Sequence record: HM035025
Strand: one strand, 5' to 3'
DNA: 64,000 bases
Origin: Shigella phage Shfl2
Shown here: positions 1 through 64,000 of the stretch, in pieces
Layout of the letters: every line of letters starts with the position of its first letter
Numbering within the stretch: the first letter of the stretch is position 1
The notes under the pieces: model-generated
What the model saw: only the letters and a program-made list of their open reading frames with translations
The model's database searches: none
What the model was told of the DNA's origin: nothing
Made by a program: the position numbers and the translations under genes

Positions 1-255
1 TATAAAGGTCCGAACGAAATGGATGCTGGTATTTACTATGCTCCATATGTAGCTCTGACTCCGCTGCGTGGTTCCGATCCGAAGAACTTCCAACCAGTAA
101 TGGGATTCAAAACTCGTTACGGTATCGGTATCAACCCATTTGCAGAATCCGCTGCTCAGGCTCCGGCTTCTCGCATCCAGAGCGGTATGCCTTCTATTCT
201 GAACAGCCTTGGTAAGAACGCTTACTTCCGCCGTGTATATGTTAAAGGTATCTAA
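1..255 (+). CDS. 23: Major capsid protein gp23, C-terminal fragment (5' end lies upstream of window)
   Basis: Open frame from base 1 to TAA at 253-255; sits directly upstream of gp24 with terminator and late promoter between, as in T-even head cluster. Confidence 0.75.
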   Translation, partial: YKGPNEMDAGIYYAPYVALTPLRGSDPKNFQPVMGFKTRYGIGINPFAESAAQAPASRIQSGMPSILNSLGKNAYFRRVYVKGI

Positions 256-270
256 TCTTTGACGATTTAA

Positions 271-294
271 GGGACCTTCGGGTCCCTTTAGTTG
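271..294 (+). terminator. Rho-independent terminator after gene 23
   Basis: GGGACC-UUCG-GGUCCC hairpin followed by T-rich tract. Confidence 0.6.
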
Positions 295-303
295 TTTTTA
301 TGG

Positions 304-311
304 TATAAATA
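304..311 (+). promoter_or_regulatory. T4-type late promoter (TATAAATA) for gene 24
   Basis: Exact TATAAATA about 28 nt upstream of gp24 ATG. Confidence 0.6.
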
Positions 312-338
312 AATCATATAAACCAAAAGGAAAGCGCA

Positions 339-1622
339 ATGGCTAAAATCAACGAACTTCTGCGCGAATCAACCACAACGAATAGCAACTCAATCGGTCG
401 CCCAAATCTCGTTGCTTTGACTCGCGCTACCACTAAATTAATATATTCTGACATTGTAGCAACGCAAAGAACTAATCAACCTGTTGCTGCTTTTTATGGT
501 ATCAAATACCTTAATCCAGATAACGAATTTACATTTAAAACTGGTGCTACTTACGCTGGCGAAGCTGGATACGTAGACCGAGAACAAATCACAGAATTAA
601 CAGAAGAGTCTAAATTAACTCTCAATAAAGGCGATTTATTCAAATATAATAATATCGTTTATAAAGTATTAGAAGATACACCATTTGCTGATATTGAAGA
701 AAGCGATTTAGAATTAGCTCTTCAGATTGCAATTGTTCTTTTAAAGGTTCGTTTATTTTCTGATGCTGCAGTAACAAGCAAATTTGAAAGCTCTGATAGT
801 GAAATTGCGGATGCTAGATTCCAGATTAATAAATGGCAAACCGCAGTTAAATCTCGTAAACTTAAAACTGGCATTACGGTTGAATTAGCACAAGATTTAG
901 AAGCAAATGGATTCGATGCTCCTAATTTCTTGGAAGATTTGCTTGCAACTGAAATGGCGGATGAAATCAATAAAGATATTCTACAGTCTTTGATTACAGT
1001 ATCAAAACGCTATAAAGTCACAGGAATTACTGATACTGGATTCATTGATTTGAGTTATGCATCTGCACCTGAAGCTGGTCGTTCATTATACCGAATGGTG
1101 TGTGAAATGGTTTCGCATATCCAAAAAGAATCAACTTATACTGCAACGTTCTGTGTTGCTTCAGCTCGTGCCGCTGCGATTCTTGCTGCATCAGGTTGGT
1201 TAAAACATAAACCAGAAGATGACAAATATCTTTCACAAAATGCCTACGGGTTCTTAGCTAATGGTTTACCGCTTTATTGCGATACCAACAGCCCATTAGA
1301 TTATGTAATCGTTGGCGTAGTAGAAAATATCGGTGAAAAAGAAATTGTTGGATCAATTTTCTATGCTCCATATACAGAAGGTCTTGACTTAGATGACCCT
1401 GAACATGTAGGTGCATTTAAAGTTGTAGTTGATCCAGAAAGTTTGCAGCCATCTATCGGTTTATTGGTTAGATATGCTTTATCTGCAAATCCTTATACTG
1501 TAGCAAAAGATGAAAAAGAAGCAAGAATAATTGATGGTGGAGACATGGATAAAATGGCGGGTCGTTCAGATTTGTCTGTTTTATTAGGTGTTAAGCTACC
1601 AAAAATTATTGTTGATGAATAA
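339..1622 (+). CDS. 24: Head vertex protein gp24
   Basis: 427 aa, same length as T4 gp24; position after gene 23. Confidence 0.9.
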   Translation: MAKINELLRESTTTNSNSIGRPNLVALTRATTKLIYSDIVATQRTNQPVAAFYGIKYLNPDNEFTFKTGATYAGEAGYVDREQITELTEESKLTLNKGDLFKYNNIVYKVLEDTPFADIEESDLELALQIAIVLLKVRLFSDAAVTSKFESSDSEIADARFQINKWQTAVKSRKLKTGITVELAQDLEANGFDAPNFLEDLLATEMADEINKDILQSLITVSKRYKVTGITDTGFIDLSYASAPEAGRSLYRMVCEMVSHIQKESTYTATFCVASARAAAILAASGWLKHKPEDDKYLSQNAYGFLANGLPLYCDTNSPLDYVIVGVVENIGEKEIVGSIFYAPYTEGLDLDDPEHVGAFKVVVDPESLQPSIGLLVRYALSANPYTVAKDEKEARIIDGGDMDKMAGRSDLSVLLGVKLPKIIVDE

Positions 1623-1628
1623 AACAAA

Positions 1629-1650
1629 GGGACCTTTCGGTCCCTTTTAT
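1629..1650. terminator. Bidirectional terminator between gene 24 and rnlB
   Basis: GGGACC-UUUC-GGUCCC hairpin flanked by A-run on one side and T-run on the other. Confidence 0.6.
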
Positions 1651-2655
1651 TTAACTTACCAATTCAATCCAAGCCGGACGAAGTACATCTTGTACCATTT
1701 TAACTAATTCCTTTTTAATCAAAGAAGGATTATCCGCTTGAGTTAGAGTAATACCTTCACGAGAAGTTTCTTCCAAAATATCTTGAACAGTTAGTCCCAT
1801 CACCTTTCCAAAATCTTTTGGACCAATTTCGCCAATTTTAGAAATAACGTTATTTACTCGGTTCAGTGTAACGTAGCAAGCTAAAATTCCCAGCAATTTA
1901 TTATCAGCTTCTGACAGCTCAACTTTAGCTTTAATAGGCTTATCAGACTTTTTCTTTTCGCTAAATTTAGAGTTCTTGCATTTGATGGCTACACGATTGC
2001 CATTAGGCATCCAAGAAGGATAACAAGGTTTCAATACATATCCTTCAGCGGTAAATACTTCACCTTTTGCTTCGGCATTCCAAACGCATTTATTTGCATC
2101 AACTAATCCAGCATGGTCTACTGTAAAATTATAATCCTGGACGACAGAATCTAAATCATTTGGCAATTTAATAAGTTCTTCAAATTTACCACGACCCAAA
2201 AGTGGAGCCATTTTAAATTTGAATGTATTACAGAATGATTCCATCATATAATCATCGACATAAGTCACATCACCACTTTCTGTAGTAACAATAATGTCAA
2301 ATACATAAAAATCTTTATCACCATAATCGACATTCTTCTGAATGCCAGGTCCAGCGAATTCGCCGAAGACTTGATAAGATACAACTGCCGAAGTTTCCAT
2401 AATATCTTGTACTGCTTTAATGGAATCAGCGTAATTCTTTAGAATAATTTCATACCCAAAGAAATCTTCAGCAGGAAGAATCGGTCCAGTACGTTTAGCA
2501 CAAGTTGCTTTATCGCGTTCAATAATCAGTGAGAAATTTGTGCCATGAATCTTTTCACGAGCTACCCATTCGCCGCCAGTCAATCCTAAACTGTAAAGTT
2601 TTTCAATGAATTTAGAATTGTAATGATTTTCAAGACTGCTATACTTTTTAAACAT
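1651..2655 (-). CDS. rnlB: RNA ligase 2 (Rnl2)
   Basis: 334 aa; nucleotidyltransferase motif I KIHGTN near N-terminus (catalytic Lys35 of T4 Rnl2). Confidence 0.9.
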
Positions 2656-2664
2656 AATTAATCC

Positions 2665-2943
2665 TCAAAATGTAATTTCTAACCAATCACCATCACGTTG
2701 ATCACTATTGACTTTAAAGCTAAATCCTTCTTTTCTCAGCCAATCACCAATTTCTTCAGTAATCAATTTATCGCGAGCAGTACAATAATAACTAAAATAT
2801 GTTTTACCTTGTTCAGCTGCTTTATTAGCAAGTTCCGAAAAATCTTTAATAAAACACTCTAGCTTAAACTGTTTACTTTTAAGTGCTTTTTCGCGTAATT
2901 GATTAGCAAAAGATTCATTTTCATAAAGATCATACTGTTCCAT
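2665..2943 (-). CDS. 24.2: Hypothetical early protein (T4 24.2-like)
   Basis: 92-aa ORF in conserved position between rnlB and hoc. Confidence 0.55.
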   Translation of the reverse strand: MEQYDLYENESFANQLREKALKSKQFKLECFIKDFSELANKAAEQGKTYFSYYCTARDKLITEEIGDWLRKEGFSFKVNSDQRDGDWLEITF

Positions 2944-3145
2944 TTTTCACCTTTTTATTAATATGTCTTTTTCTATAGACAACTTTTTCTCGAGTCTCAA
3001 ATTTATTCTTAGCAGTCATAGCTCGAGCCCATAATACAGCCACTTCTTTCGCCTGTAAGTTCAATTCACGAGCAATTTCAATGAATGACTTTCCAGACTC
3101 ATGAAGAGTAAACACCACAACCTCAGTTCTCATAATCAATCTCAT
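2930..3145 (-). CDS. 24.3: Hypothetical small protein with HTH-like segment (T4 24.3-like)
   Basis: 71-aa ORF; segment SFIEIARELNLQAKEVAVLWARA resembles a helix-turn-helix. Confidence 0.5.
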   Translation of the reverse strand: MRLIMRTEVVVFTLHESGKSFIEIARELNLQAKEVAVLWARAMTAKNKFETREKVVYRKRHINKKVKNGTV

Positions 3146-3199
3146 GTTATCGAGTTGGTGCCATTATATACATCATTTTCTGATTGTGTTTTGTGTGCT

Positions 3200-3228
3200 T
3201 TCAAAATGAAGAAAGGGGCCGAAGCCCC
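3200..3228 (-). terminator. Rho-independent terminator downstream of hoc
   Basis: GGGGC-UUCG-GCCCC hairpin on minus strand followed by T-rich run. Confidence 0.55.
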
Positions 3229-3233
3229 TAAGA

Positions 3234-4364
3234 TTATGGATAGGTATAGATGATACCAGTTTCTAAAGCAGTTTTATGAATGATGTATCCATTGCGCGAT
3301 TCTTGAACATCAACTTCTGGATAGTCTTTCATCATCTTCTGAAGAGTGTAACGATGCAGATAGTATTTACTATCTGGATCTTCAGTTTTCCAATCTTTAC
3401 CTTCTTCGGTCATTTTTTGGATTTCATCCATAACCCACCAACCGCACCAGATATAAGCTGAAGTACGATGTGGAAGAGGATGAACATAAGGCAATTCACC
3501 TTCTGGTTCTGGAGCAACTTTATCAGTTACCTGAACTTGACCTTCTGCTGTGATAGTTTTGCTATCATAATCAGTAGCAGTAACAGTTGCAGTAACTTCA
3601 ATAGTTTGACTTCCAATAGATGATGTATCAACGGTGTATACATTAGTTGACCCTTCTACTGGAGAAGAATCTTTCTTCCATGAATATTCGATTTGCGCTT
3701 CTTCCGGGGCATCAGTGACATTAGCAGTAAATGTAGCCGAAGCATCTTGCTGAACGTTAATAGAAGGAGGAGTCAATGTAACCTGTGGATTCATTGTCTT
3801 CTTATTAACAGTCAGTGATACTTCATTAGAAGTAACTTCTTTTGTATCGTAATCTGTCGCTGTTACTTGAGCTACGCATTTAATTCTTTTTACTCCACTT
3901 GTAGTTGGAGTATAGCTAAATGTAGCGGAAGTTGCTTCACTAACAGGAGAGTCATCAACATACCATTGATACGTAGCAGATGCGCCTGATGGTTGAGAAG
4001 CTAAAGCAGCAGTAAATTCAACAGGAGTTCCAATCGCTCCAGCAGCAGGACTATCAGGAGTTACAGCTAAGGTAGTTGTCTGTGTCTTATTTTGAACTGT
4101 GATAGTTGTAGTAGCTTCTGCTGTTTCAGCATCAGTATCTGGAACTGTGTTTGTTGCAACTACTTTAATAGTCTTTTGACCGGCAGGTCCTTTTAGTACA
4201 TAACTAAAAGTTGCTTCAGTTCCATCTTGTGGAACATCGTCTACAGTCCAAGCATATGTAATAGGTCCATCTCCAGTTTGACCACTGGGTGTAGCAGTAA
4301 ACTGCTGAGTCTGATCTATAACTCCAGTAGGTGTTTTAGGAGTTATATCAACTGTAAAAGCCAT
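3234..4364 (-). CDS. hoc: Highly immunogenic outer capsid protein Hoc (Ig-like domains)
   Basis: 376 aa as in T4 Hoc; repeated beta-rich T/V/S-rich modules typical of Ig-like domains. Confidence 0.9.
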   Translation of the reverse strand: MAFTVDITPKTPTGVIDQTQQFTATPSGQTGDGPITYAWTVDDVPQDGTEATFSYVLKGPAGQKTIKVVATNTVPDTDAETAEATTTITVQNKTQTTTLAVTPDSPAAGAIGTPVEFTAALASQPSGASATYQWYVDDSPVSEATSATFSYTPTTSGVKRIKCVAQVTATDYDTKEVTSNEVSLTVNKKTMNPQVTLTPPSINVQQDASATFTANVTDAPEEAQIEYSWKKDSSPVEGSTNVYTVDTSSIGSQTIEVTATVTATDYDSKTITAEGQVQVTDKVAPEPEGELPYVHPLPHRTSAYIWCGWWVMDEIQKMTEEGKDWKTEDPDSKYYLHRYTLQKMMKDYPEVDVQESRNGYIIHKTALETGIIYTYP

Positions 4365-4373
4365 AAGTTATCC

Positions 4374-5054
4374 TTATTTTAATGTTACGAAAGAAGAGTT
4401 GCGTGTTTCACGAATTAGAACTGATCCGTCACGATTAATGTAGTAAATTAAGCTAAATAAAGTTTGGTGTGCCGACGCGTGTTCAAAACTAGTTGGGTGA
4501 GATTTCCAATCCGGAGTTTCAGCAATCCACTGGTAAATCCACCAAGGAACCGTGCAGAATCCTGGATTTTTTCCAATCAACTGAAGATTCGGACTAAAGT
4601 TTTCCGGAAGAGTAAATACAGACGGCTTTTCAGATTCAATAATCTCAGCTACAGTCTGTTCGAATTTTTCTTCAATAAAAGGAGTATCTTCAATCAAAAC
4701 ATCGGTATTTTCAGGAATTTTATCCGTTTCTACCACTTCAATTTTAATGTCAGATTTAACCGGAGAATCAATCAGAAGTGCTGCTTCTGGATTGACTTCT
4801 TCATCGTCATATTTTAATCCCTCTGCAGCATCAGCAGCATTAATTAAGTCTTTAATAGATAACCCATCAGTCTCTGGCATAGGTTCACTAGCGAGCTTCT
4901 GGAGGGCTTCTTCAATATCATTAACGATATTATCAAAAGATTTATTCTTTTTGACCTTTATACCAAACTGTTCAGCATATTCAGCTAATTTAGCTTTAGC
5001 TTCTTTATTATCATCAAGAGCCTTCAGCTCTGCAATATAATCTTTATCTATCAT
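4374..5054 (-). CDS. inh: Inhibitor of prohead protease (Inh)
   Basis: 226 aa; position between hoc and segE as in T4. Confidence 0.75.
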   Translation of the reverse strand: MIDKDYIAELKALDDNKEAKAKLAEYAEQFGIKVKKNKSFDNIVNDIEEALQKLASEPMPETDGLSIKDLINAADAAEGLKYDDEEVNPEAALLIDSPVKSDIKIEVVETDKIPENTDVLIEDTPFIEEKFEQTVAEIIESEKPSVFTLPENFSPNLQLIGKNPGFCTVPWWIYQWIAETPDWKSHPTSFEHASAHQTLFSLIYYINRDGSVLIRETRNSSFVTLK

Positions 5055-5067
5055 AATATTTCCTCAG

Positions 5068-5075
5068 TATAAATA
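5068..5075 (+). promoter_or_regulatory. Late-promoter-like TATAAATA upstream of segE
   Basis: Exact TATAAATA 29 nt upstream of segE ATG. Confidence 0.45.
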
Positions 5076-5103
5076 TAGATATATTTATTACTCGGAAAAT
5101 AGT

Positions 5104-5721
5104 ATGTACCACTTTGTATATGAAACAACAAATCTAATAAATGGTAAAAAGTATATAGGAAAACACTCTACTGATGACTTGAATGATGGTTACCTTGGTT
5201 CCGGTAAGGCAATTCAGCAGGCTATAAAGAAATATGGTGAAAACAATTTCTCTAGAACAATACTAAAAGAGTTTAAAACTTCCGAAGAAGCGTACATGTA
5301 TGAAGAAGAAATTATAACTCCTGAAATAATAAAAAGCAAAAATTATTATAATATGAAACCTGGTGGAATTGGTGGAATTGTTATGACTACAGAGGTTATA
5401 GCAAAGATGAAAGAATCTTCCGCTAAGAGATTTGAAAACTCACCGGGCACGGTATTAGGTACAACTTGTTACACTAATGGAACTAAAAATATTTTTATTA
5501 AGCCTGGAGAACTTGTTCCAGAAGGATTTGTAAAAGGGATGGTTCATCCTAATAGAAAGTCCAGAAAAGGATGTAAAGTCAAACCGACTACCACAGGAAC
5601 TTTTTGGGTCAATAATGGTGCAATAAATAAATTAATACAACCAGACGGTATTATTCCCGACGGATTTATTAAAGGTCGTCTCATGAAAAGAGATTCTAAA
5701 GGCAAATTTAGTAAGGCATAA
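5104..5721 (+). CDS. segE: GIY-YIG homing endonuclease SegE
   Basis: 205 aa; N-terminal GIY-YIG-type motif (HFVYETTN...KYIGK...YLGSG); free-standing between inh and uvsW. Confidence 0.85.
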   Translation: MYHFVYETTNLINGKKYIGKHSTDDLNDGYLGSGKAIQQAIKKYGENNFSRTILKEFKTSEEAYMYEEEIITPEIIKSKNYYNMKPGGIGGIVMTTEVIAKMKESSAKRFENSPGTVLGTTCYTNGTKNIFIKPGELVPEGFVKGMVHPNRKSRKGCKVKPTTTGTFWVNNGAINKLIQPDGIIPDGFIKGRLMKRDSKGKFSKA

Positions 5722-5723
5722 TT

Positions 5724-7232
5724 ATGGATATTAAAGTACATTTTCACGACTTCAGTCATGTACGCATCGATTGTGAAGAGAGCACGTTCCACGAATTAAG
5801 AGATTTCTTTTCGTTTGAGGCCGATGGATATAGATTTAACCCTCGCTTCAGATATGGCAACTGGGATGGACGAATCCGTCTTTTAGATTATAATCGCCTT
5901 CTTCCATTCGGCTTAGTCGGACAAATTAAAAAGTTCTGCGATAACTTTGGCTATAAAGCCTGGATTGACCCACAGATTAACGAAAAAGAAGAATTATCAA
6001 GAAAAGATTTTGATGAATGGCTTTCTAAATTAGAAATCTATTCAGGAAATAAAAGAATTGAACCACACTGGTATCAAAAAGATGCAGTGTTCGAAGGATT
6101 AGTTAATCGTCGTAGAATTCTTAATCTTCCAACATCCGCAGGTAAATCTTTAATTCAAGCTTTGCTTGCACGTTATTATTTGGAAAATTATGAAGGTAAA
6201 ATTCTTATCATTGTTCCAACAACTGCTTTAACAACTCAGATGGCTGATGACTTTGTTGACTATCGTTTATTCAGTCATGCAATGATAAAGAAAATCGGTG
6301 GTGGAGCATCAAAAGATGATAAATATAAAAATGATGCACCAGTCGTTGTTGGTACATGGCAAACTGTAGTAAAACAACCGAAAGAATGGTTCTCACAGTT
6401 TGGAATGATGATGAATGATGAATGCCATCTTGCTACAGGAAAAAGTATTTCATCTATCATATCAGGTTTAAATAACTGTATGTTTAAATTTGGTTTGTCC
6501 GGTTCATTGCGCGATGGCAAAGCTAATATCATGCAGTATGTTGGAATGTTTGGTGAAATATTTAAGCCAGTAACGACTTCTAAATTAATGGAAGATGGAC
6601 AAGTAACTGAGTTAAAAATTAATAGTATTTTTCTTCGCTATCCTGATGAGTTCACTACTAAATTAAAGGGAAAAACTTACCAAGAAGAAATAAAAATTAT
6701 TACTGGGCTCAGTAAAAGAAATAAATGGATCGCTAAATTAGCTATTAAACTTGCACAAAAAGATGAAAACGCTTTTGTCATGTTTAAACACGTATCACAT
6801 GGTAAAGCTATTTTCGATTTAATTAAAAATGAATACGATAAAGTTTATTACGTATCAGGGGAAGTTGATACCGAAACACGCAACGTAATGAAAACCTTAG
6901 CTGAAAATGGCAAAGGAATAATTATAGTAGCTAGTTATGGTGTATTTTCTACTGGTATTTCAGTTAAAAATCTGCATCACGTTGTTTTAGCGCACGGTGT
7001 TAAATCAAAAATCATTGTATTACAAACAATCGGTCGTGTATTACGTAAGCATGGTTCTAAGACAATAGCAACAGTCTGGGACCTCATAGATGATTGTGGT
7101 GTTAAGCCAAAATCTGCTAATACGAAAAAGAAATATGTTCATTTGAACTATCTTTTAAAACACGGCATTGATCGTATTCAGCGCTACGCAGATGAAAAAT
7201 TCAATTACGTAATGAAAACAGTTAATTTATAA
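5724..7232 (+). CDS. uvsW: UvsW DNA/RNA helicase (SF2)
   Basis: 502 aa; Walker A PTSAGKS and DECH box. Confidence 0.9.
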   Translation: MDIKVHFHDFSHVRIDCEESTFHELRDFFSFEADGYRFNPRFRYGNWDGRIRLLDYNRLLPFGLVGQIKKFCDNFGYKAWIDPQINEKEELSRKDFDEWLSKLEIYSGNKRIEPHWYQKDAVFEGLVNRRRILNLPTSAGKSLIQALLARYYLENYEGKILIIVPTTALTTQMADDFVDYRLFSHAMIKKIGGGASKDDKYKNDAPVVVGTWQTVVKQPKEWFSQFGMMMNDECHLATGKSISSIISGLNNCMFKFGLSGSLRDGKANIMQYVGMFGEIFKPVTTSKLMEDGQVTELKINSIFLRYPDEFTTKLKGKTYQEEIKIITGLSKRNKWIAKLAIKLAQKDENAFVMFKHVSHGKAIFDLIKNEYDKVYYVSGEVDTETRNVMKTLAENGKGIIIVASYGVFSTGISVKNLHHVVLAHGVKSKIIVLQTIGRVLRKHGSKTIATVWDLIDDCGVKPKSANTKKKYVHLNYLLKHGIDRIQRYADEKFNYVMKTVNL

Positions 7233-7257
7233 GGGCTTCGGCCCTTTGGAGAAAAAG

Positions 7258-7488
7258 ATGTTACTAGAATTTAAACAATTTCTTTATGAAGCTTCTATTG
7301 ATGAATTTATGGGTAAAATTGCCTCTTGTCAAACATTAGAAGGTTTAGAAGAACTTGAAGCTTATTATAAGAAAAGAGTTAAAGAAACTGAATTAAAAGA
7401 TACTGATGACATCTCTGTGAGAGATGCTTTGGCAGGAAAAAGAGCTGAATTAGAAGATTCAGACGATGAAGTAGAAGAAAGCTTTTAA
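7258..7488 (+). CDS. uvsW.1: UvsW.1 small acidic protein
   Basis: 76 aa from ATG at 7258 with GGAG SD; ORF track extends it to a TTG at 7246. Confidence 0.7.
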   Translation: MLLEFKQFLYEASIDEFMGKIASCQTLEGLEELEAYYKKRVKETELKDTDDISVRDALAGKRAELEDSDDEVEESF

Positions 7489-7544
7489 ATTAAAAAAGGC
7501 CCAACCAAAAAGGAAGGGCCAAAACTATAGACTAAAGGTCACAC

Positions 7545-7711
7545 TATAGCAAAAGTTGTGTTTCATTTAATTGTTCTTCCGAACTTTCTGAAACTGGTAG
7601 TTCTTTAATGTAATTATAACAAGGCCCAGGATGTACAGGACCTTTGTCTGTTTCAACAACCAATGCAGAATCGATTGGAGTTTTACAGACAACACAAATC
7701 TTATCTGACAT
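7545..7711 (-). CDS. uvsY.-2: Small hypothetical protein (T4 uvsY.-2-like), Cys-containing
   Basis: 55-aa minus-strand ORF below the ORF-track size cutoff, read by hand. Confidence 0.4.
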
Positions 7712-7739
7712 GATTGTCTCCTCTAAATTATATATCTAT

Positions 7740-7964
7740 TTATATAACTCTCATATGCATATCAATGCCCATATCTTTGGAATAAAAATATTCATCAAGA
7801 TATCCGGCAAATTTTCCTTTAATATAAAGTACATCTTCACCGCATGGATGGTCGGCCAGGATACGAATATCCTGACGCTTAAGATTATGCTTTTTCATTA
7901 AGAATTGAATTTCCGTTTCAAATTCTTCTTCATAATTAAAAGCATCATCAATGCTATATCTCAT
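7740..7964 (-). CDS. uvsY.-1: Hypothetical protein (T4 uvsY.-1-like)
   Basis: 74-aa ORF immediately downstream of uvsY. Confidence 0.55.
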   Translation of the reverse strand: MRYSIDDAFNYEEEFETEIQFLMKKHNLKRQDIRILADHPCGEDVLYIKGKFAGYLDEYFYSKDMGIDMHMRVI

Positions 7965-8377
7965 TATTTTCCAGCCTCAAATGCCCGCATGTCTTGAATA
8001 TGCTTAATAGCAAATCCTCGTGATTTGATAGCATCAAGAGCTCCGCTACAGAAATCTAATAAAATTCCCCAATATTGTAATGAAGTATCAACCTTTAAAA
8101 CATCCTTATCAGCTGATAGAACTGTCTTCATTTCTGATTTCTCGTAACGATCCATACTAAATTCATCACCATCTCCTCGTCCCGAGTAGTAGTCTAATTT
8201 AGCTTTAAGAGCAACTTTTTTCTGTGCGTCAATTCTAAGCATTTCCTTTTTAATACTTGAATGCTTATTAAGCCATTTACTATATAACATCACATTATTA
8301 GCTGCTTCATACTGTAATTTAGTCGAATCTATAAACACATCTTTCTTCAATTCTTCTTGAAGATCTTCTAATTTCAT
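7964..8377 (-). CDS. uvsY: Recombination mediator UvsY
   Basis: 137 aa as in T4 UvsY. Confidence 0.9.
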   Translation of the reverse strand: MKLEDLQEELKKDVFIDSTKLQYEAANNVMLYSKWLNKHSSIKKEMLRIDAQKKVALKAKLDYYSGRGDGDEFSMDRYEKSEMKTVLSADKDVLKVDTSLQYWGILLDFCSGALDAIKSRGFAIKHIQDMRAFEAGK

Positions 8378-8443
8378 ATTGTTCTCTATTCAATTGTTAT
8401 TGGATGGACTTAGATTCATTATACCACGTTTATACGTGAAGCA

Positions 8444-8842
8444 TTATACTCTGTTACTGGAAGCCAGTTGTAGTTTTATCTGCTCAATATCATCAGGGTT
8501 ATCGATGACTGAAAAGCGTATTTCTACTATCAGAGTATAATCATCATAAACCGGTATTACATTAACTGCTAATTTATCAATACGTGGCTCGTAGTTTCTT
8601 ACTGCGCTTTCAATGTTACGCTCAACAGTATCAGCAGTAAGAGGAGTCATATTCTCAAAAAGCTGATCAGATAAATCGCATCCAAATTCTGGGTCAAATG
8701 GCCTTGACCCTTTCCTAGTTGTAATAATTCCTAAAAGGCTATTTTTAATTGACCTTAATCCAAGAGATCTAGAAACATCTTTGTCCCAATCCATTTTCAT
8801 TTCTGGGTCAATGTCAGAATAAAGCTTATTAATATTTGCCAT
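8444..8842 (-). CDS. 25: Baseplate wedge protein gp25
   Basis: 132 aa; conserved position. Confidence 0.9.
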   Translation of the reverse strand: MANINKLYSDIDPEMKMDWDKDVSRSLGLRSIKNSLLGIITTRKGSRPFDPEFGCDLSDQLFENMTPLTADTVERNIESAVRNYEPRIDKLAVNVIPVYDDYTLIVEIRFSVIDNPDDIEQIKLQLASSNRV

Positions 8843-9468
8843 TACAATAGCTCAAAGAATTCTTTGAGTCCTCTTATTACATGAGCGTGAGTTTTTCCAC
8901 ACTCTGGACATTTAATTGGAACAGCCAAATAAACAGTAGGCTTTAAAAGCATATCTTTTATAGCTACAATATCTGACTCTGTGATGATAGAATATAAATC
9001 TTCCAACTCTTTTTCATTTAAGTCTTCAATTGGAATGCTTTCCCCGTTAGCATGAATCGTTTCTATACATGATACTATCATGTGGGCTATATTTTTATCA
9101 TCAAAAATTTTAGGGTAATGGAATTTAATTTTAATGTCACCCAGTGTATACCAGAGGTCTTCTGGTGCATCTATTTGTGTATGTAATAGATTTATATGGG
9201 TTGGTATTTCAGTTCCACAGGTGCACTTCCAGGAGTTTTCGTGATTAACTTCTCCAAGAGAATGCGCCCATAAATGAATCAACAGTAGTTCTGATTCTTG
9301 GCGGTTTAAATCTTTTGCATTTGTGCATTCTTTGATTAGCTTTTTAACGATCTCTTCTACTGAACCGTTCTTTTTAGCAGTAATAAGTTCTAGATATTCT
9401 TTAAGAGTAAATGCGCGACAGTTGATTATTTTAGAACCAACTCTCACATCAAATTTGTATTCATACAT
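8842..9468 (-). CDS. 26: Baseplate hub protein gp26
   Basis: 208 aa; divergent from gene 51. Confidence 0.85.
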
Positions 9469-9489
9469 ATTTAGCTCCTTTATTTATCA

Positions 9490-9501
9490 TATTTATAAAT
9501 A
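9490..9501. promoter_or_regulatory. Overlapping divergent late promoters for genes 26 and 51
   Basis: Palindromic core TATTTATAAATA gives TATAAATA on both strands. Confidence 0.6.
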
Positions 9502-9518
9502 GAATAAAAGGAGCATCT

Positions 9519-10268
9519 ATGGCAAACATTATTCGTTGTAAATTACCAGATGGTGTTCATCGTTTTAAACCATTTACGGTAGAAGATTATCGAGATTTTT
9601 TGTTAGTTCGAAACGATATAGAACATCGGTCACCACAAGAACAAAAAGAAATAATTGCTGATTTAATTGCTGATTATTTTGGAGACTATCCGAAGACTTG
9701 GCAACCATTTATATTTTTGCAGGTATTTGTAGGGTCAATAGGTAAAACTAAAGTACCGGTCACATTTGTATGTCCAAAATGTAAAAAAGAAAAGACAGTT
9801 CCATTTGAAATATATCAAAAAGAATTAAAGGAACCTGTTTTTGATGTAGCTAATGTTAAAATTAAATTAAAGTTTCCTTCTGAGTTTTATGAAAATAAAG
9901 CAAAGATGATTACCGAAAATATTCATTCTGTTCAAGTAGATGAAATGTGGTATGATTGGAATGAAATTAGCGAATCAAGTCAAATAGAACTTGTTGATGC
10001 CATCGAGATAGAAACATTAGAAAAAATTCTCGATGCAATGAATCCTATTAATTTAACATTGCATATGTCATGCTGTAATAAGTATGTAAAAAAATACACT
10101 GATATAGTAGATGTGTTTAAGCTATTAGTTAACCCAGATGAAATATTTACTTTTTATCAAATCAATCACACGCTCGTAAAAAGTAATTATAGCTTAAATT
10201 CAATAATGAAAATGATTCCTGCTGAGCGCGGATTCGTATTAAAACTGATTGAGAAGGATAAACAATAA
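9519..10268 (+). CDS. 51: Baseplate hub assembly catalyst gp51
   Basis: 249 aa. Confidence 0.85.
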
Positions 10269-11443
10269 TGAGTATGTTGCAACGCCCAGGATATCCAAAT
10301 CTCAGCGTTAAATTATTTGATAGCTACGACGCTTGGAGTAATAATAGATTTGTTGAATTAGCTGCTACTATTACCACATTAACTATGCGGGATTCTCTTT
10401 ATGGCCGAAATGAAGGAATGCTGCAGTTTTATGATTCTAAAAATATCCATACAAAAATGGATGGAAATGAAATAATTCAGATTTCTGTAGCTAATGCAAA
10501 CGATATTAATAATGTTAAAACACGAATTTATGGATGTAAGCATTTTTCTGTATCTGTAGATTCAAAAGGCGATAACATCATTGCTATTGAATTGGGAACT
10601 ATTCATTCTATAGAAAATCTTAAATTTGGCAGACCGTTTTTCTCTGATGCAGGTGAATCTATAAAGGAAATGCTTGGTGTCATTTATCAGGATCGCACGT
10701 TATTAACTCCAGCAATAAATGCTATAAATGCTTATGTTCCTGATATTCCATGGACTAGCACATTTGAAAACTATTTGTCGTATGTTAGAGAAGTTGCTCT
10801 AGCTGTAGGAAGTGACAAATTTGTATTTGTGTGGCAAGACATCATGGGAGTTAACATGATGGACTATGATATGATGATAAATCAAGAACCGTATCCAATG
10901 ATTGTCGGTGAGCCATCTTTAATAGGTCAATTCATCCAAGAATTAAAATATCCATTAGCATATGATTTCGTTTGGTTAACTAAATCAAATCCTCACAAAC
11001 GTGACCCAATGAAAAACGCTACTATCTATGCGCATTCATTTTTGGATTCTTCATTGCCAATGATTACTACAGGAAAGGGCGAAAACTCTATTGTAGTGTC
11101 AAGGTCAGGTGCTTATTCTGAAATGACTTATAGGAATGGCTATGAAGAAGCTATTCGTCTTCAAACTATGGCACAATATGACGGCTATGCTAAATGTTCT
11201 ACTGTCGGTAATTTTAACTTGACTCCTAGCGTTAAAATTATTTTTAATGATAGTAAAAACCAATTTAAAACAGAATTTTACGTTGATGAAGTTATCCATG
11301 AATTATCCAATAATAATTCAGTAACACATCTATATATGTTCACTAATGCAACGAAACTGGAAACAATAGACCCAGTTAAGGTTAAAAATGAATTTAAATC
11401 TGATACTACCACTGAAGAAAGTAGTTCTTCCAATAAGCAATAA
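10268..11443 (+). CDS. 27: Baseplate hub protein gp27
   Basis: 391 aa. Confidence 0.9.
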
Positions 11444-11921
11444 AGAAGTTTCTATTCCTAAAATGGGTCTTAAACATTATAACATTTTAAAAGATGTTAA
11501 AGGCCCTGATGAAAATTTAAAACTTCTTATTGATTCTATTTGTCCGAATTTGTCACCGGCAGAAGTTGATTTCGTTTCTATTCATTTATTGGAATTTAAT
11601 GGAAAGATTAAATCTCGTAAAGAAATAGATGGCTATACTTATGACATTAATGATGTTTATGTATGCCAAAGATTGGAATTTCAATACCAAGGAAATACAT
11701 TTTATTTTAGACCGCCTGGAAAATTTGAACAATTTTTAACTGTGAGCGATATGTTATCCAAATGCTTGCTTAAGGTCAATGATGAAGTTAAAGAAATTAA
11801 TTTTCTTGAGATGCCAGCATTCGTTTTAAAATGGGCAAATGATATTTTTACAACTTTAGCAATTCCTGGCCCTAATGGTCCAATAACTGGAATTGGCAAT
11901 ATTATTGGATTATTTGAATGA
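11388..11921 (+). CDS. 28: Baseplate hub distal subunit gp28
   Basis: 177 aa; overlaps end of gene 27 in another frame. Confidence 0.8.
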
Positions 11922-13690
11922 AAAAGCCACAAGAAATGCAAACGATGCGTAGAAAAGTTATTTCAGATAATAAACCAACACAGGAAGCGGCTAAATCCGC
12001 TTCTAACACTTTATCTGGGCTTAATGACATTTCTACGAAATTGGATGATGCTCAAGCTGCTTCTGAATTAATTGCTCAAACTGTCGAAGAAAAATCGAAT
12101 GAAATAATTGGAGCAATTGACAATGTAGAAAGCGCAGTGAGTGATACTACTGCTGGTTCTGAGTTAATTGCTGAAACTGTTGAAATTGGCAACAATATTA
12201 ATAAAGAAATCGGTGAATCGCTCGGAAGCAAATTAGATAAATTAACAAGTTTACTGGAACAAAAAATTCAGACAGCTGGAATTCAACAGACGGGAACTAG
12301 TTTAGCCACGGTTGAAAGCGCTATTCCTGTTAAAGTTGTTGAGGATGATACAGCTGAATCTGTGGGTCCTTTATTACCGGCTCCCGAAGCAGTTAATAAT
12401 GATCCTGATGCTGATTTTTTCCCGACCCCTCAGCCAGTTGAGCCAAAGCAAGAATCACCAGAAGAAAAACAGAAAAAAGAAGCATTTAACTTAAAATTAT
12501 CTCAAGCTTTAGATAAATTAACAAAGACAGTTGATTTTGGATTTAAGAAATCTATTTCAATTACTGATAAAATATCAAGCATGCTATTTAAGTACACCGT
12601 CAGTGCTGCTATTGAAGCTGCTAAAATGACTGCAATGATATTGGCTGTTGTTGTTGGAATAGACCTTTTGATGGTTCACTTTAAATACTGGTCAGATAAA
12701 TTTTCAAAAGCCTGGGATCTATTTAATACGGACTTTACTAAATTCTCTAGCGAAACCGGAACATGGGGTCCTTTATTACAGAGCATCTTTGATTCTATTG
12801 ATAAAATTAAACAACTTTGGGAAGCTGGAGATTGGGGTGGATTGACAGCAGCTATCGTAGAAGGACTCGGAAGTGTTCTTTTTAATTTAGGAGAACTTAT
12901 TCAGCTTGGAATGGCTAAATTATCTGCTGCAATTCTTCGAGTCATTCCTGGCATGAAAGACACTGCTGATGAAGTAGAAGGAAGAGCATTGGAAAATTTC
13001 CAAAATACTACTGGAGCATCTCTCAATAAAGAAGACCAGGAAAAAGTTGCAAATTATCAAGATAAACGAATGAATGGAGACCTTGGTCCGATAGCAAAAG
13101 GATTAGATAAAATTGCTAATTGGAAAACTCGTGCATCTAATTGGATTCGTGGGGTTGATAATAAAGAAGCACTGACTACCGACGAAGAACGTGCAGCAGA
13201 AGAAGAAAAATTAAAGCAACTTTCACCAGAAGAAAGAAAAAATGCTTTAATGAAGGCTAATGAAGCCCGTGCCGCGATGATTCGTTTTGAAAAATACGCT
13301 GATTCGGCTGATATGAGTAAAGACTCAACGGTTAAATCAGTTGAAGCTGCCTATGAAGACCTTAAAAAACGGATGGATGACCCGGATTTAAATAATTCAC
13401 CGGCAGTTAAAAAAGAACTTGCTGCTAGATTTTCTAAAATTGATGCTACTTATCAAGAGCTCAAGAAAAATCAGCCTAATGCCAAACCTGAAACTTCTGC
13501 TAAATCGCCAGAAGCAAAACAAGTCCAGGTAATAGAAAAGAACAAAGCACAGCAAGCTCCTGTTCAACAAGCATCTCCTTCGATCAATAATACTAATAAT
13601 GTTGTTAAGAAAAATACTGTCGTTCATAATATGACACCCGTAACGAGCACGACTGCTCCTGGTGTATTTGATGCGACTGGAGTTAATTAA
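11918..13690 (+). CDS. 29: Baseplate hub / tail tube length determinator gp29
   Basis: 590 aa. Confidence 0.9.
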   Translation: MKKPQEMQTMRRKVISDNKPTQEAAKSASNTLSGLNDISTKLDDAQAASELIAQTVEEKSNEIIGAIDNVESAVSDTTAGSELIAETVEIGNNINKEIGESLGSKLDKLTSLLEQKIQTAGIQQTGTSLATVESAIPVKVVEDDTAESVGPLLPAPEAVNNDPDADFFPTPQPVEPKQESPEEKQKKEAFNLKLSQALDKLTKTVDFGFKKSISITDKISSMLFKYTVSAAIEAAKMTAMILAVVVGIDLLMVHFKYWSDKFSKAWDLFNTDFTKFSSETGTWGPLLQSIFDSIDKIKQLWEAGDWGGLTAAIVEGLGSVLFNLGELIQLGMAKLSAAILRVIPGMKDTADEVEGRALENFQNTTGASLNKEDQEKVANYQDKRMNGDLGPIAKGLDKIANWKTRASNWIRGVDNKEALTTDEERAAEEEKLKQLSPEERKNALMKANEARAAMIRFEKYADSADMSKDSTVKSVEAAYEDLKKRMDDPDLNNSPAVKKELAARFSKIDATYQELKKNQPNAKPETSAKSPEAKQVQVIEKNKAQQAPVQQASPSINNTNNVVKKNTVVHNMTPVTSTTAPGVFDATGVN

Positions 13691-13698
13691 GGAATAAT

Positions 13699-14793
13699 AT
13701 GGCAATTGTTAAAGAAATAACTGCTGATTTAATTAAAAAGTCCGGTGAGAAAATTTCAGCCGGACAGAGTACTAAATCAGAAGTAGCAACTAAAACATAC
13801 ACTGCCCAGTTTCCAACTGGGCGTGCTAGTGGTAATGACACTACAGGGGACTTCCAGGTAACAGATTTATATAAGAATGGATTATTATTTACTGCATACA
13901 ATATGTCATCTAGGGATTCTGGAAGTCTTAGATCGATGAGATCTAACTACTCTTCTTCATCTTCGAGTATTTTAAGTACAGCTAGAAACACTATTAGTAG
14001 TACAGTATCAAAACTATCAAATGGATTAATATCAAACAATAATTCAGGAACAATAAGTAAAGCTCCTGTGGCAAATATTCTTTTACCGAGATCTAAATCT
14101 GATGTTGATACATCATCACATAGATTTAATGATGTTCAAGAAAGTCTTATCAGCAGAGGCGGAGGTACTGCTACTGGCGTGTTAAGTAATATTGCTTCAA
14201 CTGCAGTATTTGGTGCGCTAGAAAGTATAACACAAGGTATAATGGCTGATAATAATGAACAGATTTATACGACAGCCAGAAGTATGTATGGCGGTGCTGA
14301 GAATAGAACTAAAGTGTTTACATGGGATTTGACTCCACGTTCAACAGAAGATTTAATGGCTATTATTAATATCTATCAATATTTTAACTATTTTTCTTAT
14401 GGTGAAACGGGTAAATCTCAATATGCTGCTGAAATAAAGGGGTATTTAGATGATTGGTATCGTTCTACGTTAATTGAACCTTTATCTCCGGAAGACGCGG
14501 CTAAAAATAAAACACTATTTGAGAAAATGACATCGAGTTTAACTAACGTTCTAGTAGTTTCAAACCCGACAATTTGGATGGTGAAAAACTTTGGTGCAAC
14601 ATCTAAGTTTGATGGAAAAACGGAAATATTTGGCCCATGCCAAATACAGAGCATCAGATTTGATAAAACACCTAATGGTAACTTTAACGGATTAGCTATT
14701 GCTCCAAACCTCCCTAGTACATTTACTCTTGAGATTACTATGAGAGAAATTATCACGTTAAACCGTGCTTCTTTATATGCGGGGACTTTTTAA
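13699..14793 (+). CDS. 48: Baseplate tail tube cap gp48
   Basis: 364 aa. Confidence 0.9.
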   Translation: MAIVKEITADLIKKSGEKISAGQSTKSEVATKTYTAQFPTGRASGNDTTGDFQVTDLYKNGLLFTAYNMSSRDSGSLRSMRSNYSSSSSSILSTARNTISSTVSKLSNGLISNNNSGTISKAPVANILLPRSKSDVDTSSHRFNDVQESLISRGGGTATGVLSNIASTAVFGALESITQGIMADNNEQIYTTARSMYGGAENRTKVFTWDLTPRSTEDLMAIINIYQYFNYFSYGETGKSQYAAEIKGYLDDWYRSTLIEPLSPEDAAKNKTLFEKMTSSLTNVLVVSNPTIWMVKNFGATSKFDGKTEIFGPCQIQSIRFDKTPNGNFNGLAIAPNLPSTFTLEITMREIITLNRASLYAGTF

Positions 14794-15758
14794 TGTATTC
14801 TTTAGAGGAATTTAATAATCAAGCAATAAACGCAGATTTCCAACGTAATAATATGTTTAGCTGCGTTTTTGCGACAACTCCATCAACTAAAAGCTCTTCG
14901 TTGATAAGTTCAATTAGCAACTTTTCTTATAATAACTTGGGTCTAAATTCAGATTGGTTAGGATTGACTCAAGGCGATATTAATCAGGGAATTACCACGC
15001 TAATTACTGCTGGCACACAAAAACTGATAAGAAAATCAGGGGTTAGTAAATATCTTATTGGTGCCATGAGTCAACGCACAGTTCAAAGTTTATTGGGCTC
15101 ATTTACAGTTGGTACATATTTAATTGATTTCTTTAATATGGCATATAACTCATCTGGATTGATGATATACTCTGTAAAAATGCCAGAGAATAGATTATCC
15201 TATGAAACTGACTGGAACTATAATTCTCCTAATATTCGTATAACTGGGAGAGAATTAGACCCTTTGGTTATTTCATTTAGAATGGATTCAGAAGCTTGTA
15301 ACTATCGTGCAATGCAAGACTGGGTTAACGCTGTTCAAGACCCAGTAACTGGATTGCGTGCTTTGCCGCAAGATGTCGAGGCAGATATTCAGGTTAATCT
15401 TCATGCTCGTAATGGATTACCTCATACTGCTGTGATGTTCACTGGATGCATTCCAGTGTCAGTGAGTGCTCCTGAGTTATCATATGATGGAGATAACCAA
15501 ATAACTACATTTGATGTTACTTTTGCGTATAGAGTCATGCAGGCTGGGTCGGTTGATAGACAAGCTGCGCTTGAATGGCTTGAATCTGCTGCCATAAACG
15601 GTATTCAAAGCGTTCTCGGAAATAGTGGAGGTGTTACTGGACTATCTAATTCGCTTTCACGACTTAGTAGATTAGGAGGAACTGCTGGAAGCATTTCAAA
15701 CATTAATACTATGACGGGAATTGTCAACTCGCAAAGTAAAATATTAGGAGCAATATAA
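14793..15758 (+). CDS. 54: Baseplate tail tube initiator gp54
   Basis: 321 aa (T4 320). Confidence 0.9.
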   Translation: MYSLEEFNNQAINADFQRNNMFSCVFATTPSTKSSSLISSISNFSYNNLGLNSDWLGLTQGDINQGITTLITAGTQKLIRKSGVSKYLIGAMSQRTVQSLLGSFTVGTYLIDFFNMAYNSSGLMIYSVKMPENRLSYETDWNYNSPNIRITGRELDPLVISFRMDSEACNYRAMQDWVNAVQDPVTGLRALPQDVEADIQVNLHARNGLPHTAVMFTGCIPVSVSAPELSYDGDNQITTFDVTFAYRVMQAGSVDRQAALEWLESAAINGIQSVLGNSGGVTGLSNSLSRLSRLGGTAGSISNINTMTGIVNSQSKILGAI

Positions 15759-15762
15759 CAAT

Positions 15763-15793
15763 GGGGACCTTTCGGTCCCCATATTTTTATTTA
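15763..15793 (+). terminator. Rho-independent terminator after gene 54
   Basis: GGGGACC-UUUC-GGUCCCC hairpin followed by T-run. Confidence 0.6.
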
Positions 15794-16077
15794 CGGAATG
15801 AAATAAAAGCAGCAACTGAAGCAACTAAACTGTCTTCAATATAAACTTCAATTTTTACCGGAGCTTCTGACTCAAATTTACCTGTTACTACACCTTGGAA
15901 AATGCTTTCAGTCTGCTCTGGCTTTGAAAAATTTTCAGAAGGAAAAATTCCGAACTTTTTATCTGTTCCAAAAATTTTGATAAATTCATCATAAACTGCT
16001 TCATTAAAAGCATTATCAGCAGGAATAACGCCTTCAACTACAAGTTCTTGACCTAAAAAGCGCAAAGAAGATTTCAT
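15787..16077 (-). CDS. Hypothetical 96-aa protein downstream of alt paralogs
   Basis: ORF with SD GAGGAA, preceded by conserved early promoter. Confidence 0.55.
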   Translation of the reverse strand: MKSSLRFLGQELVVEGVIPADNAFNEAVYDEFIKIFGTDKKFGIFPSENFSKPEQTESIFQGVVTGKFESEAPVKIEVYIEDSLVASVAAFISFRK

Positions 16078-16084
16078 TTTGTGT

Positions 16085-16135
16085 TCCTCATGTTATGTCA
16101 GTAAAATTACTATAACACAACACGAGGGACTTGTA
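16085..16135 (-). promoter_or_regulatory. T4-type early promoter
   Basis: Minus strand GTTTAC (-35) and TGTGTTATAGTAAT extended -10; near-identical copy at 31945-31995. Confidence 0.5.
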
Positions 16136-16137
16136 AA

Positions 16138-18195
16138 CTACATCTTGAACTTTTTAGACATTCCGTTGATGTTAACCAAAGAAGCCAAGATTTGAGAAAC
16201 TTCGTTTTCCTCTTCTTTTGATTCTTCTACAAGGAATTGATTAAACCCAGCCATTGGACGAACTTCACCAGTTTCCATCAGATGATCGCCATCATATACC
16301 GATTCTTCTAATTGTTCAGAAGGAGGAACGATTGTGCCTTCGATTAGATACTTGTTATAAGCAGTTTCTTTCATCATGTACGTGCTTACTTTATTAATCT
16401 TCAACAAAATTCCACGCGGTAAAATAACTTCAGCTTCTGATGGAAATCCTGATAAATGACCTGGAACGATAACTTTGATTCGCTCAGCCCCTTTAATTAC
16501 CATACCTACGCTAGTTTCAGCATCTTCATTAGCATATGCAGAATGACTACCCATATGCATTAAATCTTCAGCATCAACGGAACCTTCTCCTTCACCAGAA
16601 AATACTGCACCGGAATCATCTAGAGCCATATAGTTTTTACCATGCTCACCGAAGATATTTGGTTTAAGCGATGTTGATACGAAGTTCTTGAAATAGAACA
16701 TTTTATTTTCAATATTATGACGTAAAGTTTTAAAGGTAACTTCTTGTCCACGGTAAAGTGTAGTTCCCGGAGGAAGAACTGATCCTTTGGCGAATGCAGA
16801 ATCCAGCGTCTCGATGTGTTTAATAGCTCGTTCCATGTATTCTTCACGGGTAGAATCTGGTTTACCCAAGAGGAACGAGTTCATTTCAACATATGAATCT
16901 GCACAATAATCTTCAATTACATCAGACTCAGCCTGAGTCAGTCCTTTTGGAGTTACTTCGGTGCTTGCGTATTCATATGCCTGAGCAGCAGATTCATTAA
17001 TCAATTTATAAATGCCATTCATGACAAATTGAATAATAGCTACCTTTTCGTCTGGCGTGGCTTTAGAACCTTTAACTAAATCATTGATAATTTTCTTAAT
17101 AATATCAAAGCTATTAGAAATATTAATGTCAGCGAGATCGCTCAAAATTTTATCGGTTTTATAATCAAAGAATTCTTTATTCTTTAAATATTCTTGAGAA
17201 CCTTGATATGTTATATCGCTCTGCAGCTTGATAGATGGATCACGTAAACGTGCATGGGCCAATGCAATATGATTTCGGAAGCTTTCTAGTTCATAATCAT
17301 TAGATTTAAAACGAGAAGCACTCCTCATACCACCGATAGCTCCTTTGCCGAAGTTTGAACCAATCTGAATAACGCCAGAGTTCATTGGTCCTTCTGCTTT
17401 ATATACCGGAACTTTAGATTCAAACTCTTGATATTTCTTAGCGGCGAAGCTATCACCCTGAAGTGAAGCATCGACAGTAGAATATTGAGCTTGTGCTGCT
17501 AATCGACGACTAATTTTAGTTTTCTGAATAACAGCTTGATCCGTGCGCTTATCATTTTCTAGAGCAATAGAAGCGGCAACAGCAACAGCTTTAGGAACAG
17601 CATTACCTGTTTTAACGTCTACATAAACATCACCAACCTTTGATTCAACTTTTGTGAATAACTCAGTTGAAATAGGAGGTACACCTGGAATGTCTTCTAA
17701 ATTAGCATTTTTACGATAAACCATAATATATGCATACTTTTTATCATAGTCCCAGATTTCCTTTAAAAGAACATATCGACCTGCTCCTTTAGTACGTACT
17801 AAACGGTCAGCAATAACTTGCATTTGACGAGCAGCGCCATTTGTTTTACTTTTTAGTACGCGGAATAGGCATGCGTCAATTTTATACTGTTTCATTGTTT
17901 GAAGAGCAGTATCAAAAACCGCATTAATGACACCAATTGGATTTCCACCCAAGTTTTTAAGTTTAACTAATGATAGTTTCTCATTAACACCTATCATTAC
18001 GATATGCATCATTTTATCGCCTGGCTTAACGTTTTTATTTGTATCACCGCCAGAGGTGTATGTACAAAATCTAAATCCAGGAAGCACACTTTCTTCACCG
18101 GCTTGAATAGCAAAAATTTGAGGTATTTTATGCTTAGGATTTAAGTTAACAACCGGCGCCGAAGCGCCGTCAAATAATTCTGTAATAAGTTCCAT
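16138..18195 (-). CDS. Alt-like ADP-ribosyltransferase paralog (685 aa)
   Basis: N-terminus MELITELFD as in packaged Alt; C-terminal R-S-E ART motifs (LYRGQ, FVSTSL, SEAEVILPRG). Confidence 0.8.
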   Translation of the reverse strand: MELITELFDGASAPVVNLNPKHKIPQIFAIQAGEESVLPGFRFCTYTSGGDTNKNVKPGDKMMHIVMIGVNEKLSLVKLKNLGGNPIGVINAVFDTALQTMKQYKIDACLFRVLKSKTNGAARQMQVIADRLVRTKGAGRYVLLKEIWDYDKKYAYIMVYRKNANLEDIPGVPPISTELFTKVESKVGDVYVDVKTGNAVPKAVAVAASIALENDKRTDQAVIQKTKISRRLAAQAQYSTVDASLQGDSFAAKKYQEFESKVPVYKAEGPMNSGVIQIGSNFGKGAIGGMRSASRFKSNDYELESFRNHIALAHARLRDPSIKLQSDITYQGSQEYLKNKEFFDYKTDKILSDLADINISNSFDIIKKIINDLVKGSKATPDEKVAIIQFVMNGIYKLINESAAQAYEYASTEVTPKGLTQAESDVIEDYCADSYVEMNSFLLGKPDSTREEYMERAIKHIETLDSAFAKGSVLPPGTTLYRGQEVTFKTLRHNIENKMFYFKNFVSTSLKPNIFGEHGKNYMALDDSGAVFSGEGEGSVDAEDLMHMGSHSAYANEDAETSVGMVIKGAERIKVIVPGHLSGFPSEAEVILPRGILLKINKVSTYMMKETAYNKYLIEGTIVPPSEQLEESVYDGDHLMETGEVRPMAGFNQFLVEESKEEENEVSQILASLVNINGMSKKFKM

Positions 18196-18198
18196 GAT

Positions 18199-20295
18199 TT
18201 ATCCTTGAACGAACTTGTAAGGCATGTTTGCAATATCTATGCAAGACGCAATAATTCCAAGAGATGATTCTACTTTTTGTTTAACATTTGATGAAACAAA
18301 TGATGCAAAGTCAACTCTGTCTTCTATTTCAATATCACCTGTCATTGCAACTACTTCACCAGTTTCCATTAGACGGTCACCGTCATAAATTACCGATTCG
18401 GTGAGTTCTTCGGTGGTCATAACTTCAGCTTGAATGAGTTTTGTATTATTAGACGTGGTTCCGTCATTATTAGAAGCATCAGTTATTTTATTAACTTTGA
18501 CCATCAATCCACGTGGTAGAATAACTTCAGCTTCTGTTGCTATTCCGAGACTTCCTGGATATATAACATTAACTTTATGAGCTCCATCAATTGCCCATCC
18601 TATTTGAACTTTAACGTATTCAGGATTTTCTTTATACGCTCTTATTTCGTTTGGATTAATAGTTATTCCTTCTTCATTTTTATCAACTGTCAATTCATTA
18701 CGAGCTTCTGGTTCTAAAAGACCAATACCAGCATGTGTAATTCCAAAACGTCCAAAAATGATAGGAGTTAAAGAAGTAGATACAAAATTTCTGAAATAGA
18801 ACACTTTATTTTTAACTAGTGCTTCGTATATAGGAGCAGTCATGCTTTGAGCACGATAAACTGTAATGCCTTCTGGTATACGGTCACCATTTTCAAAAGC
18901 TGAATCTAAGTTATTTATAGCAGATTCAATTTCTTTTTCACTCATTACATCATATCGTTCTGGATTGTAACGACCCAAAAGAAGATTATTGATGTCAGTA
19001 TATCCTGAACCACAATACTCTCTAATGCCGCGCTTTTGTGATGGAGTATATTTAGAACCATCACGGGCAATAGTAATATCAATCATTGGACCTGCACCAA
19101 TTCCAGAAAAACTATAAATCATTCGTTTGAGGAATTTAGTTTTTGCTGCGTTCCAGGAATTTTTAGTTATTTCTTCCCAGACTTCATCTGGCTGCCCTTT
19201 ACGAGTTTTATTATGTTTATCAAGCCATTTATCTTTGTATTCTTCAAAGAATTTATTAACAGCTGCTGCGTATTTCTCTAAACATTTTATTGAAGTAGTT
19301 GGTTCATTTTTAATCGCATTAAGAATTACATCTTTAATTTTTTCAGAAACTTCATTAACCTCACTTTTTGAAAAGAATTTATAGTCATAATGAAGTTCAT
19401 CTGCAGTTCCTTCAGCAATAATTTTTGCTGCTTTAGTTTTAGAAGCTAATGAATTAATTCCAAGCTTCATTTCTTCTGCTTCGGGAATTAAAGGAGCGGT
19501 AGCAGGTTTATTGAAATTAGCTGCGGTAGATTCATACTTCTGGAATAATTCACTTTCAAATCTAGAAGATTCCAATGATTGACTTTGCGCAATTGCTCTA
19601 CGGGAAATTTTAACTTTAACGATTACAGCTTGGTCAGAACGCTTATCATTTTCTTGCGCAATAGATGCTGCAATTGCCTCATTTTTAGTTACTTGGGCTC
19701 CAGTATCTTTATTGATATAAACATCACCGACTTTCGATTCAACTTTAGTAAAGAGCTCGGTACTAATTTCCGGAACTCCTGGAATGTCTTCTAGTGATAC
19801 ATTTTTGCGATGTATAAGAATATATGCATACTTTTTATCATAATCCCAGAGTTCCTTAAGAAGGACGTATCTGCCACCTGAACGACTACGGATAAGTCTA
19901 TCAGCAATAACTTGAATTTGTCGAGCTTGACCAGCAGTTTTAGACTTAAGAATACGGAGCATACAGGCATCAATTTTATACTGACGCATAGTTTGCATTG
20001 CAACAGTAAAAACTGAATTGATATAATTAATTGGGCTTGGACCAAGACCTTTCAATTTAGCAATTGAACCTTTAGCAGTTAATGTAAAAGGAACAATATG
20101 CATCATTTTATCGCCCATTTTTAAATCGCGATTAGTATCACCTCCAGATGTATAGGTACATAAACGAAAGCCTGGTTGTTCAATTGCGTCATCAACATGA
20201 ACTGAAAAAATTTGTGGTATTTTCTTCTTTGGATTTAAGTTTGTAATCGGAAGAGTAGTATCTTCGTCAAATAATTCTGTAATGAGTTCCATCAT
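18199..20295 (-). CDS. alt: Alt ADP-ribosyltransferase (698 aa), packaged internal head protein
   Basis: N-terminus MMELITELFD; ART motifs VYRAQ, FVSTSL, TEAEVILPRG; adjacent to gene 30 side. Confidence 0.75.
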   Translation of the reverse strand: MMELITELFDEDTTLPITNLNPKKKIPQIFSVHVDDAIEQPGFRLCTYTSGGDTNRDLKMGDKMMHIVPFTLTAKGSIAKLKGLGPSPINYINSVFTVAMQTMRQYKIDACMLRILKSKTAGQARQIQVIADRLIRSRSGGRYVLLKELWDYDKKYAYILIHRKNVSLEDIPGVPEISTELFTKVESKVGDVYINKDTGAQVTKNEAIAASIAQENDKRSDQAVIVKVKISRRAIAQSQSLESSRFESELFQKYESTAANFNKPATAPLIPEAEEMKLGINSLASKTKAAKIIAEGTADELHYDYKFFSKSEVNEVSEKIKDVILNAIKNEPTTSIKCLEKYAAAVNKFFEEYKDKWLDKHNKTRKGQPDEVWEEITKNSWNAAKTKFLKRMIYSFSGIGAGPMIDITIARDGSKYTPSQKRGIREYCGSGYTDINNLLLGRYNPERYDVMSEKEIESAINNLDSAFENGDRIPEGITVYRAQSMTAPIYEALVKNKVFYFRNFVSTSLTPIIFGRFGITHAGIGLLEPEARNELTVDKNEEGITINPNEIRAYKENPEYVKVQIGWAIDGAHKVNVIYPGSLGIATEAEVILPRGLMVKVNKITDASNNDGTTSNNTKLIQAEVMTTEELTESVIYDGDRLMETGEVVAMTGDIEIEDRVDFASFVSSNVKQKVESSLGIIASCIDIANMPYKFVQG

Positions 20296-20328
20296 ATCCT
20301 CTCTAGTGTTTATTCTATTTATAAAATT

Positions 20329-20346
20329 AAAGGCCCGAAGGCCTTT
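20329..20346 (-). terminator. Intercistronic hairpin/terminator between gene 30 operon and alt
   Basis: GGCC-UUCG-GGCC hairpin followed on minus strand by T-rich tract. Confidence 0.4.
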
Positions 20347-20533
20347 AGTAATCTAGTGGTAAGAGAGTACGATATATTTCAAACTTTGGTCCTTTTTCAT
20401 AGGCATCAAATGTTTCTGTAAATTTATTATAAGCGTATGCATCTACAAATTCGAGAATGACTTGTGATACAGAAGTAGAAACATCTCCACCTTCTTTTTG
20501 AGCAATGACAATTGTTTCTAAGTAAGCTTTCAT
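20345..20533 (-). CDS. Hypothetical 62-aa protein downstream of gene 30
   Basis: ORF start overlaps gene 30 stop. Confidence 0.5.
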   Translation of the reverse strand: MKAYLETIVIAQKEGGDVSTSVSQVILEFVDAYAYNKFTETFDAYEKGPKFEIYRTLLPLDY

Positions 20534-21993
20534 AGACCAGTTACCTCATGAAAATCACCAAATACATCCTCGAATGTATTAGCTTTAGTTTTATCTTCAC
20601 GTAAACGAATCGCAATCGGAAGAAATAATTTAACGTAATCAGTGCGGCCATCAGATTTTAACCAACCGTTGCATTCGCACTCTAGAATTTTTCCAATATA
20701 ATAATTTTGGTTTTCCATAATGCGAGTACGGTCAAGCTCATGTGATTTTACGCCGGCTTTATCTTTTAAGCCTGAACCAGCATTTACTTTAATTTTTCCA
20801 CACTCTGACTCAAGAATAAATCCACCCGCTTTGGTAGGGTCTTTACGGTGAGGATAAATTCCTACAATTTTTAAATCAACATCAATTACTTCTTTAAATT
20901 TATAAAGATTTTTTGAACGAGCATTTTCCCATAATCCATCGATATTTTTGAGAATAATACCTTCAAGACCTTGGTCAATATACTTTTTATAAATTACCTT
21001 AGCTTCATCTAGGTTATTTACTATCTGGTTTTCAATTAAAATTACTTTATCATAACCTGATGTCATTTGTTCTAGTTTAGAAAAACGTACATCATATTTC
21101 AAACGAAATGCAGGAAGACCGTATATTTCTACCAACGGGACATAATCCCAGACCTGAAACTTCATGCATTTGGCTTCTTTTTCGGAAATGGTTCCTTTTA
21201 AGGATTTATTGGCGATTCCATTAGAAGCAGTACGAGATTCCGCTACTTCGGCGAATTCTTTAGCTTTACTAATTTCAGGATAAGCATCAAAAAGAAAATC
21301 TAGGCCTTCTGGTTCCTTTTTAACTTGCTCATGGTATACCAATTCGCCATCAATTAACACACCTTCTGGATGAATCTGACGAGCTTCAGCAGTCATTTTA
21401 ATTAACTCTTCCTTAAGAAGATCTAATCCTAGATATTCATTACCAGCTCGTGATAAAAGACGAACATCATCTAATTCATCACCTCTAACTTCAGCAAAAC
21501 ACCGAGCTCCATCTGCTTTTAACTGCGCAAAGGCTGGAAACTTGATATTCTTATTAATGCCTTTTTCATCATAAGAACTTGCCAGCATTTGAGGTTGTTC
21601 AGGAATTAAACCTGGCCAAACTTTGTTTGCAATAGATACTGAAGCACCGCATTCAAGGTCTCGCATCATCACTCGACGCAAAACTTCAACATCATCTTTT
21701 TTACCGTCAGCAATATATCCAGTCAATTCCTCAATTGCCGCATTTCCAGTCAATTTCCGAGTAGCTAATGTGAATTCAATGAAGTCAAGCATATCGGTAA
21801 GAGTCAACATTCCAAAACTCTGGGTAGCAATACCAGGTTTAGGCCATTTCTTGATATAATACTGTAACCCACGAGAATAAGTCAGACGATATACTCGTTT
21901 AAGCAATTCATTATCTTTATTCTTTTCAAGAATTGCTTGCTTCTGCTTAGTTGAACCAATAGATGCTATTTCATTCAGAATTTTAAGAATCAT
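20530..21993 (-). CDS. 30: ATP-dependent DNA ligase gp30
   Basis: 487 aa; N-terminus MILKILNEIASIGSTKQKQAILEK matches T4 DNA ligase. Confidence 0.95.
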   Translation of the reverse strand: MILKILNEIASIGSTKQKQAILEKNKDNELLKRVYRLTYSRGLQYYIKKWPKPGIATQSFGMLTLTDMLDFIEFTLATRKLTGNAAIEELTGYIADGKKDDVEVLRRVMMRDLECGASVSIANKVWPGLIPEQPQMLASSYDEKGINKNIKFPAFAQLKADGARCFAEVRGDELDDVRLLSRAGNEYLGLDLLKEELIKMTAEARQIHPEGVLIDGELVYHEQVKKEPEGLDFLFDAYPEISKAKEFAEVAESRTASNGIANKSLKGTISEKEAKCMKFQVWDYVPLVEIYGLPAFRLKYDVRFSKLEQMTSGYDKVILIENQIVNNLDEAKVIYKKYIDQGLEGIILKNIDGLWENARSKNLYKFKEVIDVDLKIVGIYPHRKDPTKAGGFILESECGKIKVNAGSGLKDKAGVKSHELDRTRIMENQNYYIGKILECECNGWLKSDGRTDYVKLFLPIAIRLREDKTKANTFEDVFGDFHEVTGL

Positions 21994-22259
21994 TGTTCAT
22001 CCTTTAGAGTTTGGTTTACAGCTCTATTATAAATCAATTCATCATTAAGCTCAGGCAAAGACTTATGATATGTAGTTCTAACTTTATTTCCTTGCATCCA
22101 GTGCTTGACGTAAATGAAACCTTGCTCTACACATTTTTTAAAAATTCGTTCGTCTTTTTGAGCTCGGAATTCTGGATTGCATCTAAAAAATTGATTTACG
22201 TGACCGTAATCACGTGTAGTATTACCTTCATTTTCATAAATAGTGTGAACAACAAACAT
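21990..22259 (-). CDS. Hypothetical 89-aa protein (30.x region)
   Basis: ORF coupled to gene 30 start. Confidence 0.55.
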   Translation of the reverse strand: MFVVHTIYENEGNTTRDYGHVNQFFRCNPEFRAQKDERIFKKCVEQGFIYVKHWMQGNKVRTTYHKSLPELNDELIYNRAVNQTLKDEQ

Positions 22260-23128
22260 TAGAATGCTCCTTGGAAAATATTATCACCACTACCACTAGT
22301 AAGTCTATTAAAATACCCTGCATCACCAGGCTTAGTATAACTCCACGTATGAAATGGATTCATATGATACGGGTGTGTATAATATGGATTATATGGATGT
22401 GTATAATATGGATTATACGGATTAAATCCAGGAGTTCTCCAGGTAGTGTTCCAACGAAAAGAATCGTTTTTAACCATCTTCTCAATTACATCTTTTATAG
22501 CTTTTTCACTATCAAAACTTTCTTTATTTTCCTTCGGTGAAAAAAGCTTATTTTCTACATCATTCCATGTATAAACTCGCTGCGCAGTTTTTGGAATATT
22601 GTCACGCTCTCCTCGAGCCATCCAATAAACAGGAACATTTAATATTTCACTCGCATGATCGCAGTGGTAAGCAAGATCGTCAATGTAACAAATTACGTTA
22701 TATTTCTCTTTTGCCTTTTTGAACAACTCTTCTTTTGAAGAATCATGACCACACATCATTACTTCTGAGAAGGCACCAGGAAAAAGAGCATTCAAATTAA
22801 ATTGACGATTCAACAGAGCGTCAATAGAATCACCCAATGCTGTAACAGCTACAAAATTATAATCTTCTTTTAATTTGTTAATTACACACAGTGCATCTTT
22901 ATATGGAGACAAATAACGAATAAAATCTGATCGATTATATTTTTCAATTAACTTGACACCAAGTTCTTCATCACAATTAAAGAGTTTACCCGGAGAAATA
23001 AATTTCTCATCTTGGATCATTTTTAAAATATGTTCTAACGGAAGATTATATTTCTGAGCAAAATAAGGAAGGCCTGATTGCCAGCTTAAACATACTCCAT
23101 CAATATCAGTCAAAATAGTAGGCTTCAT
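22259..23128 (-). CDS. HAD-superfamily phosphatase-like protein with C-terminal NPYYTHPY repeats
   Basis: 289 aa; N-terminal LTDIDGV (HAD motif I DxDG[TV]); tandem 24-nt coding repeat near C-terminus. Confidence 0.6.
   Translation of the reverse strand: MKPTILTDIDGVCLSWQSGLPYFAQKYNLPLEHILKMIQDEKFISPGKLFNCDEELGVKLIEKYNRSDFIRYLSPYKDALCVINKLKEDYNFVAVTALGDSIDALLNRQFNLNALFPGAFSEVMMCGHDSSKEELFKKAKEKYNVICYIDDLAYHCDHASEILNVPVYWMARGERDNIPKTAQRVYTWNDVENKLFSPKENKESFDSEKAIKDVIEKMVKNDSFRWNTTWRTPGFNPYNPYYTHPYNPYYTHPYHMNPFHTWSYTKPGDAGYFNRLTSGSGDNIFQGAF
22384..22427. repeat. Direct tandem repeat (about 20 nt core, 24-nt period, 2 copies) inside the HAD-like gene
   Basis: TGTGTATAATATGGATTATA occurs twice 24 nt apart; encodes NPYYTHPY x2 on the minus strand. 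Confidence 0.6.
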
Positions 23129-23589
23129 AGAGAGTCTCTTAATAGGTTTAACACATCAATAAATTCAGCTTCGGTTAGTATTGTATCATCTTTTGTTAGA
23201 CCACTAGCCATGCTGTGCTTCAAAACTTTTCCTTTCGAGGCTTGTAATGCATCGCGAAAGCCCTTGTTTTGGAACGCTGCTTCAAAATATGCATTTGTGT
23301 ATAATTCTTTCCACGCCGGGGAGTATCTTGAAAACGGAACTCCAATCCAGAAGAGGGTCCCACGGTCCTGAGCTCTTGCATAAGACCTTCCAGCTTGTTG
23401 GGCGGCAAGCCCGGATAATCCAAATATACGACGTTGTTGTTCAACATTTTTCACCTTGCATCCTTGGAGGAATCCTTCAAGACCTCCAAATTGAATACCA
23501 TCCATGACGAAAGGCCATTGGGCGAAATTGCTTAATGCACATGATGGCCATCTAAAATTGCTTCTAATCTCTAACTCAGACATTTTCAA
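23125..23589 (-). CDS. YbiA/NADAR-family protein (putative ADP-ribose/NAD-derivative N-glycosidase)
   Basis: 154 aa; LSNFAQWPFVMDGIQFGGLEGFLQGCK aligns with E. coli YbiA FSNFAAWPIKVDGKTWPTSEHYFQAQK by eye. Confidence 0.55.
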   Translation of the reverse strand: MKMSELEIRSNFRWPSCALSNFAQWPFVMDGIQFGGLEGFLQGCKVKNVEQQRRIFGLSGLAAQQAGRSYARAQDRGTLFWIGVPFSRYSPAWKELYTNAYFEAAFQNKGFRDALQASKGKVLKHSMASGLTKDDTILTEAEFIDVLNLLRDSL

Positions 23590-23782
23590 TACTTATAATT
23601 TCAACATCAGCCCAATGACCATAGCAAGGAAGACGAAATTCAACTGGCCAGTTAGGGTCCTTTTCTAATATAATAGACTGAACTTGTGGCTCTTCATATT
23701 CATCGGTATACGGACCTTTATACGTTACTTTATATGTGACCTTAATGTACTGAATTCCAAAAATCTTATTAATTATATTCAT
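23576..23782 (-). CDS. Hypothetical 68-aa early protein
   Basis: ORF in 30.x early cluster. Confidence 0.45.
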   Translation of the reverse strand: MNIINKIFGIQYIKVTYKVTYKGPYTDEYEEPQVQSIILEKDPNWPVEFRLPCYGHWADVEIISIENV

Positions 23783-23976
23783 ACTAATTCCTTTAATCCA
23801 TAGATGGGAGATAATTCATCACCCATACGAAGGTCTTCATTTCCATCTACCCAGGAAACAATATAAGCCTCTTTTATTTGAATACCACTCCATTTAAATG
23901 GAGGTAGAACCTTAGAAATTAATCCAGGTATACCAACTCCCTTTAATTCAACAGTTTGACCCAAAAAGAATTTCAT
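23779..23976 (-). CDS. Hypothetical 65-aa early protein
   Basis: ORF in 30.x early cluster. Confidence 0.45.
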   Translation of the reverse strand: MKFFLGQTVELKGVGIPGLISKVLPPFKWSGIQIKEAYIVSWVDGNEDLRMGDELSPIYGLKELV

Positions 23977-24263
23977 TAGAACCTCATCTGAAAGCCGTGT
24001 GATTTAACATTACCACCGCCAATATCAGAAATGTTAATTTCACTCGCAATTGAAGGGTCAATGTCAATTTCACGATTGAGTTTAGTGATAGCTAAAGTAT
24101 CACGCCCATTTACTGTACGGAATTCTAAAGGACATACCACATCAACGTAATTTTTAATCGATTCACTGGTAGGTTGCAAATGTGCAGGAAGGTCTTTGGG
24201 CGCCTTAGAGAAAACCACTTCACAAAAATTTTTGCGGGTATCAAAATAAGTAGTCATAAACAT
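23976..24263 (-). CDS. Hypothetical 95-aa early protein
   Basis: ORF in 30.x early cluster. Confidence 0.45.
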   Translation of the reverse strand: MFMTTYFDTRKNFCEVVFSKAPKDLPAHLQPTSESIKNYVDVVCPLEFRTVNGRDTLAITKLNREIDIDPSIASEINISDIGGGNVKSHGFQMRF

Positions 24264-24304
24264 AATATTTTCCTCAGTAAGGGGCCGAAGCCCCTCATTT
24301 TATT

Positions 24305-24670
24305 TTAAATATCAAATTCGTTAAGAACTACATCAAAGATTGCTTCGAGATGTTCAGGTTTAGCTCGGTTACTCAGGATATGACGAATCCAAGTTTTAAC
24401 CAGAAGTTTACGATTAACACCGTTCCAGCAAGGATGAGTACCTAAATCACGCTGACGGAAATCATCATCTAATGCAATTTTGAAGTTGGAACCTTCCATC
24501 GTGATTGAAACCGTGATGCCATTTTCAAATCGCATATAAACGTAGTTAGGAGTCATATACTGCTCAATTTCGCATACTGATCCATTTTGATGTTTCCAAA
24601 GGCAGATGGTATCAATAGAACCTGCAATACCATTAGAAACATATTTACGTTCAAAGTTAATGTAGTTCAT
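24305..24670 (-). CDS. Hypothetical 121-aa early protein
   Basis: ORF preceded by early promoter at about 24700-24750. Confidence 0.5.
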   Translation of the reverse strand: MNYINFERKYVSNGIAGSIDTICLWKHQNGSVCEIEQYMTPNYVYMRFENGITVSITMEGSNFKIALDDDFRQRDLGTHPCWNGVNRKLLVKTWIRHILSNRAKPEHLEAIFDVVLNEFDI

Positions 24671-24738
24671 TTTTATTCTCCGAGATGTTTAATTGCGGTA
24701 CAGGTATATAATATCATATCCTGTACCAAAGTAAACAA

Positions 24739-25071
24739 TTATTTTACTACTTTCCAATGCTTCATGTCAAGTTTACCAACTTTTTTCATCTTCTCAATTA
24801 AGCGTTCGGCACGTTGGCGAGCTGTAACATAATACCATTCACCTAATTCATTTTGTTCAATTTTTCCAACGATTACTGTATTCAATTCATAAATCCAACC
24901 GGTAAAGAAATTATGAACTTGAATTGTAAAGGTGAAATCTGTTCCCATACCTTCTGTTGTTTCTACTTCAATAATATCACCTTCAACTGCCATTAAGAAC
25001 CACATAGTTTCATCATATGCACCGTTGAAGCATTTAGTTTTAACCGCAGCGTTCAGATTAATCGTTTTCAT
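24739..25071 (-). CDS. Hypothetical 110-aa early protein
   Basis: ORF preceded by early promoter at about 25085-25135. Confidence 0.5.
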   Translation of the reverse strand: MKTINLNAAVKTKCFNGAYDETMWFLMAVEGDIIEVETTEGMGTDFTFTIQVHNFFTGWIYELNTVIVGKIEQNELGEWYYVTARQRAERLIEKMKKVGKLDMKHWKVVK

Positions 25072-25140
25072 TTTATTCTCCTTTGTTTGTGTAAGATAAT
25101 ACTATCACAAAGGAGCTATACTGTAAACAACTTTATGCAA

Positions 25141-25177
25141 TCTTTGGAAAATAAAAAAGGACTCCCGAAGGAGTCCT
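25141..25177 (-). terminator. Strong rho-independent terminator
   Basis: AGGACUCC-UUCG-GGAGUCCU hairpin followed by UUUUUUAUUUU on minus strand. Confidence 0.65.
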
Positions 25178-25181
25178 CAAC

Positions 25182-25358
25182 TTATGCTTTCTGCTTACCA
25201 AAACGAGAAGCATCATCTCGAAGAACCGCACGTGCTCGGCGCATGATCTTCTCAACAGTTTGATTGATACGAGAGTTCGACCCACGCTTGTAGCCAGCGC
25301 GTTTAGAATCACCAACTTTCTTTTCAACTGCTTTCTTTGCTTTAACTTGTTTTGCCAT
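25182..25358 (-). CDS. Small highly basic protein (about 58 aa from internal ATG; T4 30.9-like)
   Basis: MAKQVKAKKAVEKKVGDSKRAGYKRG...; Lys/Arg-rich; ORF track extends to 25400. Confidence 0.5.
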   Translation of the reverse strand: MAKQVKAKKAVEKKVGDSKRAGYKRGSNSRINQTVEKIMRRARAVLRDDASRFGKQKA

Positions 25359-25603
25359 TATAAATTCTCTTTTAAATGAAAATGCAGGACTTATTGGCAT
25401 TGCCTGCGCAAGCCCTCAAGGGGAACATAGGTTTTTGGGTATTTAACGACCAGGATAACCATAAACCCGTCATCATTCACATTCAAGAGGTACACCATAA
25501 AACTGCCGGGGTCTTAAAACTATAATGATTCGTAAATCATTAATCAGACAGTTCGATGGCTCCTCGATTTTAGCTCACACTAAGGCAGTGAATCTCCAAT
25601 AAA

Positions 25604-25852
25604 TTACTTCAATGTTACCACAAAGTGACGAACTGCTTTTCGTGCAGCAGAAGCCAAAGGCTTAGCATATTTAAGTTCATCTTTTTCCTGAAGCTCAGCA
25701 GCTAATGCAGTTTGAGCAGGATTCAGATGTTTGAAATAACGCAGGATTTCAAGAGCTTCGGCTTCAACATCAATAGATGCGCCATAGTTTTCGTGACCAT
25801 TATTCCATGCGTTTCGTTGCAGTTCAAGAGCGTGTTGTAATTGTTTAATCAT
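25604..25852 (-). CDS. rIII: rIII lysis inhibition accessory protein
   Basis: 82 aa as in T4 rIII. Confidence 0.85.
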   Translation of the reverse strand: MIKQLQHALELQRNAWNNGHENYGASIDVEAEALEILRYFKHLNPAQTALAAELQEKDELKYAKPLASAARKAVRHFVVTLK

Positions 25853-25999
25853 TTAAAAATTCTCGTTAGAGATTAAAACCCGGTAGTCACGTTCTTCTGA
25901 ATTTCATCTTCTTTCGACAGATCTCTCAGTTGTAGACTACCACATAGAATTGTTCGGTTAACTTATTATTCCGACACCCAATTCATATTATTATTTATA

Positions 26000-26335
26000 T
26001 CACTTATAAAGACACGGAATAGCTTTATAGTGACAGGTAACAAATTTTTGTTTAATTTCCTTTGGCTGCTTAAGACCCAGAGCTACAAAAGGATGCGGAA
26101 CGTTTCGAATTTGACCAACTGGAAGAGAAGTCAAATCACCAACTTCGCAGAAACCTTCAGGAACATCAGGACCAACAGAGTGAACTACACACAGTTCAGG
26201 AACTTCACCTTGGACACGTTTACCAATAATAAGTCCTGATTCTGTAACTTCTTCATCACCGGCTTGCGCAGGTTCAGAAACTAAAATAACATATTCACCG
26301 ACAGCACGAATTGGTAGCTGTTGTACTTCAGACAT
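26000..26335 (-). CDS. 31: Co-chaperonin gp31 (GroES analogue for gp23 folding)
   Basis: 111 aa; position between rIII and cd. Confidence 0.9.
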
Positions 26336-26391
26336 CGTTTTTCCTTTTTGTTAACAGATGAATTAATAATAACAAATAATTCTTAAAGCAT

Positions 26392-26700
26392 TTATTTACC
26401 AATAAATTGGAGCAAATGCTCAACTTTCATACCATTAACGGAAATCAATTTGTCAATAGAAAAACCTCGCCATGCACCAAGCTCAACATCAAATACTGGA
26501 ATCATGTCAGTAGATTCTTTCCGAGTAGATTCAGTCAATTTACCAGTTTGCATGGTTGGCATAAAGTCTGCATCACGAGTACCTTTCATAGTACGAATAG
26601 TACCATCAGACTTTTCAAAAACTACGTTTGAAATACCCATGGACAATTTAGTTTTCAAAATTTCACGAATTGCTACTTTCTGTTCAGTTGTCAGTTTCAT
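26392..26700 (-). CDS. Hypothetical 102-aa protein (31.1-like)
   Basis: ORF downstream of gene 31. Confidence 0.5.
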   Translation of the reverse strand: MKLTTEQKVAIREILKTKLSMGISNVVFEKSDGTIRTMKGTRDADFMPTMQTGKLTESTRKESTDMIPVFDVELGAWRGFSIDKLISVNGMKVEHLLQFIGK

Positions 26701-26937
26701 TTATTTACCTATTACAGTTTTAATATGAGTTGTTCCACGTTCTTTAAGAGTGGAAAGCAACTTTTGGCATTTTTCTAAATCAGATTTCCAACTATACGGC
26801 CTATCAATACAAACCCATTCTGACTTATAATACTGTTTCCATTTAGAGAAAAAATATTTCTTATACTCTACAGCAAATGAAATGTTCTCGTTAGAATAAG
26901 AACTAATTGCTGTGAGCTGTACCAAACGAAATTTCAT
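26701..26937 (-). CDS. Hypothetical 78-aa protein (31.2-like)
   Basis: ORF coupled to cd. Confidence 0.5.
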   Translation of the reverse strand: MKFRLVQLTAISSYSNENISFAVEYKKYFFSKWKQYYKSEWVCIDRPYSWKSDLEKCQKLLSTLKERGTTHIKTVIGK

Positions 26938-27518
26938 TATTCACCACAGAATTCGTTGATATTTTCCCAATTTAACTTATTCAAGTTTTTCTTAGGAACA
27001 TTAAACACTTCAATACCCGCATTTCGCAGAATATCATCCCAGCCAGGTTTATTTTTATCGTATGTTTCGCAATAAACCAGCTTTTTAATTCCAGATTGAG
27101 CTATCGCTTTTGCACAATCTGGGCAAGGAGAAAGTGTTACATACATAGTAGCACCTTCAATTGAAGAACCATTTCGCGCAGCAAACAAAATCGCATTTAG
27201 TTCAGCATGAATTTCATTTTTAGACGACCATTCAGAGTGAGCATTACGATGTTCTTTCGCCAAGACAAAACGATCAGTTGAACCAAATGATACACATTCA
27301 GGCTTATGACCTTGAATGATAGTATGTTTAGGCTTATTCAGCAACCAACCTTGCTCAGCAGCATAATCGCAGCAATTCACACCCCCGGCAGGTGAACCAT
27401 TATATCCGGTAGAAATAATACGTCCATTCTTTTCAATTACCGCTCCTACCTTCCAGGAGCAACATTTTGATTCTTGTGATACTAAATATGCAATTTGAAG
27501 TACTGTACTCGCTTTCAT
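26937..27518 (-). CDS. cd: dCMP deaminase
   Basis: 193 aa; zinc-binding deaminase motifs HAELNAI and PCPDCAKAI. Confidence 0.9.
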   Translation of the reverse strand: MKASTVLQIAYLVSQESKCCSWKVGAVIEKNGRIISTGYNGSPAGGVNCCDYAAEQGWLLNKPKHTIIQGHKPECVSFGSTDRFVLAKEHRNAHSEWSSKNEIHAELNAILFAARNGSSIEGATMYVTLSPCPDCAKAIAQSGIKKLVYCETYDKNKPGWDDILRNAGIEVFNVPKKNLNKLNWENINEFCGE

Positions 27519-27853
27519 TTCATAATCACCAGATAAGCAGATTTAGCAGTTTCAACACGATAAATTTCGTGACGAAGTTTAGTTATACTTTTAATAACAG
27601 AACTAATTATATTCTGCCCATCTTTAAAGCGGTTTTTCTTATCAATAAAAATTGCACCAACCATCTTTTTGTGAAGCTCAACCGGATACTTCGTCACAAT
27701 AATAGCATCATACACAGAAGGATGAATACTATTCACTAGAGTATCATTCATTAAAGTTATTCTAATGAACTGTGCTGTTTCAGAGTCAAGCGCTCTATGA
27801 TCACCAGTATCATTTTCAAGACAATTATCAATTATATCAGTTAAATTCATCAT
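27515..27853 (-). CDS. Hypothetical 112-aa protein (cd.1-like)
   Basis: ORF in cd-pseT early cluster. Confidence 0.45.
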   Translation of the reverse strand: MMNLTDIIDNCLENDTGDHRALDSETAQFIRITLMNDTLVNSIHPSVYDAIIVTKYPVELHKKMVGAIFIDKKNRFKDGQNIISSVIKSITKLRHEIYRVETAKSAYLVIMK

Positions 27854-28086
27854 AGTACGCCATACACCCTTTGTGCTTCAACTAATCCATCAAAATCCAG
27901 TTTAAGATGTGTTATTTGATCACCATCACCTGGATTCACAATTACTAATACTGAACGAGGAGTTTCGGTAATAACACGAACCGATGTTTCAGGAAATCGT
28001 TCAGAAACCTTATTTACCAATTCCTGAGCAAATAGTTTAACTTTTTCTTGGAATTCTTTAACAGTAATTGGTTTTTCACTTAGCAT
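27850..28086 (-). CDS. Hypothetical 78-aa protein (cd.2-like)
   Basis: ORF in cd-pseT early cluster. Confidence 0.45.
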   Translation of the reverse strand: MLSEKPITVKEFQEKVKLFAQELVNKVSERFPETSVRVITETPRSVLVIVNPGDGDQITHLKLDFDGLVEAQRVYGVL

Positions 28087-28607
28087 GTTGATCCCAGCTC
28101 CTTACTTTCAACGTTTTTAACTAATTTGACAGAAACTAATTCGGCATCTTGGGTAATCATTACCGGGCCTTCTTCATACTCTTCAAGATATTCTAGAGCT
28201 TTCTTTTTAGCTTCTTCCTTCGTATCAGTTTGAGCATAGATATAGAACATACAACCAGTAATACCTACTACTTTCCACTTAATTTCTTTATCAGTTTTAA
28301 TTTCAAATTTACTGATAGAGTCATCTTTTTGAACTTCTTCGAAAAAATAATATTCTGACATATAAGTAATTGAAAATAACGGGCTATCTTTATAAGATTC
28401 GCCCATTACATCAACAGCTTTATACCAGCAGTCATCAATTTCACGTTTAATGCTAATAACATTTTTCGCAGAATCTATTTTTACTTTAAATGAATTTTCC
28501 CCAATAAACTTGACAATTCGTTTATTAGCCCCGCAAGTTTCATTAAAAATATCTTTATATCCAGCTTTAAAGCGATAAACCTTATCTTCTTCAAACCATT
28601 TGCTCAT
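28080..28607 (-). CDS. Hypothetical 175-aa protein (cd.3-like)
   Basis: ORF preceded by early promoter at about 28625-28675. Confidence 0.5.
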   Translation of the reverse strand: MSKWFEEDKVYRFKAGYKDIFNETCGANKRIVKFIGENSFKVKIDSAKNVISIKREIDDCWYKAVDVMGESYKDSPLFSITYMSEYYFFEEVQKDDSISKFEIKTDKEIKWKVVGITGCMFYIYAQTDTKEEAKKKALEYLEEYEEGPVMITQDAELVSVKLVKNVESKELGSTC

Positions 28608-28669
28608 TTCAATTTCCTCATTTGTTTTGGTAGAGCTATAATATCACAACTCTACCGTAAAGTAAACTG

Positions 28670-28945
28670 TTAAATTGCCTTGAATTCTGATGTCTGTGAT
28701 TCAAAACGAATATCGCCTTTGATGACTAGCTCAGCATCAAGACCGAATACGACAATGATATGTGCGGAACCTGGATACAGCGTAATGGCAATAGAATCAA
28801 CCTGGTCTGGAAGCAAAGTATTCAATACATGAGTCACTTGAGCATGAATTCGAAGCTCGGCTGCGTTATCAAGCTTTTCAAACATATTATTAGCGATAAT
28901 TTGGCTAAACACTACTTCTACGATTTTAGAATAAGTCGGAAACAT
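28670..28945 (-). CDS. Hypothetical 91-aa protein (cd.4-like)
   Basis: ORF in cd-pseT early cluster. Confidence 0.45.
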   Translation of the reverse strand: MFPTYSKIVEVVFSQIIANNMFEKLDNAAELRIHAQVTHVLNTLLPDQVDSIAITLYPGSAHIIVVFGLDAELVIKGDIRFESQTSEFKAI

Positions 28946-28947
28946 AT

Positions 28948-29148
28948 TTACCTCGCATAATTTTCTTCAAGCCAATCAATAACATCCAACGCATTATCAA
29001 AAGTTGAACCATCTACTTTGTCTTCTGTTTCATAATCAAGAACATCTAAGCCTACTCTTCCATCAACAATAGGCCATAAACAAAATAGATATTTCTTTTC
29101 TTTTTCAATTTTATCACAAAGACGATAAATCTTTTCTATATTATTCAT
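28948..29148 (-). CDS. Hypothetical 66-aa protein (cd.5-like)
   Basis: ORF in cd-pseT early cluster. Confidence 0.45.
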   Translation of the reverse strand: MNNIEKIYRLCDKIEKEKKYLFCLWPIVDGRVGLDVLDYETEDKVDGSTFDNALDVIDWLEENYAR

Positions 29149-29337
29149 AAGTTTTCCATGGTAAAGGCAGTTTAGTTTTCTTTACTGTTAGTTCAATATC
29201 AGGATTCTTTTCTCTTAATTTAAGGCATTCCTCCCAAGCTCTGATTTCACTAGTGAATACACAAAATTGCCCATTACTAGTACCGACTAAACCACTATTT
29301 ACAATAATAATAGCCCAAGTTTCATGATGCCACGCCA

Positions 29338-29338
<1 letters not shown>
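29141..29338 (-). CDS. Hypothetical 65-aa protein
   Basis: ORF coupled to pseT stop. Confidence 0.4.
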
Positions 29339-30563
<1,225 letters not shown>

Positions 30564-30566
30564 TTA

Positions 30567-30797
30567 TTATTTCTCAACCAATGATTGAATATAATCATGC
30601 AGGTCTTTAGATGCTTTACCCCACTTATTTTGGTATTCATTTTTAAGATTAGCCCGAGATTGAGCTAATAAAACATCATTAGTTGGAGGTAAAGATTCTA
30701 ACCGTTGAATCTGGCGTCCATAAATCATTGCAGCCATCTCGGATTCATAAATCAATCCTTTGAGATGTTCAAATTGATGCCATGAAATCATTTGCAT
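30567..30797 (-). CDS. Hypothetical 76-aa protein
   Basis: ORF upstream of pseT. Confidence 0.45.
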   Translation of the reverse strand: MQMISWHQFEHLKGLIYESEMAAMIYGRQIQRLESLPPTNDVLLAQSRANLKNEYQNKWGKASKDLHDYIQSLVEK

Positions 30798-31087
30798 TTA
30801 TCCTCTTTTAACTCTTGACGATAATAACATATCATAGTTTTCTGATCATGTACATATCGTTTTACATCATTAAGCCAAATGCGAAATTCCTGGGAATCTT
30901 CAAATGGCATACCGACCCAAGCTTTACCATCAATAACTTTAACTTGCCAAGATAGTTTAGCTTCATCATATGACTTTATTTGTACAGGCCAATTAGGATG
31001 AACTGTTTCTTTCTTTACTTCTAGAGGCTTTGTCGAACAACCAACTAGAAGACCAATAGATAATATTACTGCTGATAGTTTAATCAT
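30788..31087 (-). CDS. Putative o-spanin (outer-membrane lipoprotein)
   Basis: 99 aa; signal peptide with lipobox LVGC; immediately downstream of a TM + coiled-coil protein. Confidence 0.6.
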   Translation of the reverse strand: MIKLSAVILSIGLLVGCSTKPLEVKKETVHPNWPVQIKSYDEAKLSWQVKVIDGKAWVGMPFEDSQEFRIWLNDVKRYVHDQKTMICYYRQELKEDKCK

Positions 31088-31437
31088 TTAGAAAGGTCCT
31101 GGATGTCTTCTGCGAACTTGTTGAAGGAGTTGTTGATTTGTTTTTCAACCAATCCTGGCTTATGAGCCACCACATCCGCCTTCTTTGCGTCTTTGCGCAG
31201 TTTTTCATTTTCACGCTCAATAGCAGCAATTGCCTCACGATTTTTATTATTCATCGCATCAATATAATTATACTGAATTCGCAAATTATTTAATGCTAAA
31301 GCGTTTTCATTGGCCGTTTTTGTAATTTCTACAACAGACGTTTCTAATCTTTCAATTTTATTTTTTAAAATTAAAGAAGTTCCGCCCAATGCAATTACAA
31401 TTAATAGCAAGCCTGCTGTCGTATTACTTAATTGCAT
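31084..31437 (-). CDS. Putative i-spanin (N-terminal TM anchor, coiled-coil periplasmic domain)
   Basis: 117 aa; hydrophobic N-terminus LLLIVIALGGTSLIL then charged helical sequence. Confidence 0.6.
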   Translation of the reverse strand: MQLSNTTAGLLLIVIALGGTSLILKNKIERLETSVVEITKTANENALALNNLRIQYNYIDAMNNKNREAIAAIERENEKLRKDAKKADVVAHKPGLVEKQINNSFNKFAEDIQDLSK

Positions 31438-31931
31438 AAAGTTTTAATAACCTCTATAATATCGTCTTGAGAAAGACCGTTAATTAAAATATGATGTTCA
31501 GCAGGAGATTTAGAAATTTTAAAGCATGCCTCAACATCTTCTGCCATATCTGATGCGCTACGATTTGGATTACTAATTCCAAGACGATGTTTTCCCGTCA
31601 AAGGATTAACGATGATATAGCATTTACAGTTGTTAATATGAACATTAGGTTGAGTTTGATTAATGAACACATCACAATCATATTTCGCAAGCTGATTTTC
31701 TAAAAAGACTTTCATCTCCTCAACTGCATCAGGAAGCATATCACGGGCTTGCTCAAGACGACGATTTCGATATTCTTTAATGGTCGTTTTCCGCTTGACT
31801 TGCTTAGCTAAATCTTTCTTAAGATCGGTGATATATCCAACTCGACGATTTCCTTTAAATACAGAAATCCCATCTGTAGTATCACCGTATGCTTCAACGA
31901 CCATTTCAGTAGTAATAAGCTGTAAATCCAT
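31428..31931 (-). CDS. alc: Alc (blocks host transcription on cytosine DNA)
   Basis: 167 aa from second ATG. Confidence 0.8.
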   Translation of the reverse strand: MDLQLITTEMVVEAYGDTTDGISVFKGNRRVGYITDLKKDLAKQVKRKTTIKEYRNRRLEQARDMLPDAVEEMKVFLENQLAKYDCDVFINQTQPNVHINNCKCYIIVNPLTGKHRLGISNPNRSASDMAEDVEACFKISKSPAEHHILINGLSQDDIIEVIKTLCN

Positions 31932-31944
31932 CATAAAGTCCTCA

Positions 31945-31995
31945 TGTTATGTCAGTAAGACTACTGTAACACAACACGAGGGACTTGTAAACAGC
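31945..31995 (-). promoter_or_regulatory. T4-type early promoter for alc (near-identical copy of 16085-16135)
   Basis: GTTTACAAGTCCCTCGTGTTGTGTTACAGTAGT on minus strand. Confidence 0.5.
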
Positions 31996-33583
<1,588 letters not shown>

Positions 33584-33589
33584 AATAAA

Positions 33590-33605
33590 ATGGGCCTTGC
33601 GGCCC
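33590..33605 (-). terminator. Hairpin between nrdB and denA (attenuator/terminator-like)
   Basis: GGGCC-UUGC-GGCCC hairpin followed by T-rich tract on minus strand. Confidence 0.4.
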
Positions 33606-33610
33606 ACTCC

Positions 33611-34780
33611 TTAAAAATATTTTTTAAAACTCATCATAACTTTATCATCAACATCATTATCAATCTGCGCAACAAGGTAAGATGACAGTTCTACTTCTTG
33701 CGGTGCAGATTGAACATTATCAGAATTAAGATATTCACGAATCCAAGGATACGGATGTTTAACCGGAGCATCAGTAATTGGGCATGGAAGACCGCACTGT
33801 TTCATACGAGATACAGTTAAGTAATCAATAAAGCTCCACATGCTATTTGTATTTAATCCAGGAACATCGCCATCTTTAAATAAATGAACTGCCCAGTCTT
33901 TTTCTTGACGGTTAACTTCCATGAAAATATCAACTGCTTCTTGTTCACATTCTTGGGCAATTTTAACCCATTCATCACCATCAGTGCCAAGTTGAAGTTG
34001 ACGAATAATATATTGGGTGCCTTTAAGGTGAAGCTGCTCATCACGTGCAATGAACTTCATAATCTTGGCATTACCTTCCATGATTTCCATGTTCTTATGG
34101 AAGTTAAAGGTACATGCGAAAGATACATAAAAACGAATAGCTTCCAATGCGTTGATTACGTGCAGGCAGAGGTAAAGAGATTTCATTAGTGCTCGTTTAG
34201 TACATTCAACAACTTTGCCTAACTCTTCTTTACGAAATCCTTCTGATAAAATTCCTTCATAATCTTCAACCGCATTCTGATATTCACGAGTCTTAACTAG
34301 AACATCATCGTAATAGCGACCAATGGACTCGGCACGTTTCATAATAGCTTTATCTAATACAATCTCGTCAAATACTTTTGACGGATCAGTATAAAGATTT
34401 CGCATGATATGAGTATATGAACGACTGTGAATAGTTTCACTAAAAGTCCATGTAGCAACCCATGTATCAAGACTTGGGTCTGAAATTAACGACATAAGTA
34501 CAGCAGACGGCGCACGACCCTGAATGCTATCCAAAAGTGATTGATACTTCAGGTTATTAGTAAAAATATCTTGCTGATATTGAGGAAGCTTGTTAAATTG
34601 TGCAGCATCCATCATCAAGTTTACTTCTTCAGGACGCCAGAAAAATGATAATTGCTTTTCGGTTAAATCTTCAAAAACTTTATGACGTTGAATATCATAA
34701 CGCGCAATACCGAGACCTGAACCGAAGAACATAGGTTCTTTTAAAACATCAACTGGATTTGTATTAAAAACTGTGCTCAT
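33611..34780 (-). CDS. nrdB: Ribonucleotide reductase small subunit, uninterrupted
   Basis: 389 aa continuous ORF; no intron. Confidence 0.9.
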   Translation of the reverse strand: MSTVFNTNPVDVLKEPMFFGSGLGIARYDIQRHKVFEDLTEKQLSFFWRPEEVNLMMDAAQFNKLPQYQQDIFTNNLKYQSLLDSIQGRAPSAVLMSLISDPSLDTWVATWTFSETIHSRSYTHIMRNLYTDPSKVFDEIVLDKAIMKRAESIGRYYDDVLVKTREYQNAVEDYEGILSEGFRKEELGKVVECTKRALMKSLYLCLHVINALEAIRFYVSFACTFNFHKNMEIMEGNAKIMKFIARDEQLHLKGTQYIIRQLQLGTDGDEWVKIAQECEQEAVDIFMEVNRQEKDWAVHLFKDGDVPGLNTNSMWSFIDYLTVSRMKQCGLPCPITDAPVKHPYPWIREYLNSDNVQSAPQEVELSSYLVAQIDNDVDDKVMMSFKKYF

Positions 34781-34831
34781 AAATTTTCCGCTTAGTTAAT
34801 AGATAGTGACTCGTCCGTGAGTCAAATTATA

Positions 34832-37096
34832 TCATAATTTACAGGATGAACAATCTTCAGCTTTTGGAGTTTCTATTTCATAATCATCAGTACCAGAACC
34901 ATCGCGGGTATTATGATAATAGAAATTTTTTCCGCCAAAATACCAAAAATACAAAAGGTCATCAATCATTATTGACATTGGAACCTTTCCTTTTGGAAAA
35001 ATCTGCGGGTCATAATATGTATTTGCTGAAGCTGATTGACATACCCATTTAAGCATAATAGCTACCTGCGTAAGATAAGGTTTATTACCTTTCTTAGCTA
35101 ATTTCCACGTATAATCATAGAGGTCTATGTTATGCTCAATATTGGGCACGACTTGATTAAAGGAACCCTCTTTTGATTCTTTAACAGAGACTGGTCCACG
35201 TGGAGGCTCGATACCGTTTGTACTGTTAGAAACTTGGGAAGATGACTCACATGGCATAAGTGCTGATAATGTGCTATTACGGATGCCAAAGAGCTTAAGG
35301 TCTTCCCGCAGCGACGACCAGTCACAAACGTATTTTGGAGCTGCGATTTGGTCAATCTTTTTATTGTACCAGTCGATAGGTAATTCGCCTCGAGACCAAC
35401 GAGTGTCTGAATAATATTCGCAAGGTCCTTTTTCTTTGGCGAGCTTAATGGATGCTTTAATGAGTCCATACTGTAATCTCTCAAATAGCTCATGTGTTAA
35501 ATCGTTAGCGTCTTCATAAGAAGCAAAATTACTTGCCAGCCAAGCTGCATAGTTAGTAACACCTACACCGAGATTTCGACGCTTTTTAGCTTTTTCTGCT
35601 TCAGGAACTGGATATCCTTGGTAGTCCAAAAGATTATCAAGAGCACGAACTTGAACTTCTGCCAATTCATTAATTTTATCTTGGTCTTGCCAATCAAAGT
35701 TATCTAACACAAATGCAGATAACGTACACAATCCAATTTCAGCATCAGGACTATTCACGTCATTTGTTGGAATAGCAATTTCACAACACAAGTTGCTCTG
35801 ACGAATAGGTGCCTTTTCACGAATAAATGGAGTATAGTTATTCGTATTATCAATGAACTGTACATAAATCCTTGCTGTTCCTGAGCGTTCAGTCATTAGC
35901 AATTCAAACAGTTCACGGGCTTTAATACGCTTTTTACGAATATTAGGGTCTTTTTCTGCGGCTTCATATAATTCACGGAAACGGTCTTGGTCTTTAAAAT
36001 AAGAATAATAAAGCTCACCACCCATTTCATGTGGACTGAACAAAGTAATGTAGTCGTTCTTTCCAAAACGTTCCATCATTAGGTCATTCAGTTGAACGCC
36101 ATAATCCATATGACGAATACGGTTTTCTTCTACGCCTTTGTTATTTTTCAAAACGAGAAGATTTTCAACTTCCAAATGCCAAATAGGATAATAAGCAGTA
36201 GCAGCGCCGCCACGAATTCCACCCTGTGAGCATGATTTAACAGCAGTCTGAAAATGTTTCCAAAAAGGAATAACACCAGTATGACGTACTTCACCTGTAC
36301 CAATCTTAGAACCTTCGGCACGAATCATACCAACGTTAATACCAATTCCAGCGCGTTTGGAGATATATTCAACAATTGAAGCAGAAGCTTTGTTAATAGA
36401 CTTCAGCGAATCACCTGCTTCAATAACAACGCATGAACTAAACTGCCGAGTTGGAGTACGACAGCCAGCCATAATAGGAGTTGGTAATGAAATCTGTCGA
36501 GTAGATACCGCTTCATAAAAACGAATAACGTGTTTTAATCTATCAACAGGTTCATCTTGATGCAATGCCATTCCAATAGTCATAAATGCAAACTGTGGAG
36601 TTTCATAAATTTGACCAGTGGTTTTATCTTTAACGAGATATTTTTCTTTTAATTGCATCGCCCCGGAATAAGTAAATTCCATATCCCGCTCGTGCTTAAT
36701 TTTTGATTCTAAAAATGTAATTTCTTCTGCTGAATATTTTGACAGCAGTTCAGGGTCATATTTACCTTCATTTACACAGTAAGAAATATGGTCAATAAAT
36801 GAACGTGGTTCATATTGTCCGTAAACATGCTTACGAAGAGCAAACATTAAACAGCGAGCGGCTACGTATTGATAATCAGGCTCTTCAACTGAAATAGAAT
36901 TCGCAGCAGCCTTAATTACAATGGTTTGAATGTCATCAGTGGTCATTCCATCACGGAGATATGATTTAATATTTTCATATAATTCATAAGGATCTACAGA
37001 TGTTCCTTCGGCTGCCCAAGATAAAACTTTAATAATTTTTTGCGGGTCAAAGCTCTGAGAAACACCACTACTTTTGATAACATTAATTAATTGCAT
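34832..37096 (-). CDS. nrdA: Ribonucleotide reductase large subunit
   Basis: 754 aa as in T4 NrdA. Confidence 0.95.
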   Translation of the reverse strand: MQLINVIKSSGVSQSFDPQKIIKVLSWAAEGTSVDPYELYENIKSYLRDGMTTDDIQTIVIKAAANSISVEEPDYQYVAARCLMFALRKHVYGQYEPRSFIDHISYCVNEGKYDPELLSKYSAEEITFLESKIKHERDMEFTYSGAMQLKEKYLVKDKTTGQIYETPQFAFMTIGMALHQDEPVDRLKHVIRFYEAVSTRQISLPTPIMAGCRTPTRQFSSCVVIEAGDSLKSINKASASIVEYISKRAGIGINVGMIRAEGSKIGTGEVRHTGVIPFWKHFQTAVKSCSQGGIRGGAATAYYPIWHLEVENLLVLKNNKGVEENRIRHMDYGVQLNDLMMERFGKNDYITLFSPHEMGGELYYSYFKDQDRFRELYEAAEKDPNIRKKRIKARELFELLMTERSGTARIYVQFIDNTNNYTPFIREKAPIRQSNLCCEIAIPTNDVNSPDAEIGLCTLSAFVLDNFDWQDQDKINELAEVQVRALDNLLDYQGYPVPEAEKAKKRRNLGVGVTNYAAWLASNFASYEDANDLTHELFERLQYGLIKASIKLAKEKGPCEYYSDTRWSRGELPIDWYNKKIDQIAAPKYVCDWSSLREDLKLFGIRNSTLSALMPCESSSQVSNSTNGIEPPRGPVSVKESKEGSFNQVVPNIEHNIDLYDYTWKLAKKGNKPYLTQVAIMLKWVCQSASANTYYDPQIFPKGKVPMSIMIDDLLYFWYFGGKNFYYHNTRDGSGTDDYEIETPKAEDCSSCKL

Positions 37097-37413
37097 AAGT
37101 CCTCAACTTGAAAATCGTCTTTAAACAATCGGTTAACTATATGAGCTATTATATCACCATGACACGGCTTTGGTTTACATGTGCATCCTAGCCTCATTCC
37201 ACGTAAAGGCTCTAAATGTGCTTTAGTTATTTCTCCGGATTTAATTCGACGTATAAAATCTTTTTTGAATAATTCAATGGCAGCCTCCCGGCTGCCAGCA
37301 TCTTTACCGACGTAATTTCCCCAAAATGTACCACGGTGAATATTAACATCAAAGTCGGATTTATATTTATTCACTACCTGGCATAGACGGCCCGCGCGGT
37401 GATAATTCGTCAT
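37087..37413 (-). CDS. Hypothetical 108-aa protein with Cys/His motif (nrdA.1-like)
   Basis: C-terminal motif [13 protein letters not shown]. Confidence 0.5.
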
Positions 37414-37642
37414 ATTGTTTTTCCGTTAAAACAGTAATATCATAGTAACAATCTGAAGAAGTTTTAACTGTAGAAATTTTATTATCAAAATACTCACGAG
37501 TCATTTTATGAGTATAATATTTTTTGCCATAAATGATAATAGGCTGTTCTGGTCCTGGAACTTCTAACTCGCTTGGATTAGGAAGTGTAAAAAGAACGAC
37601 ACCAGAAGTATCCTTAAATCGTAAAATCATATATCCTCTCAA
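37367..37642 (-). CDS. Hypothetical 91-aa protein (nrdA.2-like)
   Basis: ORF between td and nrdA. Confidence 0.45.
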
Positions 37643-37653
37643 TTAAATTAAAA

Positions 37654-38514
37654 TTACACCGCCATCTTTCCTTTCAATACACCGTGGGACTGATAATCTT
37701 TGAGAACGAAATCCCGTGCTGTCATATATTCAGTTAACCAATACATTTGAGTTTCAGTATCGCATTGACTGAATCCATTAGGCCAATTAATACTGAGTTT
37801 GCATAGATCCATAGGAGTTCTATTTAATATCTCTTTGCATTGCTCAATATGGTTAGAATAAATGTGTGTATTACCACCCGAGAATACCAAATCGCCCGGA
37901 ACTAGTTCACACATGTCAGCAACAATATGCAAAAGAGCAGCATAACTCGCGATGTTAAATGGAAGACCGAGGAAAACATCTACCGAACGTTGATACCATT
38001 GGAGGTCAAGGTATCCGTTACGCACATTAAACTGATAGAACATATGACAAGGAGGTAATGCCATCTGCTTGAGTTCAACTGGATTCCATGCCGACACAAT
38101 TTGACGCCTATCGTTGGGAAATGTTTTAATACGATTAACAACTTCTACAATTTGATCTACACCACCAAAATCACGCCACTGTTTTCCGTAAATTGGACCA
38201 AGTTCACCGCTATGATAACCTAAGTCTTTGGCCTGGTTTTCGTAGTTTTCATCCCAAATTGTTTTTCCTGCAATTAAAGATCCATGAGTACGTTGACGTA
38301 AATCATTTACGTTAGTACTTCCTGATAAGAACCACAACAACTCAGAAATACATGCATTCCAGGCGAGCTTCTTAGTCGTTACTGCAGGAAAACCTTTAGT
38401 TAAATCCCAGCGTAATTTAGTACCGAACAAAGCAATTGTTCCTGTGCCTGTTCGGTCATCAGTTTCATAGCCATTTTCAAAAATGTCTTTAATTAAATCT
38501 TGGTATTGTTTCAT
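37654..38514 (-). CDS. td: Thymidylate synthase, uninterrupted
   Basis: 286 aa continuous; N-terminus MKQYQDLIKDIFENG; no intron. Confidence 0.95.
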   Translation of the reverse strand: MKQYQDLIKDIFENGYETDDRTGTGTIALFGTKLRWDLTKGFPAVTTKKLAWNACISELLWFLSGSTNVNDLRQRTHGSLIAGKTIWDENYENQAKDLGYHSGELGPIYGKQWRDFGGVDQIVEVVNRIKTFPNDRRQIVSAWNPVELKQMALPPCHMFYQFNVRNGYLDLQWYQRSVDVFLGLPFNIASYAALLHIVADMCELVPGDLVFSGGNTHIYSNHIEQCKEILNRTPMDLCKLSINWPNGFSQCDTETQMYWLTEYMTARDFVLKDYQSHGVLKGKMAV

Positions 38515-38558
38515 TTAGTACCTTATATAAATTATAATACATTTTATGAAGCTAATAA

Positions 38559-38906
38559 TCAATACGGTTTAGCATCAAATTTTCTTTCGATTTCAGGAGT
38601 GAAATATAATTCTTTACCACGTTTGGAAAAACGACCAATAATATGATAATTATTCTCATCAAACGTGATATTACCAATATCCATAGCTTTCAACCAAATA
38701 TCGATATTTCTATCTAGTTTTATATCAAAATTCCAATACGGAGAACTATTACCAAAAATACTACAAGCGGATTCAGTGAAACAACTGCTATAAATCTTGT
38801 CTTTAGGAACTACTAATTGATAGACGCCTTTAATAAACTGAGGACCCTGCCATTTTGGTTGTTTCGCGTCTTTTTCTAATAGAATAGGGTAATAATTAAA
38901 ATTCAT
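38559..38906 (-). CDS. Unassigned ORF inserted between frd and td (about 115 aa from ATG; 119 aa from GTG)
   Basis: ORF with no motif I recognise, occupying a junction where T4 frd and td overlap. Confidence 0.55.
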   Translation of the reverse strand: MNFNYYPILLEKDAKQPKWQGPQFIKGVYQLVVPKDKIYSSCFTESACSIFGNSSPYWNFDIKLDRNIDIWLKAMDIGNITFDENNYHIIGRFSKRGKELYFTPEIERKFDAKPY

Positions 38907-38926
38907 ATTTTCCGCCACGTGTTATT

Positions 38927-39756
<830 letters not shown>

Positions 39757-39766
39757 ATTATTTTCC

Positions 39767-40009
39767 TCAAACAGACTTTTTCACAATTTTCCAATCAGCT
39801 TTAAACTGTTCAACGTCAGAATGGTAAATCCAGAATCCTGCGCTTTCTCCATCCTCATAAAGAGGGCATCCATCACATCCATCTTCCCATCCCATACCAC
39901 GTAAAAGATGTTCAGCTTTTTCAACAAGTTCAGAATCTTTACCGATAATATTAAAATACCATTTACCTCTAACTTCTGAATCTTTGATGCTCTGGCGTTG
40001 TAATCTCAT
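39767..40009 (-). CDS. Hypothetical about 80-aa Cys-rich protein (frd.2-like)
   Basis: Internal ATG with GGAG SD downstream of an early promoter at about 40025-40065; track ORF over-extended to 40105. Confidence 0.45.
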   Translation of the reverse strand: MRLQRQSIKDSEVRGKWYFNIIGKDSELVEKAEHLLRGMGWEDGCDGCPLYEDGESAGFWIYHSDVEQFKADWKIVKKSV

Positions 40010-40064
40010 TTTTATTCTCCTTAGTTGATAGGGTAATAGTATCACACTACTACCCTTCTGTAAA

Positions 40065-40445
40065 CTACTTTTTGAAAGTTTTTCGCAAAAGTTCAATAAT
40101 TTCATCTACATTGTTTTCGTCTACAATGCAGTGAATTTTTGTTACGCCAGAAACCAGGTCTTTGACTTCATCTTTTTCAGAAGTCGGTTCTTTATACTCA
40201 CGAAAACAATGAAATTCGTCTTCGCAAATTTCTAAAAGTCTATCTTTGAGGTAAAAATGCTTTCCATTTGCGCATTCAATGTGTTTTACTGCTTTATATC
40301 CATTAGCGACGGAAACTTCTTTAACTTCAAACCATCCGCCATTATCTCGAATAGCTTTAACGATTGATGAATTAGAACGTGGGCTATAATTAATAAATGT
40401 ATCAATAAGTCTTGGAACAAGTTCATACTTTTTGCCAATATACAT
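40065..40445 (-). CDS. Hypothetical 126-aa protein (frd.3-like)
   Basis: ORF downstream of gene 32 region. Confidence 0.45.
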   Translation of the reverse strand: MYIGKKYELVPRLIDTFINYSPRSNSSIVKAIRDNGGWFEVKEVSVANGYKAVKHIECANGKHFYLKDRLLEICEDEFHCFREYKEPTSEKDEVKDLVSGVTKIHCIVDENNVDEIIELLRKTFKK

Positions 40446-40488
40446 TACGTTTCCTCATTTTAATAGGGGCTTGATAGCCCCTTGATAA

Positions 40489-40719
40489 TTATTGTTCAAT
40501 CAGTCCCATGTAAAATTCTGCGTCTTCAGAATCCATGCCATCACAATATTCATTAGCCATAAAGCGGGTGAGGTCTTCAAGAGGACCTTCAATGACAATA
40601 GAAAAATTGCAATAATTGGGATCATCGTGAATACTTGTGATACTAAGTTCAGGATAACGATTACGAATAATTTCTTCGATATATTCAAAATCAACGATGT
40701 CAATATCAACTTTAGCCAT
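40489..40719 (-). CDS. Hypothetical acidic about 77-aa protein
   Basis: ATG with AGAGGA SD directly downstream of early promoter. Confidence 0.4.
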
Positions 40720-40740
40720 ATTATTTTCCTCTTTAATCAT

Positions 40741-40800
40741 CAGCAGTATTGCCGATAGTTGTATAGTACCATGGAAGGACAAGGATGTAAACCGTTTTGT
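40741..40800 (-). promoter_or_regulatory. T4-type early promoter
   Basis: GTTTAC -35 and GGTACTATACAAC -10 region on minus strand; A/T-rich upstream element. Confidence 0.5.
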
Positions 40801-40804
40801 GAAA

Positions 40805-40842
40805 AAATTTTTGAAATAAAAAAGGGGACCTCTAGGGTCCCC
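40805..40842 (-). terminator. Gene 32 rho-independent terminator
   Basis: GGGGACC-CUAGA-GGUCCCC hairpin followed by UUUUUUAUUU on minus strand, 20 nt after gene 32 stop. Confidence 0.7.
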
Positions 40843-40864
40843 AATTAATTAATAATATAATCTA

Positions 40865-41773
40865 TTAAAGGTCATTCAAAAGGTCATCCAGGTCCGTGTC
40901 ATCAGCACTAGATGAACTGCCAGAGCTTGAGCTCATAAAATCATCTTCAGTTTTTGTATTGAAGTCATCAACATTGAATGCATCCAAATCATCAGCAACT
41001 TTATCAGCTTTCTTAGCAGCAGTTGCAGCGGCACCGCCCATCACAGCAGTTCCCATAACTTGACCGAATTTAGTATTCAGTTCTTCAAACGATTTGAATT
41101 TATCTTTAGAAGTCATTTCAGAAAGGTCAACCATTTGTTCGAACAGTTCTTTCTGGAAAGATTCATCATCAATGTTTGGAATCGCGGATTGATTCAGGAA
41201 TTTAGATTCATCGTAGTTACTAAAACCAGAAACTTGTTTAACTTTCAGTACAAAGTTAGCACCTTCCCACGGACAAGTTACATCAACCGGAGTTTCACCC
41301 ATTTCAACATCAACCGCAATCATCGCGTTGATTTTATCCCAGATTTTCTTACCGAAACGATATTTAAATACTTTACCTTCGTTTTCTGGAGCAGCTGGGT
41401 CTTTTACTACAAGAATGTTAGCCCAGTAAGAAGTTTTACGTTTAACAAGGCTGTACTCTTTATTGTCAGTGTTGTACAGATCATTTTTACTAATGTATTG
41501 ACATACTGGACAAGAATCGTAATCACCGTGGGTAGATGAACAGTTTTCAATATACCATTTACCATTTTTCTTGAAACCGTGATTTACAAGAATTGCGAAT
41601 GGTGCTTGTTCATCATTTTTAGACGGAAGAAAACGAATTACTGCTTGACCGTTACCCGCATTGTCGAGTTTCAGTTTCCACTCGCCTTTATCTTCAGAAG
41701 AAAAACCACCTTTATTTCCAGCCAGTTTAGCCATTTGTGCAGCGAGTTCAGCAGTAGATTTACGTTTAAACAT
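40865..41773 (-). CDS. 32: Single-stranded DNA-binding protein gp32
   Basis: 302 aa; [18 protein letters not shown]-terminus; acidic Ser/Asp-rich C-tail. Confidence 0.95.
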
Positions 41774-41872
41774 TTTTATTTCCTTTTTAATTTAATTAAC
41801 AGTTGGTGCTATGACGATGTATGACCTCATAGCTGGTCAGTGAGATAATTATAATCTATTTATAATAAGCAA

Positions 41873-42526
41873 TTAATACTTGCAGGATTTCACAGTTTCA
41901 ATAAAAACTTTTTTAGCTTCCTGTGAATCAATATTTAAAATTTTTCTATAAGCCTTTAACTTTATAGAATAATTATTCCAAACTAAATTATCAGTCTGTT
42001 CATCATGTTTATCAATTATATTTAAAAACGAATCAAGCAAGATAAACGTCTCAAACGAAATTATGTTCGATTGCAGAAGTTTAAAAATATAACTTGATTG
42101 AACTTTTGGATTATACTCAAAGATTTCTTTAAAAGCAGAAACTTCAACTTTTTTACTAAAATAATAAATGTTGCGAATATCTTCTTCAAACTTAAATTTA
42201 ATTTGCTTTAAGCGTCCGATATATTCACGATAAAACACAAGTGCATCAGCGTCAGAGATGTCACCAATCCAAGCATCCTGGTTAGCAACCAGATTGCTTA
42301 TAAAGATTAAAGCAAGTTCCTTTAATTTATATTTTTCTGATAACTTCTGGAAAAAATACTTATCCCTTCGCTTTTGATAAGCGGCATCAGACACCCGCAT
42401 GCACCAATTATACTTAATTACATCATACTTTCCATTCATATGTTGTTTTATCATTAAGTATAATTTATAAACTGATTTACCATCAATGTATCTTTCACCA
42501 CCAGCAGGCATGCGGAGTTTAATCAT
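41873..42526 (-). CDS. 59: Helicase loader gp59
   Basis: 217 aa as in T4. Confidence 0.9.
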   Translation of the reverse strand: MIKLRMPAGGERYIDGKSVYKLYLMIKQHMNGKYDVIKYNWCMRVSDAAYQKRRDKYFFQKLSEKYKLKELALIFISNLVANQDAWIGDISDADALVFYREYIGRLKQIKFKFEEDIRNIYYFSKKVEVSAFKEIFEYNPKVQSSYIFKLLQSNIISFETFILLDSFLNIIDKHDEQTDNLVWNNYSIKLKAYRKILNIDSQEAKKVFIETVKSCKY

Positions 42527-42861
42527 AGCAGAAAGTCTAACGTATTCGTTTTTTCACATCTAACAACAGAAGGGCGTAAAAGATTTTCGTCAATAGCTTC
42601 TGACTGAATTTTTTCAATTATACCCGAAGGAATAAATTTAGCAAATTGAGTTTCAGGAATAGAGTTTTCTTCCAAGAATGCTGTTGTAGCTTCAAGATAA
42701 CTCATTCCAAACTCTTCTACCATTTTTTCAATAATAAATCCATTTTCTTGACGATCAAGAAGCTTTGCTATTTCATCCTTTTCTTTCTTAATTGAAAGTT
42801 CTTTTTCTGAAAGACCGGTCTCATCGACCGGGCGAATATCATTTAGAGAAAACTGTGTCAT
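42523..42861 (-). CDS. 33: Late transcription co-activator gp33
   Basis: 112 aa from internal ATG. Confidence 0.8.
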   Translation of the reverse strand: MTQFSLNDIRPVDETGLSEKELSIKKEKDEIAKLLDRQENGFIIEKMVEEFGMSYLEATTAFLEENSIPETQFAKFIPSGIIEKIQSEAIDENLLRPSVVRCEKTNTLDFLL

Positions 42862-43108
42862 AAAGTTCAACTACCTCTTCAGTTTCAGCTTCAAACACAT
42901 CACGGTTATCTTTATGATATAGAGCCAAAAGACGATTAAACATCTTGCCATCAACACCAAGTTCATCTTTGGCACGAATTCGAATATCTTTAATCAATTC
43001 ATTATAACCGGAAATTTTCAGTTTATGATCAGATGCTTCTTTAATAAATTTAGCCAAGTCTTCGCCATGGATAGCTTCATCAAATTCAACCATTTCTTTT
43101 TTAGCCAT
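42839..43108 (-). CDS. dsbA: dsDNA-binding protein DsbA (late transcription enhancer)
   Basis: 89 aa. Confidence 0.8.
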   Translation of the reverse strand: MAKKEMVEFDEAIHGEDLAKFIKEASDHKLKISGYNELIKDIRIRAKDELGVDGKMFNRLLALYHKDNRDVFEAETEEVVELYDTVFSK

Positions 43109-43116
43109 TATTCACC

Positions 43117-44034
43117 TCAAAATTCATTAATGCTATTAGTTAATTTAGAAAGACCCGCTTTTACAAAATATGAATAAATTTTGCCACGCGGTGGTAATTT
43201 ATATGAATTATAGTAATTCACAATGTTTGAAGCAATATTATCAGGAATATAATCAAAATCAATTAGAACTAAATTTTCTTTATAACGATTATATTCAGAT
43301 TCTGTGAGAAGCACCTTAGCTTGCTCACGGTCATTAGCAATAGCTTCAACGATTGAAGTTTTCATTGAAGGAGTTCGTTCACCTTCAACTTTGGTAAACC
43401 AAAAGTCAGATCGTACTTTAACTGAAGCAACGTTATCCTTTTTGTCGCCTTTAAGGATTTTAGTCATACAATCAATTTCAGCAGAACCGCTTTTAATTTT
43501 AACCCATTTCTTATGCATCGGCGACCATTGCTTAACATTTGGGTATTTGTGAAGCTGTGTAAAGTCACCATCCGATGAAATGATTAAAATCTTATGTCCT
43601 TCTAAAGAGAACTTTTTAACAAGAACAGCAATATGGTCATCTGCTTCATACTTATCAATATCCATAACAATGTATGGCATATAAGCTTTCAATTCATCTA
43701 TAACTTTATGACTGGATTCAAAATAACCTTCCCAATCCCAAGTAGATTCTTCTCGTGCTTTTCCACGGTTTTTCTTATAGTAATAAGCGAAATCACGACG
43801 CCAGTATCCAGATTTCGCGTTATCGATACACAGTACAATTTTAGTGTATCCAAGAGCTTTTGCTTTTTTGACATTAAACTTAATTGAGTTCAATATCAAA
43901 TGACGAACCATTGATAAATTAATTTTTTCTTTATCTGGGAAGTTTACTAGAGCAGTCGAAAGTGCAATTTGACTAAAGTCAATTAAGCAGATTCCTTCTT
44001 TGTAATCTTCATCCAGCATCATTTCTAAATCCAT
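43117..44034 (-). CDS. rnh: RNase H / 5'-3' exonuclease (FEN family)
   Basis: 305 aa from internal ATG (MDLEMMLDEDYKEG). Confidence 0.9.
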   Translation of the reverse strand: MDLEMMLDEDYKEGICLIDFSQIALSTALVNFPDKEKINLSMVRHLILNSIKFNVKKAKALGYTKIVLCIDNAKSGYWRRDFAYYYKKNRGKAREESTWDWEGYFESSHKVIDELKAYMPYIVMDIDKYEADDHIAVLVKKFSLEGHKILIISSDGDFTQLHKYPNVKQWSPMHKKWVKIKSGSAEIDCMTKILKGDKKDNVASVKVRSDFWFTKVEGERTPSMKTSIVEAIANDREQAKVLLTESEYNRYKENLVLIDFDYIPDNIASNIVNYYNSYKLPPRGKIYSYFVKAGLSKLTNSINEF

Positions 44035-44096
44035 ATGAACCTCGTTCAATTAGTGAGATTTCTATTATATACCATCCGAATCTTAAAGTAAACAAG

Positions 44097-44104
44097 TATA
44101 AATA
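44097..44104 (+). promoter_or_regulatory. Late promoter TATAAATA for gene 34
   Basis: Exact TATAAATA 35 nt upstream of gp34 ATG. Confidence 0.6.
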
Positions 44105-44138
44105 CTTATTATTGAAAACACAATAGGAGCCCGGGAGA

Positions 44139-47100
44139 ATGGCCGAGATTAAAAGAAAGTTCAGAGCAGAAGATGGTCTGGACGCAGGTGGTGATAAAAT
44201 AATCAACGTAGCTTTAGCTGATCGTACCGTAGGAACTGACGGTGTTAACGTTGATTATCTAATTCAAGAAAACACAGTTCAACAATACGATCCAACTCGT
44301 GGATATTTAAAAGATTTTGTAATCATTTATGATAACCGCTTTTGGGCTGCTATAAATGATATTCCAAAACCGGCAGGAGCTTTTAATAGCGGACGCTGGA
44401 GAGCATTACGTACCGATGCTAACTGGATTACAGTTTCATCCGGTTCATATCAATTAAAATCCGGTGAAGCTATTTCGGTTAACACTGCAGCTGGTAATGA
44501 TATTACATTTACTTTACCATCTACTCCAATTGACGGTGATACTATCGTTCTCCAAGACATTGGAGGAAAACCTGGAGTTAACCAAGTTTTAATTGTAGCT
44601 CCAGTGCAAAGTATTGTAAACTTCAGAGGCGAGCAAGTACGTTCAGTACTAATGACTCATCCAAAGTCACAGCTAGTTTTAATTTTTAGTAATCGTCTGT
44701 GGCAAATGTATGTTGCTGATTATAGCAGAGAAGCTGTAGTTGTAACACCAGCGAATACTTATCAAGCACAATCAAACGATTTTATCGTACGTAGATTTAC
44801 TTCTGCTGCACCAATTAATGTTAAACTTCCAAGATTTGCTAATCATGGCGATATTATTAATTTCGTTGATTTAGATAAACTGAACCCACTTTATCATACA
44901 ATTGTTACTACATACGATGAAACGACTTCAGTGCAAGAAGTTGGAACTCATTCCATTGAAGTCCGTACATCGATTGACGGTTTCTTGATGTTTGATGATA
45001 ATGAGAAATTGTGGAGATTGTTTGACGGGGATAGTAAAGCACGTTTACGCATTATAACGACTAATTCTAATATTCGTCCAAACGAAGAAGTTATGGTATT
45101 TGGTGCGAATAACGGAACAACTCAAACAATTGAGCTTCAGCTTCCAACTAATATTTCTGTTGGTGATACTGTTAAAATTTCCATGAATTACATGAGAAAA
45201 GGACAAACAGTTAAAATCAAAGCTGCGGGCGAAGATAAAATTGCTTCTTCAGTTCAATTGCTGCAATTCCCAAAACGTTCAGAGTATCCACCTGAAGCTG
45301 AATGGGTGACTGTCCAAGAATTAGTTTTTAACGGTGAAACTAATTATGTTCCAGTTTTACAACTTGCTTATATAGAAGATTCTGATGGAAAATACTGGGT
45401 TGTACAACAAAACGTTCCAACTGTAGAAAGAGTTGATTCTTTAAATGATTCTACTAGAGCAAGATTAGGCGTGATTGCTTTAGCTACACAAGCGCAAGCT
45501 AATGTCGATTTAGAAAATTCTCCGCAAAAAGAATTAGCAATTACTCCAGAAACATTAGCTAACCGTACTGCTACAGAAACTCGTAGAGGTATCGCAAGAA
45601 TAGCAACTACTGCTCAAGTAAATCAGAACACCACATTCTCTTTTGCTGATGATATTATCATCACTCCTAAAAAGCTGAATGAAAGAACTGCTACAGAAAC
45701 TCGTAGAGGTGTTGCTGAAATTGCTACGCAGCAAGAAACTAATGCAGGTACTGATGATACTACAATCATCACTCCTAAAAAGCTTCAAGCTCGTCAAGGT
45801 TCTGAGTCATTATCTGGTATTGTAACCTTTGTATCTACCGCAGGAGCTACTCCAGCTTCTAGTCGTGAATTAAATGGTACAAACGTTTATAATAAAAACA
45901 CTAATAATTTAGTTGTTTCGCCTAAAGCTCTGGATCAGTATAAAGCTACTCCAACACAACAAGGTGCAGTAATTTTAGCAGTTGAAAGTGAAGTAATTGC
46001 TGGACAGAGCCAAGAAGGATGGGCAAATGCGGTTGTAACGCCAGAAACGTTACATAAAAAGACATCAACTGATGCAAGAATTGGTTTAATTGAAATTGCT
46101 ACACAAAGTGAAGTTAATACAGGAACTGATTATACTCGTGCAGTCACTCCTAAAACTTTAAATGACCGTAAAGCAACTGAAAGTTTAAGTGGTATAGCTG
46201 AAATTGCTACACAAGTTGAATTCGACGCAGGCGTCGACGATACTCGTATTTCTACACCATTAAAAATTAAAACTAGATTTGATAGTACTGATCGTACTTC
46301 TGTTGTTGCTCTATCTGGATTAGTTGAATCAGGAACTCTCTGGGACCATTATACCCTTAATATTCTTGAAGCAAATGAGACACAGCGTGGTACACTTCGT
46401 GTAGCTACACAAGTTGAAGCTGCTGCAGGAACATTAGATAATGTTTTAATAACTCCTAAAAAGCTTTTAGGTACTAAATCTACTGAAGCACAGGAAGGTG
46501 TTATTAAAGTTGCAACCCAGTCTGAAACTGTGACTGGAACGTCAGCAAATACTGCTGTATCTCCAAAAAATTTAAAATGGATTGTGCAGAGTGAACCTAC
46601 TTGGGCAGCTACTACTGCAATAAGAGGCTTTGTTAAAACTTCATCTGGTTCAATTACATTCGTTGGTAATGATACAGTTGGTTCAACACAGTCGTTAGAA
46701 TTATACGAGAAAAATAGCTATGCAGTATCACCATATGAATTAAACCGCGTATTAGCAAATTATTTACCGTTAAAAGCAAAAGCTGCTGATACAAATTTAT
46801 TGGATGGTCTAGATTCATCTCAGTTCATTCGTAGGGACATTGCGCAGACAGTTAATGGTTCACTAACCTTAACCCAACAAACGAATCTGAGTGCCCCTCT
46901 TGTATCATCTAGTACTGCTACATTTGGTGGTTCAGTTTCGGCAAATAGTACATTAACTATTTCTAATACTGGAACGGCAACTCGTCTGATTTTTGAGAAA
47001 GGACCTCAAACTGGAACTAACCCAGCACAGACGATGACTATCAGAGTTTGGGGAAATCAGTTTGGTGGCGGTTCAGATACAACACGTTCTACTGTATTTG

Positions 47101-48008
47101 AAGTTGGTGATGAAACGTCTAATCACTTTTATTCTCAACGTAATAAAGCTGGGAATATAACGTTTAGTATCAATGGTACTGTGATGCCGATAAATGTTAA
47201 TGCTTCGGGTTCTTTGAACGCGAACGGCGTTGCAACATTTGGTAGTTCAGTTACTGCTAATGGTGAATTCATCAGCAAGTCTGCAAATGCTTTTAGAGCA
47301 ATAAGTGGTAATTATGGATTCTTTATTCGCAATGATGCCGCTAATACCTATTTTATGCTCACTGCATCCGGTGATCAGACTGGCGGATTTAATGGATTAC
47401 GTCCTTTGGCTATTAATAATGCATCTGGCCAAGTAACGATTGGTGAAGGCTTAATCATTGCCAAAGGTGCTACTATAAATTCAGGTGGTTTAACTGTTAA
47501 CTCGAGAATTCGTTCTCAGGGTACTAAAACATCTGATTTATATACTCGTGCTCCTACTGCTGATACAGTCGGATTCTGGTCAATTGATATTAACGATTCA
47601 GCCACTTATAACCAATTTCCGGGTTATTTTAAAATGGTTGAAAAAACTAATGAAGTGACTGGGCTTCCATACTTAGAACGTGGCGAAGAAGTTAAATCTC
47701 CTGGTACACTGACTCAGTTTGGTAACACACTTGATTCGCTTTACCAAGATTGGATTACTTATCCAACAACTCCAGAAGCGCGTACCACTCGTTGGACTCG
47801 CACATGGCAGAAAACCAAAAATTCTTGGTCAAGTTTTGTTCAGGTATTTGATGGAGGTAACCCTCCTCAACCATCTGATATCGGTGCTTTACCATCTGAT
47901 AATGCTACAATGGGGAATCTTACTATTCGTGATTTCTTACGAATTGGTAATGTTCGCATTATTCCTGACCCAGTGAATAAAACGGTTAAATTTGAATGGG
48001 TTGAATAA
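44139..48008 (+). CDS. 34: Long tail fibre proximal subunit gp34
   Basis: 1289 aa as in T4; internal repeated modules of the type TATETRRGxAxIAT. Confidence 0.95.
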   Translation: MAEIKRKFRAEDGLDAGGDKIINVALADRTVGTDGVNVDYLIQENTVQQYDPTRGYLKDFVIIYDNRFWAAINDIPKPAGAFNSGRWRALRTDANWITVSSGSYQLKSGEAISVNTAAGNDITFTLPSTPIDGDTIVLQDIGGKPGVNQVLIVAPVQSIVNFRGEQVRSVLMTHPKSQLVLIFSNRLWQMYVADYSREAVVVTPANTYQAQSNDFIVRRFTSAAPINVKLPRFANHGDIINFVDLDKLNPLYHTIVTTYDETTSVQEVGTHSIEVRTSIDGFLMFDDNEKLWRLFDGDSKARLRIITTNSNIRPNEEVMVFGANNGTTQTIELQLPTNISVGDTVKISMNYMRKGQTVKIKAAGEDKIASSVQLLQFPKRSEYPPEAEWVTVQELVFNGETNYVPVLQLAYIEDSDGKYWVVQQNVPTVERVDSLNDSTRARLGVIALATQAQANVDLENSPQKELAITPETLANRTATETRRGIARIATTAQVNQNTTFSFADDIIITPKKLNERTATETRRGVAEIATQQETNAGTDDTTIITPKKLQARQGSESLSGIVTFVSTAGATPASSRELNGTNVYNKNTNNLVVSPKALDQYKATPTQQGAVILAVESEVIAGQSQEGWANAVVTPETLHKKTSTDARIGLIEIATQSEVNTGTDYTRAVTPKTLNDRKATESLSGIAEIATQVEFDAGVDDTRISTPLKIKTRFDSTDRTSVVALSGLVESGTLWDHYTLNILEANETQRGTLRVATQVEAAAGTLDNVLITPKKLLGTKSTEAQEGVIKVATQSETVTGTSANTAVSPKNLKWIVQSEPTWAATTAIRGFVKTSSGSITFVGNDTVGSTQSLELYEKNSYAVSPYELNRVLANYLPLKAKAADTNLLDGLDSSQFIRRDIAQTVNGSLTLTQQTNLSAPLVSSSTATFGGSVSANSTLTISNTGTATRLIFEKGPQTGTNPAQTMTIRVWGNQFGGGSDTTRSTVFEVGDETSNHFYSQRNKAGNITFSINGTVMPINVNASGSLNANGVATFGSSVTANGEFISKSANAFRAISGNYGFFIRNDAANTYFMLTASGDQTGGFNGLRPLAINNASGQVTIGEGLIIAKGATINSGGLTVNSRIRSQGTKTSDLYTRAPTADTVGFWSIDINDSATYNQFPGYFKMVEKTNEVTGLPYLERGEEVKSPGTLTQFGNTLDSLYQDWITYPTTPEARTTRWTRTWQKTKNSWSSFVQVFDGGNPPQPSDIGALPSDNATMGNLTIRDFLRIGNVRIIPDPVNKTVKFEWVE

Positions 48009-48016
48009 GAGGTATT

Positions 48017-49132
48017 ATGGAAAAATTTATGGCAGAGTTTGGACAAGGATATGTCCAAACGCCATTTTTATCGGAAAGTAATTCAGTAAGATATAAAATA
48101 AGCATAGCGGGTTCTTGCCCGCTTTCTACTGCAGGACCATACGTTAAATTTCAGGATAATCCAATTGGAAGTCAAACATTTAGTGCAGGTCTTCATTTAA
48201 GAGTTTTTGACCCTTCCACGGGAGCATTAGTTGATAGTAAGTCATATGCTTTTTCGACTTCAAATGATACAACATCTGCTGCTTTTGTTAGTTTCATGAA
48301 TTCTTTGACGAATAATCGAATTGTTGCTATATTAACTAGTGGAAAGGTTAATTTTCCTCCTGAAGTAGTATCTTGGTTAAGAACAGCAGGAACGTCTGCC
48401 TTTCCATCTGACTCTATATTGTCAAGATTTGACGTATCATATGCTGCTTTTTATACTTCTTCTAAAAGAGCTATTGCATTAGAGCATGTTAAACTGAGTA
48501 ATAGAAAAAGCACAGATGATTATCAAACTATTTTAGATGTTGTATTTGACAGTTTAGAAGATGTAGGAGCTACCGGGTTTCCAAGAAGAACGTATGAAAG
48601 TGTTGAGCAATTTATGTCAGCCGTTGGTGGAACTAATAACGAAATTGCGCGTCTACCAACTTCAGCTGCTATAAGTAAATTATCTGATTATAATTTAATT
48701 CCTGGCGATGTTCTTTATCTTAAAGCTCAGTTATATGCTGACACAGATTTATTAGCATTGGGAACTACTAATATTTCAATTCGTTTTTATAACGCATCTA
48801 ACGCATATATTTCTTCAACACAGGCTGAGTTTACTGGACAAGCTGGGTCTTGGGAATTAAAAGAAGATTATGTAGTTGTTCCTGAAAATGCTGTAGGATT
48901 TACGATATATGCACAAAGAACTGCACAAGCTGGCCAAGGTGGCATGAGAAATTTAAGCTTTTCTGAAGTATCAAGAAATGGCGGCATTTCAAAACCCGCT
49001 GAATTTGGCGTCAATGGTATTCGTGTTAATTATATTTGTGAATCTGCTTCACCTCCGGATATAATGGTACTTCCTACGCAAGCATCGTCTAAAACTGGTA
49101 AAGTGTTTGGGCAAGAATTTAGAGAAGTATAA
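48017..49132 (+). CDS. 35: Long tail fibre hinge gp35
   Basis: 371 aa. Confidence 0.9.
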   Translation: MEKFMAEFGQGYVQTPFLSESNSVRYKISIAGSCPLSTAGPYVKFQDNPIGSQTFSAGLHLRVFDPSTGALVDSKSYAFSTSNDTTSAAFVSFMNSLTNNRIVAILTSGKVNFPPEVVSWLRTAGTSAFPSDSILSRFDVSYAAFYTSSKRAIALEHVKLSNRKSTDDYQTILDVVFDSLEDVGATGFPRRTYESVEQFMSAVGGTNNEIARLPTSAAISKLSDYNLIPGDVLYLKAQLYADTDLLALGTTNISIRFYNASNAYISSTQAEFTGQAGSWELKEDYVVVPENAVGFTIYAQRTAQAGQGGMRNLSFSEVSRNGGISKPAEFGVNGIRVNYICESASPPDIMVLPTQASSKTGKVFGQEFREV

Positions 49133-49137
49133 ATTGA

Positions 49138-49163
49138 GGGAGCCTTTGGGTTCCCTTTTTCTT
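49138..49163 (+). terminator. Hairpin/terminator after gene 35
   Basis: Imperfect GC hairpin followed by UUUUUCUUU. Confidence 0.5.
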
Positions 49164-49171
49164 TATAAATA
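49164..49171 (+). promoter_or_regulatory. Late promoter TATAAATA for gene 36
   Basis: Exact TATAAATA 24 nt upstream of gp36 ATG. Confidence 0.6.
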
Positions 49172-49194
49172 CTATTAAAATAAAGGGGCATACA

Positions 49195-49854
49195 ATGGCT
49201 GATTTAAAAGTAGGTTCAACAACCGGAGGCTCTGTCATTTGGCATCAAGGAAATTTTCCATTGAATCCAGCCGGTGACGATGTACTCTATAAATCATTTA
49301 AAATATATTCAGAATATAATAAACCACAAGCTGCTGATAACGATTTCGTTTCTAAAGCTAATGGCGGTATTTATCTAAACCGAGTTACCTTTAATCAGGG
49401 TATTCAAGTCCCGGGAGCTGGCAATGGTCTGACCGGGATGTTTGTTGGGCCAGGTGATGGAGCAACTTATGATAATGTTAACCTTGATATAATATCTTGG
49501 TATGGTATCGGATTTAAATCATCTCAAGGAACAGGACCTAGGACAATTGTTTTTAACGTTCGTGACGGTGAAATTTCGGCCCGTGGTAATATAAATTCAC
49601 AGCGTCAGGTGCGAGCCGAAGCCGCAGCGCCCATTGCCGCAAATGACCTTACTAGAAAGGACTATGTTGATGGAGCAATAAATACTGTTACGGCAAATGC
49701 GAACTCTAGAGTGTTACGATCTGGCGACACTATGACGGGTAACTTAACCGCACCAAACTTTTTTTCGCAGAATCCTGCATCTCAACCTTCACACGTTCCG
49801 CGATTTGACCAAATCGTAATTAAGGATTCTGTTCAAGATTTCGGCTATTATTAA
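49195..49854 (+). CDS. 36: Long tail fibre distal connector gp36
   Basis: 219 aa. Confidence 0.85.
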
Positions 49855-49862
49855 GAGGACTT

Positions 49863-52800
49863 ATGGCTACTTTAAAACAAATACAATTTAAAAGAAGCAA
49901 AACCGCAGGTGCACGTCCTGCTGCTTCAGTATTAGCCGAAGGTGAATTGGCTATAAACTTAAAAGATAGAACAATTTTTACTAAAGATGATTCAGGAAAT
50001 ATCATTGATTTAGGTATTGCTAAAGGCGGTCAAATTGATGGAAATGTGACTATTGATGGAACTTTACGCGTCAATGGACCAATAAACAACTTTGGAAATT
50101 TTTCTACAAGTGGTACTATTACGGCAAGTAATATTGTTTCTGCTACAGTATTCAGATCAACATCCGGTTCATTTTATACAAGAGCAATAAATGATACTGC
50201 AAATGCCCATCTTTGGTTTGAAAATACAAATGGCTCAGAACGTGGCGTTTTATATTCAAAACCACAGTCTGAAAATGAAGGCGTAATTACAATGCGCGTT
50301 CGTCAAGGAACCGCAGCAGGGGCTCAAAATTCAGAATTTCATTTCATTTCTACTGATGGCGGTATCTTCCAGGCACGCAAATTAACTGCTTTAACTTCTA
50401 TTAGTACACCAACTATTAGTGTTAATTTAATTAATCACGATTCTAAAGCCTTTGGACAATATGATTCACAGTCATTAGTTCAGTATGTTTATCCTGGAAC
50501 AGGTGAAACAAATGGCGTAAACTATCTTCGTAAAGTTCGTGCTAAATCAGGTGGCACTATGTGGCATGAGCTTTGTACTGCTCAGACTGGCCAGGCTGAT
50601 GAAATGTCATGGTGGACCGGTAATACTCCTCAGTCTAAACAATACGGTATTCGTAATGACGGACGAATGGCTGGACGTAATAGCCTTGCATTAGGTACAT
50701 TCACTACAAATTTCCCGTCTAGTGATTATGGCAACGTCGGTGTAATGGGCGATAAGTATCTTGTTCTCGGTGACACTGTAACTGGCTTGTCATACAAAAA
50801 AACTGGTGTATTTGATCTAGTTGGCGGTGGATATTCTGTTGCTTCTATTACTCCTGACGGTTTCCGTAGTACTCGTAAAGGTATATTTGGTCGTTCCGAG
50901 GACCAAGGCACCACATGGATTATGCCTGGCACTAATGCCGCTTTCTTGTCTGTTCAAACGCAAGCTGATAATAACAATGCTGGAGACGGCCAGACGCATA
51001 TTGGGTACAATGCTGGCGGTAAAATGAGTCATTATTTCCGCGGTAAAGGCAAAACTAATATTAATACTCAGGAAGGTGTAGACGTTAACCCAGGTATATT
51101 GAAGTTAACCACCGGCGGTGAAAGTATTAGCTTTAATGCCGCAACTGGAAGTATTAATTCTACATTAGCTTTTCGTCTTAATAAAGGCATAATTATTGAT
51201 GGACCTGATAATCAGGGATTCCAGTTTAACGCCCCGACGGCTGCAGATGGTACTAGAAGTATATACTGGAACAGTGGTACTCGCGCAGGTCAAAACAAAA
51301 GCCCTGTTACAGTTAAAGTGTGGGGTAATTCATTTAACACATCTGGCGATCGTGCTCGTGAAACGGTTTTTGAAGTAGCTGATGGACAAGGTTACCATTT
51401 TTATTCTCAACGCGTAGCTCCTGCACCTGGTTCGACTGTCGGGCCTATTCAACTCCGAGTTAATGGTGGTTTATTAACTTCAGGTAGTATTGTTACTTCT
51501 GGTTCTATTACAACCGAATCAAGCTTAGTTGCAAATAATGGATTGTCTGTAAATGGACAAGCTAAATTTGGCGGAACAGCAAACGCACTAAGAATTTGGA
51601 ACGCTGAATATGGTGCTATTTTCCGTCGTTCAGAAAGTAACTTTTATATTATTCCAACCAATCAAAATGAAGGCGAAAGTGGAGACATTCACAGCTCTTT
51701 GAGACCTGTGAGAATAGGATTAAACGATGGCATGGTTGGGTTAGGAAGAGATTCTTTTATAGTAGATCAAAATAATGCTTTAACTACTATAAACAGTAAC
51801 TCTCGCATTAATGCCAACTTTAGAATGCAATTAGGACAAAATGCTTATATAGATATTGAGGCTTCTGATGGAGTTCGTCCAACAGGTTGTGGTTCATTTG
51901 CATCTCAGAATGACGTAAACGTCAGAGCTCCAATTTATATGAATATAGAGCGTACTGCTACTTCTGAATACATTCCTATTGTTAAACAACGGTATGTAAA
52001 GGGTGATAGTACTTATTCTATTGGCACCTTAATTTCTCAAGGAGACTTCCGCGTCCATTATCACCAGGGTACTAGTACTACCGGCACTGATTTAAGTTGG
52101 GAATTCCGTCGCACAGGCGATTTCCGCGCGGCAGGTAAAATTATTGCTGGTGCTGCTACTCTTGGCACTGATGGTAATATTACTGGCGGTTCTGGTAACT
52201 TTGCTAACCTGAATACCACATTAAATCGTAAGGTAAATTCCGGATTTGTAACATACGGTGCAACGGCCGGATGGTACAAATTCGCTACAGTAACGATGCC
52301 ACAATCCACTTCTACGGTCTTCTTTAAAATAGCCGGTGGTTCTGGATTTAATAGCGGATTATTCACACAATGCAATATTGCTGAAATTGTTTTACGTACT
52401 AGTAATGAAAGACCTGCTGACTTAAATGCTGTATTATATACAAGAACATCTGGACTGTATAGCGCAGCATTTAGAAATATTGCAGTTAACAATGTCTCTG
52501 GAAATACATATGACATTTATGTTTATGCTGGAACATATTGTAATCAACTAGCGTGTGAATGGTCATGTACCGAAAATGCTACTGTTAGCGTTATTGGTAT
52601 TAACTCATCTACACAATCACCTATAGATGCTCTTCCAGATACAGCAGTTAACGGTCAAGTTGCTAATGTTCTTAATAACTTGGTTGATCGTGGTAAAGCA
52701 AAACGTTATGTAGCAGAATCTGAAATTGCTATTAATAACCAAACGGGTCTTCGTATTACGAGTAATTCTGATAGATCAGGTTCTAATTCCGTTTTATTTC

Positions 52801-53798
52801 GAAATGACGGTGGAAGCTTCTATATTTTACTGACTGACAAAAACTCTTCAGACGGCGATAATAAAGCAACTGAAGGCGATTGGAATGGAAAACGACCGTT
52901 TTCAATCGATATGACTGCTGGTACTGTTCGTCTTGGCGAAAATACTTCTTTTGATAAAGATATTACTATTAATGGAAACATTAATTCACGAGTTAAAGCT
53001 GCCGGACAATGGAGTGTTAGCTTTTCTGCTATTTCAGATGTGACTCGCGACAATTCTGCATTCTTAGCGAATACGGGTGGCATTTCCAAGACAAGTCAAG
53101 CTTATTACCCGCTATTTTCTGGATACAGTTTTTTAACTGACGCGGGTTATCTTCAATCGTTTGAGTTTGGATGGTTAGGTGTTTCTGGTACTTGGCGCCA
53201 AGGCATTATTCGCATGCGTGGTGACAACCCATCGGGGCAACAGGCTCGTTGGACTTTTGATATGGACGGAACATTTTATGCTCCTATACTATCATGCGGA
53301 TCTGCGAGAGCATTCGGTGTCAATACATCAAATGGTCTCGGTGGAAATAGTATAACATTTGGTGATAGCGATACTGGTATTAAGCAAAATGGCGATGGAT
53401 TATTAGACATATATGCGAACAACGTACAAGTATTCCGTTTCCAAAACGGTGATTTGTACTCATACAAAAATATAAATGCTCCAAACGTTTATATTCGTTC
53501 TGATATTCGTTTAAAATCCAACTTTAAACCTATCGAAAATGCACTTGATAAAGTTGAAAAACTTAACGGTGTCATTTACGATAAAGCTGAATACATCGGT
53601 GGAGAGGCAATTGAAACTGAAGCGGGTATTGTGGCTCAAACGTTACAAGACGTTTTACCAGAAGCTGTCCGTGAAACAGAAGACAGCAAGGGTAATAAAA
53701 TACTCACTGTTTCTTCTCAAGCCCAGATTGCTCTTCTGGTTGAAGCTGTGAAAACACTTTCTTCTCGTGTAAAAGAACTTGAATCTAAACTTATGTAA
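49863..53798 (+). CDS. 37: Long tail fibre distal subunit gp37, T2-type with C-terminal intramolecular chaperone-like domain
   Basis: 1311 aa (T4 is 1026); C-terminal about 110 aa helical/coiled segment ending ...LESKLM. Confidence 0.9.
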
Positions 53799-53827
53799 AA
53801 GAGGGCTTCGGCCCTCTAAGGATTTTT
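53799..53827 (+). terminator. Hairpin after gene 37
   Basis: AGAGGGC-UUCG-GCCCUCU hairpin followed by short T-run. Confidence 0.45.
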
Positions 53828-53828
53828 A

Positions 53829-54620
53829 ATGGCAATTGTAGGTGTTCCTGGCTGGATTGGTGAATCTGCCGTGAATGAAACAGGACAGCGTTGGATGGAT
53901 GCTGCAATGAGAGCAGTTCGTGTTTCAGTTCCCGGTTGGATGAGTTCAATGGCTGGGCAATCTAAAGAAGTATATTATAGCGTTGGTGCTAGCAATTCTT
54001 ACAATAAAGACACACTAATAAATTGGATAAAAGCCCAAGGCAGTACTCCTGTTGTTATTACTATTACAGGAAATATTGTTTCTCAATCTACTGGTGTTCC
54101 ATGCTTAGATTTTCCTAGCTCATTAACTAATGCGTATGTTACCTTAAATATTAATAGCGGGGTTCATGTATTAGGTCGGGGAGGAAATGGCGGAAGTAAC
54201 TCTGCTGGTGGAGCAGGAGGAACTGCAATAAATAACGGAATTGGAACTCGTTTAAGAATAAACAATAATGGTATTATTGGTGGTGGCGGCGGTGGCGGCG
54301 CAGGTGCTAGATACAATCCTTTCCCTCAAATGGATATGAAATTTGGCGGCGGAGGAGGTCGTCCATTTGGTGCTGCCGGTGCAGCCGGTGGCGGCGCAGC
54401 GGCAGCATCTGCCGGTACAATTTCTGCTCCTGGTAAAGGCACTGTTTCTGGTGTTCACCATGGAGGAGATGGTGGAGATTTGGGAGCTGCTGGCAAATCT
54501 TCATATATTCAAGGTGGTACTGGAGGAACTGTTCACTCGGGTGGTGCTGCGGGCAAAGCTGTTACTGGTAATGCTCCAACTTGGACTAAAGTTGGTACAA
54601 TATACGGTTCAAGAGTATAA
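53829..54620 (+). CDS. 38: T2-type receptor-binding tip adhesin gp38 with glycine-rich motifs
   Basis: 263 aa (T4-type gp38 is 183 aa); several poly-Gly islands (GGNGGSNSAGGAGG, GGGGGGGAGA, GGGGGRPFGAAGAAGGG). Confidence 0.85.
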   Translation: MAIVGVPGWIGESAVNETGQRWMDAAMRAVRVSVPGWMSSMAGQSKEVYYSVGASNSYNKDTLINWIKAQGSTPVVITITGNIVSQSTGVPCLDFPSSLTNAYVTLNINSGVHVLGRGGNGGSNSAGGAGGTAINNGIGTRLRINNNGIIGGGGGGGAGARYNPFPQMDMKFGGGGGRPFGAAGAAGGGAAAASAGTISAPGKGTVSGVHHGGDGGDLGAAGKSSYIQGGTGGTVHSGGAAGKAVTGNAPTWTKVGTIYGSRV

Positions 54621-54651
54621 TTTTGAATAAATATCCTTAAAAGGAGGGTCT

Positions 54652-55308
54652 ATGGCAGCACCTAGAATATCATTTTCGCCCTCTGATATTCTATTTGGTG
54701 TTCTAGATCGCTTGTTCAAAGATAACGCTACTGGGAAGGTTCTTGCTTCCCGGGTAGCTGTCGTAATTCTTTTATTTATGATGGCGATTGTTTGGTATAG
54801 GGGAGATAGTTTCTTTGAGTACTATAAGCAATCAAAGTATGAAACATACAGTGAAATTATTGAAAAGGAAAGAAATGCACGCTTTGAATCTGTCGCCCTG
54901 GAACAACTCCAGATAGTTCATATATCATCTGAGGCAGACTTTAGTGCGGTGTATTCTTTCCGCCCTAAAAACTTAAACTATTTTGTTGATATTATAGCAT
55001 ATGAAGGAAAATTACCTTCAACAATAAGTGAAAAATCACTTGGAGGATATCCTGTTGATAAAACTATGGATGAATATACAGTTCATTTAAATGGACGTCA
55101 TTATTATTCCGATTCAAAATTTGCTTTTTTACCAACTAAAAAGCCTACTCCCGAAATAAACTACATGTACAGTTGTCCATATTTTAATTTGGATAATATC
55201 TATGCTGGAACGATAACCATGTACTGGTATAGAAATGATCATATAAGTAATGACCGCCTTGAATCAATATGTGCTCAGGCGGCCAGAATATTAGGAAGGG
55301 CTAAATAA
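54652..55308 (+). CDS. t: Holin T
   Basis: 218 aa; single N-proximal TM segment, large periplasmic domain. Confidence 0.9.
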   Translation: MAAPRISFSPSDILFGVLDRLFKDNATGKVLASRVAVVILLFMMAIVWYRGDSFFEYYKQSKYETYSEIIEKERNARFESVALEQLQIVHISSEADFSAVYSFRPKNLNYFVDIIAYEGKLPSTISEKSLGGYPVDKTMDEYTVHLNGRHYYSDSKFAFLPTKKPTPEINYMYSCPYFNLDNIYAGTITMYWYRNDHISNDRLESICAQAARILGRAK

Positions 55309-55581
55309 TTATTTGTTCGTATACATCTCTAGATATCGATATACACCCTCAAAACCCTCGTTGAATTCGTCGATGAGGGTTTTCTTATCTTCTTGAGTTA
55401 ATTCAGAAACAATTTTACGGAATGAATTCTGATTTAACTTTCTACCTTCATGCGTTACTCCAATCTCATTCAGAAATGCAATAAAATTAGCACGATTCTC
55501 AACAATATCTTCTCTGGAAAATTTAATCAAAATAGACGCAACAGTAATAATTTCACGAACTGTATCAATATTTTTATTCAT
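55309..55581 (-). CDS. asiA: Anti-sigma70 factor AsiA
   Basis: 90 aa. Confidence 0.9.
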   Translation of the reverse strand: MNKNIDTVREIITVASILIKFSREDIVENRANFIAFLNEIGVTHEGRKLNQNSFRKIVSELTQEDKKTLIDEFNEGFEGVYRYLEMYTNK

Positions 55582-55742
55582 TAACTATACCACTCAATTA
55601 GTTGACTTTGTTATAATATCATCAGACGCTTGATTTGTAAACTGGTCTGTGTTATTTTCTTCAAAAATTTTTTCTACGAATTCCTTGAACGACTTACGTT
55701 CCTGAGCTACATTATGCTCGATTACTTTTTCAAGATTATGAC

Positions 55743-56021
55743 TCATTCGAAATAATCTTCAATTTCATAATCATGGACGTAAATCATTATAGTTTTTAAT
55801 ACATCATCAATACTTTTTCCTGGAGCTGGAATTACGTAAAAATATCCTGCTTTTGAAAGGTCTTTATAAGTTCCAATCAAGAAATCATTATTCTCGAGAT
55901 GTAATTCTTCAACTAATTCATTAACAATTGAGTGGTATAAATTTGGTAGAAACTTATATAGCTTTTCTAGAATATCAATTTTGATTGTGTATTGAACCAC
56001 AGACTGAGAATCAATAATCAT
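55743..56021 (-). CDS. arn: Anti-restriction nuclease Arn (McrBC inhibitor)
   Basis: 92 aa acidic protein in conserved position. Confidence 0.75.
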   Translation of the reverse strand: MIIDSQSVVQYTIKIDILEKLYKFLPNLYHSIVNELVEELHLENNDFLIGTYKDLSKAGYFYVIPAPGKSIDDVLKTIMIYVHDYEIEDYFE

Positions 56022-56104
56022 AGACCTTCCCCTTATGTTTCTGTTTACGATTAGAATCTTTAAACGCTTTCTTCTTATCTTTATGAACAGAAGCTTTATT
56101 AAAA

Positions 56105-56323
56105 TTATGTTTTGCGACTAAATTGTTCATAGTGCTGAATTACCTCTCTCAAACATTTGCATGTGAATGAAAACTTTTTAGCTACACCACATTCAAATAT
56201 GTGTTCTCTTAAATCACGTGTATCAGTATATCCCATCTCAACGATAAAATGCCGTATTAGATTTTTATCTTTATCATTGAGAGAATTAAAATAATCGGAT
56301 TTTGAATTAATTTCCCTGGCCAA
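56105..56323 (-). CDS. Hypothetical 72-aa protein
   Basis: ORF in arn-motA early cluster. Confidence 0.45.
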   Translation of the reverse strand: MAREINSKSDYFNSLNDKDKNLIRHFIVEMGYTDTRDLREHIFECGVAKKFSFTCKCLREVIQHYEQFSRKT

Positions 56324-56603
56324 ATTGAATCACCTTCAGTTGACGTTTTAATTCTTTTATCATTTCTTCGTTCATCACAATATAAAGATCGCGTAAAGCA
56401 GGTTTTAGCATTCCATTTACTGGAGAACTAAATGGACATACATAATCTTTTCCTACAAGCTTTTTGGTAAATTCCATATCACAAAATTTAAATGCTGGCT
56501 CATTCGCATAAATTCCCCAATTAGTTGACATCATTTTATTGGCATATTCCAGTGCCTGGATTTGATTCATAATTCCATCGATTTGAAACTTTTTAATATT
56601 CAT
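56307..56603 (-). CDS. Hypothetical 98-aa protein
   Basis: ORF in arn-motA early cluster. Confidence 0.45.
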   Translation of the reverse strand: MNIKKFQIDGIMNQIQALEYANKMMSTNWGIYANEPAFKFCDMEFTKKLVGKDYVCPFSSPVNGMLKPALRDLYIVMNEEMIKELKRQLKVIQFGQGN

Positions 56604-57064
56604 TAGTAAAGGTCCTCAGAGTAAAGTTCTTTTTCACTACCACCACGTTCAATACGTACTTGTCCAGCGTAAGTTGCAATAATCATTGCTTCTTCACGTG
56701 TCCAATAATTACTATATTGGTCAATAAACCCTTGGTCATCATCACAAACTTGTTGAGTAACTAATTGAGGTTTAACTACATCTAAAACTTCTGCCATATC
56801 TTTAGAATAATGACGAGCACCTGGAATAACAAGAGTTCGTCCATCTTTTAATTTAAAACGGTTGGCTGCGCAAACAATCCGTCGTTGATACTTTTGGTTT
56901 TTATCCCAATATGCAGTCTGCCAACAGATTTCAGGAACTTCTTTCAGAATATCTTCTTCTGTGCATTTATAACCATGCGCTTTAAATTTTTCAACAAGAC
57001 TTTCTGGAGTTTCACGAGATAAAGGAACATTCAGCATTTTTAAACGATTAATAAATGGGTTCAT
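56603..57064 (-). CDS. Hypothetical 153-aa protein
   Basis: ORF in arn-motA early cluster. Confidence 0.45.
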
Positions 57065-57390
57065 TTAAACCATCCTTTAATACGTTGCCACAAAGTTTTC
57101 TGCTGAGCTTTGTTAACACCAATTGAACGAATAACCGGTTGAGATTCCTGGAATTCTTTATAATCGGCAAGGTAAATTTCATAAGCTGCATCTGTAAAGG
57201 AACTTATCGCTGCCATGAAATTATTGCGAATACCTACTGGAGCATCTTTACTTTCACGAATAATCATGTATTTGCCAGTCTTAATCTTTACGATGGTTCC
57301 AAGATAAGCTCCATGGTACCAGATATCCCACCCCTCTTGAGTGGGTTCTGCACAACGACGAAGTTCATTGATAATTTCTAACTTGTTCAT
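57061..57390 (-). CDS. Hypothetical 109-aa protein
   Basis: ORF coupled to motA. Confidence 0.45.
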
Positions 57391-57400
57391 TATTTATTCC

Positions 57401-58036
57401 TCACAGTTCAGATGCTACGGTGATTACTGCTTCAATGTTTTCTGCCGAACGTTTAATGTCAAGATACACATTACCGTTTTTAGCGATTTTACATGACATT
57501 CCGATATCAGTAAATTTCTGAATATGATGTTCCATCATTTTGTATCCAAAAATTCGCATGTTTCCATTGTTGTTAATTTCAAAATTGCGAATTCCATGAG
57601 TGCGTTTTTCTAAAATAGCGAGATAGTTACTGCGATAAGTTTCAACTTTTTTAAGAACAAATCCATTTTCATCTAAAAGTTTTAACATGAAGTCTTTATC
57701 TTCTTCCATATCAGAAGTAATCTCGCGAGCTTTACGAGTTGCTCGTTTTTTCAGTAGTTCCGGAGCATTTTCCTGTGCGTATAAAGTTGCTGCATTTGAA
57801 ATAATATCCTGAGCTTCACCAGTAATGATTAATCCATCACCAGATTTCTCCACCAGGCCTTTTTTAATCAATACCCCAATATTACTATTAACTACTGCGT
57901 TACCTAAATCTGGATGCACCTCACGAACTTCTGCAGCTGTAATGAAATCTTTCTTAGCAATGGTAATTAAAATCGCAGCAGTTTTTTCATTCAGAACATC
58001 GTTAGAAGCTTTGATGATGTAAGTTACTTTAGACAT
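57401..58036 (-). CDS. motA: Middle-transcription activator MotA
   Basis: 211 aa. Confidence 0.9.
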   Translation of the reverse strand: MSKVTYIIKASNDVLNEKTAAILITIAKKDFITAAEVREVHPDLGNAVVNSNIGVLIKKGLVEKSGDGLIITGEAQDIISNAATLYAQENAPELLKKRATRKAREITSDMEEDKDFMLKLLDENGFVLKKVETYRSNYLAILEKRTHGIRNFEINNNGNMRIFGYKMMEHHIQKFTDIGMSCKIAKNGNVYLDIKRSAENIEAVITVASEL

Positions 58037-58060
58037 TTTCTAATCTCCGTAATTCTGTAT

Positions 58061-58120
58061 CAGTAGTTGATAGTTGTATAGTACCACAGTATGCTTTGGT
58101 TGTAAACCGTTTTGTGAAAA
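58061..58120 (-). promoter_or_regulatory. T4-type early promoter for motA
   Basis: GTTTAC -35 and GTGGTACTATACAAC -10 region; A/T-rich upstream element. Confidence 0.5.
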
Positions 58121-58159
58121 AAATTTTGAAATAAAAAAAGGGAGAGCCTCGGCTCTCCC
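58121..58159 (-). terminator. Rho-independent terminator downstream of gene 52 region
   Basis: GGGAGAGCC-UC-GGCUCUCCC hairpin followed by UUUUUUUAUUU on minus strand. Confidence 0.6.
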
Positions 58160-58311
58160 TAAAATTTACTGCATGACTGTGATAACTGTCATGATAACAC
58201 GTTGAATTCCGAACGCAAGAAGACCTCCTGCTACGGCTGGAACAACACCTACCCCCGCTAATAAAATGCCGCCAGATACTAATGCCGCGCTTGTAATACC
58301 AATGAATGGAC

Positions 58312-59640
58312 TCATTTGATTTCCTCTAAATCTTTGGTGTATTCTGTAACTACATCAGTAGTTTTCCAATATTCGTTTTCTTCTTTCTTAGCTTTAGCTT
58401 CTTCAGCAAGTTTCTTTGCTTCGTCGGAAGTCATATGAAAAATATTCATTCCGACTAGTTTATCAACATAAGAAGAATACATATCAATTTTAGAAAGTTC
58501 TTCAGTCAGTTCTTTGCGAGTTTTACCCTGCACAACGATTTCACCTGAAATTACTTTCTTAATGAAATGCGCCTTGGCAAAGGCTAAACGAAAAGCTGAT
58601 TCAGTTTCTTTAATTTTGTTATCAATTCGTTTTTGGACATAAGTTTTACGAACTTCAACAAAGTCTTTAATTAAATCGACTACGTTATCGTAAACTTGTA
58701 GTTTTCCTTTCTCATTAATAACCGTAATATTCTGAGAACGACGCTCAATCAACCCGAAGTCTTTCATAATTTTTGCGTGGCGTTCTTCTTCATTATCGCT
58801 CAAAGAATATTCTTTACGGAATTTAACTTTAAAGCCAAAACCATGCTCACCACAAGCATCATCCCACGTAATGAAGCCTTTATCTTCAAGCGGGTCTAAT
58901 ATTTTACTCACATAAGTTTCACGATCATACTTATACGGAATCTCAGTGATATTCATTTGAGTTCGTGAAGTAAACTTGTACGTTCCACGAATTTCATATT
59001 GACCGTCAATTTCAACGACTTCACCACGAAATTCTGGGAATTCTACCTTCGGTTTAGTTACTTTCTTTCCTTGAAGAGCTTGTAGTACAGCTTTCTTGAC
59101 AGAAGAAACACTATGAGGAAGAATGTAAGTTGCATAACCAGTTGCAATACCGGAAACACCATTAAGAAGAACAGTAGGAATAATAGGCAAATAGAAAGCA
59201 GGCGGAATGTGTTCTTTATCTTGATGTACCGGAGCATATTCAGTATCTTTATATACGCTATAGAAATTTTTACTTACACGAGCAAAAATATAACGACTTG
59301 CCGCTGCTTTTTGAACGGTACGAGAACCAAAGTTTCCTTGACCATCTAACAAAGGAAAGTTATTATTCCAAGTATTAGCCATCAAAGCCCCCGCGTCTTG
59401 CGCAGAGTTTTCACCATGATGATATCCAAGGTCAGCTACACCACCTGCAATAGAAGCGAGTTTGTGAAACTTATCTTTATTTCCTCGCGCCAAATCAAGA
59501 GCTCGAGCAATAACAAATCGTTGAACTGGCTTAAATCCATCAATCATATTTGGAATAGCACGATTTTCAACCGTGTACATAGCATAAGCCAATGCTTCAT
59601 TATCAATGATACTTTTTAAATCGCGATTATTCAGTTGCAT
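58312..59640 (-). CDS. 52: DNA topoisomerase II medium subunit gp52
   Basis: 442 aa. Confidence 0.9.
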   Translation of the reverse strand: MQLNNRDLKSIIDNEALAYAMYTVENRAIPNMIDGFKPVQRFVIARALDLARGNKDKFHKLASIAGGVADLGYHHGENSAQDAGALMANTWNNNFPLLDGQGNFGSRTVQKAAASRYIFARVSKNFYSVYKDTEYAPVHQDKEHIPPAFYLPIIPTVLLNGVSGIATGYATYILPHSVSSVKKAVLQALQGKKVTKPKVEFPEFRGEVVEIDGQYEIRGTYKFTSRTQMNITEIPYKYDRETYVSKILDPLEDKGFITWDDACGEHGFGFKVKFRKEYSLSDNEEERHAKIMKDFGLIERRSQNITVINEKGKLQVYDNVVDLIKDFVEVRKTYVQKRIDNKIKETESAFRLAFAKAHFIKKVISGEIVVQGKTRKELTEELSKIDMYSSYVDKLVGMNIFHMTSDEAKKLAEEAKAKKEENEYWKTTDVVTEYTKDLEEIK

Positions 59641-59642
59641 AA

Positions 59643-59783
59643 ATTTACCATACTAGTGAATGTAGTGCCATAATAACATCAGAAATGAAAAGCACGACTT
59701 GAATTAATCCGAACATTACTCCATAATATAGTGCTACCAATAAAGTAGCAAGGGCTAATGAATAGCCCAAGATTTTCTTAATC
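59643..59783 (-). CDS. Small hydrophobic peptide (about 46 aa), unannotated in ORF track
   Basis: Hand translation MIKKILGYSLALATLLVALYYGV...; single predicted TM helix. Confidence 0.35.
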
Positions 59784-59785
59784 AT

Positions 59786-59932
59786 TTTTATTTAATAGCC
59801 AAAACAATGATAAAACTGCTAATACGCCTTGAGCGGTTGCTTGTAAAAATACTGGAGTTTCTCCAGTTATTACTGTTCCGATGCATAAAACAGACCAACA
59901 GAAAAAGGCTACACCATAAACAAATTTCATAT
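59786..59932 (-). CDS. Small hydrophobic peptide (about 48 aa), possibly ac-like
   Basis: Hand translation MKFVYGVAFFCWSVLCIGTVITGETPVFLQATAQGVLAVLSLFWLLNKND; start overlaps next ORF stop. Confidence 0.35.
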
Positions 59933-59937
59933 TTTCC

Positions 59938-60018
59938 TCACTGGCGTCCGAAGACGCCTTTAGTTTTAAGATTATTACGATAGAACTGCATTACATGTTC
60001 GTTATGGAAATTACTCAT
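59938..60018 (-). CDS. stp: Stp peptide (26 aa), activator of host PrrC anticodon nuclease
   Basis: Hand translation gives exactly [26 protein letters not shown], the known T4 Stp sequence; coordinates within 1 nt. Confidence 0.8.
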
Positions 60019-60183
60019 ACACACCACACATTTTGCATAAACGTTCAAAACAGATAAATCCGCCACCTACACACATCACGACAGCCACATTATCATTAAG
60101 AGGTAGACCTAAAGCCGTAAAGATTCCAGTCAATGTGAATAAGGCTAAAACTAATAGGTAACCCATTACAAATAGAGCTTTCA

Positions 60184-60639
60184 TTAGTATGCCTGCAAAA
60201 CAAATTTAAAGTTATCAGCCAACATACGGTTCATTTCTTCAAGTGTTTGATACTCAGAATGATGATTACGAGTAAACGCCAAAGCTAACTGACCTTTTCC
60301 AAATCCCGTCGTAAGAGGTTTCATCTTAGAAGCAGGTAAATAAAATACCGTGTATGGAACATTGTTATTTGCAATAGTACACGCAAGCTGAGACCGACGC
60401 TGACGAATATGACTTAGAACTGCACTGAATCCTTGCTTAGAACGCTGATTACCTACATAAAATCGTGCAGATACACACGGACTATCAAATGGACCACCAA
60501 ATTTGCTTACTAAAAAGTAAAATCCAGGTTTAGATAAAATATCTTTATGCGGAGTTCCAAAAACCCATTCACCGCCCTTGATTGTACCAATAACAGTAGC
60601 ACCTGCATTATTCAGATCAGTAACAGTCATGTATTTCAT
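60184..60639 (-). CDS. ndd: Nucleoid disruption protein Ndd
   Basis: 151 aa from internal ATG with GAGGAA SD; track ORF extended to 167 aa. Confidence 0.8.
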
Positions 60640-60699
60640 ATTAATTTCCTCTAAATTATTTTCTACTCCAAGGCCGCATGAATACACACGGCCGATAAA

Positions 60700-60915
60700 T
60701 TAATCGTCGCAGTCGACGCTCAATTCCCAGAACTCTTCTACAGTATAAGTTTCAGTATCATTTTCAATACAGAAACGTTCATTACTGTTATTTGCTAAAG
60801 TAGCGTTAACTGTCATTTTCTCGCTAGTGCTCTTAAGAGGTGAAATACGAATTAACTGATCACCACTATCTAAGCAAAAAATTTCACCAACTTTTACATC
60901 TTTAAAGATTTTCAT
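60700..60915 (-). CDS. Hypothetical 71-aa acidic protein
   Basis: ORF in ndd-denB early cluster. Confidence 0.45.
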   Translation of the reverse strand: MKIFKDVKVGEIFCLDSGDQLIRISPLKSTSEKMTVNATLANNSNERFCIENDTETYTVEEFWELSVDCDD

Positions 60916-61030
60916 AATTCACCTCAAGGAGTATAAAATCCAAATGCAGTTGTTGACCATCCCATCCAGTATGGGAAATTTGCACCAATGTAAAACATAA
61001 GAATATAAAACCAACCACTCAGCAAATTCA

Positions 61031-61228
61031 TCATTTTACACCATTCCAAATTGTTTCAACTACGGATTTTAAACCATTTTGATGAATATCCATTCCGACT
61101 GCCGCCATCAAATAAATTCCAATTACAACTGAACCCAAGGCGAAAATCAGCATGAAAATGAATAAAGCCGGAAAAATATTATCGAAAAACCATTCAATAA
61201 ATGTAAAAACACTGCGTTTACGCTTCAT
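61031..61228 (-). CDS. Small membrane protein (about 65 aa from internal ATG)
   Basis: Two hydrophobic segments; SD GAGGAA before MKRKRS start. Confidence 0.4.
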   Translation of the reverse strand: MKRKRSVFTFIEWFFDNIFPALFIFMLIFALGSVVIGIYLMAAVGMDIHQNGLKSVVETIWNGVK

Positions 61229-61235
61229 ATTTTCC

Positions 61236-61349
61236 TCACATAAATCCAAAGTAAGCGTTTAATACATCAATCATTAAAACGATTGGGAATATACTCAAAA
61301 CTATTAGTATTATAACTACATTCCATATAGCTTTAATAATCTTTTTCAT
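61236..61349 (-). CDS. Small membrane peptide (about 37 aa)
   Basis: MKKIIKAIWNVVIILIVLSIFPIVLMIDVLNAYFGFM; GGAGGA SD; lies downstream of an early promoter at about 61361-61420. Confidence 0.35.
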   Translation of the reverse strand: MKKIIKAIWNVVIILIVLSIFPIVLMIDVLNAYFGFM

Positions 61350-61592
61350 TTTCTGTTCCTCCGTAGTTGATAGGGTAATAATACCACGGAAGAACAGTCT
61401 TGTAAACAACTTTTTTAAAAATATTCGTAATAAATGTGAATACCAACTACTACCGCTGAAACCTGTGCAACCCACCACGCACAAGCAATAAGTACAGAAT
61501 TCAAAATTTTCATAATAACCTCATCACAAAAGTAAATGTTAAACAAACTACCGGAATACTAATTAACCAAACAAAACACCACCATAGTGAAC

Positions 61593-61856
61593 TCATAGTT
61601 CAATCTCAGCGATTTTCATTTCATTACTATTAATAGCCGCTTTAAGACTATCTGAAAGAATTACATTCCAGTGGTCATTCATATAACCATTAACTAAGCG
61701 TGTAATTTCTTCAGGAGTTGAAAAATAAGGCTGATCAGACTCCCAATGCGATAATCCTAAGCGAGTATAAATCATACCTTCATCATCGCTAGAATATTCA
61801 ACTGACACAAACTCATCAGTTATTTTATGCTTAGCATAATAAAATTTAAATTTCAT
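61593..61856 (-). CDS. Hypothetical about 87-aa protein
   Basis: ORF from internal ATG downstream of early promoter at about 61861-61930. Confidence 0.4.
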   Translation of the reverse strand: MKFKFYYAKHKITDEFVSVEYSSDDEGMIYTRLGLSHWESDQPYFSTPEEITRLVNGYMNDHWNVILSDSLKAAINSNEMKIAEIEL

Positions 61857-61936
61857 TTTACTCTCCAAATCAGTATCAGTTGATAGTTGTATAGTACCAC
61901 GGTCCTTGTGGTATGTAAACTGTTTTGTGAAATTTT

Positions 61937-62494
61937 TTAAATGGAAAGATACCATCCGTTGTAGTTGCTTTTTCTTACAACCTTACGAAGGTCTTCTCTG
62001 TCACCGATGAACTTCGGAGTGTACTGGATGACACCTGGATGAATTTCTTTAGTGTTGAATATAATTATACAGTCAGCGACCTGGTGATTTAGAATGGGCC
62101 CTAGATTTATTCCAGAACCATATGGATACTCTCCGCTGCATCCTGTTGTTACCGAAATCCAACGTGAGTCAGTTTGATGTGTCTTAACTTCTACACGAAG
62201 CCCACAGTATTTTGGATGTGCTAAAACATCCCATGCATATGTGTACGGATCATCGACATCTTCTTGGCCTTTATTGACATATCCGCTTAGCCAATCTGCC
62301 ACAAAAAACTCTGCGTACACAGCGATACGGCATCTTTCGATAACTTCTGCCTTATCCTGATTTGGGTTTTGTTTTAAAGAGTATCTTACAGTATCAGCAA
62401 TTTTGGCCTTCATTTCACTAGTCAAGTCACTGTTAGATAGGGTAAATGACGGAATCTGAAATAGTCTCTGCAAACCCGGATTCGTTTTCTGCAT
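61937..62494 (-). CDS. denB: Endonuclease IV
   Basis: 185 aa as in T4 DenB. Confidence 0.85.
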   Translation of the reverse strand: MQKTNPGLQRLFQIPSFTLSNSDLTSEMKAKIADTVRYSLKQNPNQDKAEVIERCRIAVYAEFFVADWLSGYVNKGQEDVDDPYTYAWDVLAHPKYCGLRVEVKTHQTDSRWISVTTGCSGEYPYGSGINLGPILNHQVADCIIIFNTKEIHPGVIQYTPKFIGDREDLRKVVRKSNYNGWYLSI

Positions 62495-62556
62495 TTAAAC
62501 TTTCCTTTATGTCGGAATCATAATTTCTCTTAAAACAAAAGGGCCGAAGCCCTTAT

Positions 62557-62751
62557 TTATTTGAATTGTGCAATTCTTTTCTCTAGACATTCGGCATAAG
62601 ATTTCATTGAGATGAACTGTGAAAGCAGCAGTTCTTGCTCAACTGCACTAACTGTTAGAAACTTTGCGCTTTCTAAAAATTTGCTCAGTGCATTAATTTT
62701 GAGCATTAATTGATCGTATTCTTCTTTTACTCGTGCTTGATAACCTAACAT
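62557..62751 (-). CDS. Hypothetical 64-aa coiled-coil protein
   Basis: ORF between denB and rIIB flanked by two GGGCC-GAAG-CCC hairpins. Confidence 0.45.
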   Translation of the reverse strand: MLGYQARVKEEYDQLMLKINALSKFLESAKFLTVSAVEQELLLSQFISMKSYAECLEKRIAQFK

Positions 62752-62779
62752 AATTTTCCTTAGTTAAGGGCCGAAGCCC

Positions 62780-63718
62780 TTATTTAAATTGTTCAGTAAC
62801 GTCTTCAACTACTTCGTATTGGCAGGTACGCATTTTAGCATCGTTGTAATCAATCGGAATTGATACTACATCACGCGGATGTACTTTAACTTTTACAACT
62901 CGGCTAGTTGAACTGCCAAAGTGACGAATATAAGATTTAGAACACACATGTAGACCACGAGAACAAGTTTGTGTATCATCGTCATTCACACGAGTACGTG
63001 GCATTTTAACTACTTTACCCGGACTGTTATCAAAAGTATTTGAGTGACAGTCAAAGTAATTGCTGCGAACTACTTTCCAAGCATAGAAGTAACCATCTTC
63101 TGTAATTTCAATATCGTTTGCTACCAAGAAATCAAAGAGTCGAGATACCGCTTTTTGGCTTGGGTTTTCCAGTAGATTTTCCAAGAACGGAAAATAAAAT
63201 TCAAAGTTTTCGCCTTTTTCCATCGAGTCAAGAATACGATCAACCAAACCAGACCGCAATTCAATATTTTGATAGAACAAGCTTCCGCCTTCAATTCGAA
63301 CATCGCCGGAAATATATTTTTCAACAGCGCGACGAACATTAATTTTTTGTGCAGCTTCTTCCAACTTATCCGCTACAAGCAGATTAAGAATTTCCTGGAA
63401 GTTTGAATGAGTATTAGGAGTTGCGTTATAAGTTACACCGTCAACAGTAATTGAAATGAATTTTTTAGATGCATTCCAAATAATGTCAGATTTAGCAACT
63501 GGAGCAATAACTGCATCGCTATTAACTTTAACTGTAATATCACCGCTAATAATAACTTTAGAGCGTTTAGCTTCTTCAGCATTTTTCAAAACACGACGGA
63601 TTGTGTCAACCGATACACCTTGCCAATCAGCCAATTCCTGTTGGGTGTAATTACCACTTGAATACAATTTAACAATTTCAGCTTGTTCGTTTTTGGTCAG
63701 GCATTTAATATTGTACAT
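62780..63718 (-). CDS. rIIB: rIIB membrane-associated protein
   Basis: 312 aa as in T4 rIIB. Confidence 0.9.
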   Translation of the reverse strand: MYNIKCLTKNEQAEIVKLYSSGNYTQQELADWQGVSVDTIRRVLKNAEEAKRSKVIISGDITVKVNSDAVIAPVAKSDIIWNASKKFISITVDGVTYNATPNTHSNFQEILNLLVADKLEEAAQKINVRRAVEKYISGDVRIEGGSLFYQNIELRSGLVDRILDSMEKGENFEFYFPFLENLLENPSQKAVSRLFDFLVANDIEITEDGYFYAWKVVRSNYFDCHSNTFDNSPGKVVKMPRTRVNDDDTQTCSRGLHVCSKSYIRHFGSSTSRVVKVKVHPRDVVSIPIDYNDAKMRTCQYEVVEDVTEQFK

Positions 63719-63729
63719 AATTTTCCTTA

Positions 63730-64000
63730 TTAGGCCGCAAGGGCCTTCATAGTTTTAGCGATTTGGGAAACTTCATCATCACTTAAAGAGTTGCGATAAC
63801 CGATGAAGTCAGAAACAATACGGAATTTCTTGGTAAACTCAGCAACCATTTTATCACTGTTTTTTGAAGCATTACGTGATAATTCATCAAAGAGATTAGT
63901 TACTGTCCAGATGTCATGACCGATGGTATCTCTTCCACCATTAAAATATACACCCTGTAATGAACTAACCATATTAGCAAGTCGTGTATATTCTTCAGAA
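63730..64000 (-). CDS. rIIA: rIIA, C-terminal fragment (5' end beyond window)
   Basis: Frame open to window edge; directly upstream of rIIB. Confidence 0.75.

Follow-up and report, generated by a model that had tools for sequence, protein, structure and literature searches.

Two tandem Alt-type ADP-ribosyltransferase genes at the alt locus of Shigella phage Shfl2, both probably encoding injected enzymes

The alt gene of phage T4 encodes gpalt (NP_049811), an injected NAD+:arginine mono-ADP-ribosyltransferase. The same locus of Shigella phage Shfl2 holds two long Alt-like open reading frames, which raises the question of whether both encode packaged enzymes and whether T4 carries the second large copy as well. 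The window analysed here, a stretch of 64,000 nucleotides from sequence record HM035025, is that of an ordinary Tequatrovirus. As a first-pass annotation of the sequence had proposed, the two adjoining minus-strand frames are tandem paralogs, since BLASTP aligned the upstream alt and the 685-aa protein over their full length with 42% identity (E=2e-163), far beyond chance. They follow a late promoter and are flanked by gene 30/alt.1 on one side and by alt.-3/gene 54 on the other, a position that agrees with membership in the alt family. We consider it highly probable that the region represents the Tequatrovirus alt locus in its complete two-gene state, in which both genes encode packaged and injected arginine ADP-ribosyltransferases with differing, possibly overlapping, targets.

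The gene pair is real, functional and already known, with the activity of the second copy assigned by analogy with T4 Alt. The second gene is correctly annotated in public records, in some of them under the names alt_2 or alt.-2. Its orthologs T2 PV958097 CDS0266, ime09 alt.-2 and vB_SsoM_113 alt_2 present 98–99% protein identity and no substantive difference, and are already named "Alt-like RNA polymerase ADP-ribosyltransferase". Duplications of alt were noted by Nolan et al. 2006, including ORF187c of the Aeromonas phage 44RR, which is an analogous case.

Both genes are built alike from four parts. The six-residue N-terminal propeptide MELITE opens each protein; it is followed by a conserved N-terminal domain (about 230 aa), by a helical middle region that is variable and measures about 180 aa, and by a C-terminal R-S-ExE ADP-ribosyltransferase (ART) domain, after which comes a C-terminal propeptide of 54–65 aa (Table 1). 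The lengths first given were 685 and 698 aa; the former stands, and the latter corresponds to the open frame, which includes one additional codon, the ATG at 20295. The second ATG, giving 697 aa, is most likely the start of alt, because it is better spaced from the GAGG ribosome-binding site, matches T4 Alt and is the annotated start in relatives, namely T2, ime09, Shigella phage A2 and vB_SsoM_113 (a CDS of 2,094 nt).

Table 1. Features of the alt locus of phage Shfl2 (positions in the window; alt residues in 697-aa numbering)
Feature	Position	Strand	Remarks
Terminator-like hairpin after alt.1, directly upstream of the alt late promoter	20328–20347	-	8-bp stem, 4 GC pairs, T-rich tail
T4-type late promoter TATAAATA	20316–20323	-	about 20 nt upstream of alt start
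alt ortholog (T2-type Alt), 697 aa + stop	18199–20292	-	mosaic relative to T4 Alt; PF03496 128.8 bits
alt N-terminal propeptide MELITE	20275–20292	-	predicted gp21 cleavage after Glu6; T4 Alt cut at ITE-6 (PMC5694885)
alt N-terminal domain, residues 7–236	19585–20274	-	PF26846 Tevenvirinae_ADPRT
alt helical middle region, residues 237–412	19057–19584	-	34% identical to T4-type Alts
alt ART domain, residues 413–630	18403–19056	-	
alt R480; S505; S507; E587; E589	18853–18855; 18778–18780; 18772–18774; 18532–18534; 18526–18528	-	
alt predicted C-terminal propeptide, residues 633–697	18202–18396	-	after LTE-632; context identical to T4 LTE-619 site
Second Alt paralog, 685 aa + stop	16138–18195	-	2,058-nt ORF; PF03496 72.8 bits
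Second paralog N-terminal propeptide MELITE	18178–18195	-	predicted gp21 cleavage after Glu6
Second paralog N-terminal domain, residues 7–235	17491–18177	-	PF26846; pN/pS 0.017
Left 9-bp direct repeat CTAAAAAGT	17848–17856	-	T4 deletion junction
Second paralog helical middle region, residues 236–415	16951–17490	-	pN/pS 0.10
Second paralog ART domain, residues 416–628	16312–16950	-	PF03496 72.8 bits; fold matches; toxin profile alignment
Second paralog R482; S507; S509; E587; E589	16750–16752; 16675–16677; 16669–16671; 16435–16437; 16429–16431	-	
Second paralog predicted C-terminal propeptide, residues 632–685	16141–16302	-	after LEE-631; aligns with T4 LTE-619
Right 9-bp direct repeat CTAAAAAGT	16149–16157	-	T4 lacks the 1,699 bp between the copies
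Sigma-70/T4-early-like promoter of alt.-3	16109–16137	-	TTTACA, 17-nt spacer, TATAGT, with TG
alt.-3, 96 aa, DUF5498	15787–16077	-	neighbour gene, not an ADP-ribosyltransferase
Bidirectional terminator hairpin separating alt.-3 from gene 54	15761–15782	.	

The pairwise alignments that had been proposed gave, besides the 42% between the two copies, 70% identity of the upstream protein and 42% of the second paralog to T4 Alt. T4 Alt shares with the Shfl2 proteins the genomic slot, the domain order, the ITE-6 and L-x-E motifs, the R, S-T-S and E-x-E residues and the late promoter. Common to T4 Alt and the upstream gene are the first ~240 residues, with one substitution, and the last ~40 at ~90%; between these the upstream gene has a T2-type middle-plus-catalytic cassette with 43–79% nucleotide identity to T4. 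In the N-terminal domain the nucleotide identity to T4 is 96–99%, with zero amino-acid changes. The domains of two other Alts (P0019 and P0020, taken as T4-type because their middle and ART domains are 96–97% identical to each other) are 100% identical to that of alt in this part, and the direct comparison with T4 Alt agrees, the two being essentially identical. The assignment of PF26846 was precomputed on cluster representatives: P0093, a 697-aa protein 98–100% identical to alt in each domain, and P0001, 99% identical to the 685-aa protein.

Between the two Shfl2 copies, conservation of the N-terminal thirds was found as described earlier, at a level below the near-identity then claimed (67% over residues 7–235). 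The strong divergence described for the central and C-terminal regions was borne out, with 15% identity in the middle and 32% in the ART domain, and the lowest similarity lies in the stretch from the STS to the ExE motif. An AlphaFold2 model of the second paralog, built from only 16 sequences, showed an all-helical middle region and pLDDT below 50 for residues 629–685; its N-terminal domain could not be matched to any fold with confidence.

The ART signatures and the other motifs quoted in the first-pass annotation were all located in both proteins. In alt they are MELITE, Y479-R480-A-Q, S505-T-S507 and E587-A-E589; in the second paralog, MELITE, Y481-R482-G-Q, S507-T-S509 and E587-A-E589. No catalytic Arg, Ser or Glu is lost on alignment: R482, S507, S509, E587 and E589 of the second paralog are invariant among 16 diverse homologs, as are E6 and E631, the P1 glutamates of the two predicted gp21 sites. 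Both proteins scored above the Pfam gathering cut-off of PF03496 (ADPrib_exo_Tox), which is 23.4 bits. A phmmer search with the 685-aa protein alone returned zero matches among PDB sequences; its relation to toxins emerged from the 16-sequence profile and from fold searches. In these comparisons the Arg and the ExE motif line up with their catalytic counterparts in CdtA and BECa, and with the QxE of a C3-like toxin, all of solved structure, and the ART fold with its NAD-binding core is that of the R-S-E clade (C3/VIP2/iota/Vis). In T4 Alt the ExE-glutamate mutant E577A is inactive (PMC11404850); this numbering is off by one in relation to RefSeq, in which E576 is the motif's second Glu.

The phage proteins thus have in common with the C3/VIP2/iota/CDTa/Vis toxins the catalytic fold and the motif arrangement, to which they add an N-terminal domain specific to phages, the helical middle part and two propeptides that, by analogy, would be removed by a protease. 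They would also differ in delivery, which by analogy with T4 Alt would proceed via the phage head, whereas the bacterial toxins depend on secretion or on a binary toxin partner. Pfam detected PF03496 and PF26846 only, and the MuF domain is absent from both proteins, which separates them from the MuF-fused/polyvalent effector class. They are also distinct from ModA and ModB of T4, which are ART-only, early-expressed, non-packaged proteins of ~200 aa (PMC5512222), whereas those described here have 685 and 697 aa, a packaging-type N-terminal domain, propeptides and a late promoter.

The Alt protein of T4 is cut at ITE-6 and LTE-619 (PMC5694885), and each head contains ~40 copies of it (PMC5694885, PMC9026906). 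The earlier suggestion that the N-terminal ITE is a prohead-protease site holds, as it exactly matches the mapped T4 site ITE-6 (PMC5694885). Judged by sequence motifs alone, both copies present gp21 sites at both ends, ITE-6 being followed by LTE-632 in the upstream protein and by LEE-631 in the downstream one. By analogy with T4 Alt, both enzymes would be made late in infection, built into the prohead core via the common N-terminal module, cut at ITE-6 and at the L-x-E near residue 631 by the prohead protease gp21, and retained in the head, so as to enter the host with the DNA. Once inside, at the start of infection, both would transfer single ADP-ribose units from NAD+ to arginine residues of host proteins. 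We infer in this way that the second copy is packaged, cleaved, injected and enzymatically active. The literature search found no virion proteomics, enzymology or other experimental study of the 685-aa paralog, and no virion proteomics of any two-copy phage.

The expression signals are compatible with a single late unit. One late promoter precedes both genes, and no terminator was found between them; the second paralog begins 3 nt past the alt stop, and its AGGA ribosome-binding site is within the alt 3′ end. The motif TATAAATA occurs 12 times in the whole window against 8.85 expected, which is not above chance, and the promoter was therefore called by its position ahead of a late, packaged protein and not by the motif count. 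An internal TATAAATA within alt (18912–18919) was rejected as a promoter of the second gene, in view of its distance (717 nt upstream) and of the chance-level motif count. The promoter of alt.-3, directly past the stop of the second paralog, indicates where the late alt unit ends.

The late promoter and the description of Alt as a core protein besides an enzyme (PMC11404850) would also suit a product that is not injected, being an active enzyme or core component acting late in the producing cell, or serving to build the prohead core. We regard this as improbable: neither gp21 motif has been lost from the second copy, which also retains the N-terminal domain found in the packaged protein, and a structural function alone leaves the invariant catalytic residues unexplained. 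Natural hybrids also argue against it. In ECML-134, SCS4 and PST the only Alt is a single gene joining the alt N-terminal domain to a second-copy body, which means that this body works behind the N-terminal domain of packaged Alt in viable phages. The hybrid genes represent single clean crossovers in complete isolate genomes, and PF26846 was also precomputed on the hybrid in L011. An assembly artefact was discarded for the hybrids in Logan contigs, as the same hybrids are the sole Alt gene in complete isolate genomes. The hybrids of ECML-134 and PST show that the N-terminal domain is interchangeable.

The second paralog was found at at least 95% identity in 395 phage records, including T2, and the pair, annotated twice as Alt-like, in at least 341; roughly 540 Tequatrovirus-like records gave a match to the locus. 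As the IMG/VR scan gave just 5 loci, the selection analysis drew on GenBank phage records too. Among 6–7 phages including T2, dN/dS ranged from 0.024 to 0.075 for alt and from 0.035 to 0.086 for the second copy, and pN/pS by domain from 0.015 to 0.13; both genes are intact, with their catalytic residues, and under strong purifying selection in every domain. With a synonymous divergence of 0.43–0.70 and no identical run longer than 24 nt between the copies, recent gene conversion was discarded; the duplication is old, synonymous sites between the copies being near saturation.

T4 itself answers the question of the second large copy in the negative, as it holds only a deletion remnant (alt.-1/alt.-2), which matches the 5′ end of the 685-aa gene in both position and sequence (97% nucleotide identity). 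In the T4 record, alt.-1/alt.-2 is described as an ancient duplicate of the initial portion of alt. The remnant carries a 1-nt deletion in an A-run, which causes a frameshift, and a 1,699-bp deletion between two 9-bp CTAAAAAGT repeats; therefore, alt.-1/alt.-2 is what remains of a full-length second alt, and not a partial duplication. A preprint on reported phage contingency loci, checked for a relation to the T4 frameshift, makes no mention of alt. The frameshifted and deleted T4 gene could suggest that the Shfl2 copy is likewise a duplicate becoming a pseudogene. This is hardly credible and already contradicted by the selection analysis: all the two-copy loci examined have the 2,058-nt ORF intact, its four domains are constrained, and its wide conservation across phage records points the same way. 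Pseudogene and dead-enzyme readings are both ruled out by selection and by the invariant catalytic residues. The alt locus is nevertheless plastic: the greater part of the second copy was deleted in T4, and in a few phages the two copies became one hybrid gene. Under laboratory conditions at least, phages can do without the second copy, as its loss in T4 and the single hybrids of ECML-134, SCS4 and PST indicate.

As for the targets, T4 Alt modifies Arg265 of the RNA polymerase alpha subunit. Depping and coworkers are said to have found in 2005 that it modifies many proteins. The identity of 15% in the middle regions and 32% in the catalytic domains, with least similarity between STS and ExE, suggests that the two enzymes would have different, possibly overlapping, target sets, although divergence by itself is no proof of different targets. 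The second copy might instead be an extra injected dose or a backup acting on the same host proteins, chiefly RNA polymerase alpha. The common architecture, promoter and ExE motif, the last linked to arginine-specific enzymes, fit such redundancy, as does the tolerated loss or fusion of one copy in T4, ECML-134 and PST. We find it rather unlikely, given the divergence of the ART and middle regions, the maintenance of each type at 98–99% identity in hundreds of phages, at a dN/dS of about 0.04, and the lack of signs of gene conversion between the copies (longest exact common run, 24 nt). Simple dosage does not predict the side-by-side upkeep of two long-diverged forms.

Returning to two injected enzymes with differing targets, we tentatively propose, as one possibility, that the 685-aa paralog acts as another injected effector, with a task of its own, and that the alt locus is a cassette system. 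Candidates for such a task are a non-RNA-polymerase target, such as an anti-phage defence or toxin-antitoxin component, or a different chemistry, for example the RNA attachment shown for ModB. In a cassette system, the constant N-terminal packaging module and the C-terminal propeptide would flank swappable target-recognition and catalytic bodies, recombining within and between phages.

The gene pair leaves the current understanding of the Alt family unchanged. T4, the source of nearly all Alt experiments, presents an atypical, degraded version of the alt locus, while most sequenced relatives, including T2, carry two long-diverged Alt genes and would inject two enzymes if both are packaged. Any extrapolation of the host-takeover biology of T4 to T2-like or therapeutic Tequatroviruses should allow for a second ADP-ribosyltransferase that is probably delivered at time zero.

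The window derives from a member of the genus Tequatrovirus (T4-like phages). Over its first 25 kb it is matched by Citrobacter phage CrRp10 at 97.5% and by hundreds of further records at 95-99%. Genes 29, 48 and 54 are found on the plus strand near the alt locus, and alt.-3, the 685-aa ORF, the 698-aa ORF, alt.1 and the DNA ligase gene on the minus strand, which is how the alt region of T4 is arranged. The two Alt-like ORFs reported in the first-pass annotation are both present at the coordinates given there; their products are 42% identical over the full length (BLASTP, E=2e-163), and on this sequence evidence they are paralogs. Their N-terminal thirds, which had been called near-identical, are only 67% identical, although the motifs quoted were all correct, and the strong divergence noticed in the central and C-terminal regions was borne out. 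For the upstream gene, the second ATG (20292) is the most probable start and makes its product 697 aa long. Translation from there yields MELITE, like T4, and the spacing to the GAGG ribosome-binding site is better; the annotations of T2, ime09, Shigella phage A2 and vB_SsoM_113 use this start too. Upstream of the pair, alt.1 (62 aa) presents a full-length match to Pfam PF24647 'Phage blade protein' (E=1.9e-29). The T4 30.2 homolog, 289 aa long (the 837-nt T4 CDS encodes 278 aa), carries close to its C-terminus a tandem peptide repeat, NPYNPYYTHPYNPYYTHPY, which may account for the extra length.

Features of the alt locus, hybrid alt genes and protein domains (residues in 685-aa numbering)
Feature	Position	Strand	Remark
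T4 30.2 homolog	22259-23128	minus	
alt.1	20345-20533	minus	
Terminator-like hairpin	20347-20328	minus	ahead of late promoter
T4 late promoter TATAAATA	20323-20316	minus	alt start next
alt (upstream gene)	18199-20292	minus	open frame to 20295
AGGA ribosome-binding site of second gene	within end of alt	minus	
Second alt gene	16138-18195	minus	
9-bp direct repeat CTAAAAAGT	17848-17856 and 16149-16157		marks T4 deletion junction
Sigma-70/T4-early-type promoter TTTACA-17-TATAGT	16109-16137	minus	directly past second gene's stop; serves alt.-3
alt.-3	15787-16077	minus	
Bidirectional terminator	past alt.-3		
Hybrid alt gene, L011	5001-7055		
Hybrid alt gene, L013 (ECML-134)	1501-3561		
Hybrid alt gene, L012	5001-7061		
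N-terminal domain	residues 7-235		67% identity between copies; pN/pS alt 0.015, second copy 0.017
Helical middle region	residues 236-415		15% identity; pN/pS 0.131, 0.101
Catalytic (ART) domain	residues 416-628		32% identity; pN/pS 0.033, 0.039
C-terminal tail (propeptide)	residues 632-685		38% identity; pN/pS 0.081, 0.020

Sequence comparison identifies the upstream gene as the alt ortholog, its product being a mosaic with 70% overall identity to T4 Alt. Codons 1-240 share 96-99% nucleotide identity with T4 (L001 5455-7503), essentially without amino-acid change; identity falls abruptly to 43-79% in the middle and catalytic regions before recovering to 91-98% over the final ~40 codons. These sharp boundaries suggest cassette exchange between phages. 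The 685-aa protein is 42% identical to T4 Alt, the same figure as to the upstream protein, and no full-length counterpart of its gene was found in T4. The T4 ORFs alt.-1 and alt.-2 start with MELITELFDGASAPVV, as do proteins of the 685-aa type, and nucleotide comparison revealed two lesions there: a 1-nt deletion within an A-run and a clean 1,699-bp deletion with its junction in the 9-bp direct repeat. These lesions mark alt.-1 and alt.-2 as what is left of a once complete second alt gene, which settles in the negative whether T4 has a second large copy.

The 4.9-kb locus was covered by at least 80% in 341 phage records, nearly all 95-99% identical and typically annotated as "Alt-like RNA polymerase ADP-ribosyltransferase (x2)", and 395 records, including laboratory phage T2, contain the 685-aa protein with at least 95% identity; thus, the two-gene state is the usual one, from which T4 departs. 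The 90%-identity cluster to which the 685-aa protein belongs counts 772 members in the metagenome protein collection. Alt duplications in T4-like phages were noted by Nolan et al. 2006, and the genes described here are already known, being 98-99% identical to genes publicly annotated as Alt-like; no experiments on the second paralog turned up in a literature search. Aeromonas phage avDM10-HWA presents four separate places matching Alt, which indicates that multi-copy Alt arrays are not confined to Tequatrovirus.

Two metagenomic proteins, P0005 and P0007, join an alt-type N-terminal domain (93-98% identical) to middle, catalytic and C-terminal parts of second-copy type (98-100%) through one clean crossover each, which falls at residues 174-192 in P0005 and 218-224 in P0007. 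Such a hybrid is the sole Alt gene between alt.1 and alt.-3 on a 65-kb contig and the sole Alt gene of the complete isolate genome ECML-134; vB_EcoM_SCS4 and Yersinia phage PST have one matching place each across the whole record. As read from these sequences, the locus has three states: the tandem pair (majority), alt plus remnant (T4) and a single hybrid gene. A non-injected late or structural role of the second copy is a less likely reading. The hybrids show that, in viable phages, the N-terminal domain of packaged Alt can serve as carrier for a second-copy body, and they lend indirect support to the second copy as a head-delivered enzyme.

The two genes look like one late transcription unit, because they lie behind one late promoter and are separated by 3 nt, with no terminator-like site between them, and the alt.-3 promoter and a terminator lie beyond. 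Directly downstream, alt.-3 (96 aa, DUF5498) stands outside this unit, since it has its own promoter; in T4, mutations extending the Alt.-3 C-terminus allow escape from the CmdTAC defence system (PMC11618068). T4 Alt is present in ~40 copies per head, and mass spectrometry showed that the prohead protease gp21 cuts it after ITE-6 and LTE-619, removing 63 C-terminal residues (PMC5694885; PMC9026906). Both proteins begin with MELITE, so the N-terminal ITE fits a prohead-protease site, as had been proposed. The column aligned with LTE-619 holds LTE-632 in the upstream copy and LEE-631 in the downstream copy, each followed by the conserved SV(I)YDGDxLMETGEV. In the model, confidence is low over a long stretch only in the tail past this predicted site, as expected of a removable propeptide.

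Both proteins match Pfam ADPrib_exo_Tox far above the cut-off, and they show all those defining features of the T4 Alt family that lend themselves to computational checks. The R-S-E motifs were rightly described as intact: across 16 aligned homologs (42-90% identity), Arg482, Ser507, Ser509, Glu587 and Glu589 of the 685-aa protein are invariant, as are Glu6 and Glu631. In HMMER comparisons with solved toxins, the Alt Arg aligns with the catalytic Arg of CdtA, BECa and a C3-like enzyme, and E-A-E with their ARTT E-x-E or Q-x-E motif. The E-x-E form in the R-S-E clade is associated with arginine-specific enzymes, a link on which PMC5512222 also bears. The T4 Alt mutant E577A (authors' numbering), in the ExE glutamate, lost all activity (PMC11404850); in the RefSeq protein of 682 aa, the motif reads E574-M-E576 and position 577 is occupied by Val; the published number is probably shifted by one residue.

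In pairwise comparisons of the window and six or seven relatives, one of them T2, dN/dS ranged from 0.024 to 0.075 for alt and from 0.035 to 0.086 for the second copy, and all domains of both genes are constrained. Decay of the second copy into a pseudogene is contradicted by this selection analysis. Synonymous differences between the copies are near saturation (0.43-0.70) and their longest identical run is 24 nt, so the duplication is old and without ongoing homogenisation. Simple redundancy or dosage is plausible, but it accounts poorly for two diverged forms having been kept over a long time. The middle and catalytic regions diverge strongly, yet each type is conserved across hundreds of phages, which suggests that the two enzymes may have different target sets.

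The locus thus encodes two Alt paralogs that are intact, constrained and equipped for catalysis, lie in what looks like one late unit and both retain the two protease motifs. If they behave as T4 Alt does, they would be built into the prohead core, trimmed by gp21 at both ends, kept in the head and injected along with the DNA, and would go on to mono-ADP-ribosylate host proteins on arginine. The analysis adds three small points: what exactly the T4 remnant is, that the C-terminal cleavage site is conserved in both copies, and that natural hybrid genes exist.

Follow-up and report, generated by a model that had tools for sequence, protein, structure and literature searches.

The window analysed here, a stretch of 64,000 nucleotides from Shigella phage Shfl2 (HM035025), is 97.5% identical to Tequatrovirus genomes (megablast) and thus comes from a T4-like phage. 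Upstream of the DNA ligase gene (20530-21993) and of gene 30.1 (DUF3045), two co-directional open reading frames lie on the minus strand, just where an earlier sequence-only reading of this DNA had placed them: one of 289 aa (22259-23128) and one of 154 aa (23125-23589). Judged by their sequences, they are T4 genes 30.2 and 30.3, respectively. The surrounding gene order is that of T4 (reference NC_000866; MZ375356, the record of a mutant clone whose 30.2 is truncated, was set aside), and 30.3 sits between 30.4 and 30.2 in both phages. The mechanical reading frame of 30.3 starts with a TTG at 23589, while the T4 reference start is an ATG 6 nt downstream (23583), so that the protein has 152 residues and not 154. 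The two genes overlap by 4 nt in an ATGA (ctATGAag; 23125..23128, minus strand) that holds the stop of 30.3 and the start of 30.2. The same overlap is found in T4, and the junction has the form of the translational-coupling type. Genes of the 30.x cluster are densely packed and overlap throughout; alt, adfN and other small accessory genes are early-cluster neighbours of 30.2.

Gene 30.3 (23125..23583, minus strand) almost certainly encodes AdfN, in identity and in function. AdfN, for anti-DarT factor NADAR, is gp30.3 of T4 (Johannesman et al. 2025, PMC11825919). The predicted product is identical to T4 gp30.3 (NP_049816) at 149 of 152 residues (98%) over its full length, and the three substitutions from T4 to Shfl2 (L80I, I104F and I125M), all conservative, appear to be without functional note. 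Its C-terminal helix is intact and ends in LLRDSL as in T4, with no frameshift of the kind by which RB69 adfN lost this helix (PMC11825919). The protein matches Pfam PF08010 over 138 of 138 model positions (E=1.7e-69, 232.4 bits, cut-off 36). Its AF2 model (pLDDT 84, pTM 0.82) gave three Foldseek matches in the PDB at a probability of at least 0.9, namely YbiA 2b3w (the best, E=9.5e-5) and the NADAR proteins 8bat and 8bau. A phmmer search of PDB sequences with the single 30.3 sequence gave noise level only. The family profile returned YbiA 2b3w as the best match in the same database, aligned over SNFAxWP..DG....SEHYFQAxK, and so reproduced the alignment to the YbiA core that had been made by eye. 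Pfam, Foldseek and profile search agree on a NADAR/YbiA fold, and together with the identity to T4 they indicate a NADAR-fold DNA ADP-ribosylglycohydrolase.

The active site is that expected of the phage clade. The catalytic Glu is encoded at 23476..23478 (E36, followed by G37), the catalytic Lys at 23455..23457 (K43) and the His of the last β-strand at 23215..23217 (H123, in strand 122-125 of the model), all on the minus strand; all three codons were checked, and the residues are invariant in the family alignment (E38 and H125 are E36 and H123 in the numbering of the longer reading frame). We take the roles of these residues from earlier work (PMC11825919, PMC11125620, PMC11543638). A His at the last-strand position marks the phage gp30.3 clade, while YbiA carries Glu and DarG1-type NADARs carry Asp there (PMC11125620, PMC11543638). 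The Shfl2 protein thus combines a PF08010 match, an α+β fold and the E36, K43 and H123 set of gp30.3-clade NADARs. The sequence-only reading had doubted its activity because the canonical Glu-His pair is replaced by Glu-Gly. This worry is unfounded, since T4 AdfN carries the identical E36-G37 and is active both in vitro and in vivo; it is impaired by the mutations E36A and K43A (PMC11825919).

The biology of AdfN is well described. T4 and T2 become sensitive to DarTG1 without adfN, and the purified protein strips ADP-ribose from DNA (PMC11825919), while an independent in vitro report found that gp30.3 acts on guanine-ADPr (PMC11125620). In a T4 HIDEN-SEQ transposon screen under DarTG1, 30.3 had a log2FC of −7.25. 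Given the 98% identity to T4 AdfN, we predict guanine-ADPr removal and DarTG1 resistance for the Shfl2 protein as well, and the suspected role of the NADAR protein in counter-defence, with ADP-ribosylated DNA as its substrate, agrees with what has been published for T4 (PMC11825919, PMC11125620). In Shfl2 infection, the host DarT1 toxin would put ADP-ribose on guanine of phage DNA and AdfN, as an N-glycosidase, would take it off, so that replication could continue in DarTG1-carrying cells. AdfN fails to protect uninfected cells against DarT1, its rescue of T5 and Bas25 is partial, and a potentiator of AdfN encoded by T-even phages has been postulated (PMC11825919).

The product of gene 30.2 is far less studied than AdfN, and no functional study of it came up when we searched the literature. 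Residues 1-196 (22541..23128, minus strand), modelled with pLDDT above 90, are predicted to form a HAD-superfamily phosphatase domain, a Rossmannoid core with a C1 helical cap. The four HAD motifs are in place, as checked at the codon level: D8 and D10 in motif I (TDIDGV), T96 in motif II, K132 in motif III and D150-D151 in motif IV. The five charged residues are invariant and T96 nearly so in 37 homologues of 34-94% identity. The second Asp of motif I is a mark of phosphotransferases and not of dehalogenases. Foldseek gave 127 PDB matches at E<=1e-3, with HAD folds throughout among the matches listed; the best target coverage among these was that of the deoxyribonucleotidase-like 3bwv (TMt 0.65-0.70) and of cdN (TMt 0.62-0.66). 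Likewise, the family profile searched against PDB sequences had cdN 2jao as its best match (E=0.013), followed by three more cdN entries at E of about 2, while phmmer with the single sequence returned noise only. The recognition of a HAD motif I at the start of this protein was therefore correct, and both proteins belong to the superfamilies to which they had been allotted.

No curated sequence model matches gp30.2, so its HAD membership rests on fold and motifs. Pfam gave nothing at E<=1 for the full protein or at E<=10 for residues 1-196, there was no match to NCBIfam, to the PADLOC and anti-defence families or to PF06941 (the NT5C family), and the PHROGs hits were to "unknown function" families only. 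From the predicted fold and the invariant motifs, gp30.2 is very probably a catalytically competent, Mg-dependent HAD phosphomonoesterase. That its substrate is an NT5C-like nucleotide is plausible, if somewhat short of probable. Residues 197-289 (22259..22540, minus strand) form a short helix and then a disordered tail rich in Pro, Asn and Tyr (pLDDT 37-67 over most of it), which is variable or missing in homologues. At its C-terminus the tail carries a G-x-EY-x-x-x-PT motif. A 24-bp tandem repeat of 2.3 copies within the tail (22367..22422; TRF score 98, 90% matches) encodes an NPYYTHPY duplication and, relative to T4, a 10-aa insertion; because of this duplication the Shfl2 protein is longer than that of T4 (289 and 278 aa, respectively).

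A lead to the function of gp30.2 comes from bacteria. A large Bacteroidales family (for instance P0135 and P0359) consists of an AdfN-type NADAR fused, from N- to C-terminus, to an NT5C HAD, an order that is also the phage gene order, 30.3 and then 30.2. The fusion N-terminus is a His-type, gp30.3-like NADAR, which hhalign aligns to the 30.3 family with a probability of 100% (E=1.2e-45), and the HAD domain matches PF06941 (E=1.6e-16). The fusion genes adjoin ADP_ribosyl_GH, SIR2 or TIR genes. On the HAD side the likeness to the phage protein is weak: hhalign of the 30.2 HAD with that of the fusion alignment reached a probability of 72% over motifs I-II, comparison of the 30.2 family with single fusions gave 42% for P0135 and nil for P0246, and an HMM of the 30.2 HAD domain found no match among NADAR-family representatives, fusions included. 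Another protein, P0243, carries a different HAD fused to a gp30.3-type NADAR. Among the viral contigs that were scanned, only two full-length fusion loci turned up, so the fusion is essentially bacterial. We did not find a recurrent fusion of an AdfN-type NADAR with an NT5C-type HAD in the searchable literature.

The sequence-only reading had proposed that the two phage genes form one processing module. This holds up in part. The ATGA overlap, the fusion family and the published coupling of ADPr-deconjugating enzymes to phosphatases (PMC9503650) speak for it, while other observations speak against it. Firstly, in the HIDEN-SEQ screen under DarTG1, insertions in 30.2 were neutral (log2FC −0.12, p=0.61, 71 TA sites). 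Secondly, a 30.3 homologue adjoins 30.2, upstream on the same strand, in only 37 of the 78 phage loci with a 30.2 homologue, and in the other 41 none lies within 6 kb. To these come the dispensability of 30.2 on K-12, the wide separation of the genes in phage PEi20 and the weak likeness of the phage HAD domain to that of the fusions. Co-occurrence in genomes is uninformative here, because nearly all T4-like phages have both genes (1509 and 1437 records, with the same genus profile). The link of 30.2 to AdfN is thus suggestive but unproven, and we consider a functional coupling of the two proteins rather unlikely.

The explanation that we lean towards, by a little, takes 30.3 as adfN and 30.2 as a HAD phosphomonoesterase accessory to it. 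Linked to AdfN but dispensable, gp30.2 would hydrolyse a nucleotide-like 5'-phosphomonoester and serve in clean-up or in sanitising the pool. Products formed from released ADP-ribose, ADP-ribosylated nucleotides or other aberrant nucleotides are candidate substrates. The de-ADP-ribosylation reaction itself would not require it. Because ADP-ribose has no phosphomonoester, gp30.2 could take over the product of AdfN only if another enzyme, for example a Nudix hydrolase, acted in between.

Alternatively, the adjacency could be inherited T4 synteny and gp30.2 an independent nucleotide enzyme, for instance a 5'-(deoxy)nucleotidase for trimming or sanitising the dNMP pool, with no tie to AdfN or ADP-ribose. 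We give this reading a substantial, if minor, chance. The quasi-core status of both genes in T4-like phages fits it, as do their separation in more than half of the loci (they are about 50 kb apart in phage PEi20), the neutrality of 30.2 under DarTG1 and the deoxyribonucleotidases that are the closest solved relatives of gp30.2 among the matches listed. Moreover, genes overlap throughout the crowded 30.x cluster, so that the overlap of 30.3 with 30.2 is not special. What argues against independence is that the same pair of domains, in the same order, is fused in a large bacterial family with NAD/ADPr-conflict neighbourhoods, and that a second HAD joined a gp30.3-type NADAR in P0243. The linkage has also outlasted an inversion of gene order, as 30.2 and 30.3 still adjoin in reversed order in one distant phage. 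Finally, T4 re-uses host nucleotides, and a general dNMP phosphatase would oppose this.

A further-reaching reading is that of a conserved two-step pathway, split between two genes in T4-like phages and fused in Bacteroidales, in which the NT5C-like HAD would dephosphorylate the ADPr-derived or ADP-ribosylated nucleotide left by the AdfN-type N-glycosidase. We regard this as unlikely. If true, the second step could render de-ADP-ribosylation irreversible or prevent modified nucleotides from entering the pool of phage DNA precursors. In that event gp30.2 would be of importance against defences, ADP-ribosylating or NAD-based, or in conditions that lie outside the DarTG1 screen.

Still less probable is that gp30.2 acts independently of AdfN against another defence system, as a phosphatase destroying a phosphorylated nucleotide or NAD-derived signal or toxin. 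Its place in the early cluster beside alt, adfN and the small accessory genes would suit such a role, and so would the TIR and SIR2 NADase-type neighbours of the fusion relatives; 30.2 is also non-essential on K-12, as is typical of anti-defence genes. However, the main text of the HIDEN-SEQ paper, in which the string "30.2" does not occur, does not list the gene with the anti-defence genes of T4, the protein lacks a PADLOC or anti-defence family match, and no Thoeris or CBASS signal is known to be a phosphomonoester. That gp30.2 is the T-even potentiator, in an obligate two-enzyme anti-DarTG1 module, is very improbable: the failure of AdfN alone in uninfected cells, its partial effect in T5 and Bas25, the overlapping genes and the fusion family would all fit, but insertions across 30.2 were not depleted under DarTG1 as those in 30.3 were, which largely refutes the proposal and led us to reject it, and neither the AdfN paper (PMC11825919) nor the HIDEN-SEQ paper reports such a role.

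Reversal of host DNA ADP-ribosylation by an orphan phage NADAR is already known, having been published in 2024-2025, and as AdfN biology is in print, Shfl2 adds just one more AdfN orthologue. Gene 30.2 encodes a predicted phosphatase with intact catalytic motifs and is near-universal in T4-like phages and non-essential. The gut Bacteroidales fusion offers a concrete lead to its function and to that of the fusion proteins. If this lead proves true, ADP-ribosylation conflicts would gain a downstream metabolic step; otherwise, 30.2 would be one more accessory nucleotide enzyme.

With the DarG1-type antitoxins (E. coli C7; G. lovleyi, 8bat, the second Foldseek match), AdfN shares the NADAR fold, the guanine-ADPr DNA glycohydrolase activity and the conserved Glu and Lys. 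It differs from them in having a His where they carry Asp in the last strand, in lacking an N-terminal extension (152 aa) and in being an orphan, with 30.4 and 30.2 as neighbours and no cognate DarT; nor can AdfN substitute for DarG1 in uninfected cells. We considered 30.3 as a DarT1-associated DarG1 of the BC4488 type and rejected this assignment, given His123, the missing extension, the absence of an adjoining DarT and the lack of a PADLOC model match. E. coli YbiA, a housekeeping NADAR, has the segment SNFAxWP..DG...E..[FY].Q..K in common with AdfN, whereas overall identity is 18% and YbiA has Glu at the position of His123 and Glu-His in place of Glu-Gly. Proteins of the YbiA type use riboflavin intermediates as substrates and give no protection from DarT1 in vivo (PMC11125620).

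For gp30.2, the NT5C 5'(3')-deoxyribonucleotidases (cdN and mdN; S. epidermidis 3bwv) have the same HAD core and small helical C1 cap, and the motif I context DxDGVLxx[FW]xSGL can be aligned. W16, 8 residues past the nucleophile, stands opposite the Phe of DGVLADF, the aromatic position at which the Phe has a role known from mdN structure papers. Gp30.2 differs from these enzymes by an identity of 15-21%, the missing PF06941 match and the additional disordered tail of about 90 aa. The Bacteroidales fusions differ from the phage pair in being single polypeptides, encoded on chromosomes in TIR, SIR2 or ADP_ribosyl_GH neighbourhoods. A published parallel is that of Iyer, Burroughs, Aravind et al. 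2022 (section 3.8; PMC9503650), who described the coupling of enzymes that deconjugate ADPr with phosphatases, among them a "HAD superfamily 5' nucleotidase", and proposed that these process the released ADPr. Their ARG-centred host systems resemble the phage pair in combining an ADPr-deconjugating enzyme with a phosphatase. However, those systems are bacterial, ARG-based and predicted to counter viral ARTs, whereas in Shfl2 a phage NADAR would counter a host ART.

The gene pair lies in a closely packed run of minus-strand genes at 20.3-26.4 kb of the window. A 1.9-kb query around it matched 652 phage records in all, with 97.5% identity to many Tequatrovirus (T4-like) genomes, and the gene order of the T4 reference NC_000866 (alt, alt.1, 30 (ligase), 30.1, 30.2, 30.3, 30.4 ... 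31, cd) is kept. Therefore, the two ORFs are T4 genes 30.2 (22259-23128, minus strand, 289 aa) and 30.3 (adfN). The latter was called mechanically at 23125-23589 on the same strand from a TTG start; the T4-annotated ATG at 23583 gives 152 aa. Its stop overlaps the 30.2 start in the sequence ATGA, and its ATG overlaps the stop of 30.4 (23576-23782, minus strand) by 8 nt. Within adfN, a 75-aa ATG ORF in another frame (23220-23447, minus strand) agrees, in size and in its place inside the gene, with the predicted ORF 30.3', annotated in NC_000866 as 'internal translation, in a different reading frame, within gene 30.3'. Some public 'T4' records hold disrupted copies, since MZ375356.1, the deposited genome of a T4 mutant ('T4 clone T4_583L'), encodes a gp30.3 with a one-residue deletion and has 30.2 annotated at only 330 nt.

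Gene 30.3 is almost certainly adfN, acting as published for T4. Johannesman et al. (Nat Commun 2025, PMC11825919) gave T4 30.3 this name after its role against DarTG1, a bacterial defence whose DarT1 toxin ADP-ribosylates guanine in phage DNA. T4 and T2 lose their resistance to DarTG1 when adfN is deleted, ectopic adfN expression rescues RB69, and purified AdfN strips ADP-ribose from DarT1-modified DNA, with variants E36A and K43A being impaired (PMC11825919). A second group found that the T4 protein hydrolyses guanine-ADPr in vitro (PMC11125620), and in a T4 transposon screen 30.3 insertions were lost under DarTG1 (log2FC −7.25; HIDEN-SEQ, bioRxiv 10.1101/2025.11.20.689424, Data S6).

The window protein is identical to T4 gp30.3 at 149 of 152 residues and matches Pfam PF08010 (Phage_30_3, E=1.7e-69). 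With its AlphaFold2 model (pLDDT 84, pTM 0.82), Foldseek retrieved exactly three solved structures at a probability of at least 0.9: E. coli YbiA (2b3w), Geobacter lovleyi NADAR (8bat) and Phytophthora NADAR with ADP-ribose (8bau). YbiA was also the top PDB sequence match of the family profile, which aligned to it the same segment that the sequence-only reading had aligned by eye. A profile search over 1.84 billion representative proteins gave 1444 relatives, and the general NADAR model PF08719 also touched 9 of the 49 multidomain ones. E36, K43 and the clade-defining His123 of the last strand are all present in the window protein and invariant across the family. The doubt about activity raised earlier, because the YbiA 'EH' reads 'EG', is unfounded, since the active T4 AdfN carries the identical EG.

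The neighbouring 289-aa ORF had been proposed as a HAD protein from its motif I, and this assignment holds. Gp30.2 matched no Pfam, NCBIfam or PADLOC model, PHROGs places it in a family of unknown function, and a literature search on gp30.2 and gene 30.2 found no paper on its function. Across 37 homologues (34-94% identity), motif I (DxDGV; D8, D10), motif III (K132) and motif IV (D150-D151) have invariant residues, and T96 of motif II is nearly so. The AlphaFold2 model, very confident over residues 1-196 (pLDDT >90), shows a helical cap, inserted past motif I, on a Rossmannoid core. The D+2 aspartate is a sign of phosphotransferase-type HADs, not of dehalogenases, and places gp30.2 among the former. 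Judging from motifs and model, 30.2 very probably encodes an active HAD phosphomonoesterase.

NT5C, the 5'(3')-deoxyribonucleotidases, is probably the nearest subfamily, though the evidence goes no further than suggestive. Mouse cdN (2jao) was the best PDB sequence match of the family profile (E=0.013), aligning DGVLvkWqSGL with DGVLADFESGL, followed by three further cdN entries (E ~2). Foldseek gave cdN entries the top target-normalised TM-scores, and databases already labelled some homologues 'HAD', '5' nucleotidase' or '5'(3')-deoxyribonucleotidase'. On the other side, PF06941 does not match gp30.2 and other C1-capped HADs score as well as cdN against it. The substrate of gp30.2 is probably nucleotide-like, with slightly less than an even chance of its being an NT5C-type one. 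Residues 197-289 form a short helix and a disordered Pro/Asn/Tyr-rich tail (22259-22540, minus strand), where a 24-bp tandem repeat (22367-22422) accounts for a 10-residue insertion against T4. Short-form homologues (~200 aa) lack this tail entirely, and it resembles a tethered short linear motif that would engage a partner. In many long-form homologues the C-terminus is a conserved G-x-EY-[LWY]-x-[NY]-[QR]-PT motif, degenerate in the window protein.

The sequence-only reading suggested that both genes may be one processing module, which the ATGA overlap and bacterial fusions support. Relatives of gp30.3 include proteins in which a gp30.3-type NADAR at the N-terminus is joined to an NT5C HAD at the C-terminus, in the phage gene order. 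A search with one of them gave 2047 matches, and all 120 top clusters, which derive from chromosomal contigs of up to 2.6 Mb in Prevotella, Bacteroidaceae and Prevotellaceae assemblies, held both domains. Their NADAR is of the His type (hhalign probability to the phage family, 100%). The fused NT5C domain aligns weakly with the gp30.2 HAD (hhalign probability 72% over motifs I-II), and the gp30.2 HAD-domain HMM found no match among NADAR-family representatives, fusions included. Four independent fusion contexts were seen among Bacteroidales metagenome and MAG contigs (L079-L089). The gene directly follows an ADP_ribosyl_GH gene with SIR2 and small genes upstream, follows TIR-Sel1 and RyR-domain genes, or lies near TIR_2 and kinase/AAA genes, neighbourhoods that look like NAD/ADP-ribose conflict islands. 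Iyer et al. (2022, PMC9503650) described phosphatases, a HAD 5'-nucleotidase among them, that are coupled to ADPr-deconjugating enzymes, and proposed that these phosphatases process the released ADPr. In P0243, a different HAD (PF00702, E=0.005, subthreshold) is fused to a gp30.3-type NADAR. Other fusion partners (P0243, P0152, P0193, P0230 set) include GDSL lipase/acylhydrolase, BspA-type leucine-rich repeats and ASCH domains.

The fusions make a functional link of 30.2 to AdfN plausible, though less likely than not, and its likeliest form would be an accessory step clearing ADPr-derived or aberrant nucleotide products. As ADP-ribose has no phosphomonoester, a pyrophosphatase would have to act between AdfN and any phosphatase that uses its product. 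The main rival, a realistic minority prospect, takes 30.2 for an enzyme of nucleotide metabolism unrelated to AdfN, with the adjacency inherited as synteny; the fusions in phage gene order speak against this. Both genes are quasi-core in T4-like phages, each in ~1450-1500 records with the same genus profile, and their co-occurrence is therefore uninformative. Of 78 IMG/VR loci holding a 30.2 homologue, 37 have a 30.3 homologue 0-1.7 kb upstream in the same orientation, and the other 41 have none within 6 kb; in PEi20 the genes are ~50 kb apart. However, linkage has outlived rearrangement in a distant viral contig of ~166 kb (L094/L115, 3709-4305 and 4980-5453), where a gp30.2-like HAD gene (E=1.4e-20) and a gp30.3-like NADAR gene share one strand, the former ~700 bp upstream, in the order reverse to T4. 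Gene 30.2 is non-essential on K-12 and clearly not required for DarTG1 resistance, as insertions at 71 TA sites were not depleted (log2FC −0.12, p=0.61; HIDEN-SEQ, bioRxiv 10.1101/2025.11.20.689424, Data S6), which favours the synteny view and counts against the module.

In the same screen (bioRxiv 10.1101/2025.11.20.689424), 30.4 insertions were depleted under DarTG1 (log2FC −1.79, adjusted p=0.014), those in 30.5 also fell (−3.0, not significant) and those in 30.6 did not. The 30.4 depletion is most simply explained by polarity on the overlapping adfN; a role of 30.4 itself under DarTG1 is conceivable. Since 30.2 insertions were neutral, gp30.2 is not, for the conditions of that screen at least, the further T4 factor that Johannesman et al. 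postulated for AdfN (PMC11825919).

In summary, the proposal of a NADAR-like enzyme that serves counter-defence by acting on ADP-ribose-linked substrates was correct and is already published for T4; the new part is the NADAR-NT5C fusion of Bacteroidales, which offers a lead to 30.2 function. The gene for the packaged phage ADP-ribosyltransferase, alt (18199-20295, minus strand; PF03496, E=2.1e-37), is the fourth gene downstream from 30.2, beyond 30.1, ligase and alt.1. Thus, an ADP-ribosyltransferase and a de-ADP-ribosylating enzyme are clustered together, as Iyer et al. already remarked for T4-like phages. The window copy is a 98% orthologue of T4 AdfN with the C-terminal helix intact, whereas RB69 is without this helix.

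Follow-up and report, generated by a model that had tools for sequence, protein, structure and literature searches.

The tail-fiber genes of Shigella phage Shfl2 (record HM035025) raise the question of what kind of fiber tip accompanies the T4-like backbone of this phage and which host receptor the tip would recognize. The window analyzed here is a stretch of 64,000 nucleotides, to which all positions refer. The products of genes 37 and 38 are very probably the distal half of a T2/S16-type long tail fiber and its receptor-binding tip, in a phage of Tequatrovirus. We propose that gp37 would be produced as a 1311-aa precursor, in which a 99-aa Peptidase_S74 chaperone would aid the folding of the trimeric β-helical fiber and then split itself off by a Ser-Lys autoproteolytic cut between R1212 and S1213. 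The cleavage may expose a flat hydrophobic tip, on which one gp38 monomer would dock via W9, W22, and W37; the C-terminal glycine-rich motifs of gp38 would form a polyglycine-II sandwich, and its hypervariable loops would recognize an outer-membrane protein of E. coli, most probably Tsx. Such a tip arrangement is already known and is the commonest in T-even phages, with near-identical copies published. The present analysis repeats the modular tail-fiber/adhesin picture of Trojet et al. 2011 and of the S16 structure work and has little meaning beyond annotation; the allele is already found in public phage genomes.

Locus layout and mosaic structure

The backbone is that of a Tequatrovirus, and its collinearity with T4 is as stated in the initial annotation: starting at T4 position 107311, the stretch follows T4, except that the T4 mobile elements are missing and a few small indels occur. 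The coordinates and lengths given there for gp37 (1311 aa) and gp38 (263 aa) match exactly. Gene 38 lies directly 3′ of gene 37 and 5′ of the holin gene t (Table 1), as expected for a gp38 of the T2/T6/S16 type; genes 37 and 38 are separated by a 30-nt spacer, and gene t begins 31 nt past gene 38. The spacer contains a hairpin, 3′ of which AAGGA and then the gene 38 ATG are found. A scan from gene 35 to gene t revealed no second T4-type late promoter motif before gene 37 or gene 38. Since the motif 5′ of gene 36 is the only one in this interval, it probably drives genes 36-37-38 as a lone late promoter, a role assigned from T4 late-promoter knowledge. Minus-strand ORFs within gene 37 (52061-52516 and 52820-53089) were rejected as ORFs that shadow the long gene on the plus strand, and tRNA and Rfam scans of the whole 64-kb window were both empty.

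Table 1. Features of the tail-fiber locus of Shfl2, in window coordinates
Feature	Position	Strand	Basis
T4-type late promoter motif TATAAATA, 5′ of gene 36	49164..49171	+	Exact motif match
Gene 36, distal hinge connector, 219 aa	49195..49854	+	PF03903, blastp, identity profile
Gene 37, long tail fiber distal subunit (predicted 1311-aa precursor)	49863..53798	+	ORF, profile and blastp matches
gp37 aa 1-60, conserved N-terminus	49863..50042	+	83-100% identity to T4, T2, and UFV13
gp37 aa ~61-789, mosaic shaft	50043..52229	+	Identity profiles
gp37 aa ~790-1212, distal non-T4 module	52230..53498	+	97-100% identity to vB_EcoM-UFV13
Conserved connector block	53320..53950	+	90-100% identity to T2 in 30-nt steps, ~100% overall
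Predicted autocleavage site R1212|S1213 in NVYIR|SDIRLK	53496..53501	+	Alignment to S16 site
Intramolecular chaperone (Peptidase_S74), gp37 aa 1213-1311, 99 aa	53499..53795	+	Pfam, alignments
GC-rich hairpin AGAGGGC TTCG GCCCTCT with TTCG loop, gene 37/38 spacer	53800..53817	+	
Gene 38, tail fiber tip adhesin, 263 aa	53829..54620	+	ORF, profile and structure-database matches
gp38 N-terminal attachment domain, Gp38_N, aa 1-42	53829..53954	+	Pfam, alignment
gp38 specificity domain, aa 116-247	54174..54569	+	Glycine-rich motifs separating hypervariable segments
Holin gene t, right-hand conserved flank	54652..55308	+	97-99% identity to T4, T2, and T6

The lengths of gp34, gp35, gp36, and holin t are 1289, 371, 219, and 218 aa, respectively, compared with 1289, 372, 221, and 218 aa in T4 and 1290, 371, 219, and 218 aa in T2. 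The T4-like lengths ascribed earlier to genes 34-36 are uninformative because T2 has equal lengths. The product of gene 36 is 98.6% identical to that of T2 and 81% to that of T4, and the middle of the gene (49367-49666) displays 97-99% identity to T2 but ~60% to T4.

Within gp37, residues 1-60 are presumed to form the end that joins gp36. In the shaft that follows, patches near-identical to T4 (aa 271-390 and 571-660), to T2 (aa 511-660), and to vB_EcoM-UFV13 (aa 121-210) alternate with stretches at 30-70% identity, and a gp34-like trimerization repeat is located at aa 493-617. Homology to T4 ends ~60% into the gene, near codon 790 (window ~52230); beyond this point, up to and including gene t, identity to UFV13 DNA is 97-100%. 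The distal module displays just 23-73% identity to T2 up to ~aa 1150. The connector block reaches from the gp37 tip across the chaperone into the N-terminus of gp38. In view of the many patches in the identity profiles, one clean breakpoint between T4 and T2 was rejected. The boundary previously placed within or just before gene 37 does lie within it, at ~codon 790, but not just before it, and there is more than one. Judged from this mosaic map, which can be read directly from the profiles, the locus is the product of modular recombination, and the distal gp37 module together with gp38 (~52230-54620) occurs nearly as in UFV13, 3′ of a patchwork, partly T4-like shaft. The conserved block at 53320-53950 and the junction near 52230 are possible module-swap sites for engineering.

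The gp38 adhesin and its predicted receptor

The family membership of gp38 is directly evident from profile and structure-database matches. The protein matches Pfam GP38 (PF05268) at aa 47-263 over the full profile (4.8e-69; 233 bits, curated cutoff 25) as well as Gp38_N (PF21721; 8.2e-18; 64.6 bits, curated cutoff 25). It can be aligned over its whole length with the solved S16 gp38 (6F45_D, 8.7e-48), and it aligns also with a second gp38 structure, 9v85. As judged by these matches, gp38 is a T2/T6/S16-type adhesin, consistent with its earlier designation as a T2/T6-type adhesin rather than the 183-aa chaperone of T4. Three tryptophans in its N-terminal domain (W9, W22, and W37) are invariant across T2, T6, UFV13, Kha5h, and AV114; in S16, three N-terminal tryptophans dock gp38 on the gp37 trimer (PMC6851490), and an equivalent docking is predicted here by homology.

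The specificity domain is defined according to the GRM/HVS scheme for gp38 adhesins, taken from PMC3157838. Glycine accounts for 23% of gp38 overall and for 36% of aa 116-247, with runs at G151-G157 and G173-G177. In the alignment, invariant glycine blocks occupy residues 116-121, 152-157, 173-181, 213-216, and 238-242, and divergence is concentrated between them, which bears out the poly-glycine islands and variable segments described earlier for the 263-aa protein. The single-sequence AF2 model of gp38 is unusable (pLDDT 34.8), and full-length homology to 6F45_D is the sole source from which a polyglycine-II sandwich fold is inferred. The adhesin-type gp38 is present in 760 phage records, compared with 297 that carry the T4-type gp38; the adhesin arrangement is therefore the majority state of such phages, and T4, rather than Shfl2, is the exception.

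The sequence of gp38 is 99.2% identical to those of RB18 and UFV13, differing from the latter just at R28K and S261A, 97.7% identical to that of Bas43 TadeuszReichstein, and 97.0% identical to those of AV114/AV115. Bas43 has been typed as Tsx-dependent (BASEL S5 table), AV114/AV115 have been shown to depend on Tsx (PMC10844046), and the HVS2 core PFPQM is common to gp38 of Shfl2 and of the Tsx binder T6. Because of its 97-98% identity to adhesins from the Tsx-requiring Bas43 and AV114/115, gp38 probably, by homology, has the E. coli nucleoside channel Tsx as its receptor. The locus thereby allows prediction of the primary receptor and of a likely resistance route, namely the loss of tsx. The designation of the cassette as T2-type consequently applies to its architecture but not to its specificity: gp38 is 63% identical to that of T2, and its close relatives use Tsx.

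The hypervariable segments are not identical to those of a Tsx-typed member, since four positions differ from Bas43 and AV114: N163H and K171I in HVS2, and H211Y and D214N in the HVS3/GRM4 region. These substitutions cast some doubt on Tsx, and an unlikely alternative retains the same architecture but assumes that, through N163, K171, H211, and D214, the adhesin has shifted or widened its range to another outer-membrane protein, for example OmpA, OmpF, or OmpW, or to a Tsx variant. Single or few changes in hypervariable segments have indeed switched receptors in relatives: a change of receptor can result from one to three HVS substitutions, as in PST versus T6 and SV76 versus T2 (PMC3157838), and Q206L switches OmpF to OmpW (bioRxiv 10.64898/2026.04.02.716166). 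A literature search found no receptor data for RB18 or UFV13, which share the allele. However, three adhesins typed as Tsx-dependent, which come from two genera, are 97-98% identical to gp38, and at the four aligned columns the Tsx binder T6 carries S, T, N, and N; these positions thus vary in T6 too, indicating that change there is tolerated among Tsx binders. It is quite unlikely that the RB18/UFV13 sub-allele (N163, K171, H211, and D214) is a natural receptor-specificity variant of a Tsx-binding adhesin; if this were true, the sub-allele might bind another loop variant of Tsx, or else a second porin, which would give the phage a host range unlike that of Bas43 and AV114.

The gp37 C-terminus and the T4-type tip

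In gp37, residues 1213-1270 match the full Peptidase_S74 profile (1-58; Pfam, 56.5 bits against a cutoff of 22, 3.5e-15). The gp37 C-terminus aligns with S16 gp37 (6F45_A) such that SDIRLK falls on SDRRIK of S16, and S1213 and K1218 of the S-D-x-x-x-K motif, the predicted nucleophile and the predicted base, respectively, are invariant across six phages (Shfl2, T2, T6, UFV13, Bas43, and AV114). Published cleavage sites are DLNVS^SDRRIKK in S16 and DVYIR^SDGRLKI in the fPS phages (PMC7917993). By homology to these, gp37 most likely cuts off its own folding chaperone. The putative cleavable chaperone noted earlier at the gp37 end is recovered as a separable module with a conserved Ser-Lys motif, although its size is 99 aa and not ~110 aa. 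In a PDB search with the C-terminal 145 aa of gp37, a weak match to the MyRF chaperone domain (0.00095) was obtained besides S16 gp37; marginal matches to influenza HA2 (E at least 0.017) in the same search were regarded as coiled-coil noise.

It is very improbable that the Peptidase_S74-like segment is instead a retained, uncleaved structural domain. Cleavage in Shfl2 is inferred rather than observed, and the single-sequence AF2 model of the C-terminal 162 aa, in which strands precede S1213 and helices predominate beyond it, has too low a confidence to be used (pLDDT 45.5); however, the Ser-Lys motif is intact and invariant, and it aligns to the S16 cleavage site (PMC7917993). The chaperone domain is, moreover, 95-100% identical to its T2 counterpart. 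T2 gp37 itself reportedly loses a C-terminal piece during assembly, a finding ascribed to Drexler et al. 1986, which counts against an uncleaved segment.

The features of a T4-type tip were not encountered. No blastp match was found between gp38 and T4 gp38, and tblastn with T4 gp38 over the whole window yielded only chance matches (E above 2). Across aa 883-998, T4 gp37 carries seven H-x-H motifs, whereas gp37 of Shfl2 has none of these needle repeats beyond the shared HYH at aa 732. The notion that gp38 is only a T4-like assembly chaperone and that the gp37 tip itself binds the receptor is scarcely credible: although in some records the homologues carry the names ‘tail assembly protein’ or ‘distal long tail fiber assembly catalyst’ and T2-type gp38 has been described as acting first as a chaperone and then staying on the tip (PMC7917993), T4 gp38 similarity and the T4 needle and head motifs of gp37 are both absent, gp38 matches the adhesin family and the tip-bound S16 gp38 structure over its full length, and gp38 swaps have switched the receptor in relatives (10.64898/2026.04.02.716166).

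Comparison with known systems

T4 shares the collinear backbone, with gp34 and gp35 96-98% identical and gp37 homologous over aa 1-~790, including patches at 93-100%. However, its receptor binder is the gp37 needle/head with H-x-H repeats, and its gp38 is an unrelated 183-aa chaperone. T2 (AP018813) resembles Shfl2 in architecture: its gp37 is long (1341 aa) and ends in a chaperone, and its gp38 is a 262-aa adhesin. The two gp37 proteins, however, are only 63% identical overall, that of Shfl2 being 30 aa shorter. The gp38 specificity domain has diverged as well (63% overall identity, with blastp aligning aa 1-147 only), and T2 uses FadL/OmpF as its receptor, whereas relatives of the Shfl2 allele use Tsx. 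In T6, gp38 is 55% identical overall, and gp37 is much shorter, at 994 aa.

In the S16 gp37-gp38 tip complex (PDB 6F45), gp38 has the tryptophans for docking and the glycine-rich motifs also seen in Shfl2, and the gp37 chaperone shares the S-D-x-R-x-K cleavage motif. However, S16 binds Salmonella OmpC, its gp37 carries DLNVS before the cleavage site in place of NVYIR, and the hypervariable loops differ. AV114/AV115 are members of Mosigvirus with Tsx-dependent adhesins close to gp38 of Shfl2. Closest in gp38, at the 99.2% identity given above, are RB18 (MH553563) and vB_EcoM-UFV13 (KU867876); UFV13 has an equal gene order, 36-37-38-t, and a gp37 that is 97-100% identical over aa ~790-1311. UFV13 differs from Shfl2 in the shaft at aa ~270-780, where most 30-aa windows fall at 3-73% identity and a single patch (aa 571-600) reaches 90%, in the middle of gene 36 (~60% at the DNA level), and in the length of gp37, which is 1286 aa compared with 1311 aa in Shfl2.

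A glycine-rich gp38 adhesin in a T4-collinear backbone

Gene 37 (gp37, the distal long tail fibre) and gene 38 (gp38, the tip adhesin) occupy exactly the coordinates and lengths of the initial annotation, both on the plus strand. They lie between the genes for gp34 (1289 aa), gp35 (371 aa) and gp36 (219 aa; PF03903) upstream and holin t (218 aa; PF11031) downstream. gp38 matches the full Pfam profile GP38, the phage tail fibre adhesin (4.8e-69), as well as Gp38_N (8.2e-18), and aligns over the full length with two solved gp38 structures, that of S16 (6F45_D, 8.7e-48) and 9v85; its membership in the adhesin family and its motifs are thus directly observed. Similarity to the 183-aa T4 gp38 was undetectable, both by direct comparison of gp38 and anywhere else in the window; such an alignment, named in the initial annotation as evidence against its own reading, is therefore absent. 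The poly-glycine islands described there are borne out by a glycine content of 23% for the whole protein and 36% for residues 116-247, and by runs at G151-G157 and G173-G177. Three tryptophans dock S16 gp38 onto the gp37 trimer (PMC6851490); their counterparts W9, W22 and W37 are invariant among T2, T6, UFV13, Kha5h and AV114 in the alignment. The glycine-rich motifs (GRMs) are conserved and divergence is found between them, a classical pattern that fits the scheme of five GRMs together with four HVSs (hypervariable segments) of Trojet et al. 2011 (PMC3157838).

The proposed T4-collinear backbone is likewise seen, with collinearity running from T4 position 107311 onward, and several isolates of Tequatrovirus and its relatives, e.g., SA20RB and CrRp10, share 96-97% identity with it across 24 kb. 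The T4 segments annotated as segG, mobE, the nrdB intron (I-TevIII) and the td intron (I-TevI) are missing from the window, being skipped by blastn, and no RNA families were found in the whole window with Rfam. Two tandem alt-like ADP-ribosyltransferase genes are both intact; since T4 has a single alt gene and a decayed alt.-1/alt.-2 duplication remnant, both copies have been kept whole in Shfl2. Three small ORFs lie in stretches without a long T4 blastn match, and none of the three has a Pfam match.

Positions of the cassette, its identity blocks and other features in the window
Feature	Position	Strand	Description
alt-like gene	16138-18195	-	685 aa; PF03496
alt-like gene	18199-20295	-	698 aa; PF03496
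Small ORF	28080-28607	-	175 aa
Small ORF	30243-30563	-	106 aa
Small ORF	38559-38918	-	119 aa
T4 mobile-element gaps	~34113-34116, ~34780-34836, ~37965, ~41836-41872		blastn against T4
Late promoter motif	49164		
gp36 middle	49367-49666		T2 97-99%; T4 and UFV13 about 60%
Gene 37	49863-53798	+	1311 aa
gp37 N-terminus	aa 1-60		conserved in all compared phages
gp37 shaft	aa 61-~789		patchwork; 30-70% outside near-identical patches
Near-identical patches	gp37 aa 271-390, 571-660 (T4); 511-660 (T2); 121-210 (UFV13)		
Candidate recombination motif	52170-52229		53-87% per 30 nt
End of T4 homology	~52230		gp37 codon ~790
UFV13-identical block	~52290 to end of gene t		97-100% to vB_EcoM-UFV13
Distal gp37	aa 790-~1150		23-73% to T2
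T2-identical block	53320-53950		90-100% to T2
Hairpin	53800-53817		GC-rich; TTCG loop
Gene 38	53829-54620	+	263 aa
Remainder of gp38	beyond 53950		diverges from T2

Mosaic structure of genes 34-38

Pairwise identity profiles were used to build a mosaic map. gp34 and gp35 are 93-98% identical to T4, T2 and T6 alike, while gp36 is 98.6% identical to T2 and 81% to T4; because its middle is T2-like and distant from both T4 and UFV13, this hinge connector bears a separate exchanged patch that does not depend on the gene 37/38 module. gp37 is 98.4% identical to UFV13 over aa 785-1149 (tblastn) and lacks the H-x-H repeats of the T4 needle domain. Based on these profiles and the missing repeats, the switch from T4-type to T2-type is placed inside gene 37, about 60% along, as one junction among many. 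Thus, of the boundary suggested earlier, "within or just before gene 37", the first location holds, the second does not, and the junction is not the sole one. The T4-like lengths of genes 34-36, which had been offered in its favour, are uninformative since T2 has the same lengths. Starting ~60 aa before the end of mature gp37, the T2-identical block runs through the chaperone and the spacer and takes in the attachment domain of gp38.

The segment 52170-52229 is moderately conserved against T4, T2 and UFV13 simultaneously; it is a candidate recombination motif, because it lies exactly at the point where homology to T4 stops and identity to UFV13 sets in.

Predicted chaperone cleavage and fibre assembly

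Pfam Peptidase_S74 ("chaperone of endosialidase") matches gp37 residues 1213-1270 with 56.5 bits (cutoff 22), which confirms the C-terminal chaperone; however, the module, from S1213 in NVYIR|SDIRLK to M1311, measures 99 aa rather than about 110. SDIRLK aligns onto SDRRIK of S16 gp37 (6F45_A), for which autocleavage at DLNVS^SDRRIKK is described, and cleavage in the fPS phages was predicted by the authors at DVYIR^SDGRLKI (PMC7917993). Taken together with the invariance of S1213 and K1218 in T2, T6, UFV13, Bas43 and AV114, the S74 match and the S16 alignment argue strongly for self-cleavage at R1212/S1213. In a low-confidence AF2 model, given no weight, S1213 is preceded by strands and followed mainly by helices, in loose agreement with the "helical" segment first described. 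Weak PDB matches of the gp37 C-terminus to influenza HA2 look like noise.

The late promoter motif at 49164 is the probable starting point of transcription, as no such motif precedes gene 37 or gene 38. By analogy with S16, T2 and T6, gp37 would trimerise with the aid of its chaperone, which would then cut itself off at R1212|S1213; a gp38 monomer would dock on the exposed tip via W9, W22 and W37, and its hypervariable loops, carried by a polyglycine sandwich, would bind Tsx, the E. coli nucleoside channel. The 30-nt spacer of genes 37 and 38 contains a hairpin followed by AAGGA and ATG, and T2 has exactly the same surrounding sequence (53800-53829); the hairpin may serve to stabilise RNA or as a partial terminator.

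Predicted receptor and relation to known cassettes

gp38 is 99.2% identical to its homologues in RB18 and UFV13 (differing from the latter only by R28K and S261A), 97.7% to Bas43 TadeuszReichstein, 97.0% to Mosigvirus AV114/AV115 and about 90% to Krischvirus isolates. The primary receptor of Bas43 is listed as Tsx (BASEL S5 table), and Tsx use by AV114 and AV115 has been shown experimentally (PMC10844046); no receptor data for RB18 or UFV13 were found in the literature. Since the receptor is predictable from gp38 phylogeny (PMC12032242), the close identity to Tsx-typed adhesins makes Tsx the likely receptor of Shfl2 gp38. Differences from the Tsx-typed alleles include N163H and K171I in HVS2, as well as H211Y and D214N in the HVS3/GRM4 region, and one to three HVS substitutions have altered the receptors of relatives (PMC3157838; bioRxiv 10.64898/2026.04.02.716166); however, all four of these columns are likewise variable in T6, a Tsx binder, which counts against this caveat.

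A near-same allele is found in three genera, including Mosigvirus (5001-5789 of the AV114 locus, L007). In Krischvirus, gene 38 lies away from the holin in FL37/FL38 (PMC12032242) and about 55 kb from gene 37 (bioRxiv 10.64898/2026.04.02.716166). Both features point to spread of the adhesin across genera.

The adhesin arrangement is the majority state, as stated by Trojet et al. (PMC3157838), with 760 phage records carrying such a gp38 versus 297 for the T4 type (tblastn). Judged by sequence identity, neither the distal module nor the adhesin allele is new, both occurring in UFV13 and RB18, and the best match to the full cassette covers 94% of the query at 94% identity. The locus overall is thus already known; only its particular combination of shaft patches is new, and such a combination is what the modular recombination well described for genes 37 and 38 would be expected to yield.

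What the first reader, a model, noticed from the sequence alone, without database searches (positions are those of the whole stretch)
59641..60183. Unannotated small-peptide cluster between gene 52 and ndd: Stp plus at least three short hydrophobic ORFs
All are below the ORF-track size cutoff. Hand translation recovers the 26-aa Stp peptide exactly ([26 protein letters not shown]), whose 3' end folds into a C(UUCG)G hairpin. Flanking it are a 46-aa and a 48-aa single-TM peptide with overlapping stop/start (ATGATTAA) and a further roughly 57-aa hydrophobic ORF. Stp is a known modulator of the host Prr restriction/anticodon-nuclease system, so the neighbours are candidates for further host-interaction peptides.
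Basis: partly seen in the sequence, partly recalled or inferred. Interest (0 to 1): 0.45.

Follow-up and report, generated by a model that had tools for sequence, protein, structure and literature searches.

The report
T-even phage stp/ac micro-gene operon
The stretch between the phage T4-type genes ndd and 52 holds four tiny, tightly packed genes (a 57-codon membrane peptide, Stp, an Ac-type peptide and gp52.1); all four belong to already catalogued phage families, so the finding is real but ordinary.

Summary
The window is a Tequatrovirus (T4-like; 99.9% identical to UFV-AREG1 here). On the minus strand, between ndd and gene 52, lie four small genes with overlapping stop and start codons:
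- orf57, 60011-60184
- stp, 59938-60018
- an ac-type gene of 50 codons (not 48), 59778-59930
- 52.1, 59645-59785

Stp is identical to T4 Stp, and the CUUCGG hairpin is real. T4's reference annotation already carries 52.1, ac and stp. orf57 is absent from T4 (a 166-bp indel), but RefSeq annotates it as hypothetical in UFV-AREG1, and it belongs to phrog_5941.

Comparison across six Tevenvirinae genera shows that orf57 and 52.1 are genuine coding genes. Their lengths are fixed at 57 and 46 codons, only the sense frame is open, and dN/dS is 0.04-0.5.

The window's ac is a divergent allele: 38% amino-acid identity to T4 Ac, same PHROG, QAxAQG motif kept. It sits between near-identical flanks.

The neighbours are not tied to Stp. 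Klebsiella, Serratia and Erwinia phages keep them without stp, and T4 has stp without orf57.

Known or proposed functions are type Ic restriction inhibition and PrrC triggering for Stp, and acridine sensitisation, proposed to act by AcrAB-TolC blockade, for Ac. The functions of 52.1 and orf57 are unknown. Novelty: already known. Interest: low.

The parts
60011..60184 (-). orf57: 57-aa hydrophobic peptide, [57 protein letters not shown]. Family phrog_5941. Absent from T4. Its ATG overlaps the ndd stop (TAATG) and its stop overlaps the stp start (ATGAGTAA, 60018-60011).
   Evidence: phrog_5941 at E = 2.1e-27; a 166-bp indel relative to T4; 220 phage records, all covering at least 80% of the query, identities mostly below 60%; same position after ndd and 57 codons in 10 loci; dN/dS 0.04-0.46; only the sense frame is open. 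AF2 two-helix hairpin, pLDDT 71; only 14 clusters in 1.84 billion representatives.
59938..60018 (-). stp: 26-aa Stp peptide, identical to T4 Stp. Stp inhibits type Ic restriction (EcoprrI, EcoR124I) and triggers the PrrC anticodon nuclease.
   Evidence: for sequence identity. PF08133 at 75.3 bits against a cut-off of 25; phrog_6763. Function taken from review PMC3014915.
59943..59958 (-). CUUCGG-type hairpin GGCGUC(UUCG)GACGCC inside stp codons 21-26 (G-V-F-G-R-Q). It ends 2 nt before the stp stop codon and 3 nt before the GAGGA ribosome-binding site of ac.
   Evidence: -12.3 kcal/mol, z = -2.8; the hairpin is found, with a T-run only on the + strand; kept in Tequatro-, Dhaka- and Gaprivervirus stp with only loop changes or G.U-preserving changes; absent in T6 and Sf12; annotated 'terminator' in the SA21RB record.
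59935..59939 (-). GAGGA Shine-Dalgarno sequence 4 nt upstream of the ac ATG, overlapping the stp TGA stop. It is the only strong ribosome-binding site in the cluster.
   Evidence: Read directly from the sequence. The same ...TGAGGAAAATATG linker precedes every ac-position gene type in 12 loci.
59778..59930 (-). ac-type gene: 50-aa peptide MKFVYGVAFFCWSVLCIGTVITGETPVFLQATAQGVLAVLSLFWLLNKND. It is a divergent allele of T4 Ac, the acridine-sensitivity peptide. Its stop overlaps the 52.1 start (ATGATTAA, 59785-59778).
   Evidence: phrog_2501 at E = 2.5e-23. T4 Ac falls in the same PHROG; 38% amino-acid identity to T4 Ac; invariant W12, T19, V27, Q30, A31, Q34; 75/139 nt identical to T4 while the flanks are 96-99% identical; 591 records.
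59645..59785 (-). 52.1: 46-aa hydrophobic peptide MIKKILGYSLALATLLVALYYGVMFGLIQVVLFISDVIMALHSLVW (gp52.1, Pfam DUF7396). It ends 4 nt before the gene 52 ATG.
   Evidence: PF24129 at 81.9 bits against a cut-off of 27; phrog_3595; annotated in T4; dN/dS 0.05-0.5 and 46 codons in nine lineages; only the sense frame is open; 24 invariant columns. AF2 single helix 2-45, pLDDT 96.
60184..60639 (-). ndd (context): nucleoid disruption protein, 151 aa from the ATG at 60639. It is the upstream gene whose stop codon is overlapped by the orf57 start.
   Evidence: 100% identical to UFV-AREG1 Ndd and 95% to T4 Ndd.
58312..59640 (-). gene 52 (context): DNA topoisomerase II medium subunit, 442 aa. It is the downstream gene of the same transcription unit.

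Best explanation
This is the ndd-to-52 early-gene segment of a T-even (Tequatrovirus) phage. It is a run of four micro-genes read in one direction on the minus strand and chained to each other by overlapping or abutting stop and start codons:
- ndd TAATG orf57
- orf57 ATGAGTAA stp
- stp TGAGGAAAATATG ac
- ac ATGATTAA 52.1
- 52.1, then 4 nt, then gene 52

Only ac has a strong Shine-Dalgarno sequence. I infer that the other three are translated mainly by ribosomes handed on from the preceding gene.

Products:
1. Stp is a soluble 26-aa peptide. In T4 it binds and inhibits type Ic restriction enzymes and thereby unmasks the PrrC tRNA-Lys anticodon nuclease. Its sequence here is identical to T4 Stp, so the same activity is expected.
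2. The window carries an Ac-family peptide. It is a divergent allele predicted to form a two-segment inner-membrane hairpin. [quoted passage not shown]
3. gp52.1 (DUF7396) is a small hydrophobic peptide under purifying selection with no experimentally known function. I infer that it inserts in the inner membrane early in infection and acts on a host envelope component.
4. orf57 (phrog_5941) is of the same kind. It is ancestral to Tevenvirinae at this position and was lost from T4 and most Tequatroviruses by a precise 166-bp deletion.

The CUUCGG hairpin at the end of stp is an RNA-level element that sits just before the ac ribosome-binding site. It most likely acts as an mRNA stability or processing barrier and structural insulator. 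It is not a terminator on the coding strand.

Shown: gene identities, family membership, coding constraint, synteny, the indel, allele divergence, and early transcription of the T4 homologues.

Inferred: translational coupling, membrane insertion, and the molecular targets of Ac, 52.1 and orf57.
For: - Identity of the locus: 99.9% to UFV-AREG1; 578 T4-like records match. T4 annotates 52.1, ac and stp in the same order.
- Family membership: PHROG and Pfam hits for all four.
- orf57 is a 166-bp indel bounded by ATGA. It is nevertheless present after ndd with exactly 57 codons in Dhaka-, Gapriver-, Jiaoda- and Winklervirus and an unclassified Klebsiella phage.
- Coding constraint: dN/dS is 0.04-0.46 for orf57 and 0.05-0.5 for 52.1. 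Differences by codon position are 872/617/1374 and 448/185/651. No stops occur in the sense frame, against 1-9 stops in every other frame, in 9 lineages.
- Structure: orf57 has helices 2-24 and 31-52. 52.1 is one helix 2-45.
- Ac: 38% identity to T4 Ac with the QAxAQG motif kept. A T4 G38R change in that motif gives acriflavine resistance, and Ac expression sensitises E. coli to acriflavine (bioRxiv 10.1101/2025.06.30.662393).
- Stp function: PMC3014915.
- Expression: T4 52.1, ac and stp transcripts are classed early, and their proteins were not detected by LC-MS (PMC9697503, Table S2).
- Hairpin.
Against: - There is no direct evidence of translation for orf57, 52.1 or this ac allele. The T4 proteome study did not detect 52.1, Ac or Stp.
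- The AcrAB-TolC mechanism for Ac is a proposal in a preprint, not a demonstrated interaction. It was made for the T4 allele, which is only 38% identical to this one.
- The window's Ac also carries Pro26 where all six compared homologues have Ser, so it may not be fully functional.
- The AF2 model of orf57 is of moderate confidence only (pLDDT 71, four-sequence alignment).
- Membrane topology was not tested with a dedicated predictor.
- The role of the hairpin is inferred. Only one-sided (G.U) changes were seen, with no double compensatory change.
Confidence: 0.85

Rival explanations
1. The hydrophobic neighbours (orf57, Ac-type, 52.1) are accessory components of the Stp/Prr interplay. On this reading they are further modulators of the host restriction and anticodon-nuclease system and co-evolve with Stp.
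For: They are physically adjacent and chained to stp by overlapping stop and start codons. All are transcribed early in T4.
Against: - Co-occurrence fails. Jiaodavirus (KP179, 311F), Winklervirus (CHI14, Vettismorki) and Klebsiella phage CP-p-KP-21072 keep orf57, 52.1 and usually an ac-position peptide, but have no stp.
- T4 and most Tequatroviruses have stp without orf57.
- A PF08133 Stp-family peptide is found in Drexlerviridae Sf12 among unrelated genes.
- Stp alone is necessary and sufficient for PrrC activation (PMC3014915).
- EcoprrI and PrrC are cytoplasmic, whereas the neighbours are hydrophobic.
Confidence: 0.04
2. orf57 and/or 52.1 are not functional proteins. On this reading they are translated spacers (relay ORFs) whose only role is to carry ribosomes from ndd to stp and from ac to gene 52. 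Alternatively they are untranslated linker sequence.
For: - Neither has a good Shine-Dalgarno sequence, and both starts overlap the preceding stop.
- T4 does without orf57 and joins the ndd stop directly to the stp start.
- The T4 deletion sa-delta-9, which removes 52.1 through denB, is viable (PMC6071114).
- The T4 peptides 52.1, Ac and Stp were not seen by mass spectrometry; orf57 has no T4 counterpart and was not assayed.
Against: - A pure relay ORF would not conserve its amino-acid sequence. dN/dS is well below 1. The lengths are invariant at 57 and 46 codons from E. coli to Serratia and Klebsiella phages.
- Conserved motifs persist: F-E-R-L/I-C-K-x-x-G-V-Y in orf57, and MIKK...YYG...VLFISDVI in 52.1.
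- The C-terminal motif of orf57 is kept even in phages without a downstream stp.
- Failure to detect 26-57-aa hydrophobic peptides by standard LC-MS is expected.
Confidence: 0.06
3. The small hydrophobic peptides act as membrane-permeabilising or depolarising effectors, or as superinfection-exclusion effectors (Imm-, Sp-, holin- or antiholin-like). On this reading they are not inhibitors of specific host proteins such as AcrB, and acridine sensitivity is a by-product of general leakiness.
For: - The classical interpretation of ac was increased permeability to acridines (Silver 1960s, as summarised).
- The ac position is filled by several unrelated hairpin-type peptide families (phrog_2501, phrog_9347 and others). 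This fits a generic membrane effect better than a specific protein contact.
- The sa-delta-9 deletion abolishes T4-induced stimulation of phosphatidylglycerol synthesis.
Against: - A single G38R substitution abolishes the Ac phenotype, and the QAxAQG motif is conserved. This argues for a specific interaction.
- Ac expression was also reported to sensitise cells to ampicillin, another AcrAB-TolC substrate.
- None of the peptides hit holin, Imm or Sp families.
Confidence: 0.1

Closest known systems
Phage T4 stp (NP_049878; Pfam PF08133 Nuclease_act; phrog_6763)
   Same: The 26-aa sequence is identical. The position downstream of ndd and upstream of ac is the same. The CUUCGG hairpin in the last codons and the TGAGGAAAATATG linker to ac are the same.
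   Different: In T4 the stp ATG overlaps the ndd stop. Here it overlaps the stop of the inserted orf57. There are three synonymous nucleotide differences (78/81).
Phage T4 ac (NP_049877, 'acridine resistance protein'; phrog_2501)
   Same: Same PHROG (E = 2.5e-23, against 2.2e-25 for T4 Ac). Same slot between stp and 52.1. Same stop/start overlap with 52.1. Same two-segment hydrophobic layout. Conserved W, T, V, the QAxAQG motif, and the Gly whose G38R change gives acriflavine resistance in T4.
   Different: Only 38% amino-acid and 54% nucleotide identity, although the flanking genes are 96-99% identical. It is 50 rather than 51 aa. The turn is TGETP instead of IDASS. It carries a unique Pro26. 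The allele resembles RB33-, wV7- and JS98-orf256- or KP179-type Ac more than T4 Ac. Its acridine phenotype is untested.
Phage T4 gp52.1 (NP_049876; Pfam DUF7396 / PF24129; phrog_3595)
   Same: 45 of 46 residues are identical to T4 gp52.1. Position and overlaps are the same.
   Different: One conservative substitution (T14 against A14). Function is unknown in both.
phrog_5941 / pVOG VOG5642 hypothetical 57-aa proteins of T4-like phages (for example YP_010581655.1 of UFV-AREG1 and dhaeg_269)
   Same: 100% identical to the UFV-AREG1, ESh26 and 101117BS1 proteins. It is 40-68% identical to the Dhaka-, Gapriver-, Jiaoda- and Winklervirus proteins. It always comes directly after ndd and almost always has 57 codons.
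   Different: There is no T4 counterpart, so it has no T4 gene name and no genetics. Within Tequatrovirus-like records only about 20 of about 580 carry it.
E. coli AcrZ-type small inner-membrane regulators of AcrB (functional analogy only; recalled from general knowledge)
   Same: A peptide of about 50 aa and helical in the membrane that modulates a large envelope machine. This is the kind of mechanism proposed for Ac.
   Different: No homology was tested or claimed. AcrZ is a host protein and a single helix. Ac is proposed to inhibit the pump rather than tune it. No binding data exist.

Membership tests
Stp / Pfam PF08133 (anticodon nuclease activator) | Profile match above the curated threshold, with the conserved N-terminal 18 residues that carry the activity. 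| tested here: met
   75.3 bits against a cut-off of 25. All 26 residues are identical to T4 Stp. The importance of the N-terminal 18 residues is taken from PMC3014915.
Stp / Pfam PF08133 (anticodon nuclease activator) | Inhibits type Ic restriction (EcoprrI, EcoR124I) and activates latent PrrC. | not testable with these tools
   This is a biochemical and genetic property. It is expected from sequence identity only.
Ac / phrog_2501 (T4 acridine-sensitivity peptide) | Sequence membership in the same family as T4 Ac. | tested here: met
   The window peptide scores E = 2.5e-23 and T4 Ac scores E = 2.2e-25 against phrog_2501. Pairwise BLASTP gives 38% identity at E = 4e-10.
Ac / phrog_2501 (T4 acridine-sensitivity peptide) | Genomic slot between stp (or orf57) and 52.1, with its stop overlapping the 52.1 start. 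| tested here: met
Ac / phrog_2501 (T4 acridine-sensitivity peptide) | Conserved QAxAQG motif, including the Gly whose substitution (G38R in T4) abolishes function. | tested here: met
   Q30-A31-T32-A33-Q34-G35 is present. The motif's relevance is taken from bioRxiv 10.1101/2025.06.30.662393.
Ac / phrog_2501 (T4 acridine-sensitivity peptide) | Confers acridine sensitivity on infection, and its loss gives acriflavine resistance. | not testable with these tools
   This is a phenotype. It has not been tested for this allele, which also carries a unique Pro26.
gp52.1 / Pfam DUF7396 (PF24129) | Profile match above the curated threshold over the full 46-residue length. | tested here: met
   81.9 bits against a cut-off of 27, aligned 1-46 of 46. 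There are 24 invariant columns among 11 homologues.
phrog_5941 (57-aa peptide following ndd) | Full-length profile match and conserved position immediately after ndd. | tested here: met
   E = 2.1e-27, aligned 1-57 of 57. Synteny holds in 10 loci of 6 lineages.
Rho-independent (intrinsic) terminator, for the stp hairpin | A GC-rich stem-loop followed directly by a U-run on the transcribed (minus) strand. | tested here: not met
   On the minus strand the stem is followed by AGUGAGGAAAAUAUG. The T-run (TTTAGTTTTA) follows the stem only on the plus strand. The 'terminator' annotation in SA21RB is therefore doubtful for the coding strand.
Known structured RNA families (Rfam) | A covariance-model match at or above the gathering score. 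| tested here: not met
   There were no matches inside 59641-60183. The four weak hits elsewhere in 58000-62000 were all far below their gathering scores.

The most novel reading that the evidence does not exclude
The slot between stp and 52.1 may be a diversifying 'cassette' of small inner-membrane hairpin peptides. At least phrog_2501 in two deeply split allele groups and phrog_9347 occupy it, sometimes in tandem. The cassettes would be swapped between phage genera across conserved flanks, namely the stp hairpin/SD linker and the 52.1 start. Each type could target a different host envelope machine or variant, for example RND efflux pumps.

Separately, orf57, which is always translationally chained to ndd, could be a membrane partner of the nucleoid-disruption protein that T4 has dispensed with.

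If so, the locus would be an arms-race hotspot of micropeptide inhibitors rather than a set of dispensable fillers.
Probability: 0.15. Interest if true: 0.5.

Novelty: already known. Interest (0 to 1): 0.15.

Why it matters
The finding matters little as a discovery. Three of the four genes have been in the T4 map for decades, and the fourth is already in PHROGs, pVOGs and RefSeq as a hypothetical protein.

Its residual value is practical:

1. Automatic annotation of T4-like genomes is inconsistent here. The closest RefSeq record omits stp and 52.1. T6 RefSeq annotates nothing between ndd and 52. Sf12 omits an Stp-family ORF.
2. orf57 and gp52.1 are clean examples of conserved phage micropeptides without a function. 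They are good targets for micropeptide screens.
3. The divergent ac alleles give a natural series for testing the proposed Ac and AcrAB-TolC interaction. That interaction bears on phage-antibiotic synergy.

Tried and rejected
- Rfam scan of 58000-62000 at a permissive E-value: nothing in the cluster.
- PDB sequence searches with Stp, Ac and an orf57 profile: no hits at E up to 1.
- PADLOC defence models for the three hydrophobic peptides: none.
- tblastn of orf57 against 72,556 plasmids: no match. The family looks phage-restricted.
- The word-indexed protein search for orf57 found only 3 clusters. The exhaustive HMMER search found 14, about 11 of them credible 57-61-aa proteins. The weak hits to 734-1070-aa proteins are short hydrophobic stretches, and I disregarded them.
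- A weak Pfam hit of orf57 to TadB_TadC_N (E = 0.045, 14 bits against a cut-off of 27) and of 52.1 to Glycophorin_A (E = 0.16) were rejected as hydrophobic-segment noise.
- The plus-strand ORFs (58 aa at 59807-59983; 42 aa at 60033-60161) and the nested minus-strand 36-aa ORF were rejected. Every non-sense frame carries stops across the orf57 and 52.1 intervals in relatives, and the 58-aa ORF is antisense to the variable ac cassette and to stp.
- Terminator reading of the hairpin on the coding strand: rejected, because there is no U-run.
- The promoter scan gave no excess over shuffles (18 found against 15.4 expected), so no promoter is claimed inside the cluster.
- Fold searches with the AF2 models were not run. 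One- and two-helix models give meaningless matches.
Full report
**What is there.**
- The region reads as part of a T4-like (Tequatrovirus) genome. Positions 59500-60300 are 99.9% identical to Escherichia phage UFV-AREG1, and 578 phage records match.
- All genes here are on the minus strand. In transcription order they are:
  - ndd, 60639-60184, 151 aa
  - a 57-aa hydrophobic ORF (here called orf57), 60184-60011
  - stp, 60018-59938, 26 aa
  - an ac-type ORF, 59930-59778, 50 aa
  - 52.1, 59785-59645, 46 aa
  - gene 52, 59640-58312
- The genes are chained to one another:
  - The orf57 ATG overlaps the ndd stop (TAATG).
  - The stp ATG overlaps the orf57 stop (ATGAGTAA).
  - The ac ATG lies 7 nt after the stp stop, behind a GAGGA Shine-Dalgarno sequence that overlaps that stop.
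  - The 52.1 ATG overlaps the ac stop (ATGATTAA).
  - Gene 52 starts 4 nt after 52.1.
- Only ac has a strong ribosome-binding site. I therefore infer translational coupling for the other three.

**Check of the observation.**
It is identical to the T4 peptide and scores 75.3 bits against Pfam PF08133, whose cut-off is 25.
- The C(UUCG)G hairpin is real. GGCGUC-UUCG-GACGCC lies at 59958-59943, inside the last stp codons. Its 51-nt context folds at -12.3 kcal/mol, z = -2.8 against shuffles.
- The 46-aa ORF, the 57-aa ORF and the ATGATTAA overlap are all present.
- Corrections are needed on four points:
  - The '48-aa' peptide is 50 aa.
  - The 46- and 50-aa ORFs both lie downstream of stp and do not flank it.
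  - 'Single-TM' is plausible only for 52.1, which AF2 models as one helix 2-45 at pLDDT 96. orf57 is modelled as a helix-turn-helix hairpin, helices 2-24 and 31-52, at pLDDT 71. Ac has two hydrophobic segments separated by TGETP, in line with the two-helix ESMFold model reported for T4 Ac.
  - The cluster is annotated in public records.
- On annotation, T4 NC_000866 lists 52.1, ac and stp. RefSeq UFV-AREG1 lists the 50- and 57-aa ORFs but omits stp and 52.1. Records 101117BS1 and ESh26 list all four.

**Are the small ORFs genes?**
- All four hit existing PHROG families at E of 1e-21 to 1e-27: phrog_5941, 6763, 2501 and 3595. 52.1 is Pfam DUF7396.
- I fetched the homologous locus from 13 further phages. 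They span Tequatro-, Dhaka-, Gapriver-, Jiaoda- and Winklervirus and an unclassified Klebsiella phage.
- The order ndd > orf57 > (stp) > ac-position peptide > 52.1 > 52 is conserved.
- orf57 has exactly 57 codons everywhere, apart from one phage with a possible 4-codon upstream start. 52.1 has exactly 46 codons in the nine lineages compared; the Winklervirus counterparts (CHI14, Vettismorki) are divergent and longer and were left out.
- Pairwise Nei-Gojobori dN/dS is 0.04-0.46 for orf57 and 0.05-0.5 for 52.1. Both show a clear third-position excess: 872/617/1374 and 448/185/651 differences by codon position.
- In nine lineages only the sense frame is free of stops.
- Conserved motifs are MGY and FERLCKxxGVY in orf57, and MIKK, YYG and VLFISDVI in 52.1. 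They argue for protein-level constraint.
- Direct evidence of translation is lacking. In the T4 dual-omics study, 52.1, ac and stp transcripts are 'early' but the proteins are 'NA', meaning not detected (PMC9697503, Table S2). That is unsurprising for peptides of this size and hydrophobicity.

**What differs from T4.**
- First, orf57 is missing from T4. The alignment shows a clean 166-bp indel bounded by ATGA, so in T4 the stp ATG overlaps the ndd stop instead.
  - The gene sits in the same place in distant genera. Only about 20 of about 580 Tequatrovirus-like records carry a near-identical copy.
  - The simplest reading is therefore ancestral presence and loss in the T4 lineage, or loss and re-acquisition.
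  - The Dhakavirus C6 copy is 95% identical to the window's, although its ndd is only 62% identical. So the segment does move between genera.
  - The family is small and phage-restricted: 220 phage records, 14 clusters among 1.84 billion representatives, and none in plasmids.
- Second, the ac gene is a divergent allele.
  - It has 38% amino-acid identity to T4 Ac. Nucleotide identity is 75/139, while stp (78/81) and 52.1 (139/141) are nearly identical.
  - Both alleles fall in phrog_2501. They share W12, T19, V27 and Q30-A31-x-A33-Q34-G35.
  - Some phages carry both types in tandem. Examples are 101117BS1 and the 632 places found in 591 records.
  - Other genera put an unrelated hairpin peptide (phrog_9347) in the same slot.
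  - JS98 has stp plus ac followed by a start-less stp remnant plus the phrog_9347 peptide.
  - The slot therefore behaves as an exchangeable cassette between conserved flanks.

**Function.**
- Stp's function is established in T4. It is necessary and sufficient to activate the latent PrrC tRNA-Lys anticodon nuclease. It does so by inhibiting the associated type Ic restriction enzyme EcoprrI, and it also inhibits EcoR124I. Activity resides in the N-terminal 18 residues (PMC3014915).
- For Ac, loss gives acriflavine resistance and expression sensitises E. coli to acriflavine and ampicillin. A G38R change in the conserved motif abolishes the effect. Blockade of AcrAB-TolC is proposed but not demonstrated (bioRxiv 10.1101/2025.06.30.662393; echoed in PMC13250531).
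- For 52.1 and orf57 no function is known.
- The T4 deletion sa-delta-9, which removes 52.1 through denB, is viable at about half the wild-type rate of phage production. It loses the phage-induced stimulation of phosphatidylglycerol synthesis (PMC6071114).
- My committed reading is that these are early, translationally coupled inner-membrane micropeptides that act on host envelope components. That step is inference.

**Is the cluster a functional unit with Stp?**
- No. Klebsiella, Serratia and Erwinia T4-like phages keep orf57, 52.1 and usually an ac-position peptide without stp.
- T4 keeps stp without orf57.
- An unannotated 30-aa ORF in the Drexlerviridae phage Sf12 passes the Pfam Stp threshold (49.9 bits) in an unrelated neighbourhood.

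**The hairpin.**
- It lies within the stp codons G-V-F-G-R-Q and ends 3 nt before the ac ribosome-binding site.
- Across stp variants the changes are in the loop (UUCG to UUUG) or preserve pairing through G.U (UPEC07, JS98). T6 and Sf12 have a different C-terminus and lack the hairpin.
- The C-terminal 8 residues of Stp are reported to be largely dispensable. Some RNA-level selection is therefore plausible, but I saw no double compensatory change.
- On the coding strand no U-run follows the stem, so it does not meet the definition of an intrinsic terminator. On the plus strand the stem is followed by TTTAGTTTTA.
- I favour an mRNA stability or processing and insulation role. That role is inferred.

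**Verdict.**
- The idea that the neighbours are host-interaction peptides is reasonable, and it is already the working view for Ac. The link to Stp is not supported.
- Novelty: already known. Interest: low (0.15).

Noticed in passing
window 59853-59855 (ac codon 26, CCA on the minus strand): The window's Ac has Pro26 (TGETP), where UFV-AREG1 and all five other compared Ac homologues have Ser. This is the single difference from UFV-AREG1 in 801 nt. No record among 50,697 phage genomes encodes the identical Ac. It could be a natural variant, a propagation-selected ac mutation or a sequencing error.
   Followed up: partly
window 59786-59930, compared with L004 (T4), L002 and L009: The ac slot is a sharply bounded variable cassette. 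It is 54% nucleotide-identical to T4, while stp and 52.1 on either side are 96-99% identical. Some phages carry two ac-type genes in tandem (101117BS1; 632 places in 591 records). JS98 carries stp plus ac and then a start-less stp remnant plus a phrog_9347 peptide.
   Followed up: partly
window 60019-60184, compared with L004 (T4): orf57 corresponds to a precise 166-bp indel bounded by ATGA. It keeps stop/start overlaps in both states: ndd/stp in T4, and ndd/orf57 plus orf57/stp here. Only about 20 of about 580 Tequatrovirus-like records carry it, yet it is conserved in Klebsiella, Serratia and Erwinia T4-likes.
   Followed up: yes
L013 (Escherichia phage C6, Dhakavirus) 1501-1674: C6's orf57 is 95% identical to the window's but only 72-74% identical to the orf57 of other Dhakaviruses. 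Its adjacent ndd is only 62% identical to the window's. This indicates exchange of the small segment between genera.
   Followed up: partly
L015 (Shigella phage Sf12, Drexlerviridae) 1183-1275: An unannotated 30-aa ORF, [30 protein letters not shown], passes the Pfam Stp family threshold (PF08133, 49.9 bits against a cut-off of 25). tblastn with Stp also gives weaker hits in many 40-50-kb Salmonella, Citrobacter and E. coli phages. I found no paper in the searched library that mentions Stp together with Drexlerviridae.
   Followed up: partly
window 59943-59968, + strand: Read on the plus (antisense) strand, the stp hairpin is followed by TTTAGTTTTA and matches an intrinsic-terminator pattern. 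On the coding strand it does not. It might stop antisense or late-mode transcription, although no plus-strand gene lies nearby.
   Followed up: no
window 62539-62554, - strand: A second UUCG-loop hairpin (AAGGGC-UUCG-GCCCUU) is followed by a T-run on the minus strand. It is terminator-like and lies upstream of the denB-side small-gene cluster.
   Followed up: no
window 60700-61600, - strand: Upstream of ndd lies a further run of very small, mostly hydrophobic ORFs. They are homologues of T4 ndd.1 to ndd.5 and are annotated in UFV-AREG1 as predicted membrane or periplasmic proteins. They are the same kind of micropeptide cluster, also of unknown function.
   Followed up: no
L001 (RefSeq UFV-AREG1), L016 (RefSeq T6), L007 (CHI14): Annotation of this segment is inconsistent between records. 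UFV-AREG1 omits stp and 52.1. T6 RefSeq has no feature at all between ndd and 52. CHI14 omits orf57. Several records call stp with a GTG start, giving 29 aa.
   Followed up: yes
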